Positions 1 through 54,088 of a DNA stretch of 54,088 bases are shown here, piece after piece; positions within the stretch are counted from its first letter, which is position 1, and the number at the start of each line of letters is the position of its first letter. The DNA is taken from positions 1-54,088 of the IMG/VR virus record IMGVR_UViG_3300037264_002957; one strand, written 5' to 3'. The position numbers and the translations under genes were made by a program. The stretch comes from a virus. Taxonomy: Duplodnaviria; Caudoviricetes. Under the pieces are notes generated by a model that worked only from the letters and a program-made list of their open reading frames with translations, was not told the origin of the DNA and made no database searches.

Positions 1-2
1 TC

Positions 3-251
3 GCGGAGTACGACCCGGAAACCGGCGACTGCTTCGGGCTGGTGGACGGCCACGAAGAAGAACTGGGCTACTTCAACCTCAACGAACTGGCCGAGGTTCG
101 CGGGGCACTCGGACTCCCGATTGAGCGGGACATCCACTGGACGCCGCGCCCGTTGGCTGAGTGCTATCGCGGCTTCGTGCGTGCCTCACGTCCGTCACCG
201 AACTCCACCATCCACGCGCTCAGTGACGTGAAGGAGGCCACCAATGGCTGA
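3..251 (+). CDS. DUF2958-like protein, 5'-truncated by window edge
   Basis: Open frame from base 3: AEYDPETGDCFGLVDGHEEELGYFNLNEL...IERDIHW, the FGLVDG..ELGYF.L.EL...IERD pattern recalled for DUF2958. Confidence 0.75.
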   Translation, partial: AEYDPETGDCFGLVDGHEEELGYFNLNELAEVRGALGLPIERDIHWTPRPLAECYRGFVRASRPSPNSTIHALSDVKEATNG

Positions 252-756
252 CTCTAACCCGCGCCGGAAACGCTGGTGGACCGTGCTGGGCCTGTGGGAA
301 TCCACGCAGGAGCAGTTCGTGGAGTATGTAAAGGCCAAGACGCCGCTTGCAGCCGCGATTCTCATGCGGCGGGAATACGGGCCGGATGACAACGACCTCG
401 ACATCAAAAGCGTTCACCCTGGCCGACTCAAGCCGTGCGTGCCAGATGAGGAATGGGAAGTCATCAACTCGAAACTCGTCTGCATGAACGCCGGAGCGGT
501 CACGGACTGCGAGGAACTCTACGACGATGGCGGCGACGGCTTCGACGGGTATTGCCCGACGTGCGCGGACCGGCTTGATGGCCTCACGCCGGGCGCTCGC
601 GTCCGGTGGACGGACCCGGACCCCATCGAGGGCCAGAAAACCAAAGACGGGGTAGTCGTCGCCGGACAACGAGATGACGATGTGTTGTCGGTGCGGTTCG
701 ATGACGGCGGCGAGGCGGACTGTTTCAGATCCGAACTGGAGGCACTCAATGGCTGA
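244..756 (+). CDS. hypothetical early protein (CxxC, C-terminal SH3-like stretch)
   Basis: SD aaggagg upstream; overlaps neighbours by 8 nt. Confidence 0.7.
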   Translation: MADSNPRRKRWWTVLGLWESTQEQFVEYVKAKTPLAAAILMRREYGPDDNDLDIKSVHPGRLKPCVPDEEWEVINSKLVCMNAGAVTDCEELYDDGGDGFDGYCPTCADRLDGLTPGARVRWTDPDPIEGQKTKDGVVVAGQRDDDVLSVRFDDGGEADCFRSELEALNG

Positions 757-1060
757 TCAACATCCTAGTCACCTAGATCCGATTGCGGCCATCGCCTTCG
801 TGCAGAGGGTGGCGAAACTCTACCTCGACCGGGAGATTATTGACGGCAGCGACCACCAGCACACTCAAACCAATGACGACGACGCCGAGGCGCTTGAGAG
901 CCTTATCACGATGGCTCGGGCGCTGACAGGCTTCGAGAACCGGCCGACTGGCGAGCATAAGGATTGCCGCTGTGTCGATTGCGTGGGCGAGGACACCCGA
1001 GAGCGCGGCGACGATGACGGCTCGACCTACGCCGATCCGCGCAACCCCGACGACGACTGA
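749..1060 (+). CDS. hypothetical acidic protein
   Basis: SD ggagg then ATG 749; coupled to previous ORF; terminator follows. Confidence 0.65.
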   Translation: MADQHPSHLDPIAAIAFVQRVAKLYLDREIIDGSDHQHTQTNDDDAEALESLITMARALTGFENRPTGEHKDCRCVDCVGEDTRERGDDDGSTYADPRNPDDD

Positions 1061-1080
1061 CCGGCCCCTGACGGCGGTCC

Positions 1081-1125
1081 AAGAGGCTCCACTGGATAAA
1101 GGGTCCGGTGGGGCCTTTTGCTTTT
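1081..1125 (+). terminator. intrinsic terminator
   Basis: aagaggctccactggat/gtccggtggggccttt hairpin followed by ttttgctttt. Confidence 0.7.
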
Positions 1126-1185
1126 TGGCGCGACCGGGCGTAGTATCTCCGTGGCGCATATCGCGCCTCGATTCAGGGGTGAATC

Positions 1186-1560
1186 ATGCCAGAGAACATC
1201 GTCATCAAACTCGCACTGCGAGGACCAGAGCAAGAGGTTTACCAAGCCATCGCGGAACTCAAGAGCAACATCCAGTACGACAACCTTGAGGTTGAAGTCT
1301 TGACCATTGACGACACCGACCGCGTGCTGACCGACGCGGGATTCCAACATCAAGACACGGGCGGCAACTGCACGGCGTTCGTGCGGACCGGCGAGAAGTT
1401 CGAGGACATCATCACACTGGAGGACGACCCGAACGCGCCGATCTACATCAGCGACGTTTGCATTCTCGGGCGTCGTCCGCTCGGAGACACCGGCGAATAC
1501 ACCGTCCTCGCCACGGGCACCGTCGAAGCCATCCTTGCACTCGATCCGGGGAGGCTGTGA
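1186..1560 (+). CDS. hypothetical protein
   Basis: SD aggggtg; TAGTAT -10-like box at about 1141. Confidence 0.7.
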   Translation: MPENIVIKLALRGPEQEVYQAIAELKSNIQYDNLEVEVLTIDDTDRVLTDAGFQHQDTGGNCTAFVRTGEKFEDIITLEDDPNAPIYISDVCILGRRPLGDTGEYTVLATGTVEAILALDPGRL

Positions 1561-1799
1561 TGGTTATTGAAATCGCGCACGCCTTCAAGTCCGGCGATCT
1601 GGTGAAGTTCAACGGCAACACGCGCATCTTCCACTACTCCGCTGGCGTTCGCTCGGCCATCAGCATCACGCCAAAAGGACGGCTCACGCTCGTGCCGACC
1701 GACCAACTCACGCCGCGCTTTTGCCACGACGAACGGCATGAAACACCCTGCCCACTGCCGTGCCAAGCGTGTGCGGAAGAATGCGGAGGTTCCCGATGA
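1560..1799 (+). CDS. hypothetical protein with C-terminal Cys cluster
   Basis: TGATG coupling, SD ggagg; CHDERHETPCPLPCQACAEEC. Confidence 0.65.
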   Translation: MVIEIAHAFKSGDLVKFNGNTRIFHYSAGVRSAISITPKGRLTLVPTDQLTPRFCHDERHETPCPLPCQACAEECGGSR

Positions 1800-2275
1800 G
1801 CGTCACCCTCAAGAGCATCGTCCACGCTCGGCGCATGAGCGAGGAAACAAACGCATTCACGGCGACGGTCTGCTGGAACGGCAAGCCGGTTGGGACCGCG
1901 AAGAACCACGGGACGGGCGGCTCGACCGACGTTTACATCAATCGTCACTACGGTCCTCCACTCCCTCCGCTCCTGCCGGTCATGGAGGCATGGGCAAAGT
2001 CGCAACCCCCTGTCGAAGTCGAAGGCTTTGACCCCCTGCCGATGAATCTCGAACTCTACATTGACGGCCTTGTTGAAGATGACCTTCGACGCAAGGACAA
2101 CCAACGGCTTTGCCGGGGCCATCTGGTGTGGAAGCTGACCAACCAGCGTGAAGGCGACTTCTGCTCCGTCAAAGTCACGCCGGAGAACCTCGACAAGGCA
2201 CGCGCCTATGCCGTCACGAAGTACGGCGAACAGATCGATTACTTTCTCAATGACCGGATTGGAGGCACGCGATGA
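1796..2275 (+). CDS. conserved phage early hypothetical protein (SEET..F.A...NG...N.G.GG family)
   Basis: ATGA overlap, SD ggagg; motif SEETNAFTATVCWNGKPVGTAKNHGTGG. Confidence 0.75.
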   Translation: MSVTLKSIVHARRMSEETNAFTATVCWNGKPVGTAKNHGTGGSTDVYINRHYGPPLPPLLPVMEAWAKSQPPVEVEGFDPLPMNLELYIDGLVEDDLRRKDNQRLCRGHLVWKLTNQREGDFCSVKVTPENLDKARAYAVTKYGEQIDYFLNDRIGGTR

Positions 2276-2538
2276 AAGCCATCGTGATTCTTCGGAGTGG
2301 CCGCGTCGATAGCGTCGTGCTCGTCAACGACGACGATGCCGCCGTGGCTCACAAGGCGTTACGCGAGGCGCGACCAGACGACCACACGGGCGTGTGGAGC
2401 ATCACGCCTGACACCCTGCCAGACACTCTGGCGGCGTTTCAGGAGGAGCGTGAGGAGTTTGAGCGGGAAACCGGCTGCGCCGTGGCCGACTGCCCGACGT
2501 GGCCCGGACCCAGCGACGGCAACGAAGGAGGACTGTGA
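2272..2538 (+). CDS. hypothetical protein
   Basis: SD ggagg, ATGA overlap. Confidence 0.7.
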   Translation: MKAIVILRSGRVDSVVLVNDDDAAVAHKALREARPDDHTGVWSITPDTLPDTLAAFQEEREEFERETGCAVADCPTWPGPSDGNEGGL

Positions 2539-2945
2539 TGAAGCTCGCAGTGAACAAAGCCAACGGCAGCGTTGTCTGGTGGGACGACCAGCGCACGATG
2601 CGCTTTCCAGACGGCGGCGTGATGTTCCTCGGCGTGATGTTCCTCGACGACAACGGGAACGACGTGCGCGAAGCTGACATCGTGTTCATTTGCGATGGCA
2701 ACTGCACGGAAACCCCGTGCCTGGAACTGCACGAATGCGAACTGTGCGACGTGGGCAGCGCCGTGAACCCCGACGTGACCAACTACTACGCACTATCCGA
2801 GGTTCCACAAGACCCGCTCTGGCTGTGTGACAAGCACTACAGCGCGAAGGCTGAACGCGCCGAGGAGTCACGTAACCGCGACTTCTACGGCGGCGACTCC
2901 CCGACCGAACAGCAAACAATGGAAGCCGCGAGGAGGCTCAAATGA
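2538..2945 (+). CDS. hypothetical Cys-rich (zinc-binding) protein
   Basis: SD ggagg, TGATG coupling; several CxxC/CxxH. Confidence 0.7.
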   Translation: MKLAVNKANGSVVWWDDQRTMRFPDGGVMFLGVMFLDDNGNDVREADIVFICDGNCTETPCLELHECELCDVGSAVNPDVTNYYALSEVPQDPLWLCDKHYSAKAERAEESRNRDFYGGDSPTEQQTMEAARRLK

Positions 2946-3370
2946 ACAACGCACAGCGACTTCAGGCGATTCTCGACCTCATCCACGACGGGACCGACTG
3001 GCGCGAAGAACTCGACTGCGCCGACGTGGTGCAGGACCTCACGGGGCTGATGGCTGGCTACCTCACCGGCGAGGACGAGCCAGACGCCGAGGACGAGGAA
3101 TCCCCGGAACAGGCCCACGCCGGACAGATCGCACGGGACGCCATCGCCTTCGATGAGGGCGTCACAGCCGGTGCAGACATGTATCACCGTGACCGGGCGG
3201 AACGCTCGTCATTCGCCTTCACGTTCCAACGGAAGGACGCGACACACTTTGCCGTGACCCGGTTCTACCTCAATCTTGGCGACGCGCTCGCTGACGTGCC
3301 GATGCTCTCGCGGGATTACTTCCCCGCCACGTTCGTGGAAGTCAAACCCTGCCCGGACCCACGCGGTTGA
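2942..3370 (+). CDS. hypothetical acidic protein
   Basis: SD aggagg, ATGA overlap. Confidence 0.7.
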   Translation: MNNAQRLQAILDLIHDGTDWREELDCADVVQDLTGLMAGYLTGEDEPDAEDEESPEQAHAGQIARDAIAFDEGVTAGADMYHRDRAERSSFAFTFQRKDATHFAVTRFYLNLGDALADVPMLSRDYFPATFVEVKPCPDPRG

Positions 3371-3396
3371 CAACCCTCACCCCCAAGGCGCAATAT
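3367..3396 (+). promoter_or_regulatory. sigma70-like promoter
   Basis: TTGACA-N18-CAATAT upstream of ORF 3435. Confidence 0.55.
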
Positions 3397-3434
3397 TCCA
3401 CCAGCGCATAACGCGCAACCTTGGGGGTGAACCG

Positions 3435-3854
3435 ATGGCACGCAAAGCAAGCACTACAACCGCAGAGACACGCGCACGACACGGCAGCCTCGTCTGTCCG
3501 CACTGCCTCAACAACCAGAAGCGTCAAGAGGCCGCGCAAGATGCGGTTGACCGCCACGTCTGGCGCACTGACGACAGCGGCGACCGCGAAACCAACCTGC
3601 AAGACCTCATCACCAACCTCATGCACTTGGCATTCCGTGATGGCTACGACTGGAACGACCTGACGCGCAAGGCGACGGCGAACTTCAACGTCGAGTACGG
3701 TCCCCGTTGTTGCCGGTGTTTCACCGGCACGCCGGACGCCATCGCCCAGCAGATAGTGGACGCCATTCGGGAGGCACGCGCAACCGACGCTTTCGATGCT
3801 GGCGTGAAACTCGGATCTGCGGCGTATCACCGCGCACAGAAAGCGAGGGCGTGA
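3435..3854 (+). CDS. hypothetical phage protein (DLITNLMHL helical motif)
   Basis: SD gggggtg, ATG 3435. Confidence 0.7.
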   Translation: MARKASTTTAETRARHGSLVCPHCLNNQKRQEAAQDAVDRHVWRTDDSGDRETNLQDLITNLMHLAFRDGYDWNDLTRKATANFNVEYGPRCCRCFTGTPDAIAQQIVDAIREARATDAFDAGVKLGSAAYHRAQKARA

Positions 3855-4060
3855 TGAGATGCGAAGATTACCCCTGCTGCGGCCACACGTCGGGCGATCC
3901 GTGCCCTGACCGCGACGCCCACGGCCGCATTGTGCCGCGCTGCTGCGAATGCAACCGGAAGCTCCCGAAAAATGCGCGTTCGTCAATCTGCTCACCCTGC
4001 CAAACTCGGCGGAACCGCATGATGGACGAATACGGGTATGACCCACAGGAGGACCGATGA
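3854..4060 (+). CDS. small Cys-rich protein (RCEDYPCCG motif)
   Basis: TGATG coupling; RCEDxPCCG plus CxxC pairs. Confidence 0.7.
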   Translation: MRCEDYPCCGHTSGDPCPDRDAHGRIVPRCCECNRKLPKNARSSICSPCQTRRNRMMDEYGYDPQEDR

Positions 4061-4335
4061 AAGCCATCTGGAGAGGCTCGCTCTGGACTCTCATGGGGCA
4101 CACCGAACGCATGGAATGGCTCGTCGTGGAATGGCCTAATGGCGGGCGCACATGGCACGTAGACGACGAAGATGGCGAAGTGCTGGCCGAACTGCTGGAC
4201 CAACTCCCCGACGATGCGCGGCTGTATCGCGTCAGCGGTCCTTGCACCATCACCACGGTGGAGGACATCACCAACGCCGGAGCCGAACGTCAGCACGCCC
4301 TCAACGAAACCCACCGCTCGGGAGACGGCCAGTGA
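4057..4335 (+). CDS. hypothetical protein
   Basis: SD aggagg, ATGA overlap. Confidence 0.7.
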   Translation: MKAIWRGSLWTLMGHTERMEWLVVEWPNGGRTWHVDDEDGEVLAELLDQLPDDARLYRVSGPCTITTVEDITNAGAERQHALNETHRSGDGQ

Positions 4336-4619
4336 CGATCATCTGGACCGCCATCGTTCCCGACCGCGCCGGGACATACAACGACGCCGAAACCGCCCTA
4401 CTCCGCGCCCAGCCCAGCTTGACGGCAGACACGCTCACCATGGCCGATATCTGCTGGCTGCAAACGTGGGCGGAAACCCGCGAGGATGACGCGGAACACA
4501 TTCTGCGCGCCTGTCGCGGCGTGCTCGAACACCCGCAACATCCAGACGTCTACAAGTGCCGGTTGCTGCTCGCGCAACTGCTGGCATCCCTGCGCGCCAA
4601 CCCGGTTAACCCTGCGTGA
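4332..4619 (+). CDS. hypothetical protein
   Basis: GTGA overlap, SD ggag. Confidence 0.6.
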   Translation: MTIIWTAIVPDRAGTYNDAETALLRAQPSLTADTLTMADICWLQTWAETREDDAEHILRACRGVLEHPQHPDVYKCRLLLAQLLASLRANPVNPA

Positions 4620-4967
4620 CTCCGATGACCACACCCGCACGCGGCCCTTGACCGAAATCCACGATTCGCGCCGGAATCTACCACTTTCTCTCTTATCCCT
4701 CCTCCTTCCCCCCAACTCTCCTGACTTCCCCGCGTGGTTTGTGACGCGCCGGCCCCGCATTGCCTCGGACGCCAACCGCGAACGCCGCGCCAACACTCAA
4801 CCAATCGCCCACGCCACGCGCCGCGCGCGCATGGCCTCACAACCCCCACGCCTCACGCGTCGCCTCCACGCCGCGCCTCACCCCTCACTCCGCAGCCATC
4901 AGGGGCGACACTCAGGAAAGTCAAAAAGTTCGTTGTTTCGTGTTCTTGCCCGGCAAATCCGCGCCGA

Positions 4968-4997
4968 TTGACTTCCGCCATTGTCCGCGCGTATATT
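4968..4997 (+). promoter_or_regulatory. sigma70-like promoter
   Basis: TTGACT-N18-TATATT upstream of SpoVG-like gene. Confidence 0.6.
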
Positions 4998-5035
4998 CTC
5001 CGTGGGCATAGTGCCCCACTCAAAGGAGACGCAAA

Positions 5036-5335
5036 ATGACAGTCAAGTTCGTGCTGAATGACAAGGGAGTCCCGGTAGGAAAGCTCGCGGATGCCGAACT
5101 GCACTTCGCCGGCGGACCGCTCGACGGACTGAAGCTCGTTGGCTTCGGTGTGTGGGAGCGGAAGCAAGGCGGACGGAACGTGACGTTTCCGGCGCGCCAG
5201 TATTTGCTGAACGGCGCGCGGTACTCGTATTCGCTGCTGCGGCCAATCATTGAGCAAAGTGCTCAGAACGCGCTCCGTGACCTCATCCTCGACAGCTACG
5301 CGGAGCACGAACGGGAACTCGCCATCGCGGTGTAG
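5036..5335 (+). CDS. SpoVG-like nucleic-acid-binding protein
   Basis: KLADAELHF..GPLDGLKLVGFGVWERK.GGRNVTFPARQY pattern; SD aaggag; own promoter and terminator. Confidence 0.75.
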   Translation: MTVKFVLNDKGVPVGKLADAELHFAGGPLDGLKLVGFGVWERKQGGRNVTFPARQYLLNGARYSYSLLRPIIEQSAQNALRDLILDSYAEHERELAIAV

Positions 5336-5354
5336 AGGGTCCAATCGGGGCACG

Positions 5355-5393
5355 AAGGGGGCCGGTCCGGGGGAACTCGGATCGGCCCTTTTT
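5355..5393 (+). terminator. intrinsic terminator
   Basis: gggccggtccg/cggatcggccc hairpin followed by TTTTT. Confidence 0.8.
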
Positions 5394-5491
5394 GCTTCTC
5401 AGAGGGGCGAAAGTGGCCTTCCCGTCTCAGTAAGACCCCCTCTAGGATGAAATAATCCGGCCCGGACGGGCTATGATACGACTTAAAGAGC

Positions 5492-5977
5492 GTGGCGGCA
5501 GTGGTTTACGGCTGTTTCGCCATACGTGACATAACGCGTATTATCGGACGTTTCGCACGGGAGACTCACATACCGATGGCCGGCGTTCCGTTCCTCCGCG
5601 CTAACTCCAAAGCACGCAGCTCGCTTCCGCCGTGGCTGGGCCGGCCGGCTGACCTGCCGATCGCCACGCTGCCACGCCGCAAGGTGGCTGACAACCTGTT
5701 CCGATTCGCTGGGCACGAGGACCGGCGGACCCGCTGGCGACATTCAAGGCTCGCTGCTGGCCTCTGTGGGCTGTGCGGCGCACCGAGGGGGGCTGAGAGA
5801 GGGGCGAAGCGCACGTGTGCGCGCTGCGGGGCACGGGAGAGCCGGAGAGTGGCCTTGGCACAGCAGTCGTTCCGGCGGCGGCGGCGCTGTCGGTGTGGGC
5901 GAGCGCCTCGACGCGGGATGGTGACGTGCCTGCCTTGCCTGCGACGCCGGCGGACCTGGCACACGAACGCCGGCTGA
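5492..5977 (+). CDS. Arg/Cys-rich putative zinc-finger protein
   Basis: CGLCG, CARCG, CRCG, CLPC motifs; TATGAT -10 box just upstream. Confidence 0.45.
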   Translation: MAAVVYGCFAIRDITRIIGRFARETHIPMAGVPFLRANSKARSSLPPWLGRPADLPIATLPRRKVADNLFRFAGHEDRRTRWRHSRLAAGLCGLCGAPRGAERGAKRTCARCGARESRRVALAQQSFRRRRRCRCGRAPRRGMVTCLPCLRRRRTWHTNAG

Positions 5978-6020
5978 CCCCCCCCCGCCCCACCCCCGCG
6001 GGCGCGGCCCCACCCCCCAC
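5978..6020. repeat. C-tract (G-quadruplex-capable on minus strand)
   Basis: ccccccccc g cccc a ccccc ... cccc a cccccc. Confidence 0.7.
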
Positions 6021-6286
6021 TTCAGGCCCTGGGCATTAGCGCGGACAACTTTGTCGAAATCCAAAAATTCTGGGGCAAAGTTTCCCGAATTTGGCAGCGT
6101 TAGCGCTTAGGGGACAAAGGAGTTAGGCGTGAAGTGTCACGGGATTTGGCAGGGGAGGTGACGCGGGAGGGTGGAAAAAAATCGCGGAGAGAGTGCTTGG
6201 CCCAGTGGATGGGAGGCGCGGCGGCGCGGATCGGGTTACTCCATCGGGTGAGGAGTTGATAGAACGCTGAGGGAATTTGCGAATTG

Positions 6287-6466
6287 CTAGGAACTTAGCA
6301 GGGTGTGATTGGCGCGTTCGATTTTGGGGGAGCACCAGCAGGTCAGACCGGGTTCGACGTGGGGTTTGAGGTCGTCGAGGGGGAGGACGTGGTATTGGCG
6401 TCGGCGCCGGTAGCGGACGAGTTCCCAGCGGTCTTCGAACTTGCGGTGGTCGGGGCGGTCGGTCAT
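6287..6466 (-). CDS. hypothetical protein (HVLPLDDL..H...CWC.P motif)
   Basis: Follows ORF 6468-6923 in same orientation. Confidence 0.55.
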   Translation of the reverse strand: MTDRPDHRKFEDRWELVRYRRRRQYHVLPLDDLKPHVEPGLTCWCSPKIERANHTLLSS

Positions 6467-6467
6467 G

Positions 6468-6923
6468 TCAGTTTTCGAAAACACCGTCTGAGTCACAGAC
6501 ACGCTGGAATTGGTCGGACGGCACTTCGATGACCGGCGAGAGGTCGTTGGCCGCTTGTGGCCGGTCGGTGCGCCCGCGGTAGTTGATTTTGTAGGCGTTG
6601 ACTGGGAGGGTGCCGATGCGCACGAACCAGATCCCGTCAGTGAAGGCCACGACATAGAAGCACGGCATCTGGAGACCGATTTCCCCTTGCATGAGGGAGA
6701 ACCATTTGTCGAGGTCGATGAGGACCGTAGTGAAGGCGTGACAGGTGCGGTCACGCCTGGTGCGAATCTCCACGAGCGCGTGGATCTTCTTGTCGCGCAT
6801 GAGGTAGACGTCGAAGGGGGAATAGGGGCCCATCTGGCCCCATTCGCAGCGCCAGGCTTTGGCGAGTCGGTCGGCCACGGTGTTTTGCCTGGCGACGTGC
6901 TTGGGCTCCTCGAGGACGGCCAT
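6468..6923 (-). CDS. PD-(D/E)xK superfamily nuclease-like protein
   Basis: PFD-x-VEIR motif (E-x-R instead of E-x-K) and YVVAFTDG strand; TGATG coupling with upstream ORF. Confidence 0.6.
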   Translation of the reverse strand: MAVLEEPKHVARQNTVADRLAKAWRCEWGQMGPYSPFDVYLMRDKKIHALVEIRTRRDRTCHAFTTVLIDLDKWFSLMQGEIGLQMPCFYVVAFTDGIWFVRIGTLPVNAYKINYRGRTDRPQAANDLSPVIEVPSDQFQRVCDSDGVFEN

Positions 6924-7174
6924 CAGTCGTTGACGAGGGCGTCGACACGGAAGCACATGCCGCCTTTTTCAATCACGTAGTCCGCGAGGCTTCGAACGAC
7001 GACGCCGTTGGCGGAGACGCGGGCGGCGAGTCTGGCGCCGGCGGGGAGTGGAAAGGCCTCGGCCTCCTGTTCGGCGCTCATGGGTTTGGTGTCTGGGTAG
7101 AGCTTGAGTAGCCGGGTATGGGTGTCCCTGGCGAGGTACTTGAGTTCAGAGAGGATCACGTCGTTTGTGGGCAT
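6923..7174 (-). CDS. hypothetical protein, probably leaderless
   Basis: TAGAAT 7 nt upstream of ATG. Confidence 0.65.
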   Translation of the reverse strand: MPTNDVILSELKYLARDTHTRLLKLYPDTKPMSAEQEAEAFPLPAGARLAARVSANGVVVRSLADYVIEKGGMCFRVDALVND

Positions 7175-7225
7175 GGCGAAGATTCTATACTGAGATATGT
7201 CGAAATGTGATATCTCTTATGCGCC

Positions 7226-7438
7226 GTGACGGACGATCCCCAGGACATCGAGCGGTGCGCGTCGTGCGGGAGCACGAACCGGATCGAGCATTCGTATGAA
7301 GTGGGTGGGACGCTGCAGCGCAGCGACTATTGCGGGGCGTGCGGGGCGACATGGGGGCGGAAGCGGGTGGCGGACGACCGTCAGGCGAAGGCGAAGCGGG
7401 CGGCGGCCGAGAAGGCGCGGAAGAAAGCCGAGGGGTGA
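7226..7438 (+). CDS. zinc-ribbon protein
   Basis: CASC...CGAC. Confidence 0.6.
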   Translation: MTDDPQDIERCASCGSTNRIEHSYEVGGTLQRSDYCGACGATWGRKRVADDRQAKAKRAAAEKARKKAEG

Positions 7439-7659
7439 TGTTCCCGTTTGATGTGCTTCAAGGGATGCTGCGCGGACAGACGGCGGCGCTGCAGTCCGGG
7501 GTGTCGGCGCTGCGCGGGTACGAACTCGCGGTCCAACAGCAGCGGGCGGCGCAGAACGCCTACGCGCAGATGTCGAACGACTTCGACCGGATATCCGGGA
7601 TGTACAACATCGGCATGGGCAACTGGACCGGCAGATCTTGGACATCTTCCAGACCATAG
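7438..7659 (+). CDS. hypothetical protein
   Basis: TGATG coupling. Confidence 0.45.
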   Translation: MFPFDVLQGMLRGQTAALQSGVSALRGYELAVQQQRAAQNAYAQMSNDFDRISGMYNIGMGNWTGRSWTSSRP

Positions 7660-8069
7660 GCCCACCGCAGGCCCAACAGGAGGTCGAGACCTGGGCGACT
7701 GTGGAGCGCGCGGCGATGTCGGACCCTGTTCTGCAGCGCATGGTGTTCCTGACTCAGGGCCCGCTCGGGATGTTCCGCGAGCAGGCGCTGATCCAGACGG
7801 TGCTGGCGCTGGTGCGTGACCGGCAGCGGTTGACGGATGAATTCTCGCACCGCCTGATGACGGCGCCGGCACCGGTGTTGGCGTTCGACCCGCGCGAGGT
7901 CGTGGGCGTGATCGCCAGACTTGGTAAGCGTATCGGTGGTCACGGGTACTGCTGGTGTGAATACGGGTTCCCGCCATCGCTCCGATCGGATCCCACGATG
8001 ACGTCCCACGCACCGGCGTGCCTCGAGGCTCGGGCGCTCCTCGCGCAGTTGGAGGCCTTCGGGAAATGA
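7638..8069 (+). CDS. hypothetical protein
   Basis: Fills operon, GC3-rich codon use. Confidence 0.55.
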   Translation: MDIFQTIGPPQAQQEVETWATVERAAMSDPVLQRMVFLTQGPLGMFREQALIQTVLALVRDRQRLTDEFSHRLMTAPAPVLAFDPREVVGVIARLGKRIGGHGYCWCEYGFPPSLRSDPTMTSHAPACLEARALLAQLEAFGK

Positions 8070-8386
8070 CGCTGCGCGACGTGTGGCCGCTCCAGGAGGA
8101 GCGGAACCGACTCCAGAACATGGCGTACGAGACGATCCGATTTCCGCCGGCGCCGTGGTGGGCTATCGGTCAGACCGGCCCGGACCCCACCTTGCGGACA
8201 CGTCGCCGCCGTCTTGGCCAGCGGAGCCTCAGAGCATACCTGCGCCGGGCGATGCCGATGCGGTCGCGGATGTGGAAGAACCGCTGGCATCGCGCGACGG
8301 TTCGAATCATCGTGGGTCCGTCGTATATGTCGCGCCGGCAGGAAGCGATCAATCAGATGGCGGAACTATTGGAGGGATATCTCTAG
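8066..8386 (+). CDS. hypothetical basic protein
   Basis: SD ggagg, ATGA overlap; C-terminal VGPSYMSRRQEAINQMAEL resembles the portal's VGPSFLSRRQEAVAQMGEL. Confidence 0.6.
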   Translation: MTLRDVWPLQEERNRLQNMAYETIRFPPAPWWAIGQTGPDPTLRTRRRRLGQRSLRAYLRRAMPMRSRMWKNRWHRATVRIIVGPSYMSRRQEAINQMAELLEGYL

Positions 8387-8883
8387 TGAACGACGACTTC
8401 AAACGTCAAGCTGATCAGATCGCGCACGACATCGTCGTCGGCGCAAACCGGTCCCTGGATGCGGCCTCGTTGGTGGTGCAAACCAACATGCAGGACGCCT
8501 ACGCCGCCGGCGTCGAGGCCGGCCGTCGCCAGATCGACACGGCCAGGGCGATGGAAGTATTACTACGGCTCCTCACGCATGATCGTCAGGCGGCGTTCAA
8601 TGAGGGGGCGGCGTCGGCTATTGACTCATTCGCGCACGTCGCTCTGTTGGCCTCGGAAGGTCTTAGTCCAGAGTCATCGGATCAGGTACGGCTCTTGGAG
8701 ATTTTGCGCGGACTTACGCGCATGACGGTGGGAAGGTCAATGCGGATCGTGGACCCAGACGCCTGTGTCGGAATCTTGGGCGTGCACTTGGCGTCGAAGG
8801 AAGAACTCGCGGCGTTCGAGCGTGTAACGGACATCTACCTCTCACGCCATAAAAGGCCTGACCCAGACTTGAGGAAACCATGA
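8386..8883 (+). CDS. hypothetical protein
   Basis: SD ggaggg then GTG 8386. Confidence 0.6.
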   Translation: MNDDFKRQADQIAHDIVVGANRSLDAASLVVQTNMQDAYAAGVEAGRRQIDTARAMEVLLRLLTHDRQAAFNEGAASAIDSFAHVALLASEGLSPESSDQVRLLEILRGLTRMTVGRSMRIVDPDACVGILGVHLASKEELAAFERVTDIYLSRHKRPDPDLRKP

Positions 8884-8968
8884 GGGACGCGTTCAGAATC
8901 AAGCTCGAGCGAGGCGCCGATGGCCAGGCGGTCGCAGTGGCGGCGCGGTTCGACTAGACCCGGACATC

Positions 8969-9520
8969 GTGGTCAAAACCTTTCTAGTCGAGGGCCAGAT
9001 CTACCGGTCGATCTATGCGTCCGATGAGAAGCCGTTTGACTGTGGCGGCGGCCGCAGCGCACCAAACTATCGGCGCGTGGATGGCAAGTGGGAGGCTACG
9101 TGGGACCACCAAACGTGGGAGCTGGTCGCCAAAAATGGACTCGGCCACGGTACCACGCTGATGAACAACCGCGTGGACGCCGGCCTGTTGGTGCCGTGGC
9201 GCCCGAAATACGAATGGGTGGGCGGCTTCGAGTGGGTGGGCACGCCGCCGGCGCCGCCGGAGATCAACCCCGACGTGGAGTATCCGGACGGGTTCGTGTG
9301 CTTCGAATGCGCCGATGACTACCGCCAGTACGTGCTGCATAAGATCGCGTCTGGCGTCGTGGCCGACAACGCGGATGGCGCCACGTGGTCACACCCTGCC
9401 GATAGATTCGGCGTGACCAAGCATCGGGTCTACCCGTGGCCGATGCCGCAGGAGGACATCGAGCGGCACGTCGCGGAACACCGGCACGAACGGTTGTTGC
9501 GGGAGTTACTGCTGCGATGA
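8969..9520 (+). CDS. hypothetical Trp-rich protein
   Basis: 183-aa ORF with coding-like composition. Confidence 0.6.
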   Translation: MVKTFLVEGQIYRSIYASDEKPFDCGGGRSAPNYRRVDGKWEATWDHQTWELVAKNGLGHGTTLMNNRVDAGLLVPWRPKYEWVGGFEWVGTPPAPPEINPDVEYPDGFVCFECADDYRQYVLHKIASGVVADNADGATWSHPADRFGVTKHRVYPWPMPQEDIERHVAEHRHERLLRELLLR

Positions 9521-9663
9521 AGGTCCCGTGCCCCTCATGTGGCCTGGTCGGGTGCATCGCGCCGGACGTGGACGAGATCAACTGGGACCTGGGCGGGAAG
9601 CACGAGAAGGTGACCAAGGCCCAATGGCGCGAACTCAAGAAGCGGCCGCCGAAGGAGGACTAG
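9517..9663 (+). CDS. small CxxC protein
   Basis: ATGA overlap; VPCPSCG. Confidence 0.55.
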   Translation: MKVPCPSCGLVGCIAPDVDEINWDLGGKHEKVTKAQWRELKKRPPKED

Positions 9664-9950
9664 TGACCGGCAAGTACATGATCAACGGCGTGCAATTGAA
9701 TCCGTACGTGTCCGGACAGGTTTCGGCCCGCGTGACCGGCCCGGACGGCGTTGAACTGCGGGTGTCAGTCCCGATTGGGTTCGAAAACGCTGGCTGGCGC
9801 TACGTGTCACATATCGGCGTGTTCGAGTTCGGGATCACCGGGATGCGTGAGGCGCTGATCATGGAGTACATTCGCGAGCGGTGCATCGCCTTGTCCGATC
9901 AAGAAACGGCCGGGCTCAACGCGATCGCTGGGATCGTGGAGTACGAATGA
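9663..9950 (+). CDS. hypothetical protein
   Basis: SD aaggagg, GTG 9663. Confidence 0.6.
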   Translation: MTGKYMINGVQLNPYVSGQVSARVTGPDGVELRVSVPIGFENAGWRYVSHIGVFEFGITGMREALIMEYIRERCIALSDQETAGLNAIAGIVEYE

Positions 9951-9960
9951 GGCAACCACG

Positions 9961-10284
9961 GTGAAGAAAGACGGCGGCTCGATGCCAACGATCCTGTTCT
10001 CCTGCGGCCGCCTGCTGGTCCGGTGGGGCCACGGGAAAGGCAAGTGGTTCCGGCTCCAGAAGCATTGCCCGAGCGGGTTCCAGCCGCTGAAATACGAAGT
10101 CACCTCGTACCTCGTTTCGCGGTTTATCATCCAGTGGATCACGCGCATCCCGGTCACCGATCGGTACTACAACATCAGCACCGACGAGTGGGAAGGCACC
10201 TGGGACTGGCGCAGCACCTCGTGGAAGGACACGGAAATCTATGTCAAGCCTGAGCCGCCGCGCGTTCCTCTCGCTCCTCGGTAG
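9961..10284 (+). CDS. hypothetical protein
   Basis: SD gagg. Confidence 0.5.
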   Translation: MKKDGGSMPTILFSCGRLLVRWGHGKGKWFRLQKHCPSGFQPLKYEVTSYLVSRFIIQWITRIPVTDRYYNISTDEWEGTWDWRSTSWKDTEIYVKPEPPRVPLAPR

Positions 10285-10366
10285 TGCGGCCGCCGTCGCG
10301 GCGCTGCACACGATGGGCTGTGAGGAGTTTATCGCTCTCGCGAAACTGATCGCCGCGCGACACTAA
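10241..10366 (+). CDS. 41-aa twin-arginine (Tat) signal-like peptide
   Basis: MSSLSRRAFLSLLGSAAAVAALHTMGC...; not in supplied ORF track (below length cut-off). Confidence 0.5.
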   Translation: MSSLSRRAFLSLLGSAAAVAALHTMGCEEFIALAKLIAARH

Positions 10367-10371
10367 CGACA

Positions 10372-10893
10372 ATGGTAGCAACGCTTCTTCTGAATTCTAC
10401 GTACGAACCGCTGAAAGTTGTGAACTGGCAGAGAGCGATGACGCTCCTGGCCCAGAACAAGGCGGTCGTGTGCGAGGAGCACGAGGAAACCAAGCGATCG
10501 GTGTCGTTCACGTTCCGGGTGCCGTCGGTGATCCGGTTGCTCCAGACCGTGCGGCTGCGCAAGCGGCCGGTGGTGCAGTTCACTAGGCTGAACGTCTACG
10601 CGCGGGATGAGTTCCAGTGCCAGTACTGTTTCGATCGGTTCCACCCGGAGCGGCTGACGCTCGATCACGTGCTGCCTGAGTCGCGCGGCGGCCGGAGGGT
10701 GTTCGAGAACATCGTAACGGCGTGCGTGCCGTGCAACCGCCGGAAGGACGATCGGACCCCGGAGGAAGCCGGGATGCCGCTGAAGTACAAGCCGCGGCGG
10801 CCGCTGGTCCTGGCGCCGATGATGAAGATCACGGTCGGCTGGACGACGCCGGACGCCTGGCGGACGTATCTGTTCATGCACGCACGTGCCTGA
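10372..10893 (+). CDS. HNH endonuclease (McrA-like, zinc-binding)
   Basis: LLNSTYEPL, RDEFQCQYC, TLDHVLP.SRGG, NIVTAC.PCN..K. Confidence 0.92.
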   Translation: MVATLLLNSTYEPLKVVNWQRAMTLLAQNKAVVCEEHEETKRSVSFTFRVPSVIRLLQTVRLRKRPVVQFTRLNVYARDEFQCQYCFDRFHPERLTLDHVLPESRGGRRVFENIVTACVPCNRRKDDRTPEEAGMPLKYKPRRPLVLAPMMKITVGWTTPDAWRTYLFMHARA

Positions 10894-11116
10894 TACCTAC
10901 GCGAACATCCGCGATCACAATCTCCTCGGCGCAATCATCGGCGCCAAGGTGGTGGATGTCACTCAGCACGATCGCGAGGAGTTCCAGGAAGAGGGCGCGT
11001 GTTACTTCGTGCTCCACTTCGACAATGGCGTCTGCGTGAGGGTGTACGTGGGCGACGACGGGTTCGACATCTTGAACGTGCCGGACCAACCGGACGGTAC
11101 GGTAGACCGGACGTAG
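10886..11116 (+). CDS. hypothetical acidic protein
   Basis: Coupled to HNH gene; stop overlaps tRNA-Phe 5' end. Confidence 0.55.
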   Translation: MPDTYANIRDHNLLGAIIGAKVVDVTQHDREEFQEEGACYFVLHFDNGVCVRVYVGDDGFDILNVPDQPDGTVDRT

Positions 11117-11181
11117 CTGAGACGGTGTAGCGCCGGCCTGAAAAGCCGGAGACGTCGGTTCGATTCCGACCGTTCGGGCCA
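11107..11181 (+). tRNA. tRNA-Phe(GAA)
   Basis: ccggacg/cgttcgg acceptor, ccggc-ctGAAaa-gccgg, gtcgg-ttcgatt-ccgac, encoded CCA. Confidence 0.88.
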
Positions 11182-11189
11182 AACACATT

Positions 11190-11266
11190 GCACGCGTAGC
11201 TCAACTGGCAGAAGCACCCGGCTCTTAACCGGGAGGTTGCAGGTTCGAAGCCTGCCGCGTGCACCA
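11190..11266 (+). tRNA. tRNA-Lys(CTT)
   Basis: gcacgcg/cgcgtgc acceptor, cccgg-ctCTTaa-ccggg, T arm, CCA. Confidence 0.92.
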
Positions 11267-11276
11267 CACTTTGTGC

Positions 11277-11306
11277 TTGACGAGCTTGGCGAGCTTAGCG
11301 TAAAGT
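11277..11306 (+). promoter_or_regulatory. sigma70-like promoter for ncRNA array and TROVE-vWA operon
   Basis: TTGACG-N18-TAAAGT; predicted +1 near 11312-11313 coincides with 5' end of RNA 1 stem. Confidence 0.65.
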
Positions 11307-11312
11307 CGTCGG

Positions 11313-11466
11313 GTTCGTCGCGGTTACTGGTTACGGCTACATGCTGCTTGCATAGCAGTTCCCCCAACCATCCTCGTGAGGCCATCGTTCGGTGGCTTGA
11401 CGGGGCCGGGATTGGGGGAACCAACCCGGTCCACCACAACAACCGTCCCGACTTACCGTGACGAAC
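11313..11466 (+). ncRNA. Y-RNA-like element 1
   Basis: 12-bp terminal stem gttcgtcgcggt/accgtgacgaac; TACTG, GCTACATG and CGACT motifs shared with elements 2 and 3. Confidence 0.7.
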
Positions 11467-11480
11467 ATTGAGATTGAAAT

Positions 11481-11618
11481 TCGCGTCTACTGAACGGCTT
11501 ACATGATTCCTGGTTCGAATCCGGGATCCCCCATTCATTACGGGGGATTAGCCAAATGGTAAAGGCAACAGACTTGTAATCTGTCGTGCGCAAGCACAAG
11601 CCGATCGACTCGACGCGA
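11481..11618 (+). ncRNA. Y-RNA-like element 2 containing a circularly permuted tRNA cloverleaf
   Basis: Stem tcgcgtc/gacgcga, TACTG, cggctt/aagccg, TTACATG, then T arm, closed acceptor hairpin, D arm, anticodon arm, variable arm, CGACT; T-run follows. Confidence 0.8.
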
Positions 11619-11630
11619 TGTTTTTGGGAT

Positions 11631-11745
11631 TGCCGGTTACTGCGCAGCTTACATGCAGCTCAACGGTTGAGCATTTGCCCAGAGCAAAGGGTTGTTGGTT
11701 CGATTCCAACCATACGCGAAAGCGTAGCAGCGCGACTCGCCGGCA
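11631..11745 (+). ncRNA. Y-RNA-like element 3 with D-AC-T tRNA mimic
   Basis: Stem tgccggt/gccggca, TACTG, GCTTACATG, D arm gctc/gagc, tttgc-ccaga-gcaaa, T arm gttgg-ttcgatt-ccaac, GAAA hairpin, CGACT; T-run follows. Confidence 0.78.
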
Positions 11746-11768
11746 TGTTTTTTCAGGGGTGAACGGTC

Positions 11769-13265
11769 ATGGCTGAAGTCGGCCTCACAAAGCAGCGCAT
11801 CATCGCGGAACTGACGAAGTCCCCGCACGGCAAGCTCGAGGCGTACGTGCCGGTCGGGCGCCAGGCGGTAGATAGCGATCCGGAATTCTTCGCGCACCTC
11901 ATCGCGTGGGCCGCGGTCAAGAGCGAGATCCGGGACGTCAAGGTGGCACTGCCGGTGTTGGCGCTGGCGCACAACGACAACCGAGAGTTCAGCGAGAACG
12001 CACTCGCGCACCTGGCGGATCTGGCGCCGCGCGATCTCCTGCGCGCGCTCGACTTCGCGCGGTTGTTGAAGCATCACCCACGGTACCTGCGCAGGTTTGT
12101 GGAGCGCTACCTGCGCGACCTCGAGGCGGACCGGCACGGGTTCGACCGGACGGCGCTCCAACATCGGCAGACGGTGAAGCGGCTCTACGCGCTGTACCAC
12201 GTGGCGCCTGGGGCCCACGCGGCGGCGTGCTTGTTTGGCGAGGCGCCGAAGGGGTCGGTGTTTGACGTCGTGAAGCGTCTGGATGCGATGAGCCCGTCCG
12301 AAGCGGCCGGGGCCATCATCGGCCGGAAGATTCCGTTCCTGATTGCCGCCGGCGCGCTGAAGGCGAAGCTGAAGGAGCCGGACGTCGTGATGGCGCTCAT
12401 CAAGGCGATGTCTCCGACCGAGCTGGTCACGAACATGAAGTTCTTGGAAAAGCTCGGGGTCAAGACGGACCCAGCGCTCCGGGCGGCGCTCGATGAGGCG
12501 CTGGCCAAGGCCGCGACGAGCCGGAAGCCGAAGGCGTCCATGAAGGCCTCGACCGCGGCGGCCGCCCAGACGGACGAGAAACTGCAAGCGCAGTTGCACA
12601 AGCTGCAGGAACAGCAGCTCGACCAGATGGTGATCAAGGGCAAGTGGCTCGTCCTGGGCGACAAGAGCGGGTCTATGCAGGAAGCGATCGCGATGTCGAT
12701 CGAGATTGCGGCGATGCTGGCGCGGACGGCTGAGCAGGTCTCCCTGGTGTTCTTCGACTCCGGGCCGCGCTACATCGAGGCGACCGGCAAGACGCTGTTG
12801 GAGCTGAAGATCGCGTGCCGTCACATTACGGCGCACGGCAACACGTCGATTGGCTGCGGCGTGCAGTACGCGCTCGAGCGTGGCCTGGACGTGGACGGGA
12901 TTGCGATTATCAGCGACGGTGGCGAAAACACCGTGCCGATCTTCGCGCCGGCCTACCAGCAGTTGACGAAGAAGCTGGACAAGATCATCCCGGTCTATCT
13001 GTACCTGATGTCGGGGTCCTGCGCGAACGTGCTGACGAAGAACTGCGCGCTGGTCGGGATCGACGTCCAGGAGTTCGACCTGCGCGGCGGCGTGGACAAG
13101 TACTCGTTGCCGAACTTGGCGAAGACCATGCGGGCGAATCGCTACAGCCTCGTGGACGAAATCATGGCGACGGAATTGAAGGTGTTGGATGGCGTACTCA
13201 AACAGACAAAGGGACAGGAGGTCCTTCGTGGATCAGTTGACACAGTTGAAGCGGCTCGATCTTGA
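11769..13265 (+). CDS. divergent TROVE (Ro60-like)-vWA domain RNA-binding protein
   Basis: Helical N-terminus with DPEFFAHLIAW...IRD; C-terminal vWA MIDAS DKSGS...GNT...ISDGGEN; context of Y-like RNAs and tRNAs. Confidence 0.75.
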   Translation: MAEVGLTKQRIIAELTKSPHGKLEAYVPVGRQAVDSDPEFFAHLIAWAAVKSEIRDVKVALPVLALAHNDNREFSENALAHLADLAPRDLLRALDFARLLKHHPRYLRRFVERYLRDLEADRHGFDRTALQHRQTVKRLYALYHVAPGAHAAACLFGEAPKGSVFDVVKRLDAMSPSEAAGAIIGRKIPFLIAAGALKAKLKEPDVVMALIKAMSPTELVTNMKFLEKLGVKTDPALRAALDEALAKAATSRKPKASMKASTAAAAQTDEKLQAQLHKLQEQQLDQMVIKGKWLVLGDKSGSMQEAIAMSIEIAAMLARTAEQVSLVFFDSGPRYIEATGKTLLELKIACRHITAHGNTSIGCGVQYALERGLDVDGIAIISDGGENTVPIFAPAYQQLTKKLDKIIPVYLYLMSGSCANVLTKNCALVGIDVQEFDLRGGVDKYSLPNLAKTMRANRYSLVDEIMATELKVLDGVLKQTKGQEVLRGSVDTVEAARS

Positions 13266-13542
13266 CACGATCGAGCTTGACCAGGCCGTGGCGTACGAGG
13301 TGTTCGCCAAGCAGTTGCGCGCGGGGTTCGAAGCGCGACAGCTCGACGTGCCGGAGTGGCTCAATGACCAGTTGCGCGGGTTGAACCGGACGATCGAGTC
13401 CAAGGTGGCCGACCGGAAGGCGCTGCGGATCCGCGAGCTGAAGACGGGGCTCGCGAACCTCGAGACGCCGGCCGAGAAGCGCGCGCGGCTCAAGACCGAA
13501 CTCGATGCGCTTGAGGGCGCACCGGTTGCCGTCGGTCAGTAA
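13228..13542 (+). CDS. coiled-coil partner protein of TROVE-vWA gene
   Basis: SD aggagg then GTG 13228, overlapping the vWA gene end; VPEWL motif, heptad-rich C-terminus. Confidence 0.75.
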   Translation: MDQLTQLKRLDLDTIELDQAVAYEVFAKQLRAGFEARQLDVPEWLNDQLRGLNRTIESKVADRKALRIRELKTGLANLETPAEKRARLKTELDALEGAPVAVGQ

Positions 13543-13578
13543 AACAGCACGCCGGCGCTTGATGCGTCGGCTGGGGAG

Positions 13579-13617
13579 AAAGGGGGGGCAGGCGCGCGCG
13601 CAGCGTCTGTCCCCTTT
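13579..13617 (+). terminator. hairpin, possible terminator
   Basis: aaaggggggg caggcgc / gcgtctgtcccc ttt. Confidence 0.45.
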
Positions 13618-13656
13618 ACGTCGTCAGGCGATCGCGCGGCTCGGAGGATTAGCTCG

Positions 13657-13851
13657 ATGGAAGCAGCAGAAATGATCTACCCGTGGCACTTCATTCCGGT
13701 GGCGAACCTCGCATCTGGGGAGCGACTGGACGAACTCGAAGCCATGATGATTCTGCGCGCGTCGGAAACGCCGAGGCTCGAGGGCAACACGGCGGTCCTG
13801 GTGGACGTGTCCGAGGCGATGGATGACGCCAGCGCGCTACCGAGTTCCTGA
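13657..13851 (+). pseudogene. fragment of canonical Ro60/Rsr (TROVE-vWA junction)
   Basis: IYPWHFI...LEAMM...PRLEGNTAVLVDVSEAMD matches the recalled Rsr pattern VLPFRFI...LE.AM...P.L.G.T.VLVDVSGSM; stops right after the first MIDAS strand. Confidence 0.6.
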
Positions 13852-13948
13852 CGGCGAAACGGCCGAGGCCTACCACGTCCCCCGGATGCCGCTCCCGATG
13901 CTCTGCTGGCGCCTGGGCGGCAACGAGCACCGCGTCTTGGTCCGGGTC

Positions 13949-14025
13949 CGGTGGGTAGCTCAATTGGAAGCAGCACTCGGCCTTTAACCGATAGGTTGGG
14001 AGTTCGACTCTCCCCCGGCGCACCA
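13949..14025 (+). tRNA. tRNA-Lys(TTT), degenerate (possible pseudo-tRNA)
   Basis: D, anticodon (tcgg-ccTTTaa-ccga) and T arms and CCA present; acceptor stem has several mismatches; C33. Confidence 0.6.
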
Positions 14026-14097
14026 CAATCAACCAGGCGGTGTAGCGGTGTCCGTAAGGCCCGTAGCCGACCTCCGGCGAACAGCGCCGCCTGGTTG

Positions 14098-14106
14098 TGC
14101 TACACT
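14098..14106 (+). promoter_or_regulatory. extended -10 promoter for second tRNA block
   Basis: TGc-TACACT followed by ctcgccA. Confidence 0.5.
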
Positions 14107-14255
14107 CTCGCCATCGTGATTCGTCGGTCATCCCAATCGTTACTGCTTAGCTCGCGCCTATTGGCGCTCAGCTATTAGCACGCGCGATCCCTGGGACTGA
14201 CCTCCTCTTCAATTCGGCGTCATCAGTTCCGCGGCTTTGCGCAGCATATGTCTGT

Positions 14256-14337
14256 GGAGGGCGTGGACGATGGCGTCTAACCGTCTCGAAAACGGCCCAG
14301 CCTCACGGCTGACAGAGTTCGATTCTCTGGCCCTCCT
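14256..14337 (+). tRNA. tRNA-Ser(CGA), no encoded CCA
   Basis: ggagggc/gccctcc, ccgt-ctCGAaa-acgg, long variable arm cagcc/ggctg, T arm. Confidence 0.8.
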
Positions 14338-14352
14338 TGAAAAACTGAATAC

Positions 14353-14428
14353 GGGCCCGTACCCCAACCGGCAGAGGAACGTCCTCAAAAGACGTAAAGT
14401 CTCGGTTCGAATCCGAGCGGGCCCACCA
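14353..14428 (+). tRNA. tRNA-Leu(CAA), short variable loop
   Basis: gggcccg/cgggccc, acgtc-ctCAAaa-gacgt, T arm, CCA. Confidence 0.88.
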
Positions 14429-14430
14429 TC

Positions 14431-14508
14431 GCGCGAGTAGGAGAACTGGCATATCCCGCTCGGTTGAGAGCCGAGTGTTTGTGAGTTCGAATCTCACCTC
14501 GCGCACCA
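14431..14508 (+). tRNA. tRNA-Leu(GAG), short variable loop
   Basis: gcgcgag/ctcgcgc, ctcgg-ttGAGag-ccgag, T arm, CCA. Confidence 0.88.
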
Positions 14509-14515
14509 GGTTCGT

Positions 14516-14606
14516 GGCGTGGTAATCCCGTACGGCGCGGGGGCTGCCTGTAGAGCAGTTTGAGGCTTCGGCTGATCAGGGTGTTCGATTCACTCACACG
14601 CCACCA
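14516..14606 (+). tRNA. tRNA-Tyr(GTA)
   Basis: ggcgtg/cacgcc, ctgc-ctGTAga-gcag, variable arm with TTCG loop, T arm, CCA. Confidence 0.8.
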
Positions 14607-14613
14607 TGTTCGT

Positions 14614-14689
14614 CCCGGAGTACGAGAACTGGCATATCTACTCGCCCCAGAAGCGAGGAATGAGGGTTCGAATCCCTCCTCCGGGACCA
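14614..14689 (+). tRNA. tRNA-Leu(CAG), short variable loop, C33
   Basis: cccggag/ctccggg, ctcgc-ccCAGaa-gcgag, T arm, CCA. Confidence 0.82.
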
Positions 14690-14695
14690 GTTCGA

Positions 14696-14770
14696 TGGCA
14701 GGTCGTTTAGCGGTAAGACGCTGGCCTTTGGAGCCGGTAACCGGTGGTTCGAATCCACCCCTGCCAGCCA
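14696..14770 (+). tRNA. tRNA-Gln(TTG)
   Basis: tggcagg/cctgcca, ctggc-ctTTGga-gccgg, T arm, GCCA. Confidence 0.92.
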
Positions 14771-14830
14771 CTTCGCGTAGACTCACGGGCGGAGGGTATC
14801 TATGCCTGGTATTCTATGGCGCATCCTGAT

Positions 14831-14918
14831 AGAGGATTGACTGAGTGGAAAAGTGCGAGGTTGCTAACCTCGAGCCGCCGTTACAGGCGCGGGCGTTCGA
14901 TCCGCCCATCCTCTGCCA
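14831..14918 (+). tRNA. tRNA-Ser(GCT)
   Basis: agaggat/atcctct, cgagg-ttGCTaa-cctcg, long variable arm, GCCA. Confidence 0.88.
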
Positions 14919-15093
14919 ACTTGCTTTGACAGTCAGTGCATGGCGGCCATGGTCGCTCCGGGAGTTCCTTCGGCCACGGCCGACGTGGCCCCCCGCCGCC
15001 GATAATCTGAACGGTGAACTTTCCACATAGGGATTCACCGTTTCGGAAGTAGTGGAACCGATTCCACATCGATCGCCAGCCTTCGGCCCTCAT
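14881..15093 (-). CDS. small His/Cys protein, 3' end antisense to tRNA-Ser
   Basis: HYF...SLCG...CTDC; TGATG coupling to upstream ORF. Confidence 0.55.
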   Translation of the reverse strand: MRAEGWRSMWNRFHYFRNGESLCGKFTVQIIGGGGPRRPWPKELPERPWPPCTDCQSKLAEDGRIERPRL

Positions 15094-15650
15094 CAGTCTC
15101 CGGGCGATCCAACGTAGAAGTCTGCTGGTGTGACTTTCAGGGTTTTACAGAACTCCAGCCATCCGGCCTTGTCGCGCGCATCGAGGAACGGCTTGGCCAG
15201 CGCCAGTGTGTGCATCGCGTTCGTGTAGTACGAGATGCCTTCGCCGTGCGAGCCCCAGAGGTTCGTCAGGCCGAAGCACGCGGCGAGCGCCTCGACGCTC
15301 GCCGCGTTTCTCGCTTCTTCTGGATGCGAGAAGATCCAGTCGAGGTCGCTCATCATCACGCGCTTGGCTTCCACGGCGGCTTCCCATTCCTTCAGGAGGT
15401 CCTCGCGGCCGCGCTCGATCAGTTCAAGATGCTGGCGGTCGTACCATGACACCTGGCCGTGATCCTTAATCCAGATCGTGAAGGTGCTTTCGCAGTGTTC
15501 GTCGCCGCGAGCGCCGTACTGGTCGGCGTAGCTGCCCACGACGATCGCTTCCTTGTCGGCTTGGAAGTGGCTCATGGACGACGGGAGCTGCTTAACGATA
15601 CGAACGTGGTCGCCGCGGTGGAGGTCCTGCATCCTACGCCTGTTCTGCAA
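15093..15650 (-). CDS. hypothetical protein with N-terminal SH3/KOW-like region
   Basis: HRGDHVRI...AIVVGSY...SWY. Confidence 0.7.
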   Translation of the reverse strand: MQNRRRMQDLHRGDHVRIVKQLPSSMSHFQADKEAIVVGSYADQYGARGDEHCESTFTIWIKDHGQVSWYDRQHLELIERGREDLLKEWEAAVEAKRVMMSDLDWIFSHPEEARNAASVEALAACFGLTNLWGSHGEGISYYTNAMHTLALAKPFLDARDKAGWLEFCKTLKVTPADFYVGSPGD

Positions 15651-16068
15651 TCTTCCAGACGATCATCGGTCGATTGCGCGAATTCTTCCTGGCTCCGGAC
15701 GAGAGCACGTCCTTGGACTCAAACAGCTCCGACCGGCGCTTGCGGATCGTGGACGGCCCGTAGTCCTTGAATTGCGGCAACTGCTCGAGGTCCTCATCGG
15801 TCATGGGACCGTGCGTGCGCAGCGCCTCCAGCACCAGTTTGTGGAGTTCGGTCCGATGCTGGGCGACCGCGCCGGCGGCCGCTTTGGCGGTGGACGGGTC
15901 ACCGTGGCGCACCATGCCGGTCAGGTCGAGGTCTGACGCTCCCTGGTCGAACATCCCAGGCAGGACGCCAGTCTTGGCTGGCTTGGCCTTCGGCTGCCGG
16001 CACGTGCACCGCGTGACGCCATTACCGAACGGCGCCCAGCCGGTGTCATCGCAGCGTCCGCACGTCAC
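15634..16068 (-). CDS. zinc-finger plus winged-helix DNA-binding protein
   Basis: CGRC..GW...RCTC then VLEALRTHGPMTDEDL...TIRKRRSEL...IVW. Confidence 0.7.
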   Translation of the reverse strand: MTCGRCDDTGWAPFGNGVTRCTCRQPKAKPAKTGVLPGMFDQGASDLDLTGMVRHGDPSTAKAAAGAVAQHRTELHKLVLEALRTHGPMTDEDLEQLPQFKDYGPSTIRKRRSELFESKDVLSSGARKNSRNRPMIVWKIAEQA

Positions 16069-16217
16069 AGGTGTCTTTCGATGAAGTCGTCGAAGTCCAC
16101 CATGAGACGCCACGCGAGCCCGACGACGAGGCCGACGGTGGCCATACCGATGGCGACAAAGATCACCAATGTGCTCAAGGACTCGCGGATGTCGTCGATG
16201 AAGCGGAAGACGCGCAT
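16065..16217 (-). CDS. 50-aa single-pass membrane protein
   Basis: LVIFVAIGMATVGLVVGLAW; TAATG and GTGA coupling on both sides. Confidence 0.6.
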   Translation of the reverse strand: MRVFRFIDDIRESLSTLVIFVAIGMATVGLVVGLAWRLMVDFDDFIERHL

Positions 16218-16642
16218 TAAAAGAATCCGTCGAATTTTCGAATCTCTAACGCGCGCCGCTTCGTCTCTCGATGCGCTTCTCCGTAGCCGGAGGTTTCGCG
16301 CTCAAAGCGGTCGATCAGCGTGAGGAGGCGATCAATCTCGTGCCGGTAAAACTCCTCGACCCAGTGGTGATCGAGAATCGTGCGTCCGTTGAAACCTTTA
16401 AGCCCATCGTGTTCGAAGAGTCCTTCCGGGCGCTTCGGGTCCACCACGACGATCTCGACCGTCACACCTCGGTCGCGGCAGAGGTCCTTGAAATGTTTGC
16501 CCATACGGCTGTCGGTAAAGACCACACAGTCGCCGTCCTTGACGCTCTCCACCAGCGACGTGGTGCGGCCGGTGCGTCGGCTGGCCGCGAAATAGATCCC
16601 AACCGCGCCCTTGACGCCCGCGCCGATGCCGAAGTGATCCAT
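16217..16642 (-). CDS. small P-loop-like protein
   Basis: SRRTGRTT and ILDH motifs; SD agggag. Confidence 0.6.
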   Translation of the reverse strand: MDHFGIGAGVKGAVGIYFAASRRTGRTTSLVESVKDGDCVVFTDSRMGKHFKDLCRDRGVTVEIVVVDPKRPEGLFEHDGLKGFNGRTILDHHWVEEFYRHEIDRLLTLIDRFERETSGYGEAHRETKRRALEIRKFDGFF

Positions 16643-16866
16643 CAGCGGGTCTCCCTCTTGATCGACAGAGCGCACAGGGACACCGAGGAGATCGTGATCG
16701 CGGCCTTGCCGCTCACGCAGTCGTAGTAGCAGATCTTGTTGCGGCCGTCGACCTCTTCGGATCGGTAGAAGCAGGTTTCGGTGGGCTTCTTGGGTTTTGG
16801 CGTTGGCGTCGGCGTCTGTGTTGCCGTGGCCGCGAGGAACACCGCGAGCAGGAGTAGATATCGCAT
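16642..16866 (-). CDS. secreted small Cys-rich protein
   Basis: Signal peptide MRYLLLLAVFLAATA, TP linker, four Cys; TTGACA-N18-CATTAT directly upstream. Confidence 0.7.
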   Translation of the reverse strand: MRYLLLLAVFLAATATQTPTPTPKPKKPTETCFYRSEEVDGRNKICYYDCVSGKAAITISSVSLCALSIKRETR

Positions 16867-16993
16867 GGCGGAATAATGCTCTACGGAGATACTCCCTGTC
16901 AAGGCGGCCGTCCGACCGCTACAGGGTGTGGTAATCTCTTGCTAAGGGATTGGAAGGGTTGCGTGATTTGCGTCTCCTCCCCGTCTATTCCGT

Positions 16994-17070
16994 GAGCCGC
17001 CGGGTGACGCCGATTCACCCCCGGTGGAGCATCTGATTCAAAAGGGCAGATGCTTCGTGCCCGGCGGTTC
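16994..17070 (+). ncRNA. structured 5' leader (three-way junction)
   Basis: gagccgccgggt/gcccggcggttc stem enclosing two hairpins with ATTCA-containing loops. Confidence 0.5.
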
Positions 17071-17089
17071 TAAATTTTAGGGGTTCCCG

Positions 17090-17284
17090 ATGCCGTTCAT
17101 CCGCTACCGGTGCTGCCCGAAGTGCAAGGGCATCGTGGAAAAAGAGACGTCTGAGACCCCGTTCCCGCCGCGGGAAGTGCACGCGGTGCTGATCACGGTA
17201 GACGTCGGGCCGGACGTGACCAAGGAATTCGACGTCGGCTACAAACTCAAAGAGCGCTGCCCAGTCCAGCACTACCAGCCATGA
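17090..17284 (+). CDS. small CxxC protein
   Basis: SD aggggt; CPKC...CPVQH. Confidence 0.6.
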   Translation: MPFIRYRCCPKCKGIVEKETSETPFPPREVHAVLITVDVGPDVTKEFDVGYKLKERCPVQHYQP

Positions 17285-17333
17285 ACCGCCGTCAGTTCCT
17301 CAAGGCCGTCTACGCCGTGAGGCTCATGCAGTA

Positions 17334-17630
17334 ATGGACCGTCGCCGCTTTCTCGCCACGCTCGCCGCGGCCGCCGCCGGTGCCGTGCTGGATCCGGAGC
17401 GCCTCTTGTGGGTGCCAGGCCGGAAGGTCATCGTGTGCTTCCCCGGCACGATCACGTTGACAAAAGCCACCGCCGCGACGATCACGCTACCCCCGCCGAT
17501 GTTGACGCCTGAGATGGTCAGGGCTATCACGGCGTCCATGAAGGGCCTGTTTAGTGCAGAGGCTCTAGTGAAGGCTGACGCATTCATGCGGCTACCCCTG
17601 CCGCGGACCGAGCCGTTCTGGAATGCCTGA
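17334..17630 (+). CDS. twin-arginine signal domain phage protein
   Basis: MDRRRFLATLAAAAAGAVLDPERLLWVPG. Confidence 0.7.
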   Translation: MDRRRFLATLAAAAAGAVLDPERLLWVPGRKVIVCFPGTITLTKATAATITLPPPMLTPEMVRAITASMKGLFSAEALVKADAFMRLPLPRTEPFWNA

Positions 17631-17859
17631 CAAGCTCTATCAAGTGGAGGTCCGCACGAGCCCGGCCCGGCGCGACGAGCCGATTGACCCGTTCCAAGGG
17701 GAAGAGTGGCATCCGGTCCGGCGCCCGCGGGGCGGCATCCACAAGTTCGACGGGGAGTTTGAGGCCAAGTCCGCGATGGCCCGGCTCATCAAGGCGCAAC
17801 CCCATGCGCTCTTCCGCATCTCGATGATCGACATCGGCCGTCACCGCCGCCGGATCTAA
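17623..17859 (+). CDS. hypothetical protein
   Basis: Coupled overlap with previous ORF. Confidence 0.55.
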   Translation: MPDKLYQVEVRTSPARRDEPIDPFQGEEWHPVRRPRGGIHKFDGEFEAKSAMARLIKAQPHALFRISMIDIGRHRRRI

Positions 17860-18040
17860 AACCCGCCTTCCGTTTCCGCGTCCTCCCTGGGCGCGTGACT
17901 ATACCTCGTGCAGTAGATGGGATGGCCTGCGGTGTGCGCGCACGCACGCTGGGGGCCCGTGAGCCGGGCAAACACCGTCGCCCACTCGCAGAAGTAGTCA
18001 CGATTTTGACGGGTTAGTTTTGTAACTTGAGGGCGACACC

Positions 18041-18475
18041 ATGAGAGATATGGGCAACGTACCAGGCCAGGCGAGTATGAAAGCGAGCGTCGGCAAGAAG
18101 AAGGATTCCGCGAAGGTGGTCGATGAGATCACGATCAAGGTCGCGGAGAACAAAGGCGTCACCGTCACGGTGCGCGAGCGGTACAAGAACGACCAGGACC
18201 GCAGCGGCGGCGAGGTCTTTCCCTTCTCGGAGCCGAAGACCTTCGTGTATCCGAGCTGGGATGAGGCCGCCGGGTTCATTGGCGGTGTCGTGTCGTCCGG
18301 CTCGCTCGCCGGCGCGGCCCCGGCGGCGGCTGATGAGCCTCCGATGGCGCCACCGACCGGCACCATGGGTGAGCTGACCACCGATGAGATCGATGACGGC
18401 ATGGCTAAGGCCGGCATGGTGATGGGCTCCGAGCAGCCGGACACCTACAAGTCGATGCGCAGCGGGATGCGATAA
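18041..18475 (+). CDS. hypothetical protein
   Basis: SD gaggg. Confidence 0.65.
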   Translation: MRDMGNVPGQASMKASVGKKKDSAKVVDEITIKVAENKGVTVTVRERYKNDQDRSGGEVFPFSEPKTFVYPSWDEAAGFIGGVVSSGSLAGAAPAAADEPPMAPPTGTMGELTTDEIDDGMAKAGMVMGSEQPDTYKSMRSGMR

Positions 18476-18517
18476 GTCCAGTTGGGCCGCACCACGCGGC
18501 CTTTTATCCTGACCGCC

Positions 18518-18760
18518 ATGGACATGAAGTGGAAGGGGCGACGCGAAAGTCAGAACGTGGTGGACCGACGGCCGCGGCCGCGTGTCTATGCGCCGCCAGG
18601 CAAGGGGCCAGGGCCAGTGGTGGGGAGTCCTGATTGGGCACCAACCGGCAGAGGGCCTGGGCCAGTGCTTGGAGCGGTCCTCGATGTGCCTCGCAATCCC
18701 ATGAGCGGCATCTCTTCGAGTTTAGCGAAGTCGGCGTCACGTAGAAGCAAAAGTAAATAA
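18518..18760 (+). CDS. Pro/Gly-rich basic peptide with YpfJ-like N-terminus
   Basis: MKWKGRRESQNVVDRR; TATCCT 7 nt upstream of ATG. Confidence 0.45.
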   Translation: MDMKWKGRRESQNVVDRRPRPRVYAPPGKGPGPVVGSPDWAPTGRGPGPVLGAVLDVPRNPMSGISSSLAKSASRRSKSK

Positions 18761-18844
18761 GGAGCGGATCTCATGGCGAAGTCAGGCATGGCAAAAGTGA
18801 AGTGGGTCGCGGGCTGCAGCGGCGGGAAGAAGAAGAAGTAGGCC

Positions 18845-19138
18845 GTGGAACTCCCTCCTGGGCTGCCGTCAGCCGCAGAGTTCGAGAAGCTCGATCGGAT
18901 TTCCCGCGAACAGTGGCGCCTGGTGATGGCGCGGGTGTTCATCTCCGACATGGGCGCCGATGTCCTGCGCGAGATCTGCGCGCGCGGCAAACTCGAGTGG
19001 CGGATGCAGTTCAAGCAGATCCAGGGGAAGCACAGCCTGCGTGAGGATGACGTCGACTGGATCTTCGAGGCGTTCAAGGCTGAGATCCGCCGGCGCGATC
19101 GCCTCGTCGGGCACGTGCAACAGGTCAGCCGGAATTGA
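18845..19138 (+). CDS. hypothetical protein
   Basis: 97-aa ORF upstream of portal. Confidence 0.55.
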   Translation: MELPPGLPSAAEFEKLDRISREQWRLVMARVFISDMGADVLREICARGKLEWRMQFKQIQGKHSLREDDVDWIFEAFKAEIRRRDRLVGHVQQVSRN

Positions 19139-19395
19139 CCCTGCGGGTACCGGTGGCCCGTCCGATGCAGGGCGGGTTTGGCGAGAAGGCGCTGGCGATT
19201 CTGACGCTCTGTGCGATGCCGGAGCACGACCGCCATCACCCGGTGTATTTCCGCGAACTGTGCGACAAATTCTCCGAGAAATCCGTGATCCTCAAACTGC
19301 ATGAACTCCACGAGCGTGGGTACATCGAGCGTGCCGCGGTGTCCGCGCTGACCCCGCGTGGGATCCACGCGTTGGAGTCCCAACCCCGTGCATAA
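19135..19395 (+). CDS. winged-helix-like small protein
   Basis: LHELHERGYIE...ALTPRGI. Confidence 0.55.
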   Translation: MTLRVPVARPMQGGFGEKALAILTLCAMPEHDRHHPVYFRELCDKFSEKSVILKLHELHERGYIERAAVSALTPRGIHALESQPRA

Positions 19396-21757
19396 CGACG
19401 ACTTCCGCACCGCCGGACCGGACGACCCGGTGACCACGAACGTCCCGATGTCCCTGGCCGTGGCGGAGAAGAACGAACTGCAGGTCCAGAAGTTCATGGC
19501 GACGATGCGCCGGCGGTTCCGCCTGTGCGCCGATGCCGAGAATGAGTCCCGGATGCACCAGGCCGACGACCGGGCCTTCCGGGCCTCCAGACAGTGGGAC
19601 GAAGAGACGCTGCAGGAACGCGCGCGCGACAACCGCCCGTGCATGACGATCAACCGCATCCCGCAGTTTCTGTCGCAGGTCACGAATCAGGCGCGCGCGT
19701 CGAAACCCTCGATTACGGTCGTGCCGCTGGGCGGCGGGGCCCGCGTCGACACGGCCAATTACCTCCAGGGCCTCATCCGCGATATCGAACTGAAGTCCGA
19801 CGCGGATATCTCCTACATGACGGCGGCCGACAGCCAAGCGGAAATCGGACTGGGGTACATCAAGATCGACACGGAACTGGTCGATAGCGATGACGGCTCC
19901 CCGAGTTTCGATTCGGAGCCGCGGATTCGGCGCATCCGTAACCGGTTCTCCATCTACATGGACCCGTCGGTCCAGGAATTCGACGCCAGCGACTCGAAGT
20001 TTTGTTTCCAGGTCGAAGACCTGACGCCGGACGAATTCGACAGTCGGTACGGCGAAAAGACCCCGCGCGCCTCGCTCGAGGAGTTCGCCACGATTGGCGA
20101 CGACCGGCTCCTGTGGCTCCCTGGGGGCAGCGTCCGCGTGGCCCATTACTGGTATGTCGAAGAGGTGCCGGAAACCATCCTCAGTCTGCGGTTTCCAGAT
20201 GGGACCAAGGCCATCCTGAAAGAGGGCGCGATCGACCTGAAACTCGCTGGCGCCACCGTCGAGGGCAGCCGCGTGAAGCTCAAGCGCGTGGTCCGGAGCT
20301 GCGTCGTCAACGGCGTGGGGATCCTCGAGGGCGCCGATGACACCGGGAGGCAGGGGGCCATCTGGCCGAGCAAGTACATCCCCATCGTGCCGGTCATCGG
20401 CAACGAAGTGCTCCTCGACGGCAAGATCGACTACCGCGGCATGGTCCGTGACGCCAAGGAGCCACAGCGCGCCTACAACTACTGGGTGACCGCCACGGTC
20501 GAGGCCGTCGCGCTGGCGCCCAAAGCCCCGTGGATCCTGGCGGACGGCCAGAACGAAAACTACGAGGAGCAGTGGGACCAGGCGAACGTCAAGAATTTCT
20601 CGGCGCTGTACTACACCCCGGTGTCGGTCAATGGGCAGTTAGCGCCACCACCGCAGCGCAACGCCGTGGAACCCCCCATCATGGCGATGTCGAGCCTGAT
20701 TCGTCAGGCGGACAACGACCTGAAGGCCACGATGGGCTTCTACGACGCGAGCCTGGGCCAGACGGGGCCCGAGCAGTCCGGCAAGGCCATCCTGGCTCGG
20801 CAGAAACAGGGCGAGATCGGCAATTCCCAGTACCTCGACAACCTCTCGCGCGCGATTCGGCAGGTCGGTCGGATCTGCCTCGACCTCATCGGCAATCTCT
20901 ATGATACCGAGCGGATCGTCCGGATCATTGGCGACAACGGCAAGCCGGCGATGGTCAAGCACGACCCCAACGGGCCGCCGCAGCCGGAGACCCAGCAGGT
21001 CCCCGAGGGTATCCAGGCGATCGTGAACCTGACGGCGGGCCGGTACGACGTCACCATCAGCGTGGGTCCGAGCTTCTTGTCGCGCCGGCAGGAAGCGGTC
21101 GCGCAGATGGGCGAACTCATGGGCCAGAATCCGAACCTGGCGCAGGTCATCGCGGACCTCTGGATCAGCAACATGGATGCGCCGTGGGCCGCGGAAGCGG
21201 CGGCGCGGCTACGCCGGATGGTCCCGCCGCAGATTCTGGGGGAGGACGGCGCCGCACAACTGCCGCCCGAGGCCGCGGCCAAGATTCAGGAAATGACCAT
21301 GCAGCTCCAGCAGGCCGCCCAGATGGTGCAGATGCTGCAGCAAAAGATGGCGGTCAACGAGCAGAAGTTGGCGTCCAAGGAACTCGAGGCGCAGGCCCGG
21401 ATCGAGGCTGAACGGATTCAGTCTGAAACGCAGGAGCGCATCACGCGCATGGAGCTGGACGCCAGGGCCACGCTCGCCAGGGTCGAGGCCGAGATCAAGT
21501 TGGCCATCGCGGAAATGAAAATCCAGGCCGACGCCAAACGTGACATGGCGAAGGTGGCCATGGAGCGCGAGCGCGAATCGATCCGGCAGCAGACCGACGC
21601 GGAGCAGGCCGAGCGCGACCGCGAGGAATCACGCCTCAACACAGAGCGCGATCGCGAGGAAGCGCGCTATCACGCCGAGCGCACCCATCAAGAGGCGCGA
21701 CTCGCGGCGGCAAATAAACCAGACAAGGCGACGAAGCCCGTGCGGAAGCGTCCGTAA
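19388..21757 (+). CDS. P22-like portal protein
   Basis: QW....R...RPCMTINRI, IPIVPVIG, GMVRDAKEPQRAYNY, SGKAILARQKQG, GRYDVTISVGPSF.SRRQE; long C-terminal coiled-coil barrel; likely GTG start 19388 after ggag. Confidence 0.93.
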   Translation: MHNDDFRTAGPDDPVTTNVPMSLAVAEKNELQVQKFMATMRRRFRLCADAENESRMHQADDRAFRASRQWDEETLQERARDNRPCMTINRIPQFLSQVTNQARASKPSITVVPLGGGARVDTANYLQGLIRDIELKSDADISYMTAADSQAEIGLGYIKIDTELVDSDDGSPSFDSEPRIRRIRNRFSIYMDPSVQEFDASDSKFCFQVEDLTPDEFDSRYGEKTPRASLEEFATIGDDRLLWLPGGSVRVAHYWYVEEVPETILSLRFPDGTKAILKEGAIDLKLAGATVEGSRVKLKRVVRSCVVNGVGILEGADDTGRQGAIWPSKYIPIVPVIGNEVLLDGKIDYRGMVRDAKEPQRAYNYWVTATVEAVALAPKAPWILADGQNENYEEQWDQANVKNFSALYYTPVSVNGQLAPPPQRNAVEPPIMAMSSLIRQADNDLKATMGFYDASLGQTGPEQSGKAILARQKQGEIGNSQYLDNLSRAIRQVGRICLDLIGNLYDTERIVRIIGDNGKPAMVKHDPNGPPQPETQQVPEGIQAIVNLTAGRYDVTISVGPSFLSRRQEAVAQMGELMGQNPNLAQVIADLWISNMDAPWAAEAAARLRRMVPPQILGEDGAAQLPPEAAAKIQEMTMQLQQAAQMVQMLQQKMAVNEQKLASKELEAQARIEAERIQSETQERITRMELDARATLARVEAEIKLAIAEMKIQADAKRDMAKVAMERERESIRQQTDAEQAERDREESRLNTERDREEARYHAERTHQEARLAAANKPDKATKPVRKRP

Positions 21758-21815
21758 GGGGTCCATTTGGGTCGGATGTGCGGTTGGGGCGACTATCGTG
21801 ATCGTTAAGGGGTGA

Positions 21816-22859
21816 GTGAAGGGATTGGCTGTGGAAGAACGATTCAACGCGGCATCAACCACCGACTCGCTGGCAGACATCGCCGCGGCGTTGGGCGAGC
21901 CTGTGCCTGAAGAGAAGCCAGTCGCCGCCGCGCCCAAGGCGGAAGTCAAGGCGGACCCCGTAGCCGCGGATCCCGATCCCAATGCCGATCCTGGCGATGA
22001 GCCCGAGCCTGGTGGTGAGGAGGAGCCCTCGCCAGAACCTCAGAAAGCCAGCGCCCCACAGCGTCGTCGCGGCAAGCCAGGCGCCGAGGAGCGCATCAGC
22101 CAACTCACCGCGGAAAACCGGAAACGGCTGTTCAACGAAACCATCCTGGCCGAAGAAAAGGCACGTCTGGCCGAGGAAAACGCCGCCCTCAAGCAGCGCC
22201 TTGAGTCGGCGGCCAAGCCGGCCGCGGCCGCAGCAGAACCGGCCGAGGCTCCAAAGCCGACGGCCGATCCCGCTCGACCGAAGCAGGAAGATTACGAGAA
22301 CTACGAAGACTTCGTGGAGGCGTTGACCGATTACAAGGTCGAGCGCCGCATCGCGCAGGAGCGCGCCGCATCCGCCGCGGCCGCCGAGCGCTATCAGCGC
22401 GAACAGGAACAGGCCATCTTCGAAGATTCCCTCGATCAGGCCGCCGCCGTCTACGAGGATTTCCATGACGTGCTCGAGCGCGGCAAGGATCTGCCGGTGA
22501 CCGAGCCCATGAAGGACGCCATCAAGACCTCGCCACTCGCGGGGCATTTGATGTACTTCCTCAATCGCAACGCGGACCTCTGCGTGAAACTCGCGCGGAT
22601 GCGCCCGTCGGTCGCGGTGAAGGAAATCGGCAAGATTGAATCGGCCATTGCGCGCGCCAGCAGACCACCGGCGCCAAAGGATGCTGCGCCAGCCGAGAAA
22701 ACCGCGGAGACGCCGCAGCGGCAGGTGTCGCGGGCGCCGGCGCCGCCGCCATCCGTGCGAAGCGGTGGTGGGAACACGGGACTGCCAAAGGATCTGCGGC
22801 AGATCACGACGCTGGCTGACTGGGAAGCCGCGCGCGAGGCGCAGGGCGGCGGCCGATAA
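21816..22859 (+). CDS. capsid scaffolding protein
   Basis: Between portal and coat; acidic/Pro N-terminus, coiled coil, PKQEDYENYEDFVEALTDY, YFLNRN, VSRAPAP. Confidence 0.85.
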   Translation: MKGLAVEERFNAASTTDSLADIAAALGEPVPEEKPVAAAPKAEVKADPVAADPDPNADPGDEPEPGGEEEPSPEPQKASAPQRRRGKPGAEERISQLTAENRKRLFNETILAEEKARLAEENAALKQRLESAAKPAAAAAEPAEAPKPTADPARPKQEDYENYEDFVEALTDYKVERRIAQERAASAAAAERYQREQEQAIFEDSLDQAAAVYEDFHDVLERGKDLPVTEPMKDAIKTSPLAGHLMYFLNRNADLCVKLARMRPSVAVKEIGKIESAIARASRPPAPKDAAPAEKTAETPQRQVSRAPAPPPSVRSGGGNTGLPKDLRQITTLADWEAAREAQGGGR

Positions 22860-22860
22860 C

Positions 22861-23153
22861 TTTCGTGACGCGCGTGACCCGTCAGTGCGGTCGCGCGATG
22901 TTGCGGAGAGCCTGCGGGCTCTCACGTTGAAAGCACTGACAGGCGCCGTGGTGCGGCCTGGGTTGTTCGGTGACGATACCCGAGACTGAAGGATGCCACC
23001 GGGGGGTTGTGACTGGCCCCGTTCGTGCTCCGGCACGTGTACGACAGCGAACTCGCGCGATGGTCGAGTTCACCCCAGTCCTGCATGGCCATCGTGTTGC
23101 CGTAACTGTTCGCAGGCCGCGGCGCCCTGCTCTGAACCTTTTTTGTGAGGGCA
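22861..23153 (+). ncRNA. highly structured intergenic leader of coat gene with pseudoknots
   Basis: Multiple complementary stems and two loop-distal pairings (see findings). Confidence 0.55.
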
Positions 23154-23160
23154 CAACCCG

Positions 23161-24525
23161 ATGCGTACCATTGCCATGTCCGTGCGTACAGCCTATCTGG
23201 CGCTGACGACGATTGTCGTCTTGTCGCTGGGGCTCATCGCCAGTTCACTTCTCCACGACACCACGCTCTACACCGCGCTCTTTGGACACGGCGATGTCCT
23301 GCGCGGCGACCCAACCCTCCTGACGATCACGATGATCACCCTCGAGGCGTTGCGGACCCTCAAAAACCAGCTTTCGTTCACCAAGGGCGTGCGTCGGAAT
23401 TACGACGACAGCTTTGGTGTCGAGGGCGCCAAGATCGGCACCGTCCTCAACGTCCGCAAGCCACCCCGTTACGTGGGCCGGACCGGACAGCGGATGCAGA
23501 TCGAGGACTCGACCGAGCAGTCCGTGCCGGTCACGCTGAACACGCAGTTCGGCGTGGACTTCCAGTTCTCCAGCTCGGACCTCAAGCTCTCCATTGACCA
23601 GTTCAAGGAGCGCTTCCTGATGCCGGCCGTGTCGGCCATCGCGAACAAGGTCGACTACGAAGGCCTCCAGCTCTACAACCAGATCGCCAACGTCGTCGGC
23701 ACGCCTGGCACGATGCCCACCGACTGGGGCACCTACCTCGACGCCGGCGTGAAGATGGACGAGGAAGCCGCGCCCAACGACGACCAGCGCTCGGTCATCC
23801 TGACGCCTAAGATGCAGAAGACGATCGTCAATGCGCTCAAGGGCCTGTTCCAGGATTCAAGCGAAATCAAGAAGCAGTACCGCAAGGGCATCATGGGCAC
23901 CTCGGGCGGCTTCGACTGGGCGGTTGACCAGAACGTGGCGGTGCACACCGTCGGCCCGCTGGGTGGCACCCCGCTCGTTAACGGTGCGAACCAGACCGGA
24001 TCGTCGGTCATCACCGATGCGTGGACAGCCGCCGCGGCCAACCGCCTCAAGCGCGGCGACGTGGTCCAGTTCGCCGGCTGCTTCGCGGTCAACCCGCAGA
24101 ACCGTCAGTCCACGGGATCGCTCCGTGACTTCGTGGTCACGGCCGACACGTCGTCGGACGGCGCCGGCAACCTGACGATTCCGATCAACCCCCCGATCGT
24201 GATCTCGGGCGCGTTCCAGAACGTGACCAACGCTCCGGCGAACAACACCGCGGTGACGATCTTCGGATCGGCCACGGCTTACGCGAGCGTGGTCACGCCG
24301 CAGGGCATGGCGCATCACCGTGATGCGTTCACGCTGGCGTGCGCCGACCTGCCGCTGCCGGGTGGGGTGGACAAGGCCGCGCGCATCGCGGACCCCGACC
24401 TCGGTCTGTCCATCCGCATGGTGCGGGACTACAGCATCGAAACGGACTTCTGGCCCGTACGTCTGGACATCCTCTTCGGATGGGCCGTCCTGCGCCAGGA
24501 GTTGGCGTGCCGGATCGCCGCGTAA
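23161..24525 (+). CDS. P22-like major capsid (coat) protein with N-terminal hydrophobic extension
   Basis: TLLTITMITLEAL, YDDSFGVEGAKIGTVLNVRKP, HRDAFTLACADL, RLDILFGW...RQELACRI. Confidence 0.93.
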   Translation: MRTIAMSVRTAYLALTTIVVLSLGLIASSLLHDTTLYTALFGHGDVLRGDPTLLTITMITLEALRTLKNQLSFTKGVRRNYDDSFGVEGAKIGTVLNVRKPPRYVGRTGQRMQIEDSTEQSVPVTLNTQFGVDFQFSSSDLKLSIDQFKERFLMPAVSAIANKVDYEGLQLYNQIANVVGTPGTMPTDWGTYLDAGVKMDEEAAPNDDQRSVILTPKMQKTIVNALKGLFQDSSEIKKQYRKGIMGTSGGFDWAVDQNVAVHTVGPLGGTPLVNGANQTGSSVITDAWTAAAANRLKRGDVVQFAGCFAVNPQNRQSTGSLRDFVVTADTSSDGAGNLTIPINPPIVISGAFQNVTNAPANNTAVTIFGSATAYASVVTPQGMAHHRDAFTLACADLPLPGGVDKAARIADPDLGLSIRMVRDYSIETDFWPVRLDILFGWAVLRQELACRIAA

Positions 24526-24593
24526 GCGGCCATGCCCGACGCCGGTAGCGATATCGGCGTCGGGAGGCTTTCATTTTTCGAGGAGAACCAGAC

Positions 24594-25163
24594 ATGTCAC
24601 TCAATGCAACGTCCCTGGTCGGCGCCGTTTCGGCGGGCCAGACCCAGATCACCCTCACCTCGGGCACCGGAGTCGCCGTCGGCAAGATCATTCGCATCGA
24701 CGGCGAGAAGGTGGAAATCCTGAGCATTGCCAACTCGCCCACGCTGCTGGTGCGCCGCGGCGTTTCCGGCACCGCGGCGATTGCGCACGACCCGCTCGCG
24801 CAGGCGGTCATCGGAGACGCGGCGGACTTCCCGCCGACGATCTTCCCGCTCGACCCGAAGCAGCGCAGCTACGGCCAGGACGGCGCGATCGCCGTCGAGG
24901 ATAGCCAGGACACGCTCAACAAGGCCACGGCCGGCGCCTACACGCTGGCGGATCCGACGCACGCCCAGAACTTCATCACAAAGGTGATCACGTCGCGGAC
25001 GGCCGCGGCGCATGTCATCACCGGCGTGAACATCTGGGACGGCACCGCGGGTGTCAACACGACGTTGACGTTCGCGGCGGTCGCAGGCGCGTCGGTCACC
25101 TTGCAGGCGCAGAACGGCGCCTGGAACGTGCTCGCGCTCGTCGCGGTCACCCCGGCTCCGTAA
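24594..25163 (+). CDS. putative capsid decoration protein
   Basis: SD gaggag; beta-rich; C-terminal domain paralogous to next gene (DGAI...KA.A.A.TLA.PT...ITS..A.AHV.T). Confidence 0.65.
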   Translation: MSLNATSLVGAVSAGQTQITLTSGTGVAVGKIIRIDGEKVEILSIANSPTLLVRRGVSGTAAIAHDPLAQAVIGDAADFPPTIFPLDPKQRSYGQDGAIAVEDSQDTLNKATAGAYTLADPTHAQNFITKVITSRTAAAHVITGVNIWDGTAGVNTTLTFAAVAGASVTLQAQNGAWNVLALVAVTPAP

Positions 25164-25170
25164 CCCTCTG

Positions 25171-25220
25171 CCTGAGTGCGGCCCTCTTCGGAGCGCCGCA
25201 CTCAGGGTTGTTTTCTTTTC
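25171..25220 (+). terminator. intrinsic terminator after capsid genes
   Basis: cctgagtgcggc..TTCG..gccgcactcagg then ttgttttctttt. Confidence 0.85.
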
Positions 25221-25243
25221 ACTTTTGACACGAGGGACTCAGT

Positions 25244-25687
25244 ATGCCGAACGGACTCACGCTTCTGGCGGGTGAAGGCGCGTTCACCGCCACCGAAAAG
25301 AAGATTCTCAACGACAACGCCGGCTTGACCGTGGACCTGACCGGCGAGCAGACGCTGACCAACAAGCGCACGCCGAAAGTCGAAACCATCATCACCGGCG
25401 ATGGCGCGATCACGATCGCGGACGGTCTGGTGACGCTCACCAAAGGGTCGGCGGCGGCCATTACGCTGGCGGCACCGACGGCGGCGCAGGCCGGCACCGT
25501 GATCGTCATTACCGCCGGCAGCGCCTTCGCGCACGTGGTGACCGCGACGGGGCTCCTGGAAGATGGTGTCGTCGGCGGCGCGAAGAATACGGCGACGTTC
25601 GCGGCCTTCAGGGGGGCGACGATCACCCTCGTGGCGTCCCAGTTGAAGTGGAACGTCGTGAGCAAGAACGTCGTGACCGTCGCGTAA
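25244..25687 (+). CDS. putative capsid decoration/fibre protein (paralog of 24594-25163)
   Basis: QTLTNK motif; ITGDGAITI...TLAAPT...AHVVT. Confidence 0.65.
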   Translation: MPNGLTLLAGEGAFTATEKKILNDNAGLTVDLTGEQTLTNKRTPKVETIITGDGAITIADGLVTLTKGSAAAITLAAPTAAQAGTVIVITAGSAFAHVVTATGLLEDGVVGGAKNTATFAAFRGATITLVASQLKWNVVSKNVVTVA

Positions 25688-25696
25688 AGGCTGCCC

Positions 25697-25927
25697 ATGA
25701 CCTTCAATCGCCTCGTTGCGATTACGCCCAGCGATACGGTGAACTTCGAGAAACCACCAGACGCGATTTATGTCGGCACGGCCGGCGTAGTCGCGCTGGT
25801 GTTCGAGTCAGGCGCGGTGGTCAATATCACCGCCGTGGCTGGCGCGTTTCTTCACATCCGCCATGTGAAGCGCGTCAACAGCACCAGTACGACGGCCACA
25901 AACATGCTGGCCTGCTACAGCGTGTAG
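25697..25927 (+). CDS. head spike base protein (RCAP_rcc01079-like)
   Basis: AITPSD...AIYVGTAG...VKRVNSTSTTAT pattern. Confidence 0.75.
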   Translation: MTFNRLVAITPSDTVNFEKPPDAIYVGTAGVVALVFESGAVVNITAVAGAFLHIRHVKRVNSTSTTATNMLACYSV

Positions 25928-26034
25928 CTCCAGTTGGTCGCAAAGGCTGAACGGCGTCAAGATTCACTCGTTCTGAGTCCCGTGCCGTGGCGGCGGGCCG
26001 ATTCGTTCACGAACTGCCACGTGAAAGCGACCTT

Positions 26035-26607
26035 ATGGCTCCGGTAGTGATCGAAGAATACCCGAAAATCCTGTATCACACGGATGGCAGCGCCATCCAG
26101 GTGGAGAACGAGGCAGAGGAGCGCACCGCCATCGCCAAGCACGGGTTCTTGGAGTCGCCGCCCTCGAGCGCGCCTCCGGAACCCACAGGAACGTCCGGCT
26201 ACGTGCCTGTCGAGTACCCGAAGGTGCTCTACGACGGCAAAGGCGGCACCCGCACGGTGCTGGACCCCGAGGGCGAGGCCAAGATGGCCACACTCGGCTT
26301 TGTCGAGGATGTGAACGGTCCACCACTGTCCGAGCCACTCGCCGGACCACAGGCCGCGCCGCCACCCTCAACGCCGCCGCCACCGGCTGCCAGCGCAGTC
26401 GCGACGGAGTTCGAGTCGTTCGCCCCCATCGTGGACGAGGATCTGCCAGAATCGCCCATCGTGGTGCCGGACGAGGTCGCTCCACCGAAGGCGAAGGGTG
26501 GGCGTCCGACCAAGGCCGCCGCCGCGTTGAAGGCGGCGGAAAAGAAGGCCGCGGCCGAAGAGAAGGCCCGGAAGAAAGCCGAAAAGGCCGCGAAAGCGAC
26601 GAAGTAA
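26035..26607 (+). CDS. hypothetical virion-region protein with duplicated EYPK.LY module
   Basis: EYPKILYH and EYPKVLYD; Pro-rich middle, Lys/Ala tail. Confidence 0.65.
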   Translation: MAPVVIEEYPKILYHTDGSAIQVENEAEERTAIAKHGFLESPPSSAPPEPTGTSGYVPVEYPKVLYDGKGGTRTVLDPEGEAKMATLGFVEDVNGPPLSEPLAGPQAAPPPSTPPPPAASAVATEFESFAPIVDEDLPESPIVVPDEVAPPKAKGGRPTKAAAALKAAEKKAAAEEKARKKAEKAAKATK

Positions 26608-26619
26608 TTCGGAGGTCCT

Positions 26620-27360
26620 GTGCCGACGACGGTAACGTGCCGACAGCTCATTGAAGGCGCGCTGAAGATGCTGGGCGTCGTCGGCGCCGGCATCACCATG
26701 TCCGGCGAGGCGGCGGTGGACGGGTTTCTCGTGGCCAACGAGATGCTCGACGGCCTGGCGACCGAACGGCTCACGATCTACACGAACGCGACCAGCACCT
26801 ACCCGCTGACGGCCAGTCAGGCCAGCTACACGATTGGCGTCGGCGGGAACTTCAACCAGGCGCGGCCGCTGTGGATTGCCGCGGCGGGCATCATTGACGA
26901 TGACACACTCCCGAACCCGATCGAGATTCCAATTCGGGTTCTCAATCAGCAGGGCTGGTCGACCGTCAGCATCAAGTCTCTGACCGGGACGACCGTCCGG
27001 GCGATCTACTACGACAACTCCTGGGCTGCCGGGTTGGGCCGCATCTACGTGCACCCGATTCCGACCGGCAGTGACGTGGCGCTGGTGCTCTACACCCCCA
27101 CGGCGTTGACGGAATTCGCCTCATTGGCCACCCCGTATTCGTTCCCACCTGGGTATCGCCGGATGCTGCGAGCCCTGCTCGCGATTGAACTGGCCCCGTT
27201 CTATGAAGTCGAAGTGCCGGCATCGGTGTTCACGATTGCCACGCAGGCCAGGGCCTACGTGAAGCGCGCGAACATCAAGTTCAACGTGCTGGGCGTCGAC
27301 CGAGGCTTGATGGTGCAGGCGGCTCGAGGGCGCCGGTATGACATCTCGGCCGATGAGTAA
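26620..27360 (+). CDS. P22 gp4-like head-tail adaptor
   Basis: LIEGALKMLGV...NEMLD, PPGYRRMLRALLAIELAPFY; position. Confidence 0.8.
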   Translation: MPTTVTCRQLIEGALKMLGVVGAGITMSGEAAVDGFLVANEMLDGLATERLTIYTNATSTYPLTASQASYTIGVGGNFNQARPLWIAAAGIIDDDTLPNPIEIPIRVLNQQGWSTVSIKSLTGTTVRAIYYDNSWAAGLGRIYVHPIPTGSDVALVLYTPTALTEFASLATPYSFPPGYRRMLRALLAIELAPFYEVEVPASVFTIATQARAYVKRANIKFNVLGVDRGLMVQAARGRRYDISADE

Positions 27361-27366
27361 CCCCAG

Positions 27367-28803
27367 ATGGAGTACCCCGCGTTCATCAATGGGAGCTACC
27401 AGTCGCAGAGTTACGCTGCCGACAATGAGCGGACCGTCAATTTCTTCCTCGAGCTGATGGAGTCAGGCGGCTCGGCCACGCGCGCGGCGCTGTACCCAAC
27501 GCCTGGCTTCTCACAGTTCGGACCGACGCCTGACGAAAACCCCGTTCGCGGTGCGTGGTTTGGGGCGGGGCGCCTCTTGGTGGCGGTCGGTGGCGTTTTG
27601 GAAGAACGCACCGCTGACGGGGTCCGGATCAGTCGCGGCTCGATCGCCAACGACAATACGCCAGTCACGTTCGAGACCAATGGGGATGGGGGCGGTGAGG
27701 TGTTCTTTTCGAGCGCAGGGGTTGGCTACCTCTTTACGCTCGCCACCAATGTCTTAACCACGGTCGTGCAGGACGTGGACTTTGCGGGGTATCTCGACGG
27801 CTTCTTCCTTGGCCTTGACGTCGATACCTCGACCTTTAAGATTTCGGAATTCTACACGGGGGGGACCTGGGATCCCACGCAGATCGCCCAGCGGAACGTC
27901 GCGTCCGATACGTGGGTGGCGATGTGGGTCAACAACCGTGAGATTTGGCTCTTTGGCAGCCTGACGACAGAAGTCTGGTACAACAACGGGTCCGCGCCAT
28001 TCCCGTTCGGGCCCATTGATAACGCGTTCATCGAGCATGGCATCGCGGCGCCACGGAGTGTCGCGAGTCTGGATGGTCGAGTCGTCTGGTTGGCCGCGAA
28101 TGAAAACGGCAGTGGGATTGTGCGTCTCTCGGAAGGCTGGAACGGCATCCGCATTAGCAACCATGCCATCGAGTACGCCATGCAGAATTACAGCACGATC
28201 AGTGATGCGATCGGGTGGTCCTACGAACAGTACGGCCACGAATTCTACATCTTGGAGTTCCCGACGGCCGGCAAGACGTGGGTCTACGATGCGTTGACCA
28301 AAATCTGGTGTGAGCGGTCGTCGTGGGACGAGACTCTCGGCATCGAAACGGCCTGGCGGGCGCGGTGGCACGTCAAGGCCTTCGAGAAACACATCGTGGG
28401 CGATCGGCTGACTGGGCGATTGTTTGAAATGTCCGACCGGTTCTTCTACGACGTCGATGGGAACCTCATCCGTCGCGTGCGCAGGGCGCCGCATATGGGC
28501 AACGAGCTGCGGCGTATCAAGTACGCCGAGTTCAAGTTGGACCTGCAGCCAGGCGTGGGCCTGTCGACCGGCCAAGGGTCGGACCCGATGGTGATGATGC
28601 GGTACTCTGACGATGGGGGCAAGACGTGGAGTCCCGAGTTTTGGCGGTCGGCCGGCCTGGTGGGCGAGCACGATGCGGTCGTGCAATGGAACGCGCTCGG
28701 CCAGGCGCGGCGGCGGGTATTCGAGGTCATTTTTACCGATCCGGTGCCGTGGCGTATTTTGAATGCCTATGTGAGGCTGGGGTCGCTAAATGCCATCGTT
28801 TGA
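27367..28803 (+). CDS. P22 gp10-like tail hub / DNA stabilization protein
   Basis: LYPTPG, YLDGFF, IWLFGSLTTEVWYN, RISNHAIE, TWVYD, MRYSDDGGKTWS, W.ALG..R.RVFEV..TDPV. Confidence 0.9.
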   Translation: MEYPAFINGSYQSQSYAADNERTVNFFLELMESGGSATRAALYPTPGFSQFGPTPDENPVRGAWFGAGRLLVAVGGVLEERTADGVRISRGSIANDNTPVTFETNGDGGGEVFFSSAGVGYLFTLATNVLTTVVQDVDFAGYLDGFFLGLDVDTSTFKISEFYTGGTWDPTQIAQRNVASDTWVAMWVNNREIWLFGSLTTEVWYNNGSAPFPFGPIDNAFIEHGIAAPRSVASLDGRVVWLAANENGSGIVRLSEGWNGIRISNHAIEYAMQNYSTISDAIGWSYEQYGHEFYILEFPTAGKTWVYDALTKIWCERSSWDETLGIETAWRARWHVKAFEKHIVGDRLTGRLFEMSDRFFYDVDGNLIRRVRRAPHMGNELRRIKYAEFKLDLQPGVGLSTGQGSDPMVMMRYSDDGGKTWSPEFWRSAGLVGEHDAVVQWNALGQARRRVFEVIFTDPVPWRILNAYVRLGSLNAIV

Positions 28804-31165
28804 TCCGCACGCGAATTTCGCCTACAGCACGGTCGCCACCGCGCCGAGCCCTGCTGCCAGTGGAACATCCCTCACGTTAGCCACCGGGGGCGGGGCCTTA
28901 ATGCCCACCGCCCCGTTCAACGCGACCGTGTGGCCCGCGGGCGCGCAACCGTTGTCCTCGAACGCGGAAATCGTGCGGGTGACGGGGGTTGCAGGCGACG
29001 TGCTCACGATCGTGCGCGCCCAAGAAGGCAGCTCGGCGCGGAGCATCCTGGTGGGGGACCAGTTCTCAGCCACCATCACAAAGAAGACACTGACGGATAT
29101 CGAGACGGTCGTCCCGGCGGTCGGGTCGATCTCGGCCGGCGCGGCGAGTGCCTCACTCGGACAGGTCGTCTTCAGTAACAGCAACGGGGTGACCTTCGGC
29201 CTCAACGGGCAGACGGTGACGGCCACTGTTGCCACAAACTACCTGACGACCGCGATGGCCAGCAACCGCGGCTCGGACTTTGTCCAGGCGACGGCCGCCT
29301 TCGCTGGGACCAACGCGAGCGGGACGATCGCGAGCAGCGGCATTTCGATCTCCGTGGCGGCCCCTGGTGGTGGAGGCCTGACGAATATCAAAGTCTCCGG
29401 TGGGACCCTGAGCGCCCTGCGCTCGGACCTGACGTTCGGGGATAGCAACGGGGTGAGCTTCGGCCTGAACACCAATGGCGTGATCACCGCCACCGTGGCG
29501 ACGAACTATCAGAGCCAGGGGGCGTACCTCACCACGGCGATGGCCTCGAATCGCGGCACCGACTTTGTGCAGGCCACGGCGGCGTTTGCCGGGACGAACG
29601 CGAGCGGCACCATCAACAGCACCGGCATTTCCGTGTCAGTCAACGCGACGGTCGAGCAGAGCAACCAGACCGTCGGCCTGTACGCGTCATCGAACACGTA
29701 CCTGACGAGTTCCGGCACGGTTGATGCGCGGAGCCTGACCTTCCGCGGCGACAAGTCAATCACGGTCGGCGTGAGCGCCGGCGAGGTCATGTTCTCGGTC
29801 GGGGCCTACCTCACGACCGCGGCCCTGTCCGGTGACACCTCCAAGTACGTGCAGGCATGGGAACTGACGGGCAACACCGCCGGCACCACCAGTTCCGCAC
29901 AAGGCACGAAGATCTATTTTGAGGGCGGGCAGGGCATCACCGTCTCTGGGAACAGCAACACGATCAAGTTGTCCGTGGGGTCGTACATCACGACCGCCAT
30001 GGCGTCAAACCGCGGGTCCGACTTCGTGGCGGCGACCGCGGCGTTTGCCGGCACCAGCGCGTCAGGCACCATCAACAGCACTGGTATTTCGGTGAGCATC
30101 GGCCCCTACATCACGACCGCGATGTTGAGCAACGCGGCGACGATCAGTAACATCAAGGTCAGCGCGGGCACCCTCTCCGCGCTTCGCTCGGATATTACGT
30201 TCGTCAATTCGCAGGGGATTTCCTTTGGTCTCGAAACCAATGGCCAGATCACGGCGACCGTCGCGACGGCTTCGGTGATGAACATTTCAGCAGGCACGAC
30301 CAGCCAGACGTTTGGCAGCGTCGTGTTCTCCAACTCGCACGGCTACTCGTTCGGCCTGAATGGATCAACCGTGACCGTCAACGGCCCGTACTTCAGTTAT
30401 TTTAGGCCCATTGACTTTAATAACACGTTGACGTTCAGCTTCGCCCAGTCCACCTCGTATTGCGCGCCGTTCGAGTTGCCAGCGAACTACAGTTTCGACC
30501 GAATGCGGATTGTCGTCTCAGGGTCCGTCGCGGCGTCTCAGACACAAGCGACCACGGGCAACACCTCGCTCTCGATGAGTGCCATCACGTCGCACAATAT
30601 CGTCATCTACTCCCGTGGGGTGGGGGCGAACTCCTTGTCACTGCAATATGTGACCTCGACGCAGCACGTCGATCAATGCCTGATGACGGCGTCGGTCGCC
30701 GCGGGCAACTCGTCACAGCACAGCATCAGCTTGCGATTCACGTTTGGCTCAAACTCGTTCACGAAAGACTACTCCAGTTCGGTGACGCGCCAGGATTGGC
30801 ACACCTCGCACCTCACGGATTTGACGGGCGTGAAGTATCTCGACATTCCATTGGGCATCTCCTTGTCGCCAGGCATGTACTGGATCGGGTACGGCCGGTC
30901 AACGACGTTCGCGACGCAGGCCGCGTCGGTGTCCGTGGCCACGCGCATGGCCGTCAGCCACAACAGCATGTTTGCGGTCAGTCAAAATACGCTCGCGATG
31001 GGAATGCTTGGTGGGGCCACGAACTCCAGCGTGGGATGGATGCCGGGCCACGGCAGCTTCACGACCAGCGGCGCGGCCGGTACGACGTCGTCTGTCGGAT
31101 TGGCTGTCATTTCCACAACCGGATCGAATAACGTGCTGTACGCCCAGTTTATGAGGATCACGTAA
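28790..31165 (+). CDS. Ser/Thr-rich tail fibre-like protein with internal repeats
   Basis: N-terminal EIVRVT...LTIVRAQEG domain; three copies of YLTTAMASNRGSDFV.ATAAFAGT.ASGTI and several NSNG.SFGL units. Confidence 0.7.
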   Translation: MPSFDPHANFAYSTVATAPSPAASGTSLTLATGGGALMPTAPFNATVWPAGAQPLSSNAEIVRVTGVAGDVLTIVRAQEGSSARSILVGDQFSATITKKTLTDIETVVPAVGSISAGAASASLGQVVFSNSNGVTFGLNGQTVTATVATNYLTTAMASNRGSDFVQATAAFAGTNASGTIASSGISISVAAPGGGGLTNIKVSGGTLSALRSDLTFGDSNGVSFGLNTNGVITATVATNYQSQGAYLTTAMASNRGTDFVQATAAFAGTNASGTINSTGISVSVNATVEQSNQTVGLYASSNTYLTSSGTVDARSLTFRGDKSITVGVSAGEVMFSVGAYLTTAALSGDTSKYVQAWELTGNTAGTTSSAQGTKIYFEGGQGITVSGNSNTIKLSVGSYITTAMASNRGSDFVAATAAFAGTSASGTINSTGISVSIGPYITTAMLSNAATISNIKVSAGTLSALRSDITFVNSQGISFGLETNGQITATVATASVMNISAGTTSQTFGSVVFSNSHGYSFGLNGSTVTVNGPYFSYFRPIDFNNTLTFSFAQSTSYCAPFELPANYSFDRMRIVVSGSVAASQTQATTGNTSLSMSAITSHNIVIYSRGVGANSLSLQYVTSTQHVDQCLMTASVAAGNSSQHSISLRFTFGSNSFTKDYSSSVTRQDWHTSHLTDLTGVKYLDIPLGISLSPGMYWIGYGRSTTFATQAASVSVATRMAVSHNSMFAVSQNTLAMGMLGGATNSSVGWMPGHGSFTTSGAAGTTSSVGLAVISTTGSNNVLYAQFMRIT

Positions 31166-31888
31166 ATGGGGAAGCCAGAACTGGTGATGCAGTCCTTTGG
31201 GGGGCGTCACAACGACAATCCAGGTGCCACCTCCGCGAGACTCTTGAAGGGAGGCTCGTGGAAAAAGCAGCGGATTGTGCTGGTGCTCCCGGCGGCGGAC
31301 TCGATTCCCGCCAAAGTCTGCCTGTCACATTGGAACTTGATCTTCCCGCCGAATCAAGGCGTCTGTCGCATCCTGGCGCAGGGCATGGAGGTGGGCGACG
31401 CCTACAGTTCCGCCCTCGAGCAAGTGATCGCGCACCCCGACCTCGGCACGTGGGAGTACCTCTTGACGATTGAGCACGACAACATGCCGCCCCCTGACGG
31501 CGTGCTGAAGCTGATTGAGCAGCTCGAGGCGCACAAGGAACTGGCGTGCGTCGGCGGCCTCTATTTCACGAAGGGCGAAGGCGGCGTGGCGCAAATCTGG
31601 GGTGATCCGAAGGACCCGGTGACGAACTTCCGGCCGCAAGTGCCGGTGCCTGGGCAGCTCGTGGAATGCTGCGGGACCGGGATGGGCTTCAACCTCTGGC
31701 GGCTGTCGATGTTCAAGGACCCAAAGCTCGCGAAGCCATGGTTCAAGACGAAAGCGAGTGCGGCCGAGGGGGTGGGCACGCAGGATCTGGCGTTCTGGGC
31801 CGAGGCAAGAAAGTACGGCTATCGGTGTGCGATTGACTGCAGCGTGCTCGTCGGGCATTACGAACACTCCACAGACACGGTTTGGTGA
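31166..31888 (+). CDS. GT-A fold glycosyltransferase-like protein
   Basis: YLLTIEHD (DxD-like), VGGLYFTK, GTGMGF.L, TQDLAF, GYRCAIDCSVLVGH. Confidence 0.75.
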   Translation: MGKPELVMQSFGGRHNDNPGATSARLLKGGSWKKQRIVLVLPAADSIPAKVCLSHWNLIFPPNQGVCRILAQGMEVGDAYSSALEQVIAHPDLGTWEYLLTIEHDNMPPPDGVLKLIEQLEAHKELACVGGLYFTKGEGGVAQIWGDPKDPVTNFRPQVPVPGQLVECCGTGMGFNLWRLSMFKDPKLAKPWFKTKASAAEGVGTQDLAFWAEARKYGYRCAIDCSVLVGHYEHSTDTVW

Positions 31889-31906
31889 TCGAGAAACGAG
31901 GATTGA

Positions 31907-32479
31907 ATGCGAGCGGTAAAGGCGAAGCGGTTACGGAAAGAACAGACGCTGCTGAAGTTGGACTTCGGCTGCGGCCCCCACAAGCGTGAGGGGTTCACGG
32001 GCGTCGACATGACGCCCTTCGTGGGCGTCGATCAGGTCGTGGACCTGACGCAGTTTCCGTATCCCTGGGACGACAACAGCATCACGGAGGCGCACGCCTC
32101 GCATTTTCTGGAGCACCTGACGGCGATCCAGCGGTGCGGGTTTGTGAACGAGCTGTATCGGATCCTCGTGCCAGGCGGCACCTGCCAGATCGTCGTGCCA
32201 CATTGGGCGTCCTGTCGCGCCTACGGCGATCCGACGCATCAGTGGCCCCCGGTGAGCGAGTTCTGGTTCTACTACCTGAGCAAGGAATGGCGGGCGGCGA
32301 ACGCGCCGCACACCGAGCAGCCGACGCTGCCGGACGGGTTCGCGTGCGACTTTCTCGCGACGTGGGGCTATTCGCTGCGCGGCGATATGGCCGTCCGCAA
32401 TCAGGAGTATCAGCAGATGGCGATCCAGAACTACAAGGAAGTCTGCCAGGACCTTATATGCACTCTAACCAGAAAATAA
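31907..32479 (+). CDS. class I SAM-dependent methyltransferase
   Basis: LDFGCG, GVD, SHFLEH, ELYRILVPGG, DPTH. Confidence 0.88.
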   Translation: MRAVKAKRLRKEQTLLKLDFGCGPHKREGFTGVDMTPFVGVDQVVDLTQFPYPWDDNSITEAHASHFLEHLTAIQRCGFVNELYRILVPGGTCQIVVPHWASCRAYGDPTHQWPPVSEFWFYYLSKEWRAANAPHTEQPTLPDGFACDFLATWGYSLRGDMAVRNQEYQQMAIQNYKEVCQDLICTLTRK

Positions 32480-32628
32480 GCGCCGCAGATCTGATGTGGC
32501 TTGCCGGCTATTTAGAAGGCGAGGGGTGTTTTTCTGTCTCAGGCCGTGATGGCAACTACCCAAGGTTGACGGTTTACGCGCAGGCGGCGATATGGGCTGT
32601 GTTGAACGGAGACACATGGCTCTCCTGA
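32458..32628 (+). pseudogene. LAGLIDADG homing endonuclease remnant
   Basis: DLMWLAGYLEGEGCFSV motif in a 56-aa ORF. Confidence 0.65.
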
Positions 32629-32673
32629 TCGCGACGCTGACGAAGATCGCCCACTAACTGGACGTGACTCCTT

Positions 32674-33354
32674 ATGTTTGGCGGCAATTACTTCGGCTCC
32701 CCCTACCTGGGCCAGCACTATGCCCTCGGGGGAGCGGTGGTGGCGCCGGACCTTCAGGACATCGCCAGCCTGCTCTTCCCGGCCGTGCCGATTCGCTCGC
32801 CCGTCTTGGAGCAAGTGGCTCTGCGCGGGCCACAGGCCGTCTTGGGAGACGCCCTGTTGGACCGCATCGCGCGTTTGGAGTCGGTCCAGGAGCAAATGCT
32901 GCGGGAGGACTGGCCCATCAAACTCCTCTTCAACGTGGAGTGGCTGCGGTGGTTTAATACGCTACGCCAGCAGATGGCCACGACCTTGTCGGTGTCATTG
33001 ACGCTGCCGTTCTCCCTCGGGGGGTCCGATACCTCCTCGGTGCCCATGGCGGCCCCGCCGGCCTACGCCCCGTGCTGGAATGTGCACTACTTCATCGCGG
33101 GCGGCGATTTCGATTGCGTGGCCCGCGTGTGGATCTGGGCGCGCAACAGTGGGGTGCAGACCCGCGCGCGGCTGTACGACCTCACGTCTTCTGCCGCGGT
33201 GGGCAGTTCCGGGTGGGTCACCGCGACGGAGCGTCCGACGAACCCCGAAGTGTTTGAGGTCTCCATGACAGTGGGACATACCTATCGCCTGGAACTCATT
33301 ACAAACACGGCCTCCGAATCGTGCTACGGCATTGGTGACCTCTATGCGTCTTAG
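32674..33354 (+). CDS. hypothetical virion protein
   Basis: Position in tail module; EWLRWFNTL motif. Confidence 0.6.
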   Translation: MFGGNYFGSPYLGQHYALGGAVVAPDLQDIASLLFPAVPIRSPVLEQVALRGPQAVLGDALLDRIARLESVQEQMLREDWPIKLLFNVEWLRWFNTLRQQMATTLSVSLTLPFSLGGSDTSSVPMAAPPAYAPCWNVHYFIAGGDFDCVARVWIWARNSGVQTRARLYDLTSSAAVGSSGWVTATERPTNPEVFEVSMTVGHTYRLELITNTASESCYGIGDLYAS

Positions 33355-36300
33355 TCTCTTGTTCTTGTGGTTGACGCTCGTGTCGGCGCCGGCCTTCGCG
33401 CAGCAGGAAGTTGACGCGCTAAAGATCTTCTTAGGCACGAGGACGTCGCGTTGTGAGATGCGGACCGGCATCGGGACGCCCGAAGGCGTGCAAACGGCGC
33501 CGGTCTGTACCCAGTACCTCAATATTTCTGACGGGATCTGGTGGTACAAGGCCACGGGCACTGGCAACACCGGTTGGGCGACGTCCACCACGGGCGGCAC
33601 CGTCACGTCGGTCGCGATGACGGTCCCGACGGGACTAAGTATCGCCGGTTCCCCAGTGACAACCGCTGGCACGCTCGCGGTCTCGCTCACGTCGGGCTAC
33701 ATGATTCCCGGTGGGGGCACCAGCGGACAGATCCTCCAATCGCAGGGCGCGAGCGCGCCGGCCTTCTCGACGGCCACCTATCCGGCCACCGGCGGCACAA
33801 GTGGCACCTTTCTCCGGTCTGACGGCACGAACTGGGCGAATTCCACGCTGGTCTTGCCCAACGCGGCCTCCATCGGGGATCTGCTGGTGGCGAGCGGGGC
33901 GAACACGTACGGATCCCAGGCGCCAGCGGCCCTGACGAAGGGGGACGATACGAACGTGACGCTGACGCTCGGCGGGTCAGCCTCGACCGCCCTCATCAAT
34001 GCTGCGTCGATTACCGCTGGCTGGACCGGCACCCTTAGCCTCGCCCGTGGCGGCACTGCGGCGAACATCACACCGGTGCTGGGCGGCGTGGTGTATTCGA
34101 CGGCCGCGGCCTTAGCCGTGACCGCCGCGGGTAACGCCGGGGCGCCGCTCATCAGCACCGGGGCCTCGGCCCCGTCCTTCACGAACGTGCTACGCATGAC
34201 CAGCACGAACACGACGGCGACGAACAAGGCGCCGATCTACGTGCAGAACAACCTACTGACAACGACGGCCGGCCAAAACGCCGGATTCTGGTGGCAGCTC
34301 GCGCCGGATAGTGGTGGATCGTGCAACACGGCCAATCCCGGGGCCAATGACTTCGTCGGCTACTACGGCTGTGGCGAGTCCGTGAGTGGCCGAGACACCG
34401 CAACCCTCGGCGCCAGTGCCGCGATCTTCGGTACCAACATCGTGCTCACCGCGAACGTGGGCTTCAACATGGGCCTGGTCGGGCACGAGGTGGACATTCA
34501 GAACGTCAGCGGGGAAGGCACCAGCGTGCCGCCCGCGTGGTCATCGAATGGCAAACTTGGTTACGGCGCCGTCTGCGCGAGCACGCCCTCCACTGATGGG
34601 GACTGTTCCGCGGGCTTTTCCTCCCACGTCGGCGGGACCGACTTCAACGACCTGTGGAAGTACGGCTTCGAGGCGCACGGGACTCGTACCGCCGCGTTCT
34701 ACGCTCGCAAGAGCGGGAACCTCGGGGATCAGAACCCCACGAATGCGCTGCTGGGAGACGTAGATAGCACGAACTTCCTCAAGACGACCGGCACGCACAC
34801 GATGCTGCTGGACTCCTCGCTCATTAAGCTCTACGGCAGTTCCGGCGGGCGTGCGGGCATTCACGGCCTGGAGCCGGTCCTCGACTTGTACGAGTCGGAT
34901 CAAGCCGTGGATGAGAAATACTGGCGGTCGAACGTCGCCTCGAGTGTGTTCAGCCTCCAGACCGTGAACGACGCGTACACCGTGGCGTCCGTGCGGTTAT
35001 CTCAGACGCGCTCGGGACTGTTGACCGTCTTGTCCGACGCGGCGGCTGGAAGCTATACCGCGGCGAAGAGTGCGGTGTTCTTCCGTGACGCGGCTGGCAC
35101 GGAGGTGTTCCGGATCTGGGGCACCGACCCGACACTCGCCAATTTCAACGCCATGAACCTCTACATCGGCCATAAGGCCGGTGAGAACGCGACGACGAAC
35201 AACACGGACACAGGCCGGTACAATACCGCGATCGGGACGTTCTCACTTCGGTCGAACACGACGGGCGCTGGCAACGTCGCCGTCGGCTACAAGGCTCTTG
35301 AATTGAACACGGACGGGTACGGCAATCAGGCGCAGGGGTATCAGGCGCTCGCGGCGAACACGACCGGATTCAGTAACACCGCTGTCGGCAATGACGCAAT
35401 GGCCTTTGGTGCGGCGAGTTCTGACAGCACCGGCGTGGGCCAGTCGGCGATCAATAAGGGAAACGCGACCGGATGCACCGGCGTCGGTTACTTCTCGCTG
35501 TTCAGCACTTCGACGGTGTGTACATACGCAACGGCGATCGGGTGGCGGGCGTTCAGCAATCTGACGTCCGCCACGTCTTCGGTGGCGATTGGCGCGGAGG
35601 CCGCTCGTCGGCTCGGGGATAACGTGACGGCGAATACCGCCAGCACGCAAGGCGTGTATATCGGCGCGCTGAGTCACCCGCTCGCGAGCGGAGCCACGAA
35701 TGAAATCGTCATCGGGTATGCCGTGACCGGGAACGGCGACAACACGGCGACGATCGGGAATTCGTCGCAGGTCACGGCGTATATCACCGGCGCGGTGTGG
35801 GCGACCAAGACGACAGAGCAGCTTCGGGTGCGCTACGACGCGTCGAATTATTGGACAGCCACGACGTCCTCGGCGGGCGCGGTCACGCTTGACGCGGTGG
35901 GCGCGTCGGCCGGATTCGCCCTGTCCGATCCGCTGACCCTCTCCACCAGCGTGAATGGGGGTGTCGTGTATTCGACCGCCACCTCGATCGCGATCAGCGC
36001 GGCGGGCTCGGCGGGGCAACTGTTGAGGAGTGCCGGCGCGGCCGCTCCGACGTGGTCCACGGCGACGTTCTCGGACACGGCCACCACGACCGGTGCGTAT
36101 TTGAGGGCCGACGGGACGAACTGGATCATGAGCACGTTGATTTTGCCGAACGCGATTACGGCGAATCGCGTGGTCTACGGGTCCGCGACCGATACGTACG
36201 GCTCCAGCGCGAACCTGACGTTCGACGGGACACGGCTCTCCACGACGGCGTTCACGAACTCTGGCAACGAACTCCGGACCGGCGTGATCTCACCGACGCA

Positions 36301-36592
36301 ATTGGTCGCCAACACGGACGACTGGAATCCCACCGGGCTCTCTACCGCGAACGTGATCCGGCTCGACATCGACGCGGCTCGGACTATTACCGGGATCGTC
36401 GCGCAAACCAGCGGGACGATGATTTTGCTCTACAACACGTCGGCGTTCACGGCGACCCTCTCGCACGACGCCACGAGCACGGCCGCGAACCGGTTTTATG
36501 CGCCAGGGGCGGTGGATTTTTCACTGACGCAGAAGAAGTCCATCTGGATTCGCTACGACGGCACGCATACCCGGTGGACCATCATTGGATAA
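33344..36592 (+). CDS. long tail fibre/adhesin-like protein with signal-peptide-like N-terminus
   Basis: MRLSLLFLWLTLVSAPAFA; GTVTSV, GTLSLARGGT, NTAIG..AL..NT beta-roll repeats. Confidence 0.75.
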   Translation: MRLSLLFLWLTLVSAPAFAQQEVDALKIFLGTRTSRCEMRTGIGTPEGVQTAPVCTQYLNISDGIWWYKATGTGNTGWATSTTGGTVTSVAMTVPTGLSIAGSPVTTAGTLAVSLTSGYMIPGGGTSGQILQSQGASAPAFSTATYPATGGTSGTFLRSDGTNWANSTLVLPNAASIGDLLVASGANTYGSQAPAALTKGDDTNVTLTLGGSASTALINAASITAGWTGTLSLARGGTAANITPVLGGVVYSTAAALAVTAAGNAGAPLISTGASAPSFTNVLRMTSTNTTATNKAPIYVQNNLLTTTAGQNAGFWWQLAPDSGGSCNTANPGANDFVGYYGCGESVSGRDTATLGASAAIFGTNIVLTANVGFNMGLVGHEVDIQNVSGEGTSVPPAWSSNGKLGYGAVCASTPSTDGDCSAGFSSHVGGTDFNDLWKYGFEAHGTRTAAFYARKSGNLGDQNPTNALLGDVDSTNFLKTTGTHTMLLDSSLIKLYGSSGGRAGIHGLEPVLDLYESDQAVDEKYWRSNVASSVFSLQTVNDAYTVASVRLSQTRSGLLTVLSDAAAGSYTAAKSAVFFRDAAGTEVFRIWGTDPTLANFNAMNLYIGHKAGENATTNNTDTGRYNTAIGTFSLRSNTTGAGNVAVGYKALELNTDGYGNQAQGYQALAANTTGFSNTAVGNDAMAFGAASSDSTGVGQSAINKGNATGCTGVGYFSLFSTSTVCTYATAIGWRAFSNLTSATSSVAIGAEAARRLGDNVTANTASTQGVYIGALSHPLASGATNEIVIGYAVTGNGDNTATIGNSSQVTAYITGAVWATKTTEQLRVRYDASNYWTATTSSAGAVTLDAVGASAGFALSDPLTLSTSVNGGVVYSTATSIAISAAGSAGQLLRSAGAAAPTWSTATFSDTATTTGAYLRADGTNWIMSTLILPNAITANRVVYGSATDTYGSSANLTFDGTRLSTTAFTNSGNELRTGVISPTQLVANTDDWNPTGLSTANVIRLDIDAARTITGIVAQTSGTMILLYNTSAFTATLSHDATSTAANRFYAPGAVDFSLTQKKSIWIRYDGTHTRWTIIG

Positions 36593-36633
36593 CCAGTTGG
36601 GGGAAACAATGGATCGGCCGTATAACTGGAGCC

Positions 36634-37026
36634 GTGAATTTCACGACGCGGGTCCTGCCGCCGGACGAGTATCCGCGGCTGGCTGGTACGGAAGCGGAAG
36701 GGTTGTGGCCGCTCTTGCCGCCGGATTCGCGCGTGATCGTGATTGAGGACCCGGACGGGCGGATTATCGGGTGCTGGACGCTGTTTCGCCCGTTGCACGC
36801 GGAGTGCTTATGGGTCGCGCCGGCCCATCGGAAGGGGTCGAGCGTCTTTCGTCGGTTGTTGTGCGGGATGTTCACGCAGGCCTCCGCGATGGACGCCAAG
36901 GCGGTCGTGACGGCCTCGAGGAGCGATGAGGTGACCCGATTGCTCAGGAATTTCGGCGCTGATGAACTACCAGGGCGCCATTACACGTTGACGATTCCAC
37001 AGAGGTTCGTATGCCCATCGGAGTAG
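36634..37026 (+). CDS. GNAT-fold protein preceding ejection genes
   Basis: SD ggag then GTG; LWVAPAHRKG motif. Confidence 0.65.
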   Translation: MNFTTRVLPPDEYPRLAGTEAEGLWPLLPPDSRVIVIEDPDGRIIGCWTLFRPLHAECLWVAPAHRKGSSVFRRLLCGMFTQASAMDAKAVVTASRSDEVTRLLRNFGADELPGRHYTLTIPQRFVCPSE

Positions 37027-37589
37027 GCGCGGCGATGTTGATCGGGGCCGGCGTGCAGGCCGTCGGGTCCGTGATCAGTGCTAAGAAACAAGGCGACGCG
37101 GCCAAGAAGGCCGCCGCCGTGCAGTCGCGGTCGAATGACCAGGCGTTTGGGGCGATCACGCGCGGGTACGAAGAGTCCCGCGATGCGATGGCCCCCTACG
37201 CCCGCGTCGGCGGTGCGGCCAACGACCTCATGGGACAACTGATGAGCCCGACGTCACGGTACGACCCAGGCCAGCCAATAAATGGACCGATGGGACTTGG
37301 CGGTGGTGGTGGGCCGATGGGACCACCCGGACCACCCGGAGGACCGATGCCTGGGCCGCCGCAGGGCCCGCCTCCTGGTGCCATGGGTGGTCGGATGCAG
37401 GACATGTTCCGCCGTGGTCAGGGCGCCGAGATGCCTCCGGATGGCGCTCCGATGCCTGGGCGGATGGGCCCGCCACCTCCGCAACCGATGGGTCGAGCGC
37501 CGATGGGGCCACCGCCGCCGCAAGGTGCGCCGCCGCAGTACTACCAACCCTATCAGCGCCGCTCGATGGGCGACATGTATCAATCATAG
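37011..37589 (+). CDS. DNA ejection (pilot) protein, P22 gp7-like, Pro/Gly/Met tail
   Basis: AAMLIGAGVQAVGSVISAKKQGDAAKKAA...APYARVG. Confidence 0.7.
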   Translation: MPIGVGAAMLIGAGVQAVGSVISAKKQGDAAKKAAAVQSRSNDQAFGAITRGYEESRDAMAPYARVGGAANDLMGQLMSPTSRYDPGQPINGPMGLGGGGGPMGPPGPPGGPMPGPPQGPPPGAMGGRMQDMFRRGQGAEMPPDGAPMPGRMGPPPPQPMGRAPMGPPPPQGAPPQYYQPYQRRSMGDMYQS

Positions 37590-37598
37590 GAACTCACC

Positions 37599-38642
37599 AT
37601 GCCACGATTTTTTGACGAAAACACGATGGGCTCCATGGGCTACCGCACCATGGACGAGGATCCGTACGGTGGTCAGATGCCGGGTGGCCCGATGCCTATG
37701 GAACAGGACTTTGGGCCCAGAGTGCCGTGGCAGAGCGCGCCGCCTCAGCAGTTCGCCGCTTTCGGCGGTGGACAGCCGGGCGGCGGTGGCCCGATGCCGA
37801 TGGAACAGAACTTCAGACCACAGATGAGCAGCTCACCGCCTGGCGGTGAGAGCGGCGGTCTGATGATGGCCGACCAAATGCCGCCGGGCCCCCCGCCAGG
37901 CCAGATGTTCAACAGCCCAGAGAGGTTCAGCCCGGCCGGCGGGGAGAGCGGCGGCCGAATGATGGCCGATCAAATGCCGCCGGGCCCCCCGCCAGGCCAG
38001 ATGTTCAACAGCCCAGAGAGGTTCAGCCCGGCCGGCGGGGAGAGCGGCGGCCGAATGATGACCGACGCTCTGCCTCCCCAGCAGATGATGAACAACTTCG
38101 GCGGTGGCGATGCGGGTCGATCGCCTACGTGGGCCCCACCGGATTTGACGGGCCGCCAGTACGACGGGATGGCTAAGATGGGCCGCGGCGATTCGCCGGA
38201 CGCGATGCGTCGTGCGGCCAGTGTGGCCGGTGGTGGCGGCGGCGACATGTTACGCCCGTTTAACGGCCCTCGTGACGGGTCGCCAGGATTACCGACACCA
38301 GACGGTCCGGCCGGCGGCTTGAAGCCGTTCAATGGCGCTGGGAGCGTGGTGGGCGGCGCTGGCATGTGGGCTGGGCCTAGCACTGGGATGGCTCCGGCGG
38401 GCCCTTCGAAGCAGTTGTCGATGCCGCCGCCAGCCATCGGTCCGCAAAGCGGTGGTGGCTTCATGCCTCCGCCAGGAAGCGGGATGCAAGCGAATCCACC
38501 GCAGCCCCCCCCGCCGGATCAGCGTCGGCGCTCGATGCTGCGCGGGCCAGCGGCCAGAATGGCACAGAGGCTCCCGCCTGGTGTCCAAGGGACCGCGGGC
38601 CGCATCGCGGGCCGCATGGCGAGCATGTACGGCGGAGGATAA
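37599..38642 (+). CDS. Pro/Gly/Met low-complexity protein
   Basis: SD agga; sits between ejection genes. Confidence 0.6.
   Translation: MPRFFDENTMGSMGYRTMDEDPYGGQMPGGPMPMEQDFGPRVPWQSAPPQQFAAFGGGQPGGGGPMPMEQNFRPQMSSSPPGGESGGLMMADQMPPGPPPGQMFNSPERFSPAGGESGGRMMADQMPPGPPPGQMFNSPERFSPAGGESGGRMMTDALPPQQMMNNFGGGDAGRSPTWAPPDLTGRQYDGMAKMGRGDSPDAMRRAASVAGGGGGDMLRPFNGPRDGSPGLPTPDGPAGGLKPFNGAGSVVGGAGMWAGPSTGMAPAGPSKQLSMPPPAIGPQSGGGFMPPPGSGMQANPPQPPPPDQRRRSMLRGPAARMAQRLPPGVQGTAGRIAGRMASMYGGG
37845..38060 (+). repeat. 96-nt in-frame tandem repeat (about 2.2 copies)
   Basis: caaatgccgccgggccccccgccaggccagatgttcaac... at 37875 and 37971. Confidence 0.9.
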
Positions 38643-38648
38643 CCACCG

Positions 38649-40259
38649 ATGCCCGTTCCGGACACGGCCGTCTCCCCGACGCTACAGCAACCGACGACGG
38701 GGACTGGCGGCAACAGTAATCCATTCGGCTACACCATGGGGTCGTTGCTGACGCCGTGGAGCGGGAAGTTCACGGCGCCCGGTGGAGGGGGAGGTGCGCC
38801 GTCTGGCGCGCCCGCGCCGCCGCCCTCGTTCAGTTTCGGCACATTCAATCCTGGTAGCTTCTCGGCCGAACAGTTCAGCGGCGGTCCCGATTTCAAGGCG
38901 GCGACGCCGAATTTCGAAGGGGCCCGTTTCCAATCTCCGGGCGAGTTTCAAGCGCCGGTCGGCACCTTCGATCCGGGCCAATTCAGTGGTGGCCGGATGG
39001 CGGCGCCGGCGCAATTCCAAGGGGGACCTGAATTCCAGGGCGGACCTGCGCTGACGCTCGGCCGCGTCGATCAGCAGATGCTCGCGGCCCGGCCTGGGTT
39101 TACCGCGCCGACCGCCGAGGAGGCGATGGGCGATCCGGGCTACCAGTTCCGGATGAAAGAGGCCATTCGGGCCATGACGAACAACAAGGCCGCGCAGGGC
39201 TTGGCGCGATCGAGTGGGTACGTCAAGGGCATCAATGACTACGTGCAGGATTCGGCCTCGCAGGAGTACGACAAGGTCTACGGCCGGCGCCGAGGGGAGT
39301 ACGATCAAGACACCGCGGATCAGTTTGGGACGTTCGACCGCAACCAGGCGGAACGCTTCGGGGCCTTCGATCGGAACACACAGGCGGCGTCAGCGGAGAA
39401 CATGACGGCCTACGAGCGCGCCGCGTCCGAGAACGACCGCACCTACGGACGCGCGTCGTCGGAGTACGACCGGGACTTCTCGAACACGTTTGCGGTCGAT
39501 GAGGCCAACTACGGCCGCGGCGCGTCGGAGTTCGACCGCAACGCCGCCAATGCGCGGACGGCCAACGAGACGACGTACGGCCGGGCGGCCTCCGAAGACG
39601 ATCGGACCTACGGGCGCCAGTTCAGCGAGTACCAGGACGATTACCGCAACCGGGCCGCTGAAAACGATCGGAATTTCGGCCGTGAGTTCGACACGTACCA
39701 GGCCAACTACGGCAACAGGCTCAACGCGTTCACGGCGAACACCGGCGCCGCGCTCGGCGGCGCCAGCCTGAACTACCAGATGCAGTCCGGGGCCTACGAC
39801 CGCAATTATCAGAACGCGCTCACGACCTACCAGATGGACGCGCAGGCCCAGGCGGCGGCGGCGGCCGGCGCCGCGGGCGCGTCGTCGCAGGATTACAACC
39901 GGGCCCTGAACGAGTATGAGATGCAGCGCGACGAGTTCTGGAGCAATCAGGACCGTCAGTATTCACGGTTGTCCGATCAACAGCGCTTGGGCTTCAGCGC
40001 CGCGCAGAACCAAGGCGCCAACTCGAACGCGTACGGCCAGAACAGCGCCGAGTACTACTACAACCAAGGCAACGCGGGGGCGTCCGGGATCATCGGCGGC
40101 GCCAATGCGTTCTCGGCCGGCGCGCAGGGCGTCGGCAACGCGGCGATCGGCGCCGCGGCCTATTACGGGACACAGGCGCGCGCGCCACAACAAACATACC
40201 GGTTGCCGGGACAATCGTTGGGTCCGCTCCCGCCAGCGCCGCCGTACGGACGGAAATAA
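38649..40259 (+). CDS. DNA ejection protein
   Basis: DPGYQFR...AAQGL..SS...ASQEY motif; (Y/F)GRA.SE.DR repeats; QGNAGASGIIGGANA. Confidence 0.7.
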   Translation: MPVPDTAVSPTLQQPTTGTGGNSNPFGYTMGSLLTPWSGKFTAPGGGGGAPSGAPAPPPSFSFGTFNPGSFSAEQFSGGPDFKAATPNFEGARFQSPGEFQAPVGTFDPGQFSGGRMAAPAQFQGGPEFQGGPALTLGRVDQQMLAARPGFTAPTAEEAMGDPGYQFRMKEAIRAMTNNKAAQGLARSSGYVKGINDYVQDSASQEYDKVYGRRRGEYDQDTADQFGTFDRNQAERFGAFDRNTQAASAENMTAYERAASENDRTYGRASSEYDRDFSNTFAVDEANYGRGASEFDRNAANARTANETTYGRAASEDDRTYGRQFSEYQDDYRNRAAENDRNFGREFDTYQANYGNRLNAFTANTGAALGGASLNYQMQSGAYDRNYQNALTTYQMDAQAQAAAAAGAAGASSQDYNRALNEYEMQRDEFWSNQDRQYSRLSDQQRLGFSAAQNQGANSNAYGQNSAEYYYNQGNAGASGIIGGANAFSAGAQGVGNAAIGAAAYYGTQARAPQQTYRLPGQSLGPLPPAPPYGRK

Positions 40260-40262
40260 CCG

Positions 40263-42080
40263 ATGCCGCTTGATTTCAGAATTCCGCTCAGTGGCCGCGG
40301 CGCCGAGTTCGATCCGATCGGGATCTTCGGCCGCATGAGCGATCTCCGGTCGCAGCGACAGGACCAGGAGATCCGCCAGAAGCAAATCGCGCAGCTCAAG
40401 AAGAAAGAGGACGAGGACAGCGCGTTTGAGAGTGCGATTCGAGACGCCAATGGCGATTTGAACATTGCGAGCAAGACGCTCAAGAGCTTGGGGCTGTACG
40501 ACCGTGCGCAGCAAGTAGACGAAGATGTACGCAAGCAGCGAATCGGGGCGTTGACGGAATACCAGCAGCAGTTGAACACCTCCGCGGCGGTGATGAAGCG
40601 GATCCAAGACATCGCGAAATCAGCCCAAACCCCAGAGGGCTGGGCCGTGGCTGGCCAGCAAATCCGACAGGTCGCCACGGAGTCCGGGTTGCCAGAATCC
40701 CTCCTCGCGTATGTGCCGCAACAGTTCGACAAGGCCGGGATCGACGGCATCATCAACTTCGGCAAGTCCGCGGAGGACATGGCCAGAGAGCGCACGATCG
40801 CCGCGCGGGACATGATCGAGGCGAACAACCTCGCGGACAGCAACGAGGCGCGCGCCGAAAAAGCCCGCCGAGCGGTGACGCGCCAACTGGCGACCGCTGA
40901 CAACGACGAAGAGTACCGACAGTTCATCGACCAGGCGCGCGCGGCTGGTGCGCCGCAAGCGGTGCTCGTGCCGTTCATTCAGCGCGGGTTCAGTCCGGAA
41001 ACGATCGCGGACCTTCGGGCGACGGTGCAGGCCGGGATCCCGCAGCCGAAGCCGGGCGAGTACGAGGATTTGGCGGCGAGGTTCGCGCGCGAGAACAAGA
41101 TCGACATCGACGACATCACGTACCAGCAGTCCCTGAAACTCCTCCAGGCCATTGCGGTCGCCAAGGAAGGCACGCCGCCGCGGCCAGCCGGCGGCGGTCA
41201 GGACACCGAGTACGAGAAGTTCTACAAGAAGAAACTCCGGGAGAACGGCGTGACGGACGATCAGGTCACGTCGTCGCAGGCGCTGGCGTGGCGCCGTGAA
41301 TTCTCCGTGAACGGGCTGACCGAGAACGCGCGCGCCAACGCGGTGCGGTACAGGGCCGACGCGCTCAATGAGATCGACGAACTGGGCTTGGGCAACGAGA
41401 AGGCTAAGCCGATGCGCGACCGCGTCGAAGCGGCCTATCAGGACATGATCAGCGGTGGGGCACCGATGGAAGCGCCGCGGCCCCCGCTCCCGCCTGGCGC
41501 GTCGTTCGTGCAGACGCCGAACGGTATCGGCGGTCGGCCGCAGCAGCCACAGATGGGTGCGGGGACGATGCGTGACTTCTTTATGGGCGGGTCGGCGCCG
41601 CCGCCACCGCCCGCGGGACGGCCGCCGATGATGCCGCCGCCACGAGGCGCGGGTGGACCGCCGATGCCACCACCGGGACCGCCGACGATGATGCCGCCGC
41701 CACGAGGCGCGGGTGGACCGCCGATGCCACCACCGGGACCGCCGACGATGCCGACGATCACCCAGCGAAAATTGAATCCCGGTGAACCTGGTCCGCCGCC
41801 TGGGCCGATGGTTGGTGGACAGCAGTTGCCGCCAGGCGCCCCACCACCAATCATGCCGCCGCCAGGACCTCCACCGGCCGCTGCCGCGCCTCCGGCACCA
41901 CCGGTGCCACCGACCGCGCCGGCCGAGCCGGAGATCCCGCCGCAGTACCTTGAGCGCGCGCGACAGGTCCAGATCCCGAAGGGGAAGAACGTCGGCACCA
42001 TCCGCTTCGCGGACGGAACCGTCCTTGAAAAGAACCGGTCGGGGTCCATTCGGTTGATCTCGCAACCTGGTCGAAGATAG
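40263..42080 (+). CDS. DNA ejection / internal virion protein with Pro-rich C-terminus
   Basis: MPLDFRIPL start, helical body, position before giant gene. Confidence 0.7.
   Translation: MPLDFRIPLSGRGAEFDPIGIFGRMSDLRSQRQDQEIRQKQIAQLKKKEDEDSAFESAIRDANGDLNIASKTLKSLGLYDRAQQVDEDVRKQRIGALTEYQQQLNTSAAVMKRIQDIAKSAQTPEGWAVAGQQIRQVATESGLPESLLAYVPQQFDKAGIDGIINFGKSAEDMARERTIAARDMIEANNLADSNEARAEKARRAVTRQLATADNDEEYRQFIDQARAAGAPQAVLVPFIQRGFSPETIADLRATVQAGIPQPKPGEYEDLAARFARENKIDIDDITYQQSLKLLQAIAVAKEGTPPRPAGGGQDTEYEKFYKKKLRENGVTDDQVTSSQALAWRREFSVNGLTENARANAVRYRADALNEIDELGLGNEKAKPMRDRVEAAYQDMISGGAPMEAPRPPLPPGASFVQTPNGIGGRPQQPQMGAGTMRDFFMGGSAPPPPPAGRPPMMPPPRGAGGPPMPPPGPPTMMPPPRGAGGPPMPPPGPPTMPTITQRKLNPGEPGPPPGPMVGGQQLPPGAPPPIMPPPGPPPAAAAPPAPPVPPTAPAEPEIPPQYLERARQVQIPKGKNVGTIRFADGTVLEKNRSGSIRLISQPGRR
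41621..41750 (+). repeat. 60-nt in-frame tandem repeat (about 2 copies)
   Basis: atgccgccgccacgaggcgcgggtggaccgccgatgccaccaccgggaccgccgacgatg x2. Confidence 0.9.
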
Positions 42081-42106
42081 GTCTCGGCCCACTGTAGGAC
42101 CGAGAC

Positions 42107-45100
42107 ATGCCCGTCAAGCCTTTCACTCCACCGCGATCCACCTTTCGGGATCTGGAACGTCGTCGCCGGTCGCCGTTTGACCGCCGCGCGGAGGATGAGG
42201 ATCCGTTTGCGATCGTGGATGTTGATTTTTCAGACGAGCCGGATGACCCCCTCTCTGAGGCTATGTCCGACTTCTTTCTCAACGACACGCGCACGAAGCC
42301 CATCGAACCGTTCATGCGGAGAAAGGATCCGAATCCGAATCCCTGGGATGTGGAGTCGGTCTCTTTTGACGAGGAGCCTGACGAGGACCCTGTGACAGCC
42401 CGACGGTTGTCGTCGCCTGTTGGCTCGCTCAGGGATGCGCCGTTGATGAACATTGATGGGACCTTGGCGGATCGTATCCCGCAGTTCAAGCCCACGCCGA
42501 GAATGGAGATCCCGCCGGAGGATCCTCTTGCGGCGCCGCCGCTGGATCCGTCCGTGCGGCGCCTCGAAGAGATGCGGCAGAACCGCCAAGTGGGCCGCAA
42601 GCCGGTGGGCCGCGTCGCGCCGATGCCGCCGGAGGTGCCGACAAGCCCCTACGACGTGGTGAGTGTGGAATTTGACACGCCACAGACGGACCGCATCGCC
42701 GGGCGTGACCAGACGTGGTCCGAGAAGGCCGCTGGCGAGGTCAGGACAGGGGCGAACGCGTTTGCGCGGGCCATCATTTTCGGTTTGCCAGAAGTGATGA
42801 TCGGCGTGGCGAACTTGGCCGCCTACAATCCCGCGCTCGGGAACTTCGGCTTGGCCGGCAAGGTCTTCGAAGACAAGGTGTTGAACCTTAAACTCGCCCG
42901 AGAAGATTTCGCGAAGTTGTATCCGGACTCATCGGATTTTCAGGACCAGAAGGCGCGGGTCGAGAAAGAAAAGAACTTCATCAAGAAATCCATCGTGGTC
43001 CTGTCTGAGCCTTCCATGACGGTGAACGCGATCGCGGAGTCGATCCCGCTGATGATCGCTGGGGGCCTGATTGGGCGTGGCGTGGCGGCGGGTGCCACCA
43101 AGATCCCAGGGTTGAGCGCCTCCGCGTCCGAACGGTTCGCGGCCTTTATGGCCCGCAACGCCGGACCGATTGGGGAAGGTGCCGTCACCACCGGGTCGTC
43201 GTCGGAAAGCATCCGGCAGCAGACCGACACGGGCTTCTTGACCGGCGGTCAGGCGGCGCTCGCTGGGTTGTCGGGCGCCGGTACCACATTGGTGGGTGCC
43301 ATCGGCCGGAAGATTGCGGGCCGGCTCGGGATTGAAGACATTGATTCGCTCGTGGCGGGCGCTGCGCTGAATCCCAAGGCCAAGACCGGCCTGGTGAAGC
43401 GCGTGATTGCCGGGATCATCACAGAAGGCTCGGAAGAACTGTTCCAATCCGTGCCAGAACAGGTCTGGAGCAACGTCGCGCTGGGCAAGCCGTGGACCGA
43501 AGGCGTGGACGAGGCCGCGATCATGGGCCTCATCACCGGCGGTGTCATGGGCGGCGGGGCGAACCTGCCCGGACCTATCAAGGGCACCACGGCGGCCGAA
43601 CAGCGTCTGCGTGACCTTCAGAAGATCGATCGCCTGCGCGGCCCGCGCGGGATCCCCATTGGCACGCCGCCTGTAGCCCCTCCAGCGCCGCCTGTGGCCC
43701 CCGCCACGCCACCGGTGGTGCCGCCGCCTGCGCCGCCTGGGACCGGTCCTACGGCGCCGGTGGTGCCTCCGGTCGCCGGTGCGCGCCCGTTCGAGGAGGT
43801 CAAGGCCGAACAGCAGGCGACGTACGCCACGATCCGGTTGCTCGAAGATCGGCTCAAGGAGACGACGTCCGAAGGGCGCCGAGACGGTCTGCAACTGGAA
43901 CTGACGAACATCCGCCGGCGGTACGAGGACGCCTATCAGGAACTCGACAACGCCGGGATTGCCTCGCTGCCGCTCCGGAAGATGGTCGAGGCGCAGGAAC
44001 CGCCGCCGGCGCCGGAGGAACGCAAGTATTCCTCGACGCAGTTCGACCTGCCGGAACCGATCGCGGAGCGGGTGCTGGCCATCGGCCGGAACATCCCGGA
44101 CATCGACCTCGCGGAGGACGGCCGGGAAACGCAGCCGCACCTGACGATCAAGTGGGGCCTCGAGACCGACGATGCGGAAGAGGTCCGGGCCATCCTCGGG
44201 AAGGTGAAGCCGTTCACGGTGAAGCTGGGCCGGACCGCGATCTTCCCGAATGGGGAGTCGGAGTCGGGCGATGTGTTGAAAGTCAACGTCTCGTCCGGGG
44301 CGCTGATGAACCTCAACGCGCAGATCGCGAAGGCGCTCAAGAACGCGGACGCCCGGCCGGAATATAAGCCGCACGTCACGATCGCGTATCTCAAGCCCGG
44401 CAAGGGCAAGGCGTACGTCGGGGACACCTCGCTCCTCGGCACCGAGATTTTGATCGACCAGATCACGTTCTCTGGCAAGGACGGCACGACGAAGGTTTCG
44501 ATTCCGCTGGGAACGGAAACGTCGATCGAGCCTACGGCGGCGCCGCCCTTGCCGGTCCCGCAAGGACCGCAAGTCCCTGGGATTCCTGACGAGCCGGTTG
44601 CGCCGCCTGCGCCTATTCCAGTTCCGGCGCCCGCCCCAGCGCCGCAGCCTGTCGCACCACCACCGAGCACTGAGCCGGTCGGCATTGGCCGTGTCACGCT
44701 CGCGCAGATCCCGCCACCGATTCGCGCCACGCTGGGGATCGGGAAGCTCTACGGCGACCTGTCCGACGCGGAACTCGGTGCGCTGACGCAGTGGTCGGTC
44801 GGCGCGATGGCCAACCAGAACCGGGCGATTGCCGGCGACGGCGATCGTGTCAACCAGGAGGCCGAGAACGAAATCGCGCGCCGCGGCAAGCCGCCTGAGT
44901 ACTTCTTCGCGCAAGCGGAAGAGGCCGCGCGCCCCGCGCCGGCGCCAGTCGCAGAGCCCGTGCCGGAACCCGTGGCCGCGCCAGCACCGGCACCGGTGCC
45001 ACAGACACCGGCGGCGCCTCAAACCGCCGAAGAGAAGAAAGCGGAGATCATCCGGCGACTGCAAGAGAAGCAACGCGCGAAGGCCTCCGAGACGCCAGCG

Positions 45101-48100
45101 GCGCCTCCTGAAACGACACCGGTCGTTCCTGAGACGGAACAGCCAGTCGTGGAAACGAAACCGGCCGAGCCAGAGACGCCGAAGGGCCCGATCGTGCTTG
45201 GTCCGGCGCCGACGAAGAAGCCGACCCAGTTCAAGGAGATTGGCACAAACGCCCTCGGCCAAACGCTGTACGAGAACGAGTATGGCGTGCGGTCCACCGT
45301 CGAAAACGGCGTGCGCCGCGCTGAACCAGTTCTGATGATTCCGACCAAGGGCGGCGTCCAGATTGGCGTGGACCGCAGCCGTGAGGACCGCGCGCAAGAG
45401 TGGGAACCGGTGCAATCGCCGGAGCAGAACCAGGCGCCTGAAGTGGAGGTTGAGGAGGGCCGCGACGAAGAACGCAACGACATGATCAATACTGTGCGCG
45501 CACTCCTTCCGCCGGCGTCGATCTACGGCGCCAGCGTGGAAGATCGCCTCTACGGCCCGCAGAACAAACAGGAGCGCATGAATATCGCCAGCGTCCTCAA
45601 GATGCCTGGCTACACACAGAAGAAGCCGGTCGGCATCGGGGAACTGATGACGGCGCTCTATCAGGCCTTCGGCGTCACTGGCGACTCCCCGATCGCGCGG
45701 TCGCGTGCTTTGGACGCGATCCTTTTGGTCAGTGACCAGGAGGAGACGCAGGACGAGGACGACCGCACGCCAGAGGAACTCATCAAGGACGCCAGCACGA
45801 CACAGGAACGCCTGGACGCCGCGATGGCAGCCCAGCGGGAACGCCAAGGGCTCAGTGACGACACCGCAGAGAATTTGGCGTTACAGCTTGGGCTGATGAT
45901 CAGCACGATCCAGCTCTCGCGTGAGGATCCGAAGTTCATCGGCGCGTTCCTCGATGCGCAGACGCCGGATAGCCTCGCGAAGGACCTCGCGATCCTCAAC
46001 GACGCGCGCGCGGATGTGGCTGAGGCCATCACGGCGCGCGACGAAGCGCGCGACGAAAACACCGACATCATTGACCTCCGCGAGCGGTTGCAGGACCGTG
46101 ACCTGCTGGCGCTTGAGGAACTGTTCCGCCGGTCCCTGCTCGTGAAGTCCGGCCAGCAGTCGATCTTCGACGCGCCGGAAGAGGAGGCGCCGCCAGCGAA
46201 AGCGCCGACCAAGAAGGAACAGGCTCAGTCGGCAATCGACGCCGAGCGGGTCGCGAACAAGGCCAAGCGCGACGCGGCGGTCGCGAAGCTGAAGGACAAG
46301 CTCCGCAACCAGATCCACTCGGGGATTGACCCAGAAATGGTCGGCCTGGTGGTCGAGATCATCGACACCTACATCAAGGACGGGATCCTGAAGTTCAAGG
46401 AGGCCGCGCTGGCCTTCCAGAACGACATGCCGAATGCCCGTGACTTCGATGAGGTGTTTGAGACGGCCTGGGCGGTCTCGACCGGCGAAGAGGGCCAGTC
46501 GGTGACAGCGGCCCTCGGAGAGCGTAAGATTGGGGAGGAGTCCGATGCCAAGCCGCAGCGTGATGATGACGGAAACCGACCAGCCGAGCCCGGTGACACC
46601 GGAGGACCCGCTGTCGGGGATCGAGACGCGAATGCTCCAGACGTGGAAGGAGCGGAGCCCGCGCGTCCGGAAGGCCCACGAGGATCCCAAGACGAGACTG
46701 CAAGTGGAGACCCTGGTGCGGACACGAGCGCTCGCGGCCCACAAGAAGGGGCTGGACCTGAGAGCGGCGGGGATGCCGTGGTGGGAAGCGGAAGCGGAGA
46801 TCGCCCCGCTGCTGTGGAGGCCGGCGCTCCAGACACCGAGCAAGAAGTAGCCGTTGCGGCCGCGCGCGCCGCCGACCCCATCAACTTCTCGATTACCGAA
46901 ACCTCAGACTTGACTGAGGGCGGCTGGAAATCCAAGCTCAACGACAACCTGGACGCGCTCGATCTGCTGATGACGATCGAGAAGGAGAACCGTCCGGCGA
47001 CCGCCGATGAACAGGTCGTCCTGGCCCGCTACATCGGCTGGGGTCACACCGAACTGGCGCCGGTGGTAGACCCGCGGCAAGCGGAGGCCCTGTCGAAGGC
47101 CCCGGACAAGGCCGAGGCGCGTAAGCACCTCGAATCCATCCTGACGGACGCGGAACTCCGCGAGCTGGGCGAATCGACCGTCAATGCCCACTACTCGTTC
47201 TCGGACCTGCCACGGGCGATGTGGCGGATGGCGCAGCGCATGGGCTTCCAGAGCGGCATCGTCGTGGAGCCGGCCATCGGCACCGGGCACTTCTTCGGCA
47301 CGATGCCGAAGGACATCATGCACCACCCCGCCACGCGCCTCATGGGCATCGACAAGGAACCGATCGCGGCGCGGATCGCGCGGCAGCTCTACCAGAGCGC
47401 CAATGTGCAGATTGGGCCCCTCCAGGAAGCGCAGGCGCCGATGAACTACGGCGACCTGATTATCTCGAACGTGCCGTTTGGGAAGATCCCGATCTTCGAC
47501 CCGAAGTTCTTGGGCCATGACCGGCAGATCGTCACGCGCAGCATCCACAATTACTACTTCGGCAAAGCGCTCGATATGGTGCGGCCTGGCGGCCTGGTGA
47601 TGTTCGTCACCTCGCGGTACACCATGGACGAGCGCAACGATTCGATTCGCCAATACCTACGTAAGCACGGGAAGCTGGTCGCGGCGTTCCGGTTGCCGCA
47701 GGAGACGTTCCAGAAGACCGCCGGCACCAGCGTGGTGGCCGACGTCATCATCCTGCAGAAGCGCCAGGAGGGCGAGGTTCCGTCGGAGTCCGAGCCCGCG
47801 TGGATGGCCTCCAACGAACGGTCGATCAAACACGACGGCTGGGCTGAAGACGTCAACACGAATGAGTATTTCCTCGCGCATCCCACGCACGTGCTCGGCG
47901 CCGAGACGATGAACGGCAAGATAGCGCCGACCAGCGCGCCGCAATACACCGTCGAGGCGACGGAGAAAACCGGCGTCACGCCGGCGCAGTGGGACGCGAT
48001 CGTGGCCGCGGTGCCAGAAAATATCCTGACGCCGCGGACGGGACCGGTGCCGATCTTGGCGCCGAACACGATGAAGGGCACGAAAGAGGGCTCCTTTGTG

Positions 48101-51100
48101 ATGCAGGACGGGGTCCTGCATGTGTATCAGGACGGCGCGCTGGTGAAGTCCGAACTGCCCGGCAAACAACAGCATCGGGTGAAGGGATTCATCAAGGTCC
48201 GAGACGCGCACACGGCGGTCCTCGACGCGAATCTCACGAACGCCGGAGATGACGTGCTCAAGGCGGCCCAGAAGAAACTGACGGCCGAGTACGAGGCCTT
48301 CGAGCGACAGTTCGGCCTCTTGAATTCCCCCAGCAACGCCAAGTTGATTCGGTACGACCCGAACGGGCCGCGTGTCCTGTCCTTGGAGTTCGTCACGAAG
48401 ACGAAGGACGGCAAGTACATCAAGACTGGGCTCGCGCGGATTTTCGATAGGCGTGTGATCCGGCCCCTGGTCGAGCCGACCAGCGCCGACACACCCATGG
48501 ATGCGCTGGCGATTAGCCTGTCGTGGCGCGGCGGTGTGGATTTGCCGTTCATGCAGGGGCTACTCAACAAGGCAGTGCCTGATGACGAACTCGCAGGCGG
48601 ACTCGCAGGCGGCATTGTTTATGGTGTCAAGCTAACTGAGGCCGTGCAAGCACTGGAGGACAAGGCCCGCCGTGCCGATCTCCTCAAGGCTCTCGCTGGA
48701 AAGATCTATCAGGACGCCCAAACCGATCAGTGGGTGCCGGCTGACCAGTATCTGTCTGGCGATGTCGTGACGAAACTCGCGCAGGCCGAAGCGCGCGGGG
48801 AGGGGTTTGAGGCCAACGTCGCCGCGCTGCGCGAGATCCAACCGAAGCGACTCGAGTCCGACGAATTCAGTGCTCCCTTCGGCGCGCCGTATATCCCGAT
48901 CGACCTCTACACGCGGTTTATCTATGAAACGATGGCGGCGCATCGGGTGGACCTGCGCCTGTTCAACACGAACCAGACGAAGTCGTTTGCGGTCGATATC
49001 GTCGGGGGCCGCCATGAGTTCCTGCCCACGTTCCCGCAGGGGATGACGCAAATCGACGTGCAGCAGTGGGTCTCGGACACCCTCAATAATAAGCTGCCGA
49101 CCATCTGGATTGGGACGGGGGACGACCGGGTCCCGGCCCAGGATGAAACCGAGCAGTACCGCGAGTCCATCAAGCAGTTGCGGGAAGCGTGGGATGGCTG
49201 GTGGACGTCCGACCGGGACGCCACCGAACGCCTCACGCAGCTCCATAACGAACTGTTCAATCGCGAAGTGCAGGAAACCTTCGATGGGTCCCACCTGGTG
49301 TTCCCGAACGCCTCCGCGGACATCACGCTGCGGTTCTGGCAGAAGAACGCCATCTGGCGCGTGCTGGCCGGCGGGAATGCGGGGATCTTCCATGCGGTCG
49401 GGACGGGGAAGACGTTTATCGGCGCCGGCATCGCGGGTGAGTGGAAGCGGCTGGGCCGAGCCAACAAGATCATGATCACGGTCCCGAATCCGGTGATCGA
49501 CCAGTGGAAAACGGCGTACGAACTCCTCTATCCCACCGCCCGGATCCTGGTGCCGACCGCGGAGGACTTCAAGGCGGCGAACCGGCGCAAGTTCGTCTCC
49601 AGCATCGCCAATAACGATTGGGATGTGATCCTCATCGGCCATTCGCAATACACGCGCGTGTCGGTGAGCACGCAGGCGTTGGCGGCCTTCACCGAAGAAC
49701 AGGTCGGGTTACTCATCGCGGACGGCGCGGAACAGACCGGCAACTCGATTGAAGACTTTGAGGGCATCGTTGAACAAATCGAGACCGACCCGCGCGCCAA
49801 GTTCCGTTATATGGGGTCACGGGGATCGTTTAGCGATAGCACGAAGGACATCGTGCGGGCGATTCTTCGTCTGCGGACGCGCCTGGCGAAGCGGACCAAC
49901 CAGGATGCCAAGGACGCCGCGGTCACGTTTGAGGAACTCGGCATTGACGCGCTCATCGTAGACGAAGCGCACGCGTTCAAGAACCTCTACTTCACCACCG
50001 GCATGAACGGCGTGGCGGGCGTGAAGCCGTCGGAGTCCGACCGCGCGATCGACATGTTCCTCAAGACGCGCATGATCAACACGGCGTCAAACAACCGGAA
50101 TCTCGTGTTCCTGACCGGCACGCCGGTGACGAACACGATGACGGAGGTGTACACGTCGTTCCGCTATCTGGCGCAAGGTGCGCTCGAGCGGCTTGGGTTG
50201 GGGGCGTTCGACGCCTGGGCCGCCGCGTACACCTCGGCTACATCCCGCATGGAGCCGTCGCCGGGCGGCGGCTACCGCGAGCGGACCCGGTTGCGGGCGT
50301 GGCGGAACCTGCGCGAGTTGTCGAAACTGTTCCGACGGTTTGCTGATGTGCTGACGACGAGTCAGGTGCGCGCCCTGCGAGACGAGAACAACAAGCCTGT
50401 TCTCCAACTCCCAAACATGAAGAACGGGCGGGCCACGGTCATCACGACGGAGCCGCACCCGATGTTCGAAGCCTTCCGTCGGGACCTGGTCGCGCGTATC
50501 GCGGCCATCAAGGCCGGTAGCCCCCTCAAAGACGGCCGGGATAACTCCCTTTGGATCACGACGGACGCCGGGAAGGCCGCGGTCGATCTGCGCCTCGTGG
50601 ACCCTGCCGTCGAGGAAGATCCGAACGGGCGCATCCCGACGATCGCCAAGGAAGTGGAGAAACGCTACAAGATGCCGTCGCTGCGCACGGACGGGTCCAT
50701 GGAAACCAAGGGCACACAACTCGTGTTTCTGGATATCGGGGTTCCCCCGCCCGAGGATCTCGAACCGTTGCCCGATCATGTGCTAAACGCCCCCGACGAG
50801 GAGATCGAGGAGGAGGACGACGAGGATACGGCGGCTGAAGAGGATGAGGTGGACGAAGGCGATGAGTTTCTCGCCGCGACCGCGCAGTTCTCCACGCTCT
50901 ACGCGGACATCCGCGACAAGCTCATCGCCCAGGGCGTGAAGAAGGACGAGATCGCGTTCATCCACCAGGCGCGCGACCGCAGTGAACTCAAAAAGCTGTA
51001 CGCCGCGGTGAACGCGGGCCGCATCCGGGTCTTGATCGCCACGCGGGCGAAGGGCGGGATCGGCGTCAATGTCCAGAACAAGGTCGTCGCGATTCACCAT

Positions 51101-54088
51101 GCCGACGTGCCGTGGCGTCCCGACCAATTGGAACAGGCCAATGGCCGCGGGTTCCGCCAAGGCAATGAGAACGTCGAGGTCGAGGAGATCCGATATGTCA
51201 CCGCCCGGACGTTTGACGCGTTCCGATGGGGTTTGCTGGCGATCAAGAACAACCAGATCACGAAGTTCTATCGGGGCGAACTGACCTCGTTTGACGACGT
51301 TGATACGACACAACTCGACTTGGAGGTAGCCGAGGCGGCGGCGACCGGCGATCCGCGGGCGATGGAAATGCTGGAACTTGAGCAGGAGGTGAAAGGGCTC
51401 AAGGCCCGCGAGTCGAGTTTCAAAAAGACCCAGCGCCGGACCAAACAAGAACTGGAGGAATTAAACCAGCGCTACAGCGCGATTGAGCGAGGAACCGATC
51501 GCATTGTTAAAGCGATCCGCGCGCTCAACGAGTGGTTCGGCGCATCCGGCATGACGTTCTATCGCACGCCAGAGTCTGATCTAGCCATGGGTGACGTGGG
51601 CACCACTGGGTCCATGGTGGCGCTCACAAAGGAGCGCGAAGAACGCGACGGCTATATCTTGACAAAGGAGCGGAAGGAGCCTGTCCTAGTTGATTGGAGC
51701 ACAAAGGAAGGCAAAGCGGCGTTCCAAGATTACATCGAGAAGCTCTTTGCGGGAATGCCAGACATGTACGGCGACACGACGATCGCCACAATAGGCCCCT
51801 TCTCACTTGCGGCGGCCCGCGTTAAAAGAACCAGAAGTAATCCTGACGGTACTGCGGGCAAGGACACAAGAGGTATTGGTCTCACGCTCTCTATCGATGG
51901 GGCCAACTGGCGGAGGACTTTTCCGGACTGGTATATCGACGATAAAGAGGCACCTGATTATCGGAGGAGCCTTAATTTCCACCTATCGGCTCAGAAACTG
52001 GAGGAGACAATCCAGCGCGAACTAGGGATGATGGGTCGGACCCGCGAGGCTATTAACCAGGCCGCCGCAATTTTGTCGAAGTCTTTCGGCCAAGCCGACG
52101 AACTCGCGGTCAAAGCCTGGCGGCTGCATATCCTCCGCGTCGAACTCGGCATGTCGAAGCTCAACGAGGCGCAGTCCATCGCGTCGAAGATCCACACCCT
52201 GGAACAGACGCTCGAAGATGGCTCGCTCGATAATGAGGAGTATCAAAAGGAGGTTAAGGGGCTGTGGGAGGTCGCTATCGGCAAGGGTATTGTCGATGAG
52301 GTGACGGAGGCCCTGAATAATTACCGCCGCGCGTGGGCCTCCAGGCCGGTCGCAGACGTAGACGATCTGGTGAGCCAACCGTCTGAGTCGGAAGGCTTGG
52401 GCGAGGATGAGGGAACGGGCTCGGCCGACAGCCGGCAGGCGCCGACGGCGCGTGGGGCCCAGCTCCCACCGGAACGCCCTGGCGATCCGCACCGTCCGTG
52501 GACCGGGAGCGGGTTCCGTCCGCCACAGCAGGGCATCATCGAAGGCCGTGCACAACCGACGAATTACGTCCCGCAAGTGACGTTGCCGATCGAGTTCCCG
52601 GAACTCGTCCGCCTCGCGCGTTTGCTGCACAAAGGCGGCGTGAGCTTGGTCAAGGGGTTCCGGAAGGCCGGCAAGATGGTCGAGGCTAACTCGATCTTGG
52701 GGATTCGTCTCCATGTCGATTTGTTTCGCCGCGGGAACGAACAGGAACTGGCGGCAGCGATCGCGCATGAGATTGGGCACGTCACCGACTGGTTGCCGCA
52801 TTACATGTTGCGCGGGAATCTCCTCGGCCGGCTACTGTCGCTGAAGGAGTTCCGGAAAGGCACCTTCACGGAAGCCGACGGGCACACGATCAAGGACGCT
52901 GAGATCCGGAAGGAACTCATACTGGTGTCGGCCGTCTGGCGCCCGTGGGATCCATCGACGGCGCCCGCCTCCTTCAAGCGGTATCGCAACAGCGGCGAGG
53001 AACTCTACGCCGACGCGATCTCGATGCTCTTTAACGACCCTGGCCAACTGAAGCGCCTAGCGCCGAAGTTCTATGAGGCCTTCTTCGAGCACCTCTATGA
53101 GAAGCCGGCGGTGCGCAAGGCGTACTTCGGTCTCATGGACCTGTTCTCGCAGGACGATCGGACTGAACTCGTGGCCCTCCGGCAGGAGAGCGTCGAGCGG
53201 ATGTCCTACGAGGGCGACATCAAAGAGCGCGAGATACAGAAAGGCCGTCTGGCGAGGGCCCGCGACCGGAGCCGTTTCGTGTGGGACCGCGTCGTGGGGA
53301 TGTTACGCAATAAGAACATTCCGATCATCAAGATGGAGAAGGCCGTCTTAAAGAGCGGAAAGACGCTGGAGGTCAAGCCGAGCAATCTGCTGTCCGAGCG
53401 GAACTACCTCATTGGCCGCATCAAGGCGGTGGTCGCGCGCGAGTTCCAGCCGATCTACGACATAGTCACCGAGATCAGCCAACGGCCGCCGGAACAGGCT
53501 TGGGCCGAGTTCCACTCGGCGCTGTTCTATGACCGGATCATCGAGGGCGATCGCGACAATGTCGGGAACCCGGATGGGATTCAACCGAAAGAGGCGGAAG
53601 AACTGCGTGAGCGGCTCGAAGCCTCGTGGACACCAGCGCAACGCCAGATTCTCACGCAGGCAAAGTCGAGTTTCCGGGCGTTTGTGCGGTCGATCGCGGT
53701 CGAGGCCTATCAGAACGGTCTGATCTCCGACGAGAACTTCGACAAGATCCTGAAGAATCCGGCGTATGCGACCTTCCGGTCGCTCGAGCACATGGAGGAC
53801 AGTGATCCGACCTTTATGATCTTCAAGCAGCGCGGAATGCTCGACGGCACCCAGAACGTGGCTGACGCGACGATCGCCAAGACGCTGGCCACGATTCTTG
53901 CCCTCGAGCACAACAAGGTGAAGGTCGGTGTTATCGACTTCATCCGGGAGAACTTCCCGACGCAGATCGCGCAGGCGAAAGAGGTTCGCGGACCTGGCGG
54001 CAAACTCCACGTGATCGAGCCGCCGCGGCACTCTAATCTCGTGACAGTCTACTACTACGACAAGGGGGTCCGGCGCGGCGTGAACGTG
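42107..54088 (+). CDS. giant polyvalent virion protein (2H phosphoesterase + DarB-like N6-MTase/SNF2 helicase + HExxH peptidase-like), 3'-incomplete
   Basis: Same frame at every checked point: HLT 44138 and HVT 44372; EPAIGTGHF 47267; NVPF 47468; HAVGTGKT 49391; DEAH 49961; HEIGH 52766. Absent from ORF track, consistent with no stop inside the window. Confidence 0.88.
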   Translation, partial: MPVKPFTPPRSTFRDLERRRRSPFDRRAEDEDPFAIVDVDFSDEPDDPLSEAMSDFFLNDTRTKPIEPFMRRKDPNPNPWDVESVSFDEEPDEDPVTARRLSSPVGSLRDAPLMNIDGTLADRIPQFKPTPRMEIPPEDPLAAPPLDPSVRRLEEMRQNRQVGRKPVGRVAPMPPEVPTSPYDVVSVEFDTPQTDRIAGRDQTWSEKAAGEVRTGANAFARAIIFGLPEVMIGVANLAAYNPALGNFGLAGKVFEDKVLNLKLAREDFAKLYPDSSDFQDQKARVEKEKNFIKKSIVVLSEPSMTVNAIAESIPLMIAGGLIGRGVAAGATKIPGLSASASERFAAFMARNAGPIGEGAVTTGSSSESIRQQTDTGFLTGGQAALAGLSGAGTTLVGAIGRKIAGRLGIEDIDSLVAGAALNPKAKTGLVKRVIAGIITEGSEELFQSVPEQVWSNVALGKPWTEGVDEAAIMGLITGGVMGGGANLPGPIKGTTAAEQRLRDLQKIDRLRGPRGIPIGTPPVAPPAPPVAPATPPVVPPPAPPGTGPTAPVVPPVAGARPFEEVKAEQQATYATIRLLEDRLKETTSEGRRDGLQLELTNIRRRYEDAYQELDNAGIASLPLRKMVEAQEPPPAPEERKYSSTQFDLPEPIAERVLAIGRNIPDIDLAEDGRETQPHLTIKWGLETDDAEEVRAILGKVKPFTVKLGRTAIFPNGESESGDVLKVNVSSGALMNLNAQIAKALKNADARPEYKPHVTIAYLKPGKGKAYVGDTSLLGTEILIDQITFSGKDGTTKVSIPLGTETSIEPTAAPPLPVPQGPQVPGIPDEPVAPPAPIPVPAPAPAPQPVAPPPSTEPVGIGRVTLAQIPPPIRATLGIGKLYGDLSDAELGALTQWSVGAMANQNRAIAGDGDRVNQEAENEIARRGKPPEYFFAQAEEAARPAPAPVAEPVPEPVAAPAPAPVPQTPAAPQTAEEKKAEIIRRLQEKQRAKASETPAAPPETTPVVPETEQPVVETKPAEPETPKGPIVLGPAPTKKPTQFKEIGTNALGQTLYENEYGVRSTVENGVRRAEPVLMIPTKGGVQIGVDRSREDRAQEWEPVQSPEQNQAPEVEVEEGRDEERNDMINTVRALLPPASIYGASVEDRLYGPQNKQERMNIASVLKMPGYTQKKPVGIGELMTALYQAFGVTGDSPIARSRALDAILLVSDQEETQDEDDRTPEELIKDASTTQERLDAAMAAQRERQGLSDDTAENLALQLGLMISTIQLSREDPKFIGAFLDAQTPDSLAKDLAILNDARADVAEAITARDEARDENTDIIDLRERLQDRDLLALEELFRRSLLVKSGQQSIFDAPEEEAPPAKAPTKKEQAQSAIDAERVANKAKRDAAVAKLKDKLRNQIHSGIDPEMVGLVVEIIDTYIKDGILKFKEAALAFQNDMPNARDFDEVFETAWAVSTGEEGQSVTAALGERKIGEESDAKPQRDDDGNRPAEPGDTGGPAVGDRDANAPDVEGAEPARPEGPRGSQDETASGDPGADTSARGPQEGAGPESGGDAVVGSGSGDRPAAVEAGAPDTEQEVAVAAARAADPINFSITETSDLTEGGWKSKLNDNLDALDLLMTIEKENRPATADEQVVLARYIGWGHTELAPVVDPRQAEALSKAPDKAEARKHLESILTDAELRELGESTVNAHYSFSDLPRAMWRMAQRMGFQSGIVVEPAIGTGHFFGTMPKDIMHHPATRLMGIDKEPIAARIARQLYQSANVQIGPLQEAQAPMNYGDLIISNVPFGKIPIFDPKFLGHDRQIVTRSIHNYYFGKALDMVRPGGLVMFVTSRYTMDERNDSIRQYLRKHGKLVAAFRLPQETFQKTAGTSVVADVIILQKRQEGEVPSESEPAWMASNERSIKHDGWAEDVNTNEYFLAHPTHVLGAETMNGKIAPTSAPQYTVEATEKTGVTPAQWDAIVAAVPENILTPRTGPVPILAPNTMKGTKEGSFVMQDGVLHVYQDGALVKSELPGKQQHRVKGFIKVRDAHTAVLDANLTNAGDDVLKAAQKKLTAEYEAFERQFGLLNSPSNAKLIRYDPNGPRVLSLEFVTKTKDGKYIKTGLARIFDRRVIRPLVEPTSADTPMDALAISLSWRGGVDLPFMQGLLNKAVPDDELAGGLAGGIVYGVKLTEAVQALEDKARRADLLKALAGKIYQDAQTDQWVPADQYLSGDVVTKLAQAEARGEGFEANVAALREIQPKRLESDEFSAPFGAPYIPIDLYTRFIYETMAAHRVDLRLFNTNQTKSFAVDIVGGRHEFLPTFPQGMTQIDVQQWVSDTLNNKLPTIWIGTGDDRVPAQDETEQYRESIKQLREAWDGWWTSDRDATERLTQLHNELFNREVQETFDGSHLVFPNASADITLRFWQKNAIWRVLAGGNAGIFHAVGTGKTFIGAGIAGEWKRLGRANKIMITVPNPVIDQWKTAYELLYPTARILVPTAEDFKAANRRKFVSSIANNDWDVILIGHSQYTRVSVSTQALAAFTEEQVGLLIADGAEQTGNSIEDFEGIVEQIETDPRAKFRYMGSRGSFSDSTKDIVRAILRLRTRLAKRTNQDAKDAAVTFEELGIDALIVDEAHAFKNLYFTTGMNGVAGVKPSESDRAIDMFLKTRMINTASNNRNLVFLTGTPVTNTMTEVYTSFRYLAQGALERLGLGAFDAWAAAYTSATSRMEPSPGGGYRERTRLRAWRNLRELSKLFRRFADVLTTSQVRALRDENNKPVLQLPNMKNGRATVITTEPHPMFEAFRRDLVARIAAIKAGSPLKDGRDNSLWITTDAGKAAVDLRLVDPAVEEDPNGRIPTIAKEVEKRYKMPSLRTDGSMETKGTQLVFLDIGVPPPEDLEPLPDHVLNAPDEEIEEEDDEDTAAEEDEVDEGDEFLAATAQFSTLYADIRDKLIAQGVKKDEIAFIHQARDRSELKKLYAAVNAGRIRVLIATRAKGGIGVNVQNKVVAIHHADVPWRPDQLEQANGRGFRQGNENVEVEEIRYVTARTFDAFRWGLLAIKNNQITKFYRGELTSFDDVDTTQLDLEVAEAAATGDPRAMEMLELEQEVKGLKARESSFKKTQRRTKQELEELNQRYSAIERGTDRIVKAIRALNEWFGASGMTFYRTPESDLAMGDVGTTGSMVALTKEREERDGYILTKERKEPVLVDWSTKEGKAAFQDYIEKLFAGMPDMYGDTTIATIGPFSLAAARVKRTRSNPDGTAGKDTRGIGLTLSIDGANWRRTFPDWYIDDKEAPDYRRSLNFHLSAQKLEETIQRELGMMGRTREAINQAAAILSKSFGQADELAVKAWRLHILRVELGMSKLNEAQSIASKIHTLEQTLEDGSLDNEEYQKEVKGLWEVAIGKGIVDEVTEALNNYRRAWASRPVADVDDLVSQPSESEGLGEDEGTGSADSRQAPTARGAQLPPERPGDPHRPWTGSGFRPPQQGIIEGRAQPTNYVPQVTLPIEFPELVRLARLLHKGGVSLVKGFRKAGKMVEANSILGIRLHVDLFRRGNEQELAAAIAHEIGHVTDWLPHYMLRGNLLGRLLSLKEFRKGTFTEADGHTIKDAEIRKELILVSAVWRPWDPSTAPASFKRYRNSGEELYADAISMLFNDPGQLKRLAPKFYEAFFEHLYEKPAVRKAYFGLMDLFSQDDRTELVALRQESVERMSYEGDIKEREIQKGRLARARDRSRFVWDRVVGMLRNKNIPIIKMEKAVLKSGKTLEVKPSNLLSERNYLIGRIKAVVAREFQPIYDIVTEISQRPPEQAWAEFHSALFYDRIIEGDRDNVGNPDGIQPKEAEELRERLEASWTPAQRQILTQAKSSFRAFVRSIAVEAYQNGLISDENFDKILKNPAYATFRSLEHMEDSDPTFMIFKQRGMLDGTQNVADATIAKTLATILALEHNKVKVGVIDFIRENFPTQIAQAKEVRGPGGKLHVIEPPRHSNLVTVYYYDKGVRRGVNV
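46545..46850 (+). CDS. overprinted TnpV-like ORF in +1 frame of giant gene
   Basis: SD ggggaggag 5 nt before ATG; TWKERSPR...AAGMPWWEAEAEIAPLLW. Confidence 0.55.
   Translation: MPSRSVMMTETDQPSPVTPEDPLSGIETRMLQTWKERSPRVRKAHEDPKTRLQVETLVRTRALAAHKKGLDLRAAGMPWWEAEAEIAPLLWRPALQTPSKK

Follow-up and report, generated by a model that had tools for sequence, protein, structure and literature searches.

Bacterial Y RNAs of the YrlA kind were described in 2014 and 2018 as circularly permuted mimics of tRNA (PMC4201824; bioRxiv 10.1101/312249). Their genes share the strand of the Ro60 gene and lie no more than 4 kb from it, and the RNAs present in order a T arm, a closed acceptor stem and a D arm (PMC4201824). 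The crystal structure of a YrlA RNA (6CU1) displays the L shape of a tRNA (bioRxiv 10.1101/312249). YrlA RNAs occur in 22 phages, several of them adjoining tRNA genes (PMC4201824), and one phage Ro60 binds the PNPase of the host as well as two Y-like RNAs encoded by the phage (PMC12135203). Y RNAs have been proposed to originate from a dimeric tRNA (Sim and Wolin 2018, cited in bioRxiv 10.1101/312249), and a near-complete tRNA look-alike, b7a-tRNA, was predicted beside genes for Band-7 and RtcB proteins and occasionally Rsr (Burroughs and Aravind 2016, as described in bioRxiv 10.1101/312249). The purpose of the tRNA-like domain in bacterial Y RNAs has been a question since 2014, and since the published YrlA RNAs are described without an anticodon loop, guesses have been confined to factors that bind the tRNA elbow. 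Permuted tRNA genes proper are found in Cyanidioschyzon merolae and Thermofilum pendens, with the 3′ half encoded first and the acceptor closed by a loop. Their transcripts are true precursors, cut at a bulge-helix-bulge, the shape used by splicing endonucleases, and then ligated.

The window analyzed here is a stretch of 54,088 nucleotides from a virus of the Caudoviricetes (IMG/VR record IMGVR_UViG_3300037264_002957). An earlier note, made from its letters alone, had claimed that an RNA in this window, RNA 2, contains a complete circularly permuted tRNA cloverleaf, and every arm is indeed present in the sequence and in the MFE fold where that note had placed it. We consider RNA 2 likely to be a phage-made Y RNA of the YrlA kind. 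The class is not new, as a permuted tRNA mimic tied to Ro60 has already been published. The differences from published YrlA are that RNA 2 keeps an anticodon arm, that its stem is attached at the variable/T junction, and that both the stem and the neighboring protein lie outside known models.

RNA 2 comprises bases 11482-11617 of the + strand, on which the other parts of the locus also lie. In the MFE fold it runs through a T arm, a sealed acceptor, a D arm, an anticodon arm and a variable hairpin to a closing terminal stem. The fold of 11474-11626 places all five hairpins within this long stem (-55.6 kcal/mol, z = -4.1), and none of 200 shuffles of 11474-11626 was equally stable. The outer part of the stem, P1, is a 6-bp helix between 11482-11487 and 11612-11617, seen in the fold and in covariation. 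It is followed by an internal loop with UAC at 11488-11490 on its 5′ side, unpaired in the fold (Y-A-C then U-G in the consensus of 137 units of the family), and on its 3′ side the ACUC of a conserved CGACUC at 11606-11611 (from the unit consensus; CGAC is invariant in alignment A2, described below). The inner stem, P2, pairs 11491-11500 with 11598-11607 and contains one A.A mismatch in the fold and the sequence. A conserved UACAUG motif and a linker occupy 11500-11508, the motif being present in 137 of 137 units by construction. The last base of this linker, U11508, is the equivalent of tRNA position 48 and faces A15 of the D loop; seven of the eight RNAs in A2 have T in this column, the Levitt pair position opposite A15.

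The head carried by this stem begins with a T arm at 11509-11525 (5 bp, CCTGG/TTCGAAT/CCGGG, loop UUCGAAU) and continues with a 7-bp acceptor stem in the form of a closed hairpin at 11526-11548, both of them found in the MFE fold, recognized by ARAGORN and supported by covariation. In the acceptor hairpin the 3′ strand (11526-11532) comes first, followed by a 9-nt loop (11533-11541) and the 5′ strand (11542-11548). The loop opens with an A73-like base and encodes no CCA; with the acceptor sealed in this way RNA 2 is not chargeable as transcribed, in agreement with the earlier note. A UA linker at 11549-11550 supplies the equivalents of tRNA U8 and A9 (U is the first base in seven of eight aligned RNAs), and the D arm at 11551-11566 has 3 bp and an A.A, with equivalents of A14, A15, G18 and G19 in its loop (MFE fold, ARAGORN). 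The anticodon loop, reported earlier as intact and reading UGU, is borne out by the arm at 11568-11584, with a 5-bp stem, a 7-nt loop CUUGUAA and the triplet UGU at 11575-11577 (MFE fold, ARAGORN, covariation). The MFE fold then forms a variable hairpin at 11586-11597, with 4 bp and a GCAA loop, which is clear in only 4 of 13 RNA 2-type relatives when their sequences are read by eye. Past P1 lies a U-rich run, TGTTTTT, at 11619-11625. Judged from its letters it is a possible 3′ end signal; a terminator scan did not call it, and TTTT occurs within 10 nt after the unit in only 25 of the 137 units.

Rejoining 11542-11597 to 11507-11533 in silico, the check that the earlier note had proposed, gave an ARAGORN call of tRNA-Thr(tgt) in 4 of 4 variants, with a 3-bp D stem and a long variable arm. 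The same call was obtained when 11507-11597 was treated as a circle and from 172 of 180 alternative cut points of the head, while shuffled heads of the 137 related units produced a call of any kind in 0 of 137 units (17,862 sequences). RNA 2 in place, as transcribed, received no ARAGORN call, and the Rfam tRNA model scored 25.6 bits on it at 11542-11611, under the gathering score of 29. It thus does not qualify as a functional tRNA, which requires an unbroken cloverleaf whose 5′ end is free and whose 3′ end carries CCA. The description of the body as Tyr-like did not hold up: none of the 383 tRNAs called by ARAGORN in the window and 125 related loci exceeds 69% identity to the rejoined head, and those nearest to it are of class I (Ala, Ile, Trp, Lys, His). 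The same limit on identity led us to reject a recent copy of a tRNA as the source of RNA 2. The phage has nine other tRNA genes, none of them for Thr by ARAGORN, and tRNA-Phe(gaa) and tRNA-Lys(ctt) lie directly upstream of the RNA array at 11107-11266 (ARAGORN, Rfam tRNA).

RNA 2 belongs to a tandem array of three RNAs that have a conserved stem in common. RNA 1 (11319-11460) has the terminal stem and the motifs common to the array with a head that is not tRNA-like (covariance model R1, 29.9 bits, E 5.7e-5), and RNA 3 (11632-11744; R1, 30.0 bits) carries on the array's terminal stem a head in the native D-anticodon-T order, which scores 34.2 bits with the Rfam tRNA model at 11653-11713. To find further units we used a stem pattern that required A-C-[U/G]-G on the 5′ side, the UACAUG motif, and AC[CT][CT] on the 3′ side. 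In 126 sequences (740,552 bases) this pattern occurred 182 times on the gene strand and 6 times on the opposite strand. Among 125 related phage loci, for which 80 of 233 metagenome stretches encoding a relative were kept, we counted 166 units upstream, 9 within and 1 downstream of the gene, the two flanks being of like size (256,966 vs 245,780 bp), and the median distance from unit to start codon is 416 nt. Covariance model R1 gave 276 matches at E <= 0.01, of which 275 are on the gene strand. In the window the pattern also matched 12821-13013, 25885-25975 and 50134-50295; these were without an R1 match and were taken as chance. Conservation in the 137 units extends to positions that the pattern left free, namely the Y before A-C (T 0.65, C 0.23), a G three bases before UACAUG (0.91), and the C (0.89) and G (0.86) preceding AC[CT][CT].

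The heads on this stem are diverse. ARAGORN called a tRNA in 62 of the 137 units and none in the remaining 75. Native-order tRNA heads are found in 30 of the 137 units, the stem substitutes for the anticodon stem in 14, and 12 of the 62 called units, among them RNA 2, have the junction on the variable/T side; a head opened between the D and anticodon arms was also seen. Arrays reach seven units per genome.

Covariation was assessed in two alignments: A2, with eight RNAs selected for being closable into tRNAs by ARAGORN, and A3, in which ten RNAs of the RNA 2 layout were fitted to the model. Paired cells, whose share this selection inflates, make up 97.0% of A2 and 96.6% of A3; changes on both sides of a pair, which the selection does not affect, occur at 23 of 29 pairs in A2 and 26 of 29 in A3. 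None of 500 shuffles matched these pairing or covariation values, and slid controls for A3 were only 35-46% paired. P1 is 100% paired and changes on both sides at 5 of 6 pairs in A2 and at 6 of 6 in A3, with corresponding values of 6 of 7 and 7 of 7 for the acceptor stem and, in A2, 4 of 5 covarying pairs for the T arm. The anticodon stem is fully paired (100% of cells) in both alignments, with changes on both sides at every one of its five pairs. The conserved core of a tRNA is also in place, with the T-arm equivalents of G53, U54, U55, C56, G57, A58, U60 and C61 and the D-arm equivalents of G10, A14, A15, G18, G19 and the next A invariant in all eight RNAs of A2.

Within the anticodon loop, U occupies position two in all 12 relatives that have a 7-nt loop, and a purine occupies position six in the 10 relatives read by position, a count that leaves L132 and L135 aside. 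These two loci show that the anticodon-arm layout also occurs beside distant proteins (L132:1683-1820, 79.5 bits; L135:2344-2480, 40.3 bits), the adjoining proteins being 44% and 35% identical, respectively, to that of the window. The triplet itself varies among RNA 2-type relatives, which read UGU, UAA, UAU, CAU, GCU, UGA, UAG, UCA, GAA or CUA, and close relatives with an identical anticodon stem differ in it (UGU vs UAA).

The start of the next gene (11769-13265) lies 152 nt from the end of RNA 2. It encodes a divergent protein of 498 amino acids with a Ro60/TROVE fold, the presumed partner of RNAs 1-3, identified with AlphaFold2, Foldseek and a sequence profile. The AlphaFold2 model (pLDDT 84.3) matches, over almost its whole length, solved structures of Ro60, in which a helical-repeat ring is followed by a vWA domain. 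The best 12 Foldseek rows, at ranks 1-13, are all Ro60/TROVE proteins (E 2e-10 to 3.7e-7, 469-546 columns, Foldseek TM 0.56-0.66) and include the Ro60 of Thermus phage phiLo, Xenopus Ro with Y RNA, and Deinococcus radiodurans Rsr. The phiLo protein is the best structural match at ~14% identity. A profile built from 26 relatives found TROVE proteins in the PDB at E 4.6e-4, and in the alignment of relatives the vWA domain has an invariant D-x-S-x-S motif. A phmmer search with the 498-residue protein found nothing in the PDB, and Pfam TROVE (PF05731) had no match at E <= 10 in the protein with hmmscan or in the six frames of the phage, and appeared in none of 120 relatives among the matches listed. 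Pfam gave only a sub-threshold vWA match to the protein and nothing on 10 ORFs around the locus. A protein search returned 865 relatives, whereas among 50,697 deposited phage records a relative is present in only 1. Deposited phages gave no megablast match to 11000-13300 and no blastn match to RNA 2. Among sequencing runs, one DNA data set, possibly from the source sample, contained the locus, and no RNA data set did.

The Ro60-fold gene next door, the array of three RNAs with one stem, and the linkage of this stem to the gene make a YrlA-like Y RNA the best reading of RNA 2. From the demonstrated fold, covariation, tight stem-gene linkage and Ro60 fold of the protein, a mechanism can be proposed. 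The ends of RNA 2 pair into P1 and P2 around the internal loop, with Y-A-C on its 5′ side and C-G-A-C-U-Y on its 3′ side, and the linkage suggests that this stem is most likely the site at which RNA 2 docks to the neighboring Ro60-like protein. The head folds like a circularly permuted tRNA, from which the docking stem exits at the variable/T junction in the fashion of a giant variable arm. With the elbow and core bases in place, the head should adopt an L shape and be bound by tRNA-binding proteins. The sealed form would be the one at work, and our favored guess is that the resulting ribonucleoprotein shows a tRNA look-alike to host enzymes that bind tRNA, whether nucleases, modification or repair enzymes, or PNPase, which is a partner in other Ro60 particles. 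The decoy suggested in the earlier note is a possible role of the head.

The anticodon arm of RNA 2 is complete and covaries while its triplet changes, in phages and beside tRNA clusters, which brings partners that read the anticodon into consideration as targets, namely nucleases, modification enzymes and synthetases. A wider reading is possible, although we hold it only tentatively: the locus may belong to a large undescribed branch of phage Ro60 proteins that use the docking stem as a universal handle for tRNA heads in several permutations and for Ro60-tethered baits aimed at host enzymes that cleave or check anticodon loops. It is equally speculative that these baits soak up anti-phage anticodon nucleases or pass them to particle-bound PNPase. 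Were the baits to act in this way, their variable triplets would track the weapons of the host, and the wider reading, if true, would provide the first living intermediate in support of a tandem-tRNA origin of Y RNAs. The locus also adds a Ro60 branch that is invisible to Pfam TROVE, a new candidate Ro-binding motif, and a set of naturally occurring permutations built on a single scaffold, useful for testing the tandem-tRNA origin.

A first alternative is an extra step upon the Y RNA reading, in which the sealed acceptor is opened: RNase P would cut before G11542, the far end would be trimmed to A11533 and the host would add CCA, leaving a tRNA that is nicked and still bears the stem, has both an anticodon and a free CCA end, and might be charged or enter the ribosome. 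The A73-like base at the start of the 9-nt loop fits this sequence of events, as do the loops of relatives that start with ACCA (L012:1918 and L031:2650, the latter a unit of YrlA layout that is without an anticodon arm) or with ACC/GCC (L025:965, L092:1579). In the ARAGORN structure, the loop has G35 and U36, as expected of a Thr anticodon, and these two bases contribute to ThrRS identity. Moreover, the acceptor stem has the 7 bp that are the main determinant for RNase P according to Chen et al. (PMC4201824), and the YrlA RNA of Mycobacterium smegmatis, also with a 7-bp stem, was cut by RNase P in vitro and had CA added in vivo (PMC4201824). However, the acceptor loop has only 4 nt in 6 of 13 RNA 2-type RNAs (L047, L064, L029, L070, L124, L132), so that acceptor opening cannot be general. 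The loop in the window encodes no CCA, a CCA-adding enzyme domain was not found in the phage, and the change from UGU to UAA on an identical anticodon stem fits poorly with a fixed role in decoding. We consider the opened form unlikely.

Alternatively, RNA 2 may be a Y RNA whose anticodon arm and variable hairpin are idle leftovers of an ancestral tandem tRNA pair. The dimeric origin model predicts just this order of T arm, acceptor 3′ strand, spacer, acceptor 5′ strand, D arm and anticodon arm (Sim and Wolin 2018, cited in bioRxiv 10.1101/312249). ACCA still follows the acceptor 3′ strand in some relatives, the triplet is not conserved, and three sister RNAs with an identical acceptor sequence do without the arm (L028:2142, L110:1642, L060:202). 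An idle arm is nonetheless improbable, as a neutral hairpin would not keep its shape: this one retains five perfect pairs with both-side changes at all five, a 7-nt loop, the second-position U and the sixth-position purine, and persists beside proteins down to 35% identity.

The earlier note had also suggested a precursor that could be cut and ligated into a tRNA. In this scheme the stem would be excised, the ends ligated into a circle and the acceptor loop opened, yielding a tRNA-Thr(UGU) for phage translation. ARAGORN does accept the rejoined sequence, Thr is lacking among the nine other tRNA genes of the phage, and a similar possibility was raised for YrlA by Wang et al. (bioRxiv 10.1101/312249). 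The junction, however, would demand exact removal of 11598-11617 and 11482-11508, and in our reading of the fold and the consensus the internal loop of the stem has 3 and 4 nt directly opposed, which is not a bulge-helix-bulge. The same stem bears 75 heads without a tRNA call, in 14 units it takes the place of the anticodon stem so that no tRNA could result, and RtcB was not found in the phage. Together with the 4-nt sealing loops these observations speak against the suggestion; maturation of RNA 2 into a working tRNA is unlikely, and this particular route is very improbable. Chance resemblance or a decayed, functionless pair of tRNA pseudogenes, for which the position in a tRNA cluster could be cited, is hardly credible against the covariation, the 0 of 137 calls among shuffled heads and the strand and position bias of the stem.

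Set beside known Y RNAs and tRNA mimics, RNA 2 fits best as a member of the YrlA kind. Our literature search found no permuted tRNA-like Y RNA with an anticodon arm; the comparison covered sources other than the supplementary alignments of Chen et al. (254 bacterial and 22 phage YrlA RNAs), which might include anticodon-like arms. The permuted tRNA genes of C. merolae and T. pendens differ from RNA 2, which is without a bulge-helix-bulge and belongs to a phage in which no RtcB ligase was found, and unlike theirs the stem of RNA 2 also bears heads unable to become tRNAs. The b7a-tRNA resembles RNA 2 in being a near-complete tRNA look-alike in a Ro60/RNA-repair neighborhood, and recalls the native-order heads of the RNA 3 type; it differs in being unpermuted, and its available description includes no Ro-type stem (bioRxiv 10.1101/312249). 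Among Y RNAs, D. radiodurans Yrn1 also combines a T arm with a ‘potential anticodon arm’, whose stem has 5 bp, and differs in its 6-nt loop, doubtful D arm, other arm order and metazoan-like Ro-binding helix (PMC4201824). The Ro60 of Thermus phage phiLo (9KOP, 9L5Y) shares the phage Ro60 fold and the placement of Y-like RNAs, Yrl1 and Yrl2, upstream of its gene. In contrast to RNA 2, Yrl1 and Yrl2 are described as stem-bulge-stem RNAs with a CGAA motif, and the available text of that report makes no mention of a tRNA-like head (PMC12135203). [quoted passage not shown]

The closest correspondence is with YrlA as a family (RF02553), known from Salmonella, other bacteria and phages. Both YrlA and RNA 2 immediately precede a gene of the Ro60 type in the same orientation, and the ends of both pair into a stem that binds protein in YrlA and is predicted to do so in RNA 2. 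Their heads share the order of T arm, loop-closed acceptor stem, UA and D arm, conserved T-loop and D-loop bases of the tRNA elbow, an A15:U48-type pair, and a Y-U-A-Y-like motif before the T arm, which takes the form UACAYG in the RNA 2 family. The Rfam model of YrlA (gathering score 69 bits) did not match RNA 2, nor did cmscan at E <= 10, and its best score in the phage, 15.4 bits at 11215-11318, falls on a tRNA. None of the 137 units has, within its first 30 nt, the published GNCGAAN0-1G motif, the presumed contact to Ro60 near the 5′ end of YrlA, and RNAs 1-3 are without it too; in its place the RNA 2 family has the conserved loop YAC-UG / CGACUY. The partner differs as well, since the Ro60-fold protein of the window escapes Pfam TROVE. 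In architecture, YrlA is described as being without an anticodon loop, its terminal stem replacing the anticodon stem (PMC4201824), whereas RNA 2 has a separate anticodon arm after the D arm, and its terminal stem exits at the variable/T junction.

Three structured RNAs on the + strand lie between tRNA-Lys(ctt) (11190-11266, +, called by ARAGORN) and a 498-codon ORF (11769-13265, +) of the phage, whose entire IMG/VR record of 54,088 bases is estimated to be 94% complete, has a G+C content of 63%, and carries portal, major head, scaffold, head-closure, and tail-spike genes. RNA 1 (11319-11460, +), RNA 2 (11482-11617, +), and RNA 3 (11632-11744, +) share one stem. An HNH endonuclease ORF (10372-10893; Pfam HNH_5, 1.6e-14) is found immediately 5′ of the cluster of tRNAs and Y RNAs, and just ahead of RNA 1 a sequence (11277-11306; TTGACG, 18 nt, TAAAGT) resembles a sigma-70 promoter by consensus match only, at 9/12 positions. 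Elsewhere, between tRNA-Leu(gag) and tRNA-Leu(cag), a weak tRNA-Sec match (14516-14602; 30.1 bits, gathering score 47) that ARAGORN does not call may be an unusual or degenerate tRNA.

The minimum free energy fold of 11474-11626 (-55.6 kcal/mol, z = -4.1, with 0/200 shuffles equally stable) has a 6-bp outer stem, then an internal loop and a ten-position inner stem, which together enclose five hairpins: a T arm, an acceptor hairpin of 7 bp with a 9-nt loop, a D arm, an anticodon arm of 5 bp with the loop CUUGUAA, and a hairpin capped by GCAA. It reproduces every element of the circularly permuted tRNA cloverleaf that the earlier note had described in RNA 2, each of which lies where the note had placed it. 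Joining 11542-11597 to 11507-11533 in silico, as that note had proposed, yields tRNA-Thr(tgt) in ARAGORN for 4/4 variants, as does 11507-11597 taken as a circle, and the cut points barely matter, with the identical call for 172/180 choices. The rejoined tRNA has a D stem of 3 bp and a long variable arm. In place and unrearranged, RNA 2 receives no ARAGORN tRNA call, and the Rfam tRNA model scores 25.6 bits on 11542-11611, under its gathering score of 29; RNA 2 as it stands is not a tRNA.

Judged by its predicted structure, the downstream ORF encodes a Ro60-type protein. Pfam gives a sub-threshold vWA match and nothing else for 11769-13265, PHROGs gives 'RNA-binding protein' at 2e-7, and phmmer finds no match to the protein in the PDB. 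A six-frame search of the phage for Pfam TROVE gives nothing at E <= 10, and the domain is absent from all 120 relatives listed. Searching with a profile of 26 relatives brings up two TROVE-domain proteins (E 4.6e-4) and human Ro60 (0.13). When the AlphaFold2 model of the 498-residue protein (pLDDT 84.3, pTM 0.67) was used as a Foldseek query, the best 12 rows (ranks 1-13) were Ro60/TROVE structures, including Thermus phage phiLo Ro60, Xenopus Ro60 with Y RNA, D. radiodurans Rsr, and human Ro60 (E 2e-10 to 3.7e-7, TM 0.56-0.66, 469-546 aligned columns), with isolated vWA domains ranking below them. The vWA-domain residues D298, S300, and S302, which we take to form the MIDAS motif, are invariant among relatives. 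The family is large in metagenomes, with 865 proteins at E <= 1e-3 among 8,000 candidates scored, and nearly absent from deposited phages, where 1/50,697 records holds a relative (29.5% identity); in species genomes, the 6 loci with a relative are all in metagenome-assembled genomes.

RNAs 1, 2, and 3 have in common, on the 5′ side, a 6-bp terminal stem, YACUG, an inner stem, and UACAYG leading into the head, the part mounted on the stem, and on the 3′ side CGACUY followed by the terminal stem. A loose pattern for this stem (AC[TG]G, 3-14 nt, [AT]ACA[CT]G, within 45-270 nt AC[CT][CT], and at least 5/6 terminal pairs) was searched for in the window and in 45 viral and 80 metagenome loci encoding relatives of the protein. 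Over these 126 sequences (740,552 bases) the gene's strand has 182 matches and the other strand 6, leaving 137 distinct units once duplicates were dropped; 41/126 sequences, many of them with short upstream flanks, contain no unit. In the 125 loci, 166 units are upstream of the gene, 1 is downstream, and 9 are inside it, for flanks of equal size, and units stand a median of 416 nt from the start codon. Positions left free in the pattern are also conserved, with C at 0.89 and G at 0.86 preceding ACUY, and G at 0.91 three bases 5′ of UACAYG. Such conservation and gene linkage are what an RNA partner of the Ro60-like protein would show. The protein probably binds the shared stem. Different units are arrayed 5′ of the gene, up to 7 per locus, in L003 (identical to L037), L047, L008, L063, and L087 (L numbers denote related phage or metagenome loci, with positions after the colon). 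Head types are mixed within the arrays of related phages, as in L047, where a native-order head (1899), an RNA 2-type head (2030), one that is not tRNA-like (2173), and a YrlA-type head (2293) follow one another.

With the stem removed and each head circularised, ARAGORN, run for 180 cut choices per unit, calls a tRNA for 62/137 heads and for 0/137 shuffled heads; the 75/137 units without a call include RNA 1 and RNA 3 of the window. The tRNA is cut at its native order or acceptor end in 30/62 units, inside the anticodon stem, which is the published YrlA layout, in 14, on the variable/T side, as in RNA 2, in 12, and between the D and anticodon arms in 6. A stable three-letter anticodon (94-180 of 180 cut choices) is found in 8/12 variable/T units, namely RNA 2 (Thr tgt), L003:2359 and L012:1918 (both Leu taa), L025:965 (Ile tat), L047:2030 (Met cat), L050:2318 (Ser gct), L064:2104 (Ser tga), and L092:1579 (Leu tag); L032:2715, L058:1855, L093:361, and L097:1220 are weak or have odd loops. 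The terminal stem and motifs of RNA 2 recur in RNA 1, where they carry a long G+C-rich hairpin with neither T nor D arm (-78.8 kcal/mol, z = -4.96). The head of RNA 3, on the same stem, has a D arm, a short-loop stem, and a T arm in native order; the Rfam tRNA model scores 34.2 bits on 11653-11713, over its gathering score, ARAGORN makes no call in place, and a GAAA-capped hairpin (about 11712-11727) stands where the acceptor 3′ strand is expected. By ARAGORN, 30/137 units bear ordinary native-order tRNA heads (e.g., L021:2692-2815, L101:2065-2186, L107:2130-2253, and L075:675-794), with UACAYG running into the acceptor 5′ strand and, in L021 and L101, G plus CCA encoded 3′ of the acceptor stem. 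Such units may yield genuine tRNAs flanked by a Ro60-binding leader and trailer, or may be additional mimics.

Covariation upholds the cloverleaf of RNA 2. In an alignment of 8 RNA 2-type RNAs scored against the hand-written structure, 97.0% of cells are paired, a share inflated because members were chosen for closing into tRNAs, and 23/29 pairs changed on both sides: 5/6 in the terminal stem, 4/5 in the T arm, 6/7 in the acceptor, 3/4 in the D arm, and 5/5 in the anticodon arm, which is 100% paired. All 500 shuffles fall short on every measure, and slid controls pair at 36-47%. A covariance model built from this alignment has 276 matches (275 on the strand of the gene) at E <= 0.01 over all 126 sources, and scores 124.1 bits for RNA 2, 30.0 for RNA 3, and 29.9 for RNA 1. 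It adds five RNAs of RNA 2 layout absent from the pattern matches: L029:1870-2005 (loop CUUCAAA), L124:1270 (UUGAAGA), L070:2068 (an 8-nt loop), L132:1683-1820 (CUCUAAA; adjoining protein 44% identical), and L135:2344 (CUUAGGA; 35%). Ten RNAs aligned to the model are 96.6% paired, a share inflated by that fitting, with double changes in 26/29 pairs and in 5/5 of the anticodon arm; the double changes in both alignments are not inflated by member selection or model fitting. The T-loop and D-loop bases of the tRNA elbow are invariant (8/8), a U is opposite A15 in 7/8, and U occupies position 2 in 12/12 seven-nt anticodon loops. Two of the heads, L029:1870-2005 and L132:1683-1820, bear the stop-codon-reading triplets UCA and CUA, and the flanks of related loci (L002:6452-6537, L002:1411-1481, and L015:1708-1781) contain sequences called as tRNA-Stop(tta) and tRNA-SeC(tca) by ARAGORN. 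The protein of L135, the most distant relative, is encoded on a 428,184-base contig of a Solibacteraceae metagenome-assembled genome with its RNA just upstream, a copy that could be prophage or cellular.

The fold, covariation, and gene linkage of RNA 2 and the fold of the protein are shown by these analyses. We propose that the Ro60-like ring would bind the YAC/CGACUY stem, the RNA 2 head would adopt the tRNA L shape, and proteins that bind tRNA would meet a sealed look-alike on the particle. With one and the same anticodon stem, ACAGA/UCUGU, the triplet is UGU in the window but UAA in L003 and L012, and this change of triplet under a kept arm shape points to selection for arm shape or to shifting targets rather than to the decoding of a single codon. 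Sister RNAs with identical acceptor sequence and no anticodon arm (L028:2142, L110:1642, and L060:202) show gain or loss of the arm inside a single lineage. RNA 2 of the window may possibly be opened by RNase P, as in M. smegmatis, where the enzyme cuts a YrlA RNA with a 7-bp acceptor stem and CCA is added (Chen et al, 2014; PMC4201824), and its 7-bp stem and 9-nt loop are compatible with such cleavage. General maturation into a chargeable tRNA, the precursor role raised in the earlier note, is unlikely since 4-nt loops seal the acceptor in 6/13 RNA 2-type RNAs and the phage lacks both RtcB and a CCA-adding domain. The permuted cloverleaf that the note had observed is confirmed. The note's interpretation, which included a possible decoy role for the RNA, is right in part and missed the Ro60 context.

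The core of that finding, a permuted tRNA look-alike, is of an already known kind. In 254 bacteria and 22 phages, YrlA RNAs lie up to 4 kb from Ro60 and share its strand, with heads that run V, T, closed acceptor stem, D and bear pseudouridine 55 and dihydrouridine (Chen et al, 2014; PMC4201824), and the head structure has been solved (Wang et al, 2018; bioRxiv 10.1101/312249). As reported in that preprint, YrlA-like RNAs have been proposed to derive from dimeric tRNA transcripts; the RNA 2 layout and the ACCA found in L012:1918 and L031:2650 after the acceptor 3′ strand fit this tandem-tRNA origin. The Ro60 of phage phiLo is reported to bind two phage Y-like RNAs and host PNPase (PMC12135203). 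Three results speak against placing RNA 2 simply among the YrlA RNAs: the Rfam YrlA model (RF02553, gathering score 69) does not match it, its best score in the phage being 15.4 bits on a tRNA; the GNCGAAN0-1G motif occurs in 0/137 units within the first 30 nt searched; and Pfam TROVE misses the protein. Our literature search found no anticodon-armed form described, and the supplements of Chen et al, outside its scope, might hold one. RNA 2 is probably a YrlA-type Y RNA, best filed as a variant form that comes from an undescribed phage branch of Ro60 with its own candidate docking motif. In YrlA the stem replaces the anticodon stem, whereas in RNA 2 the docking stem exits at the variable/T junction and the anticodon arm is kept; RNA 2 is notable as a complete permuted tRNA.
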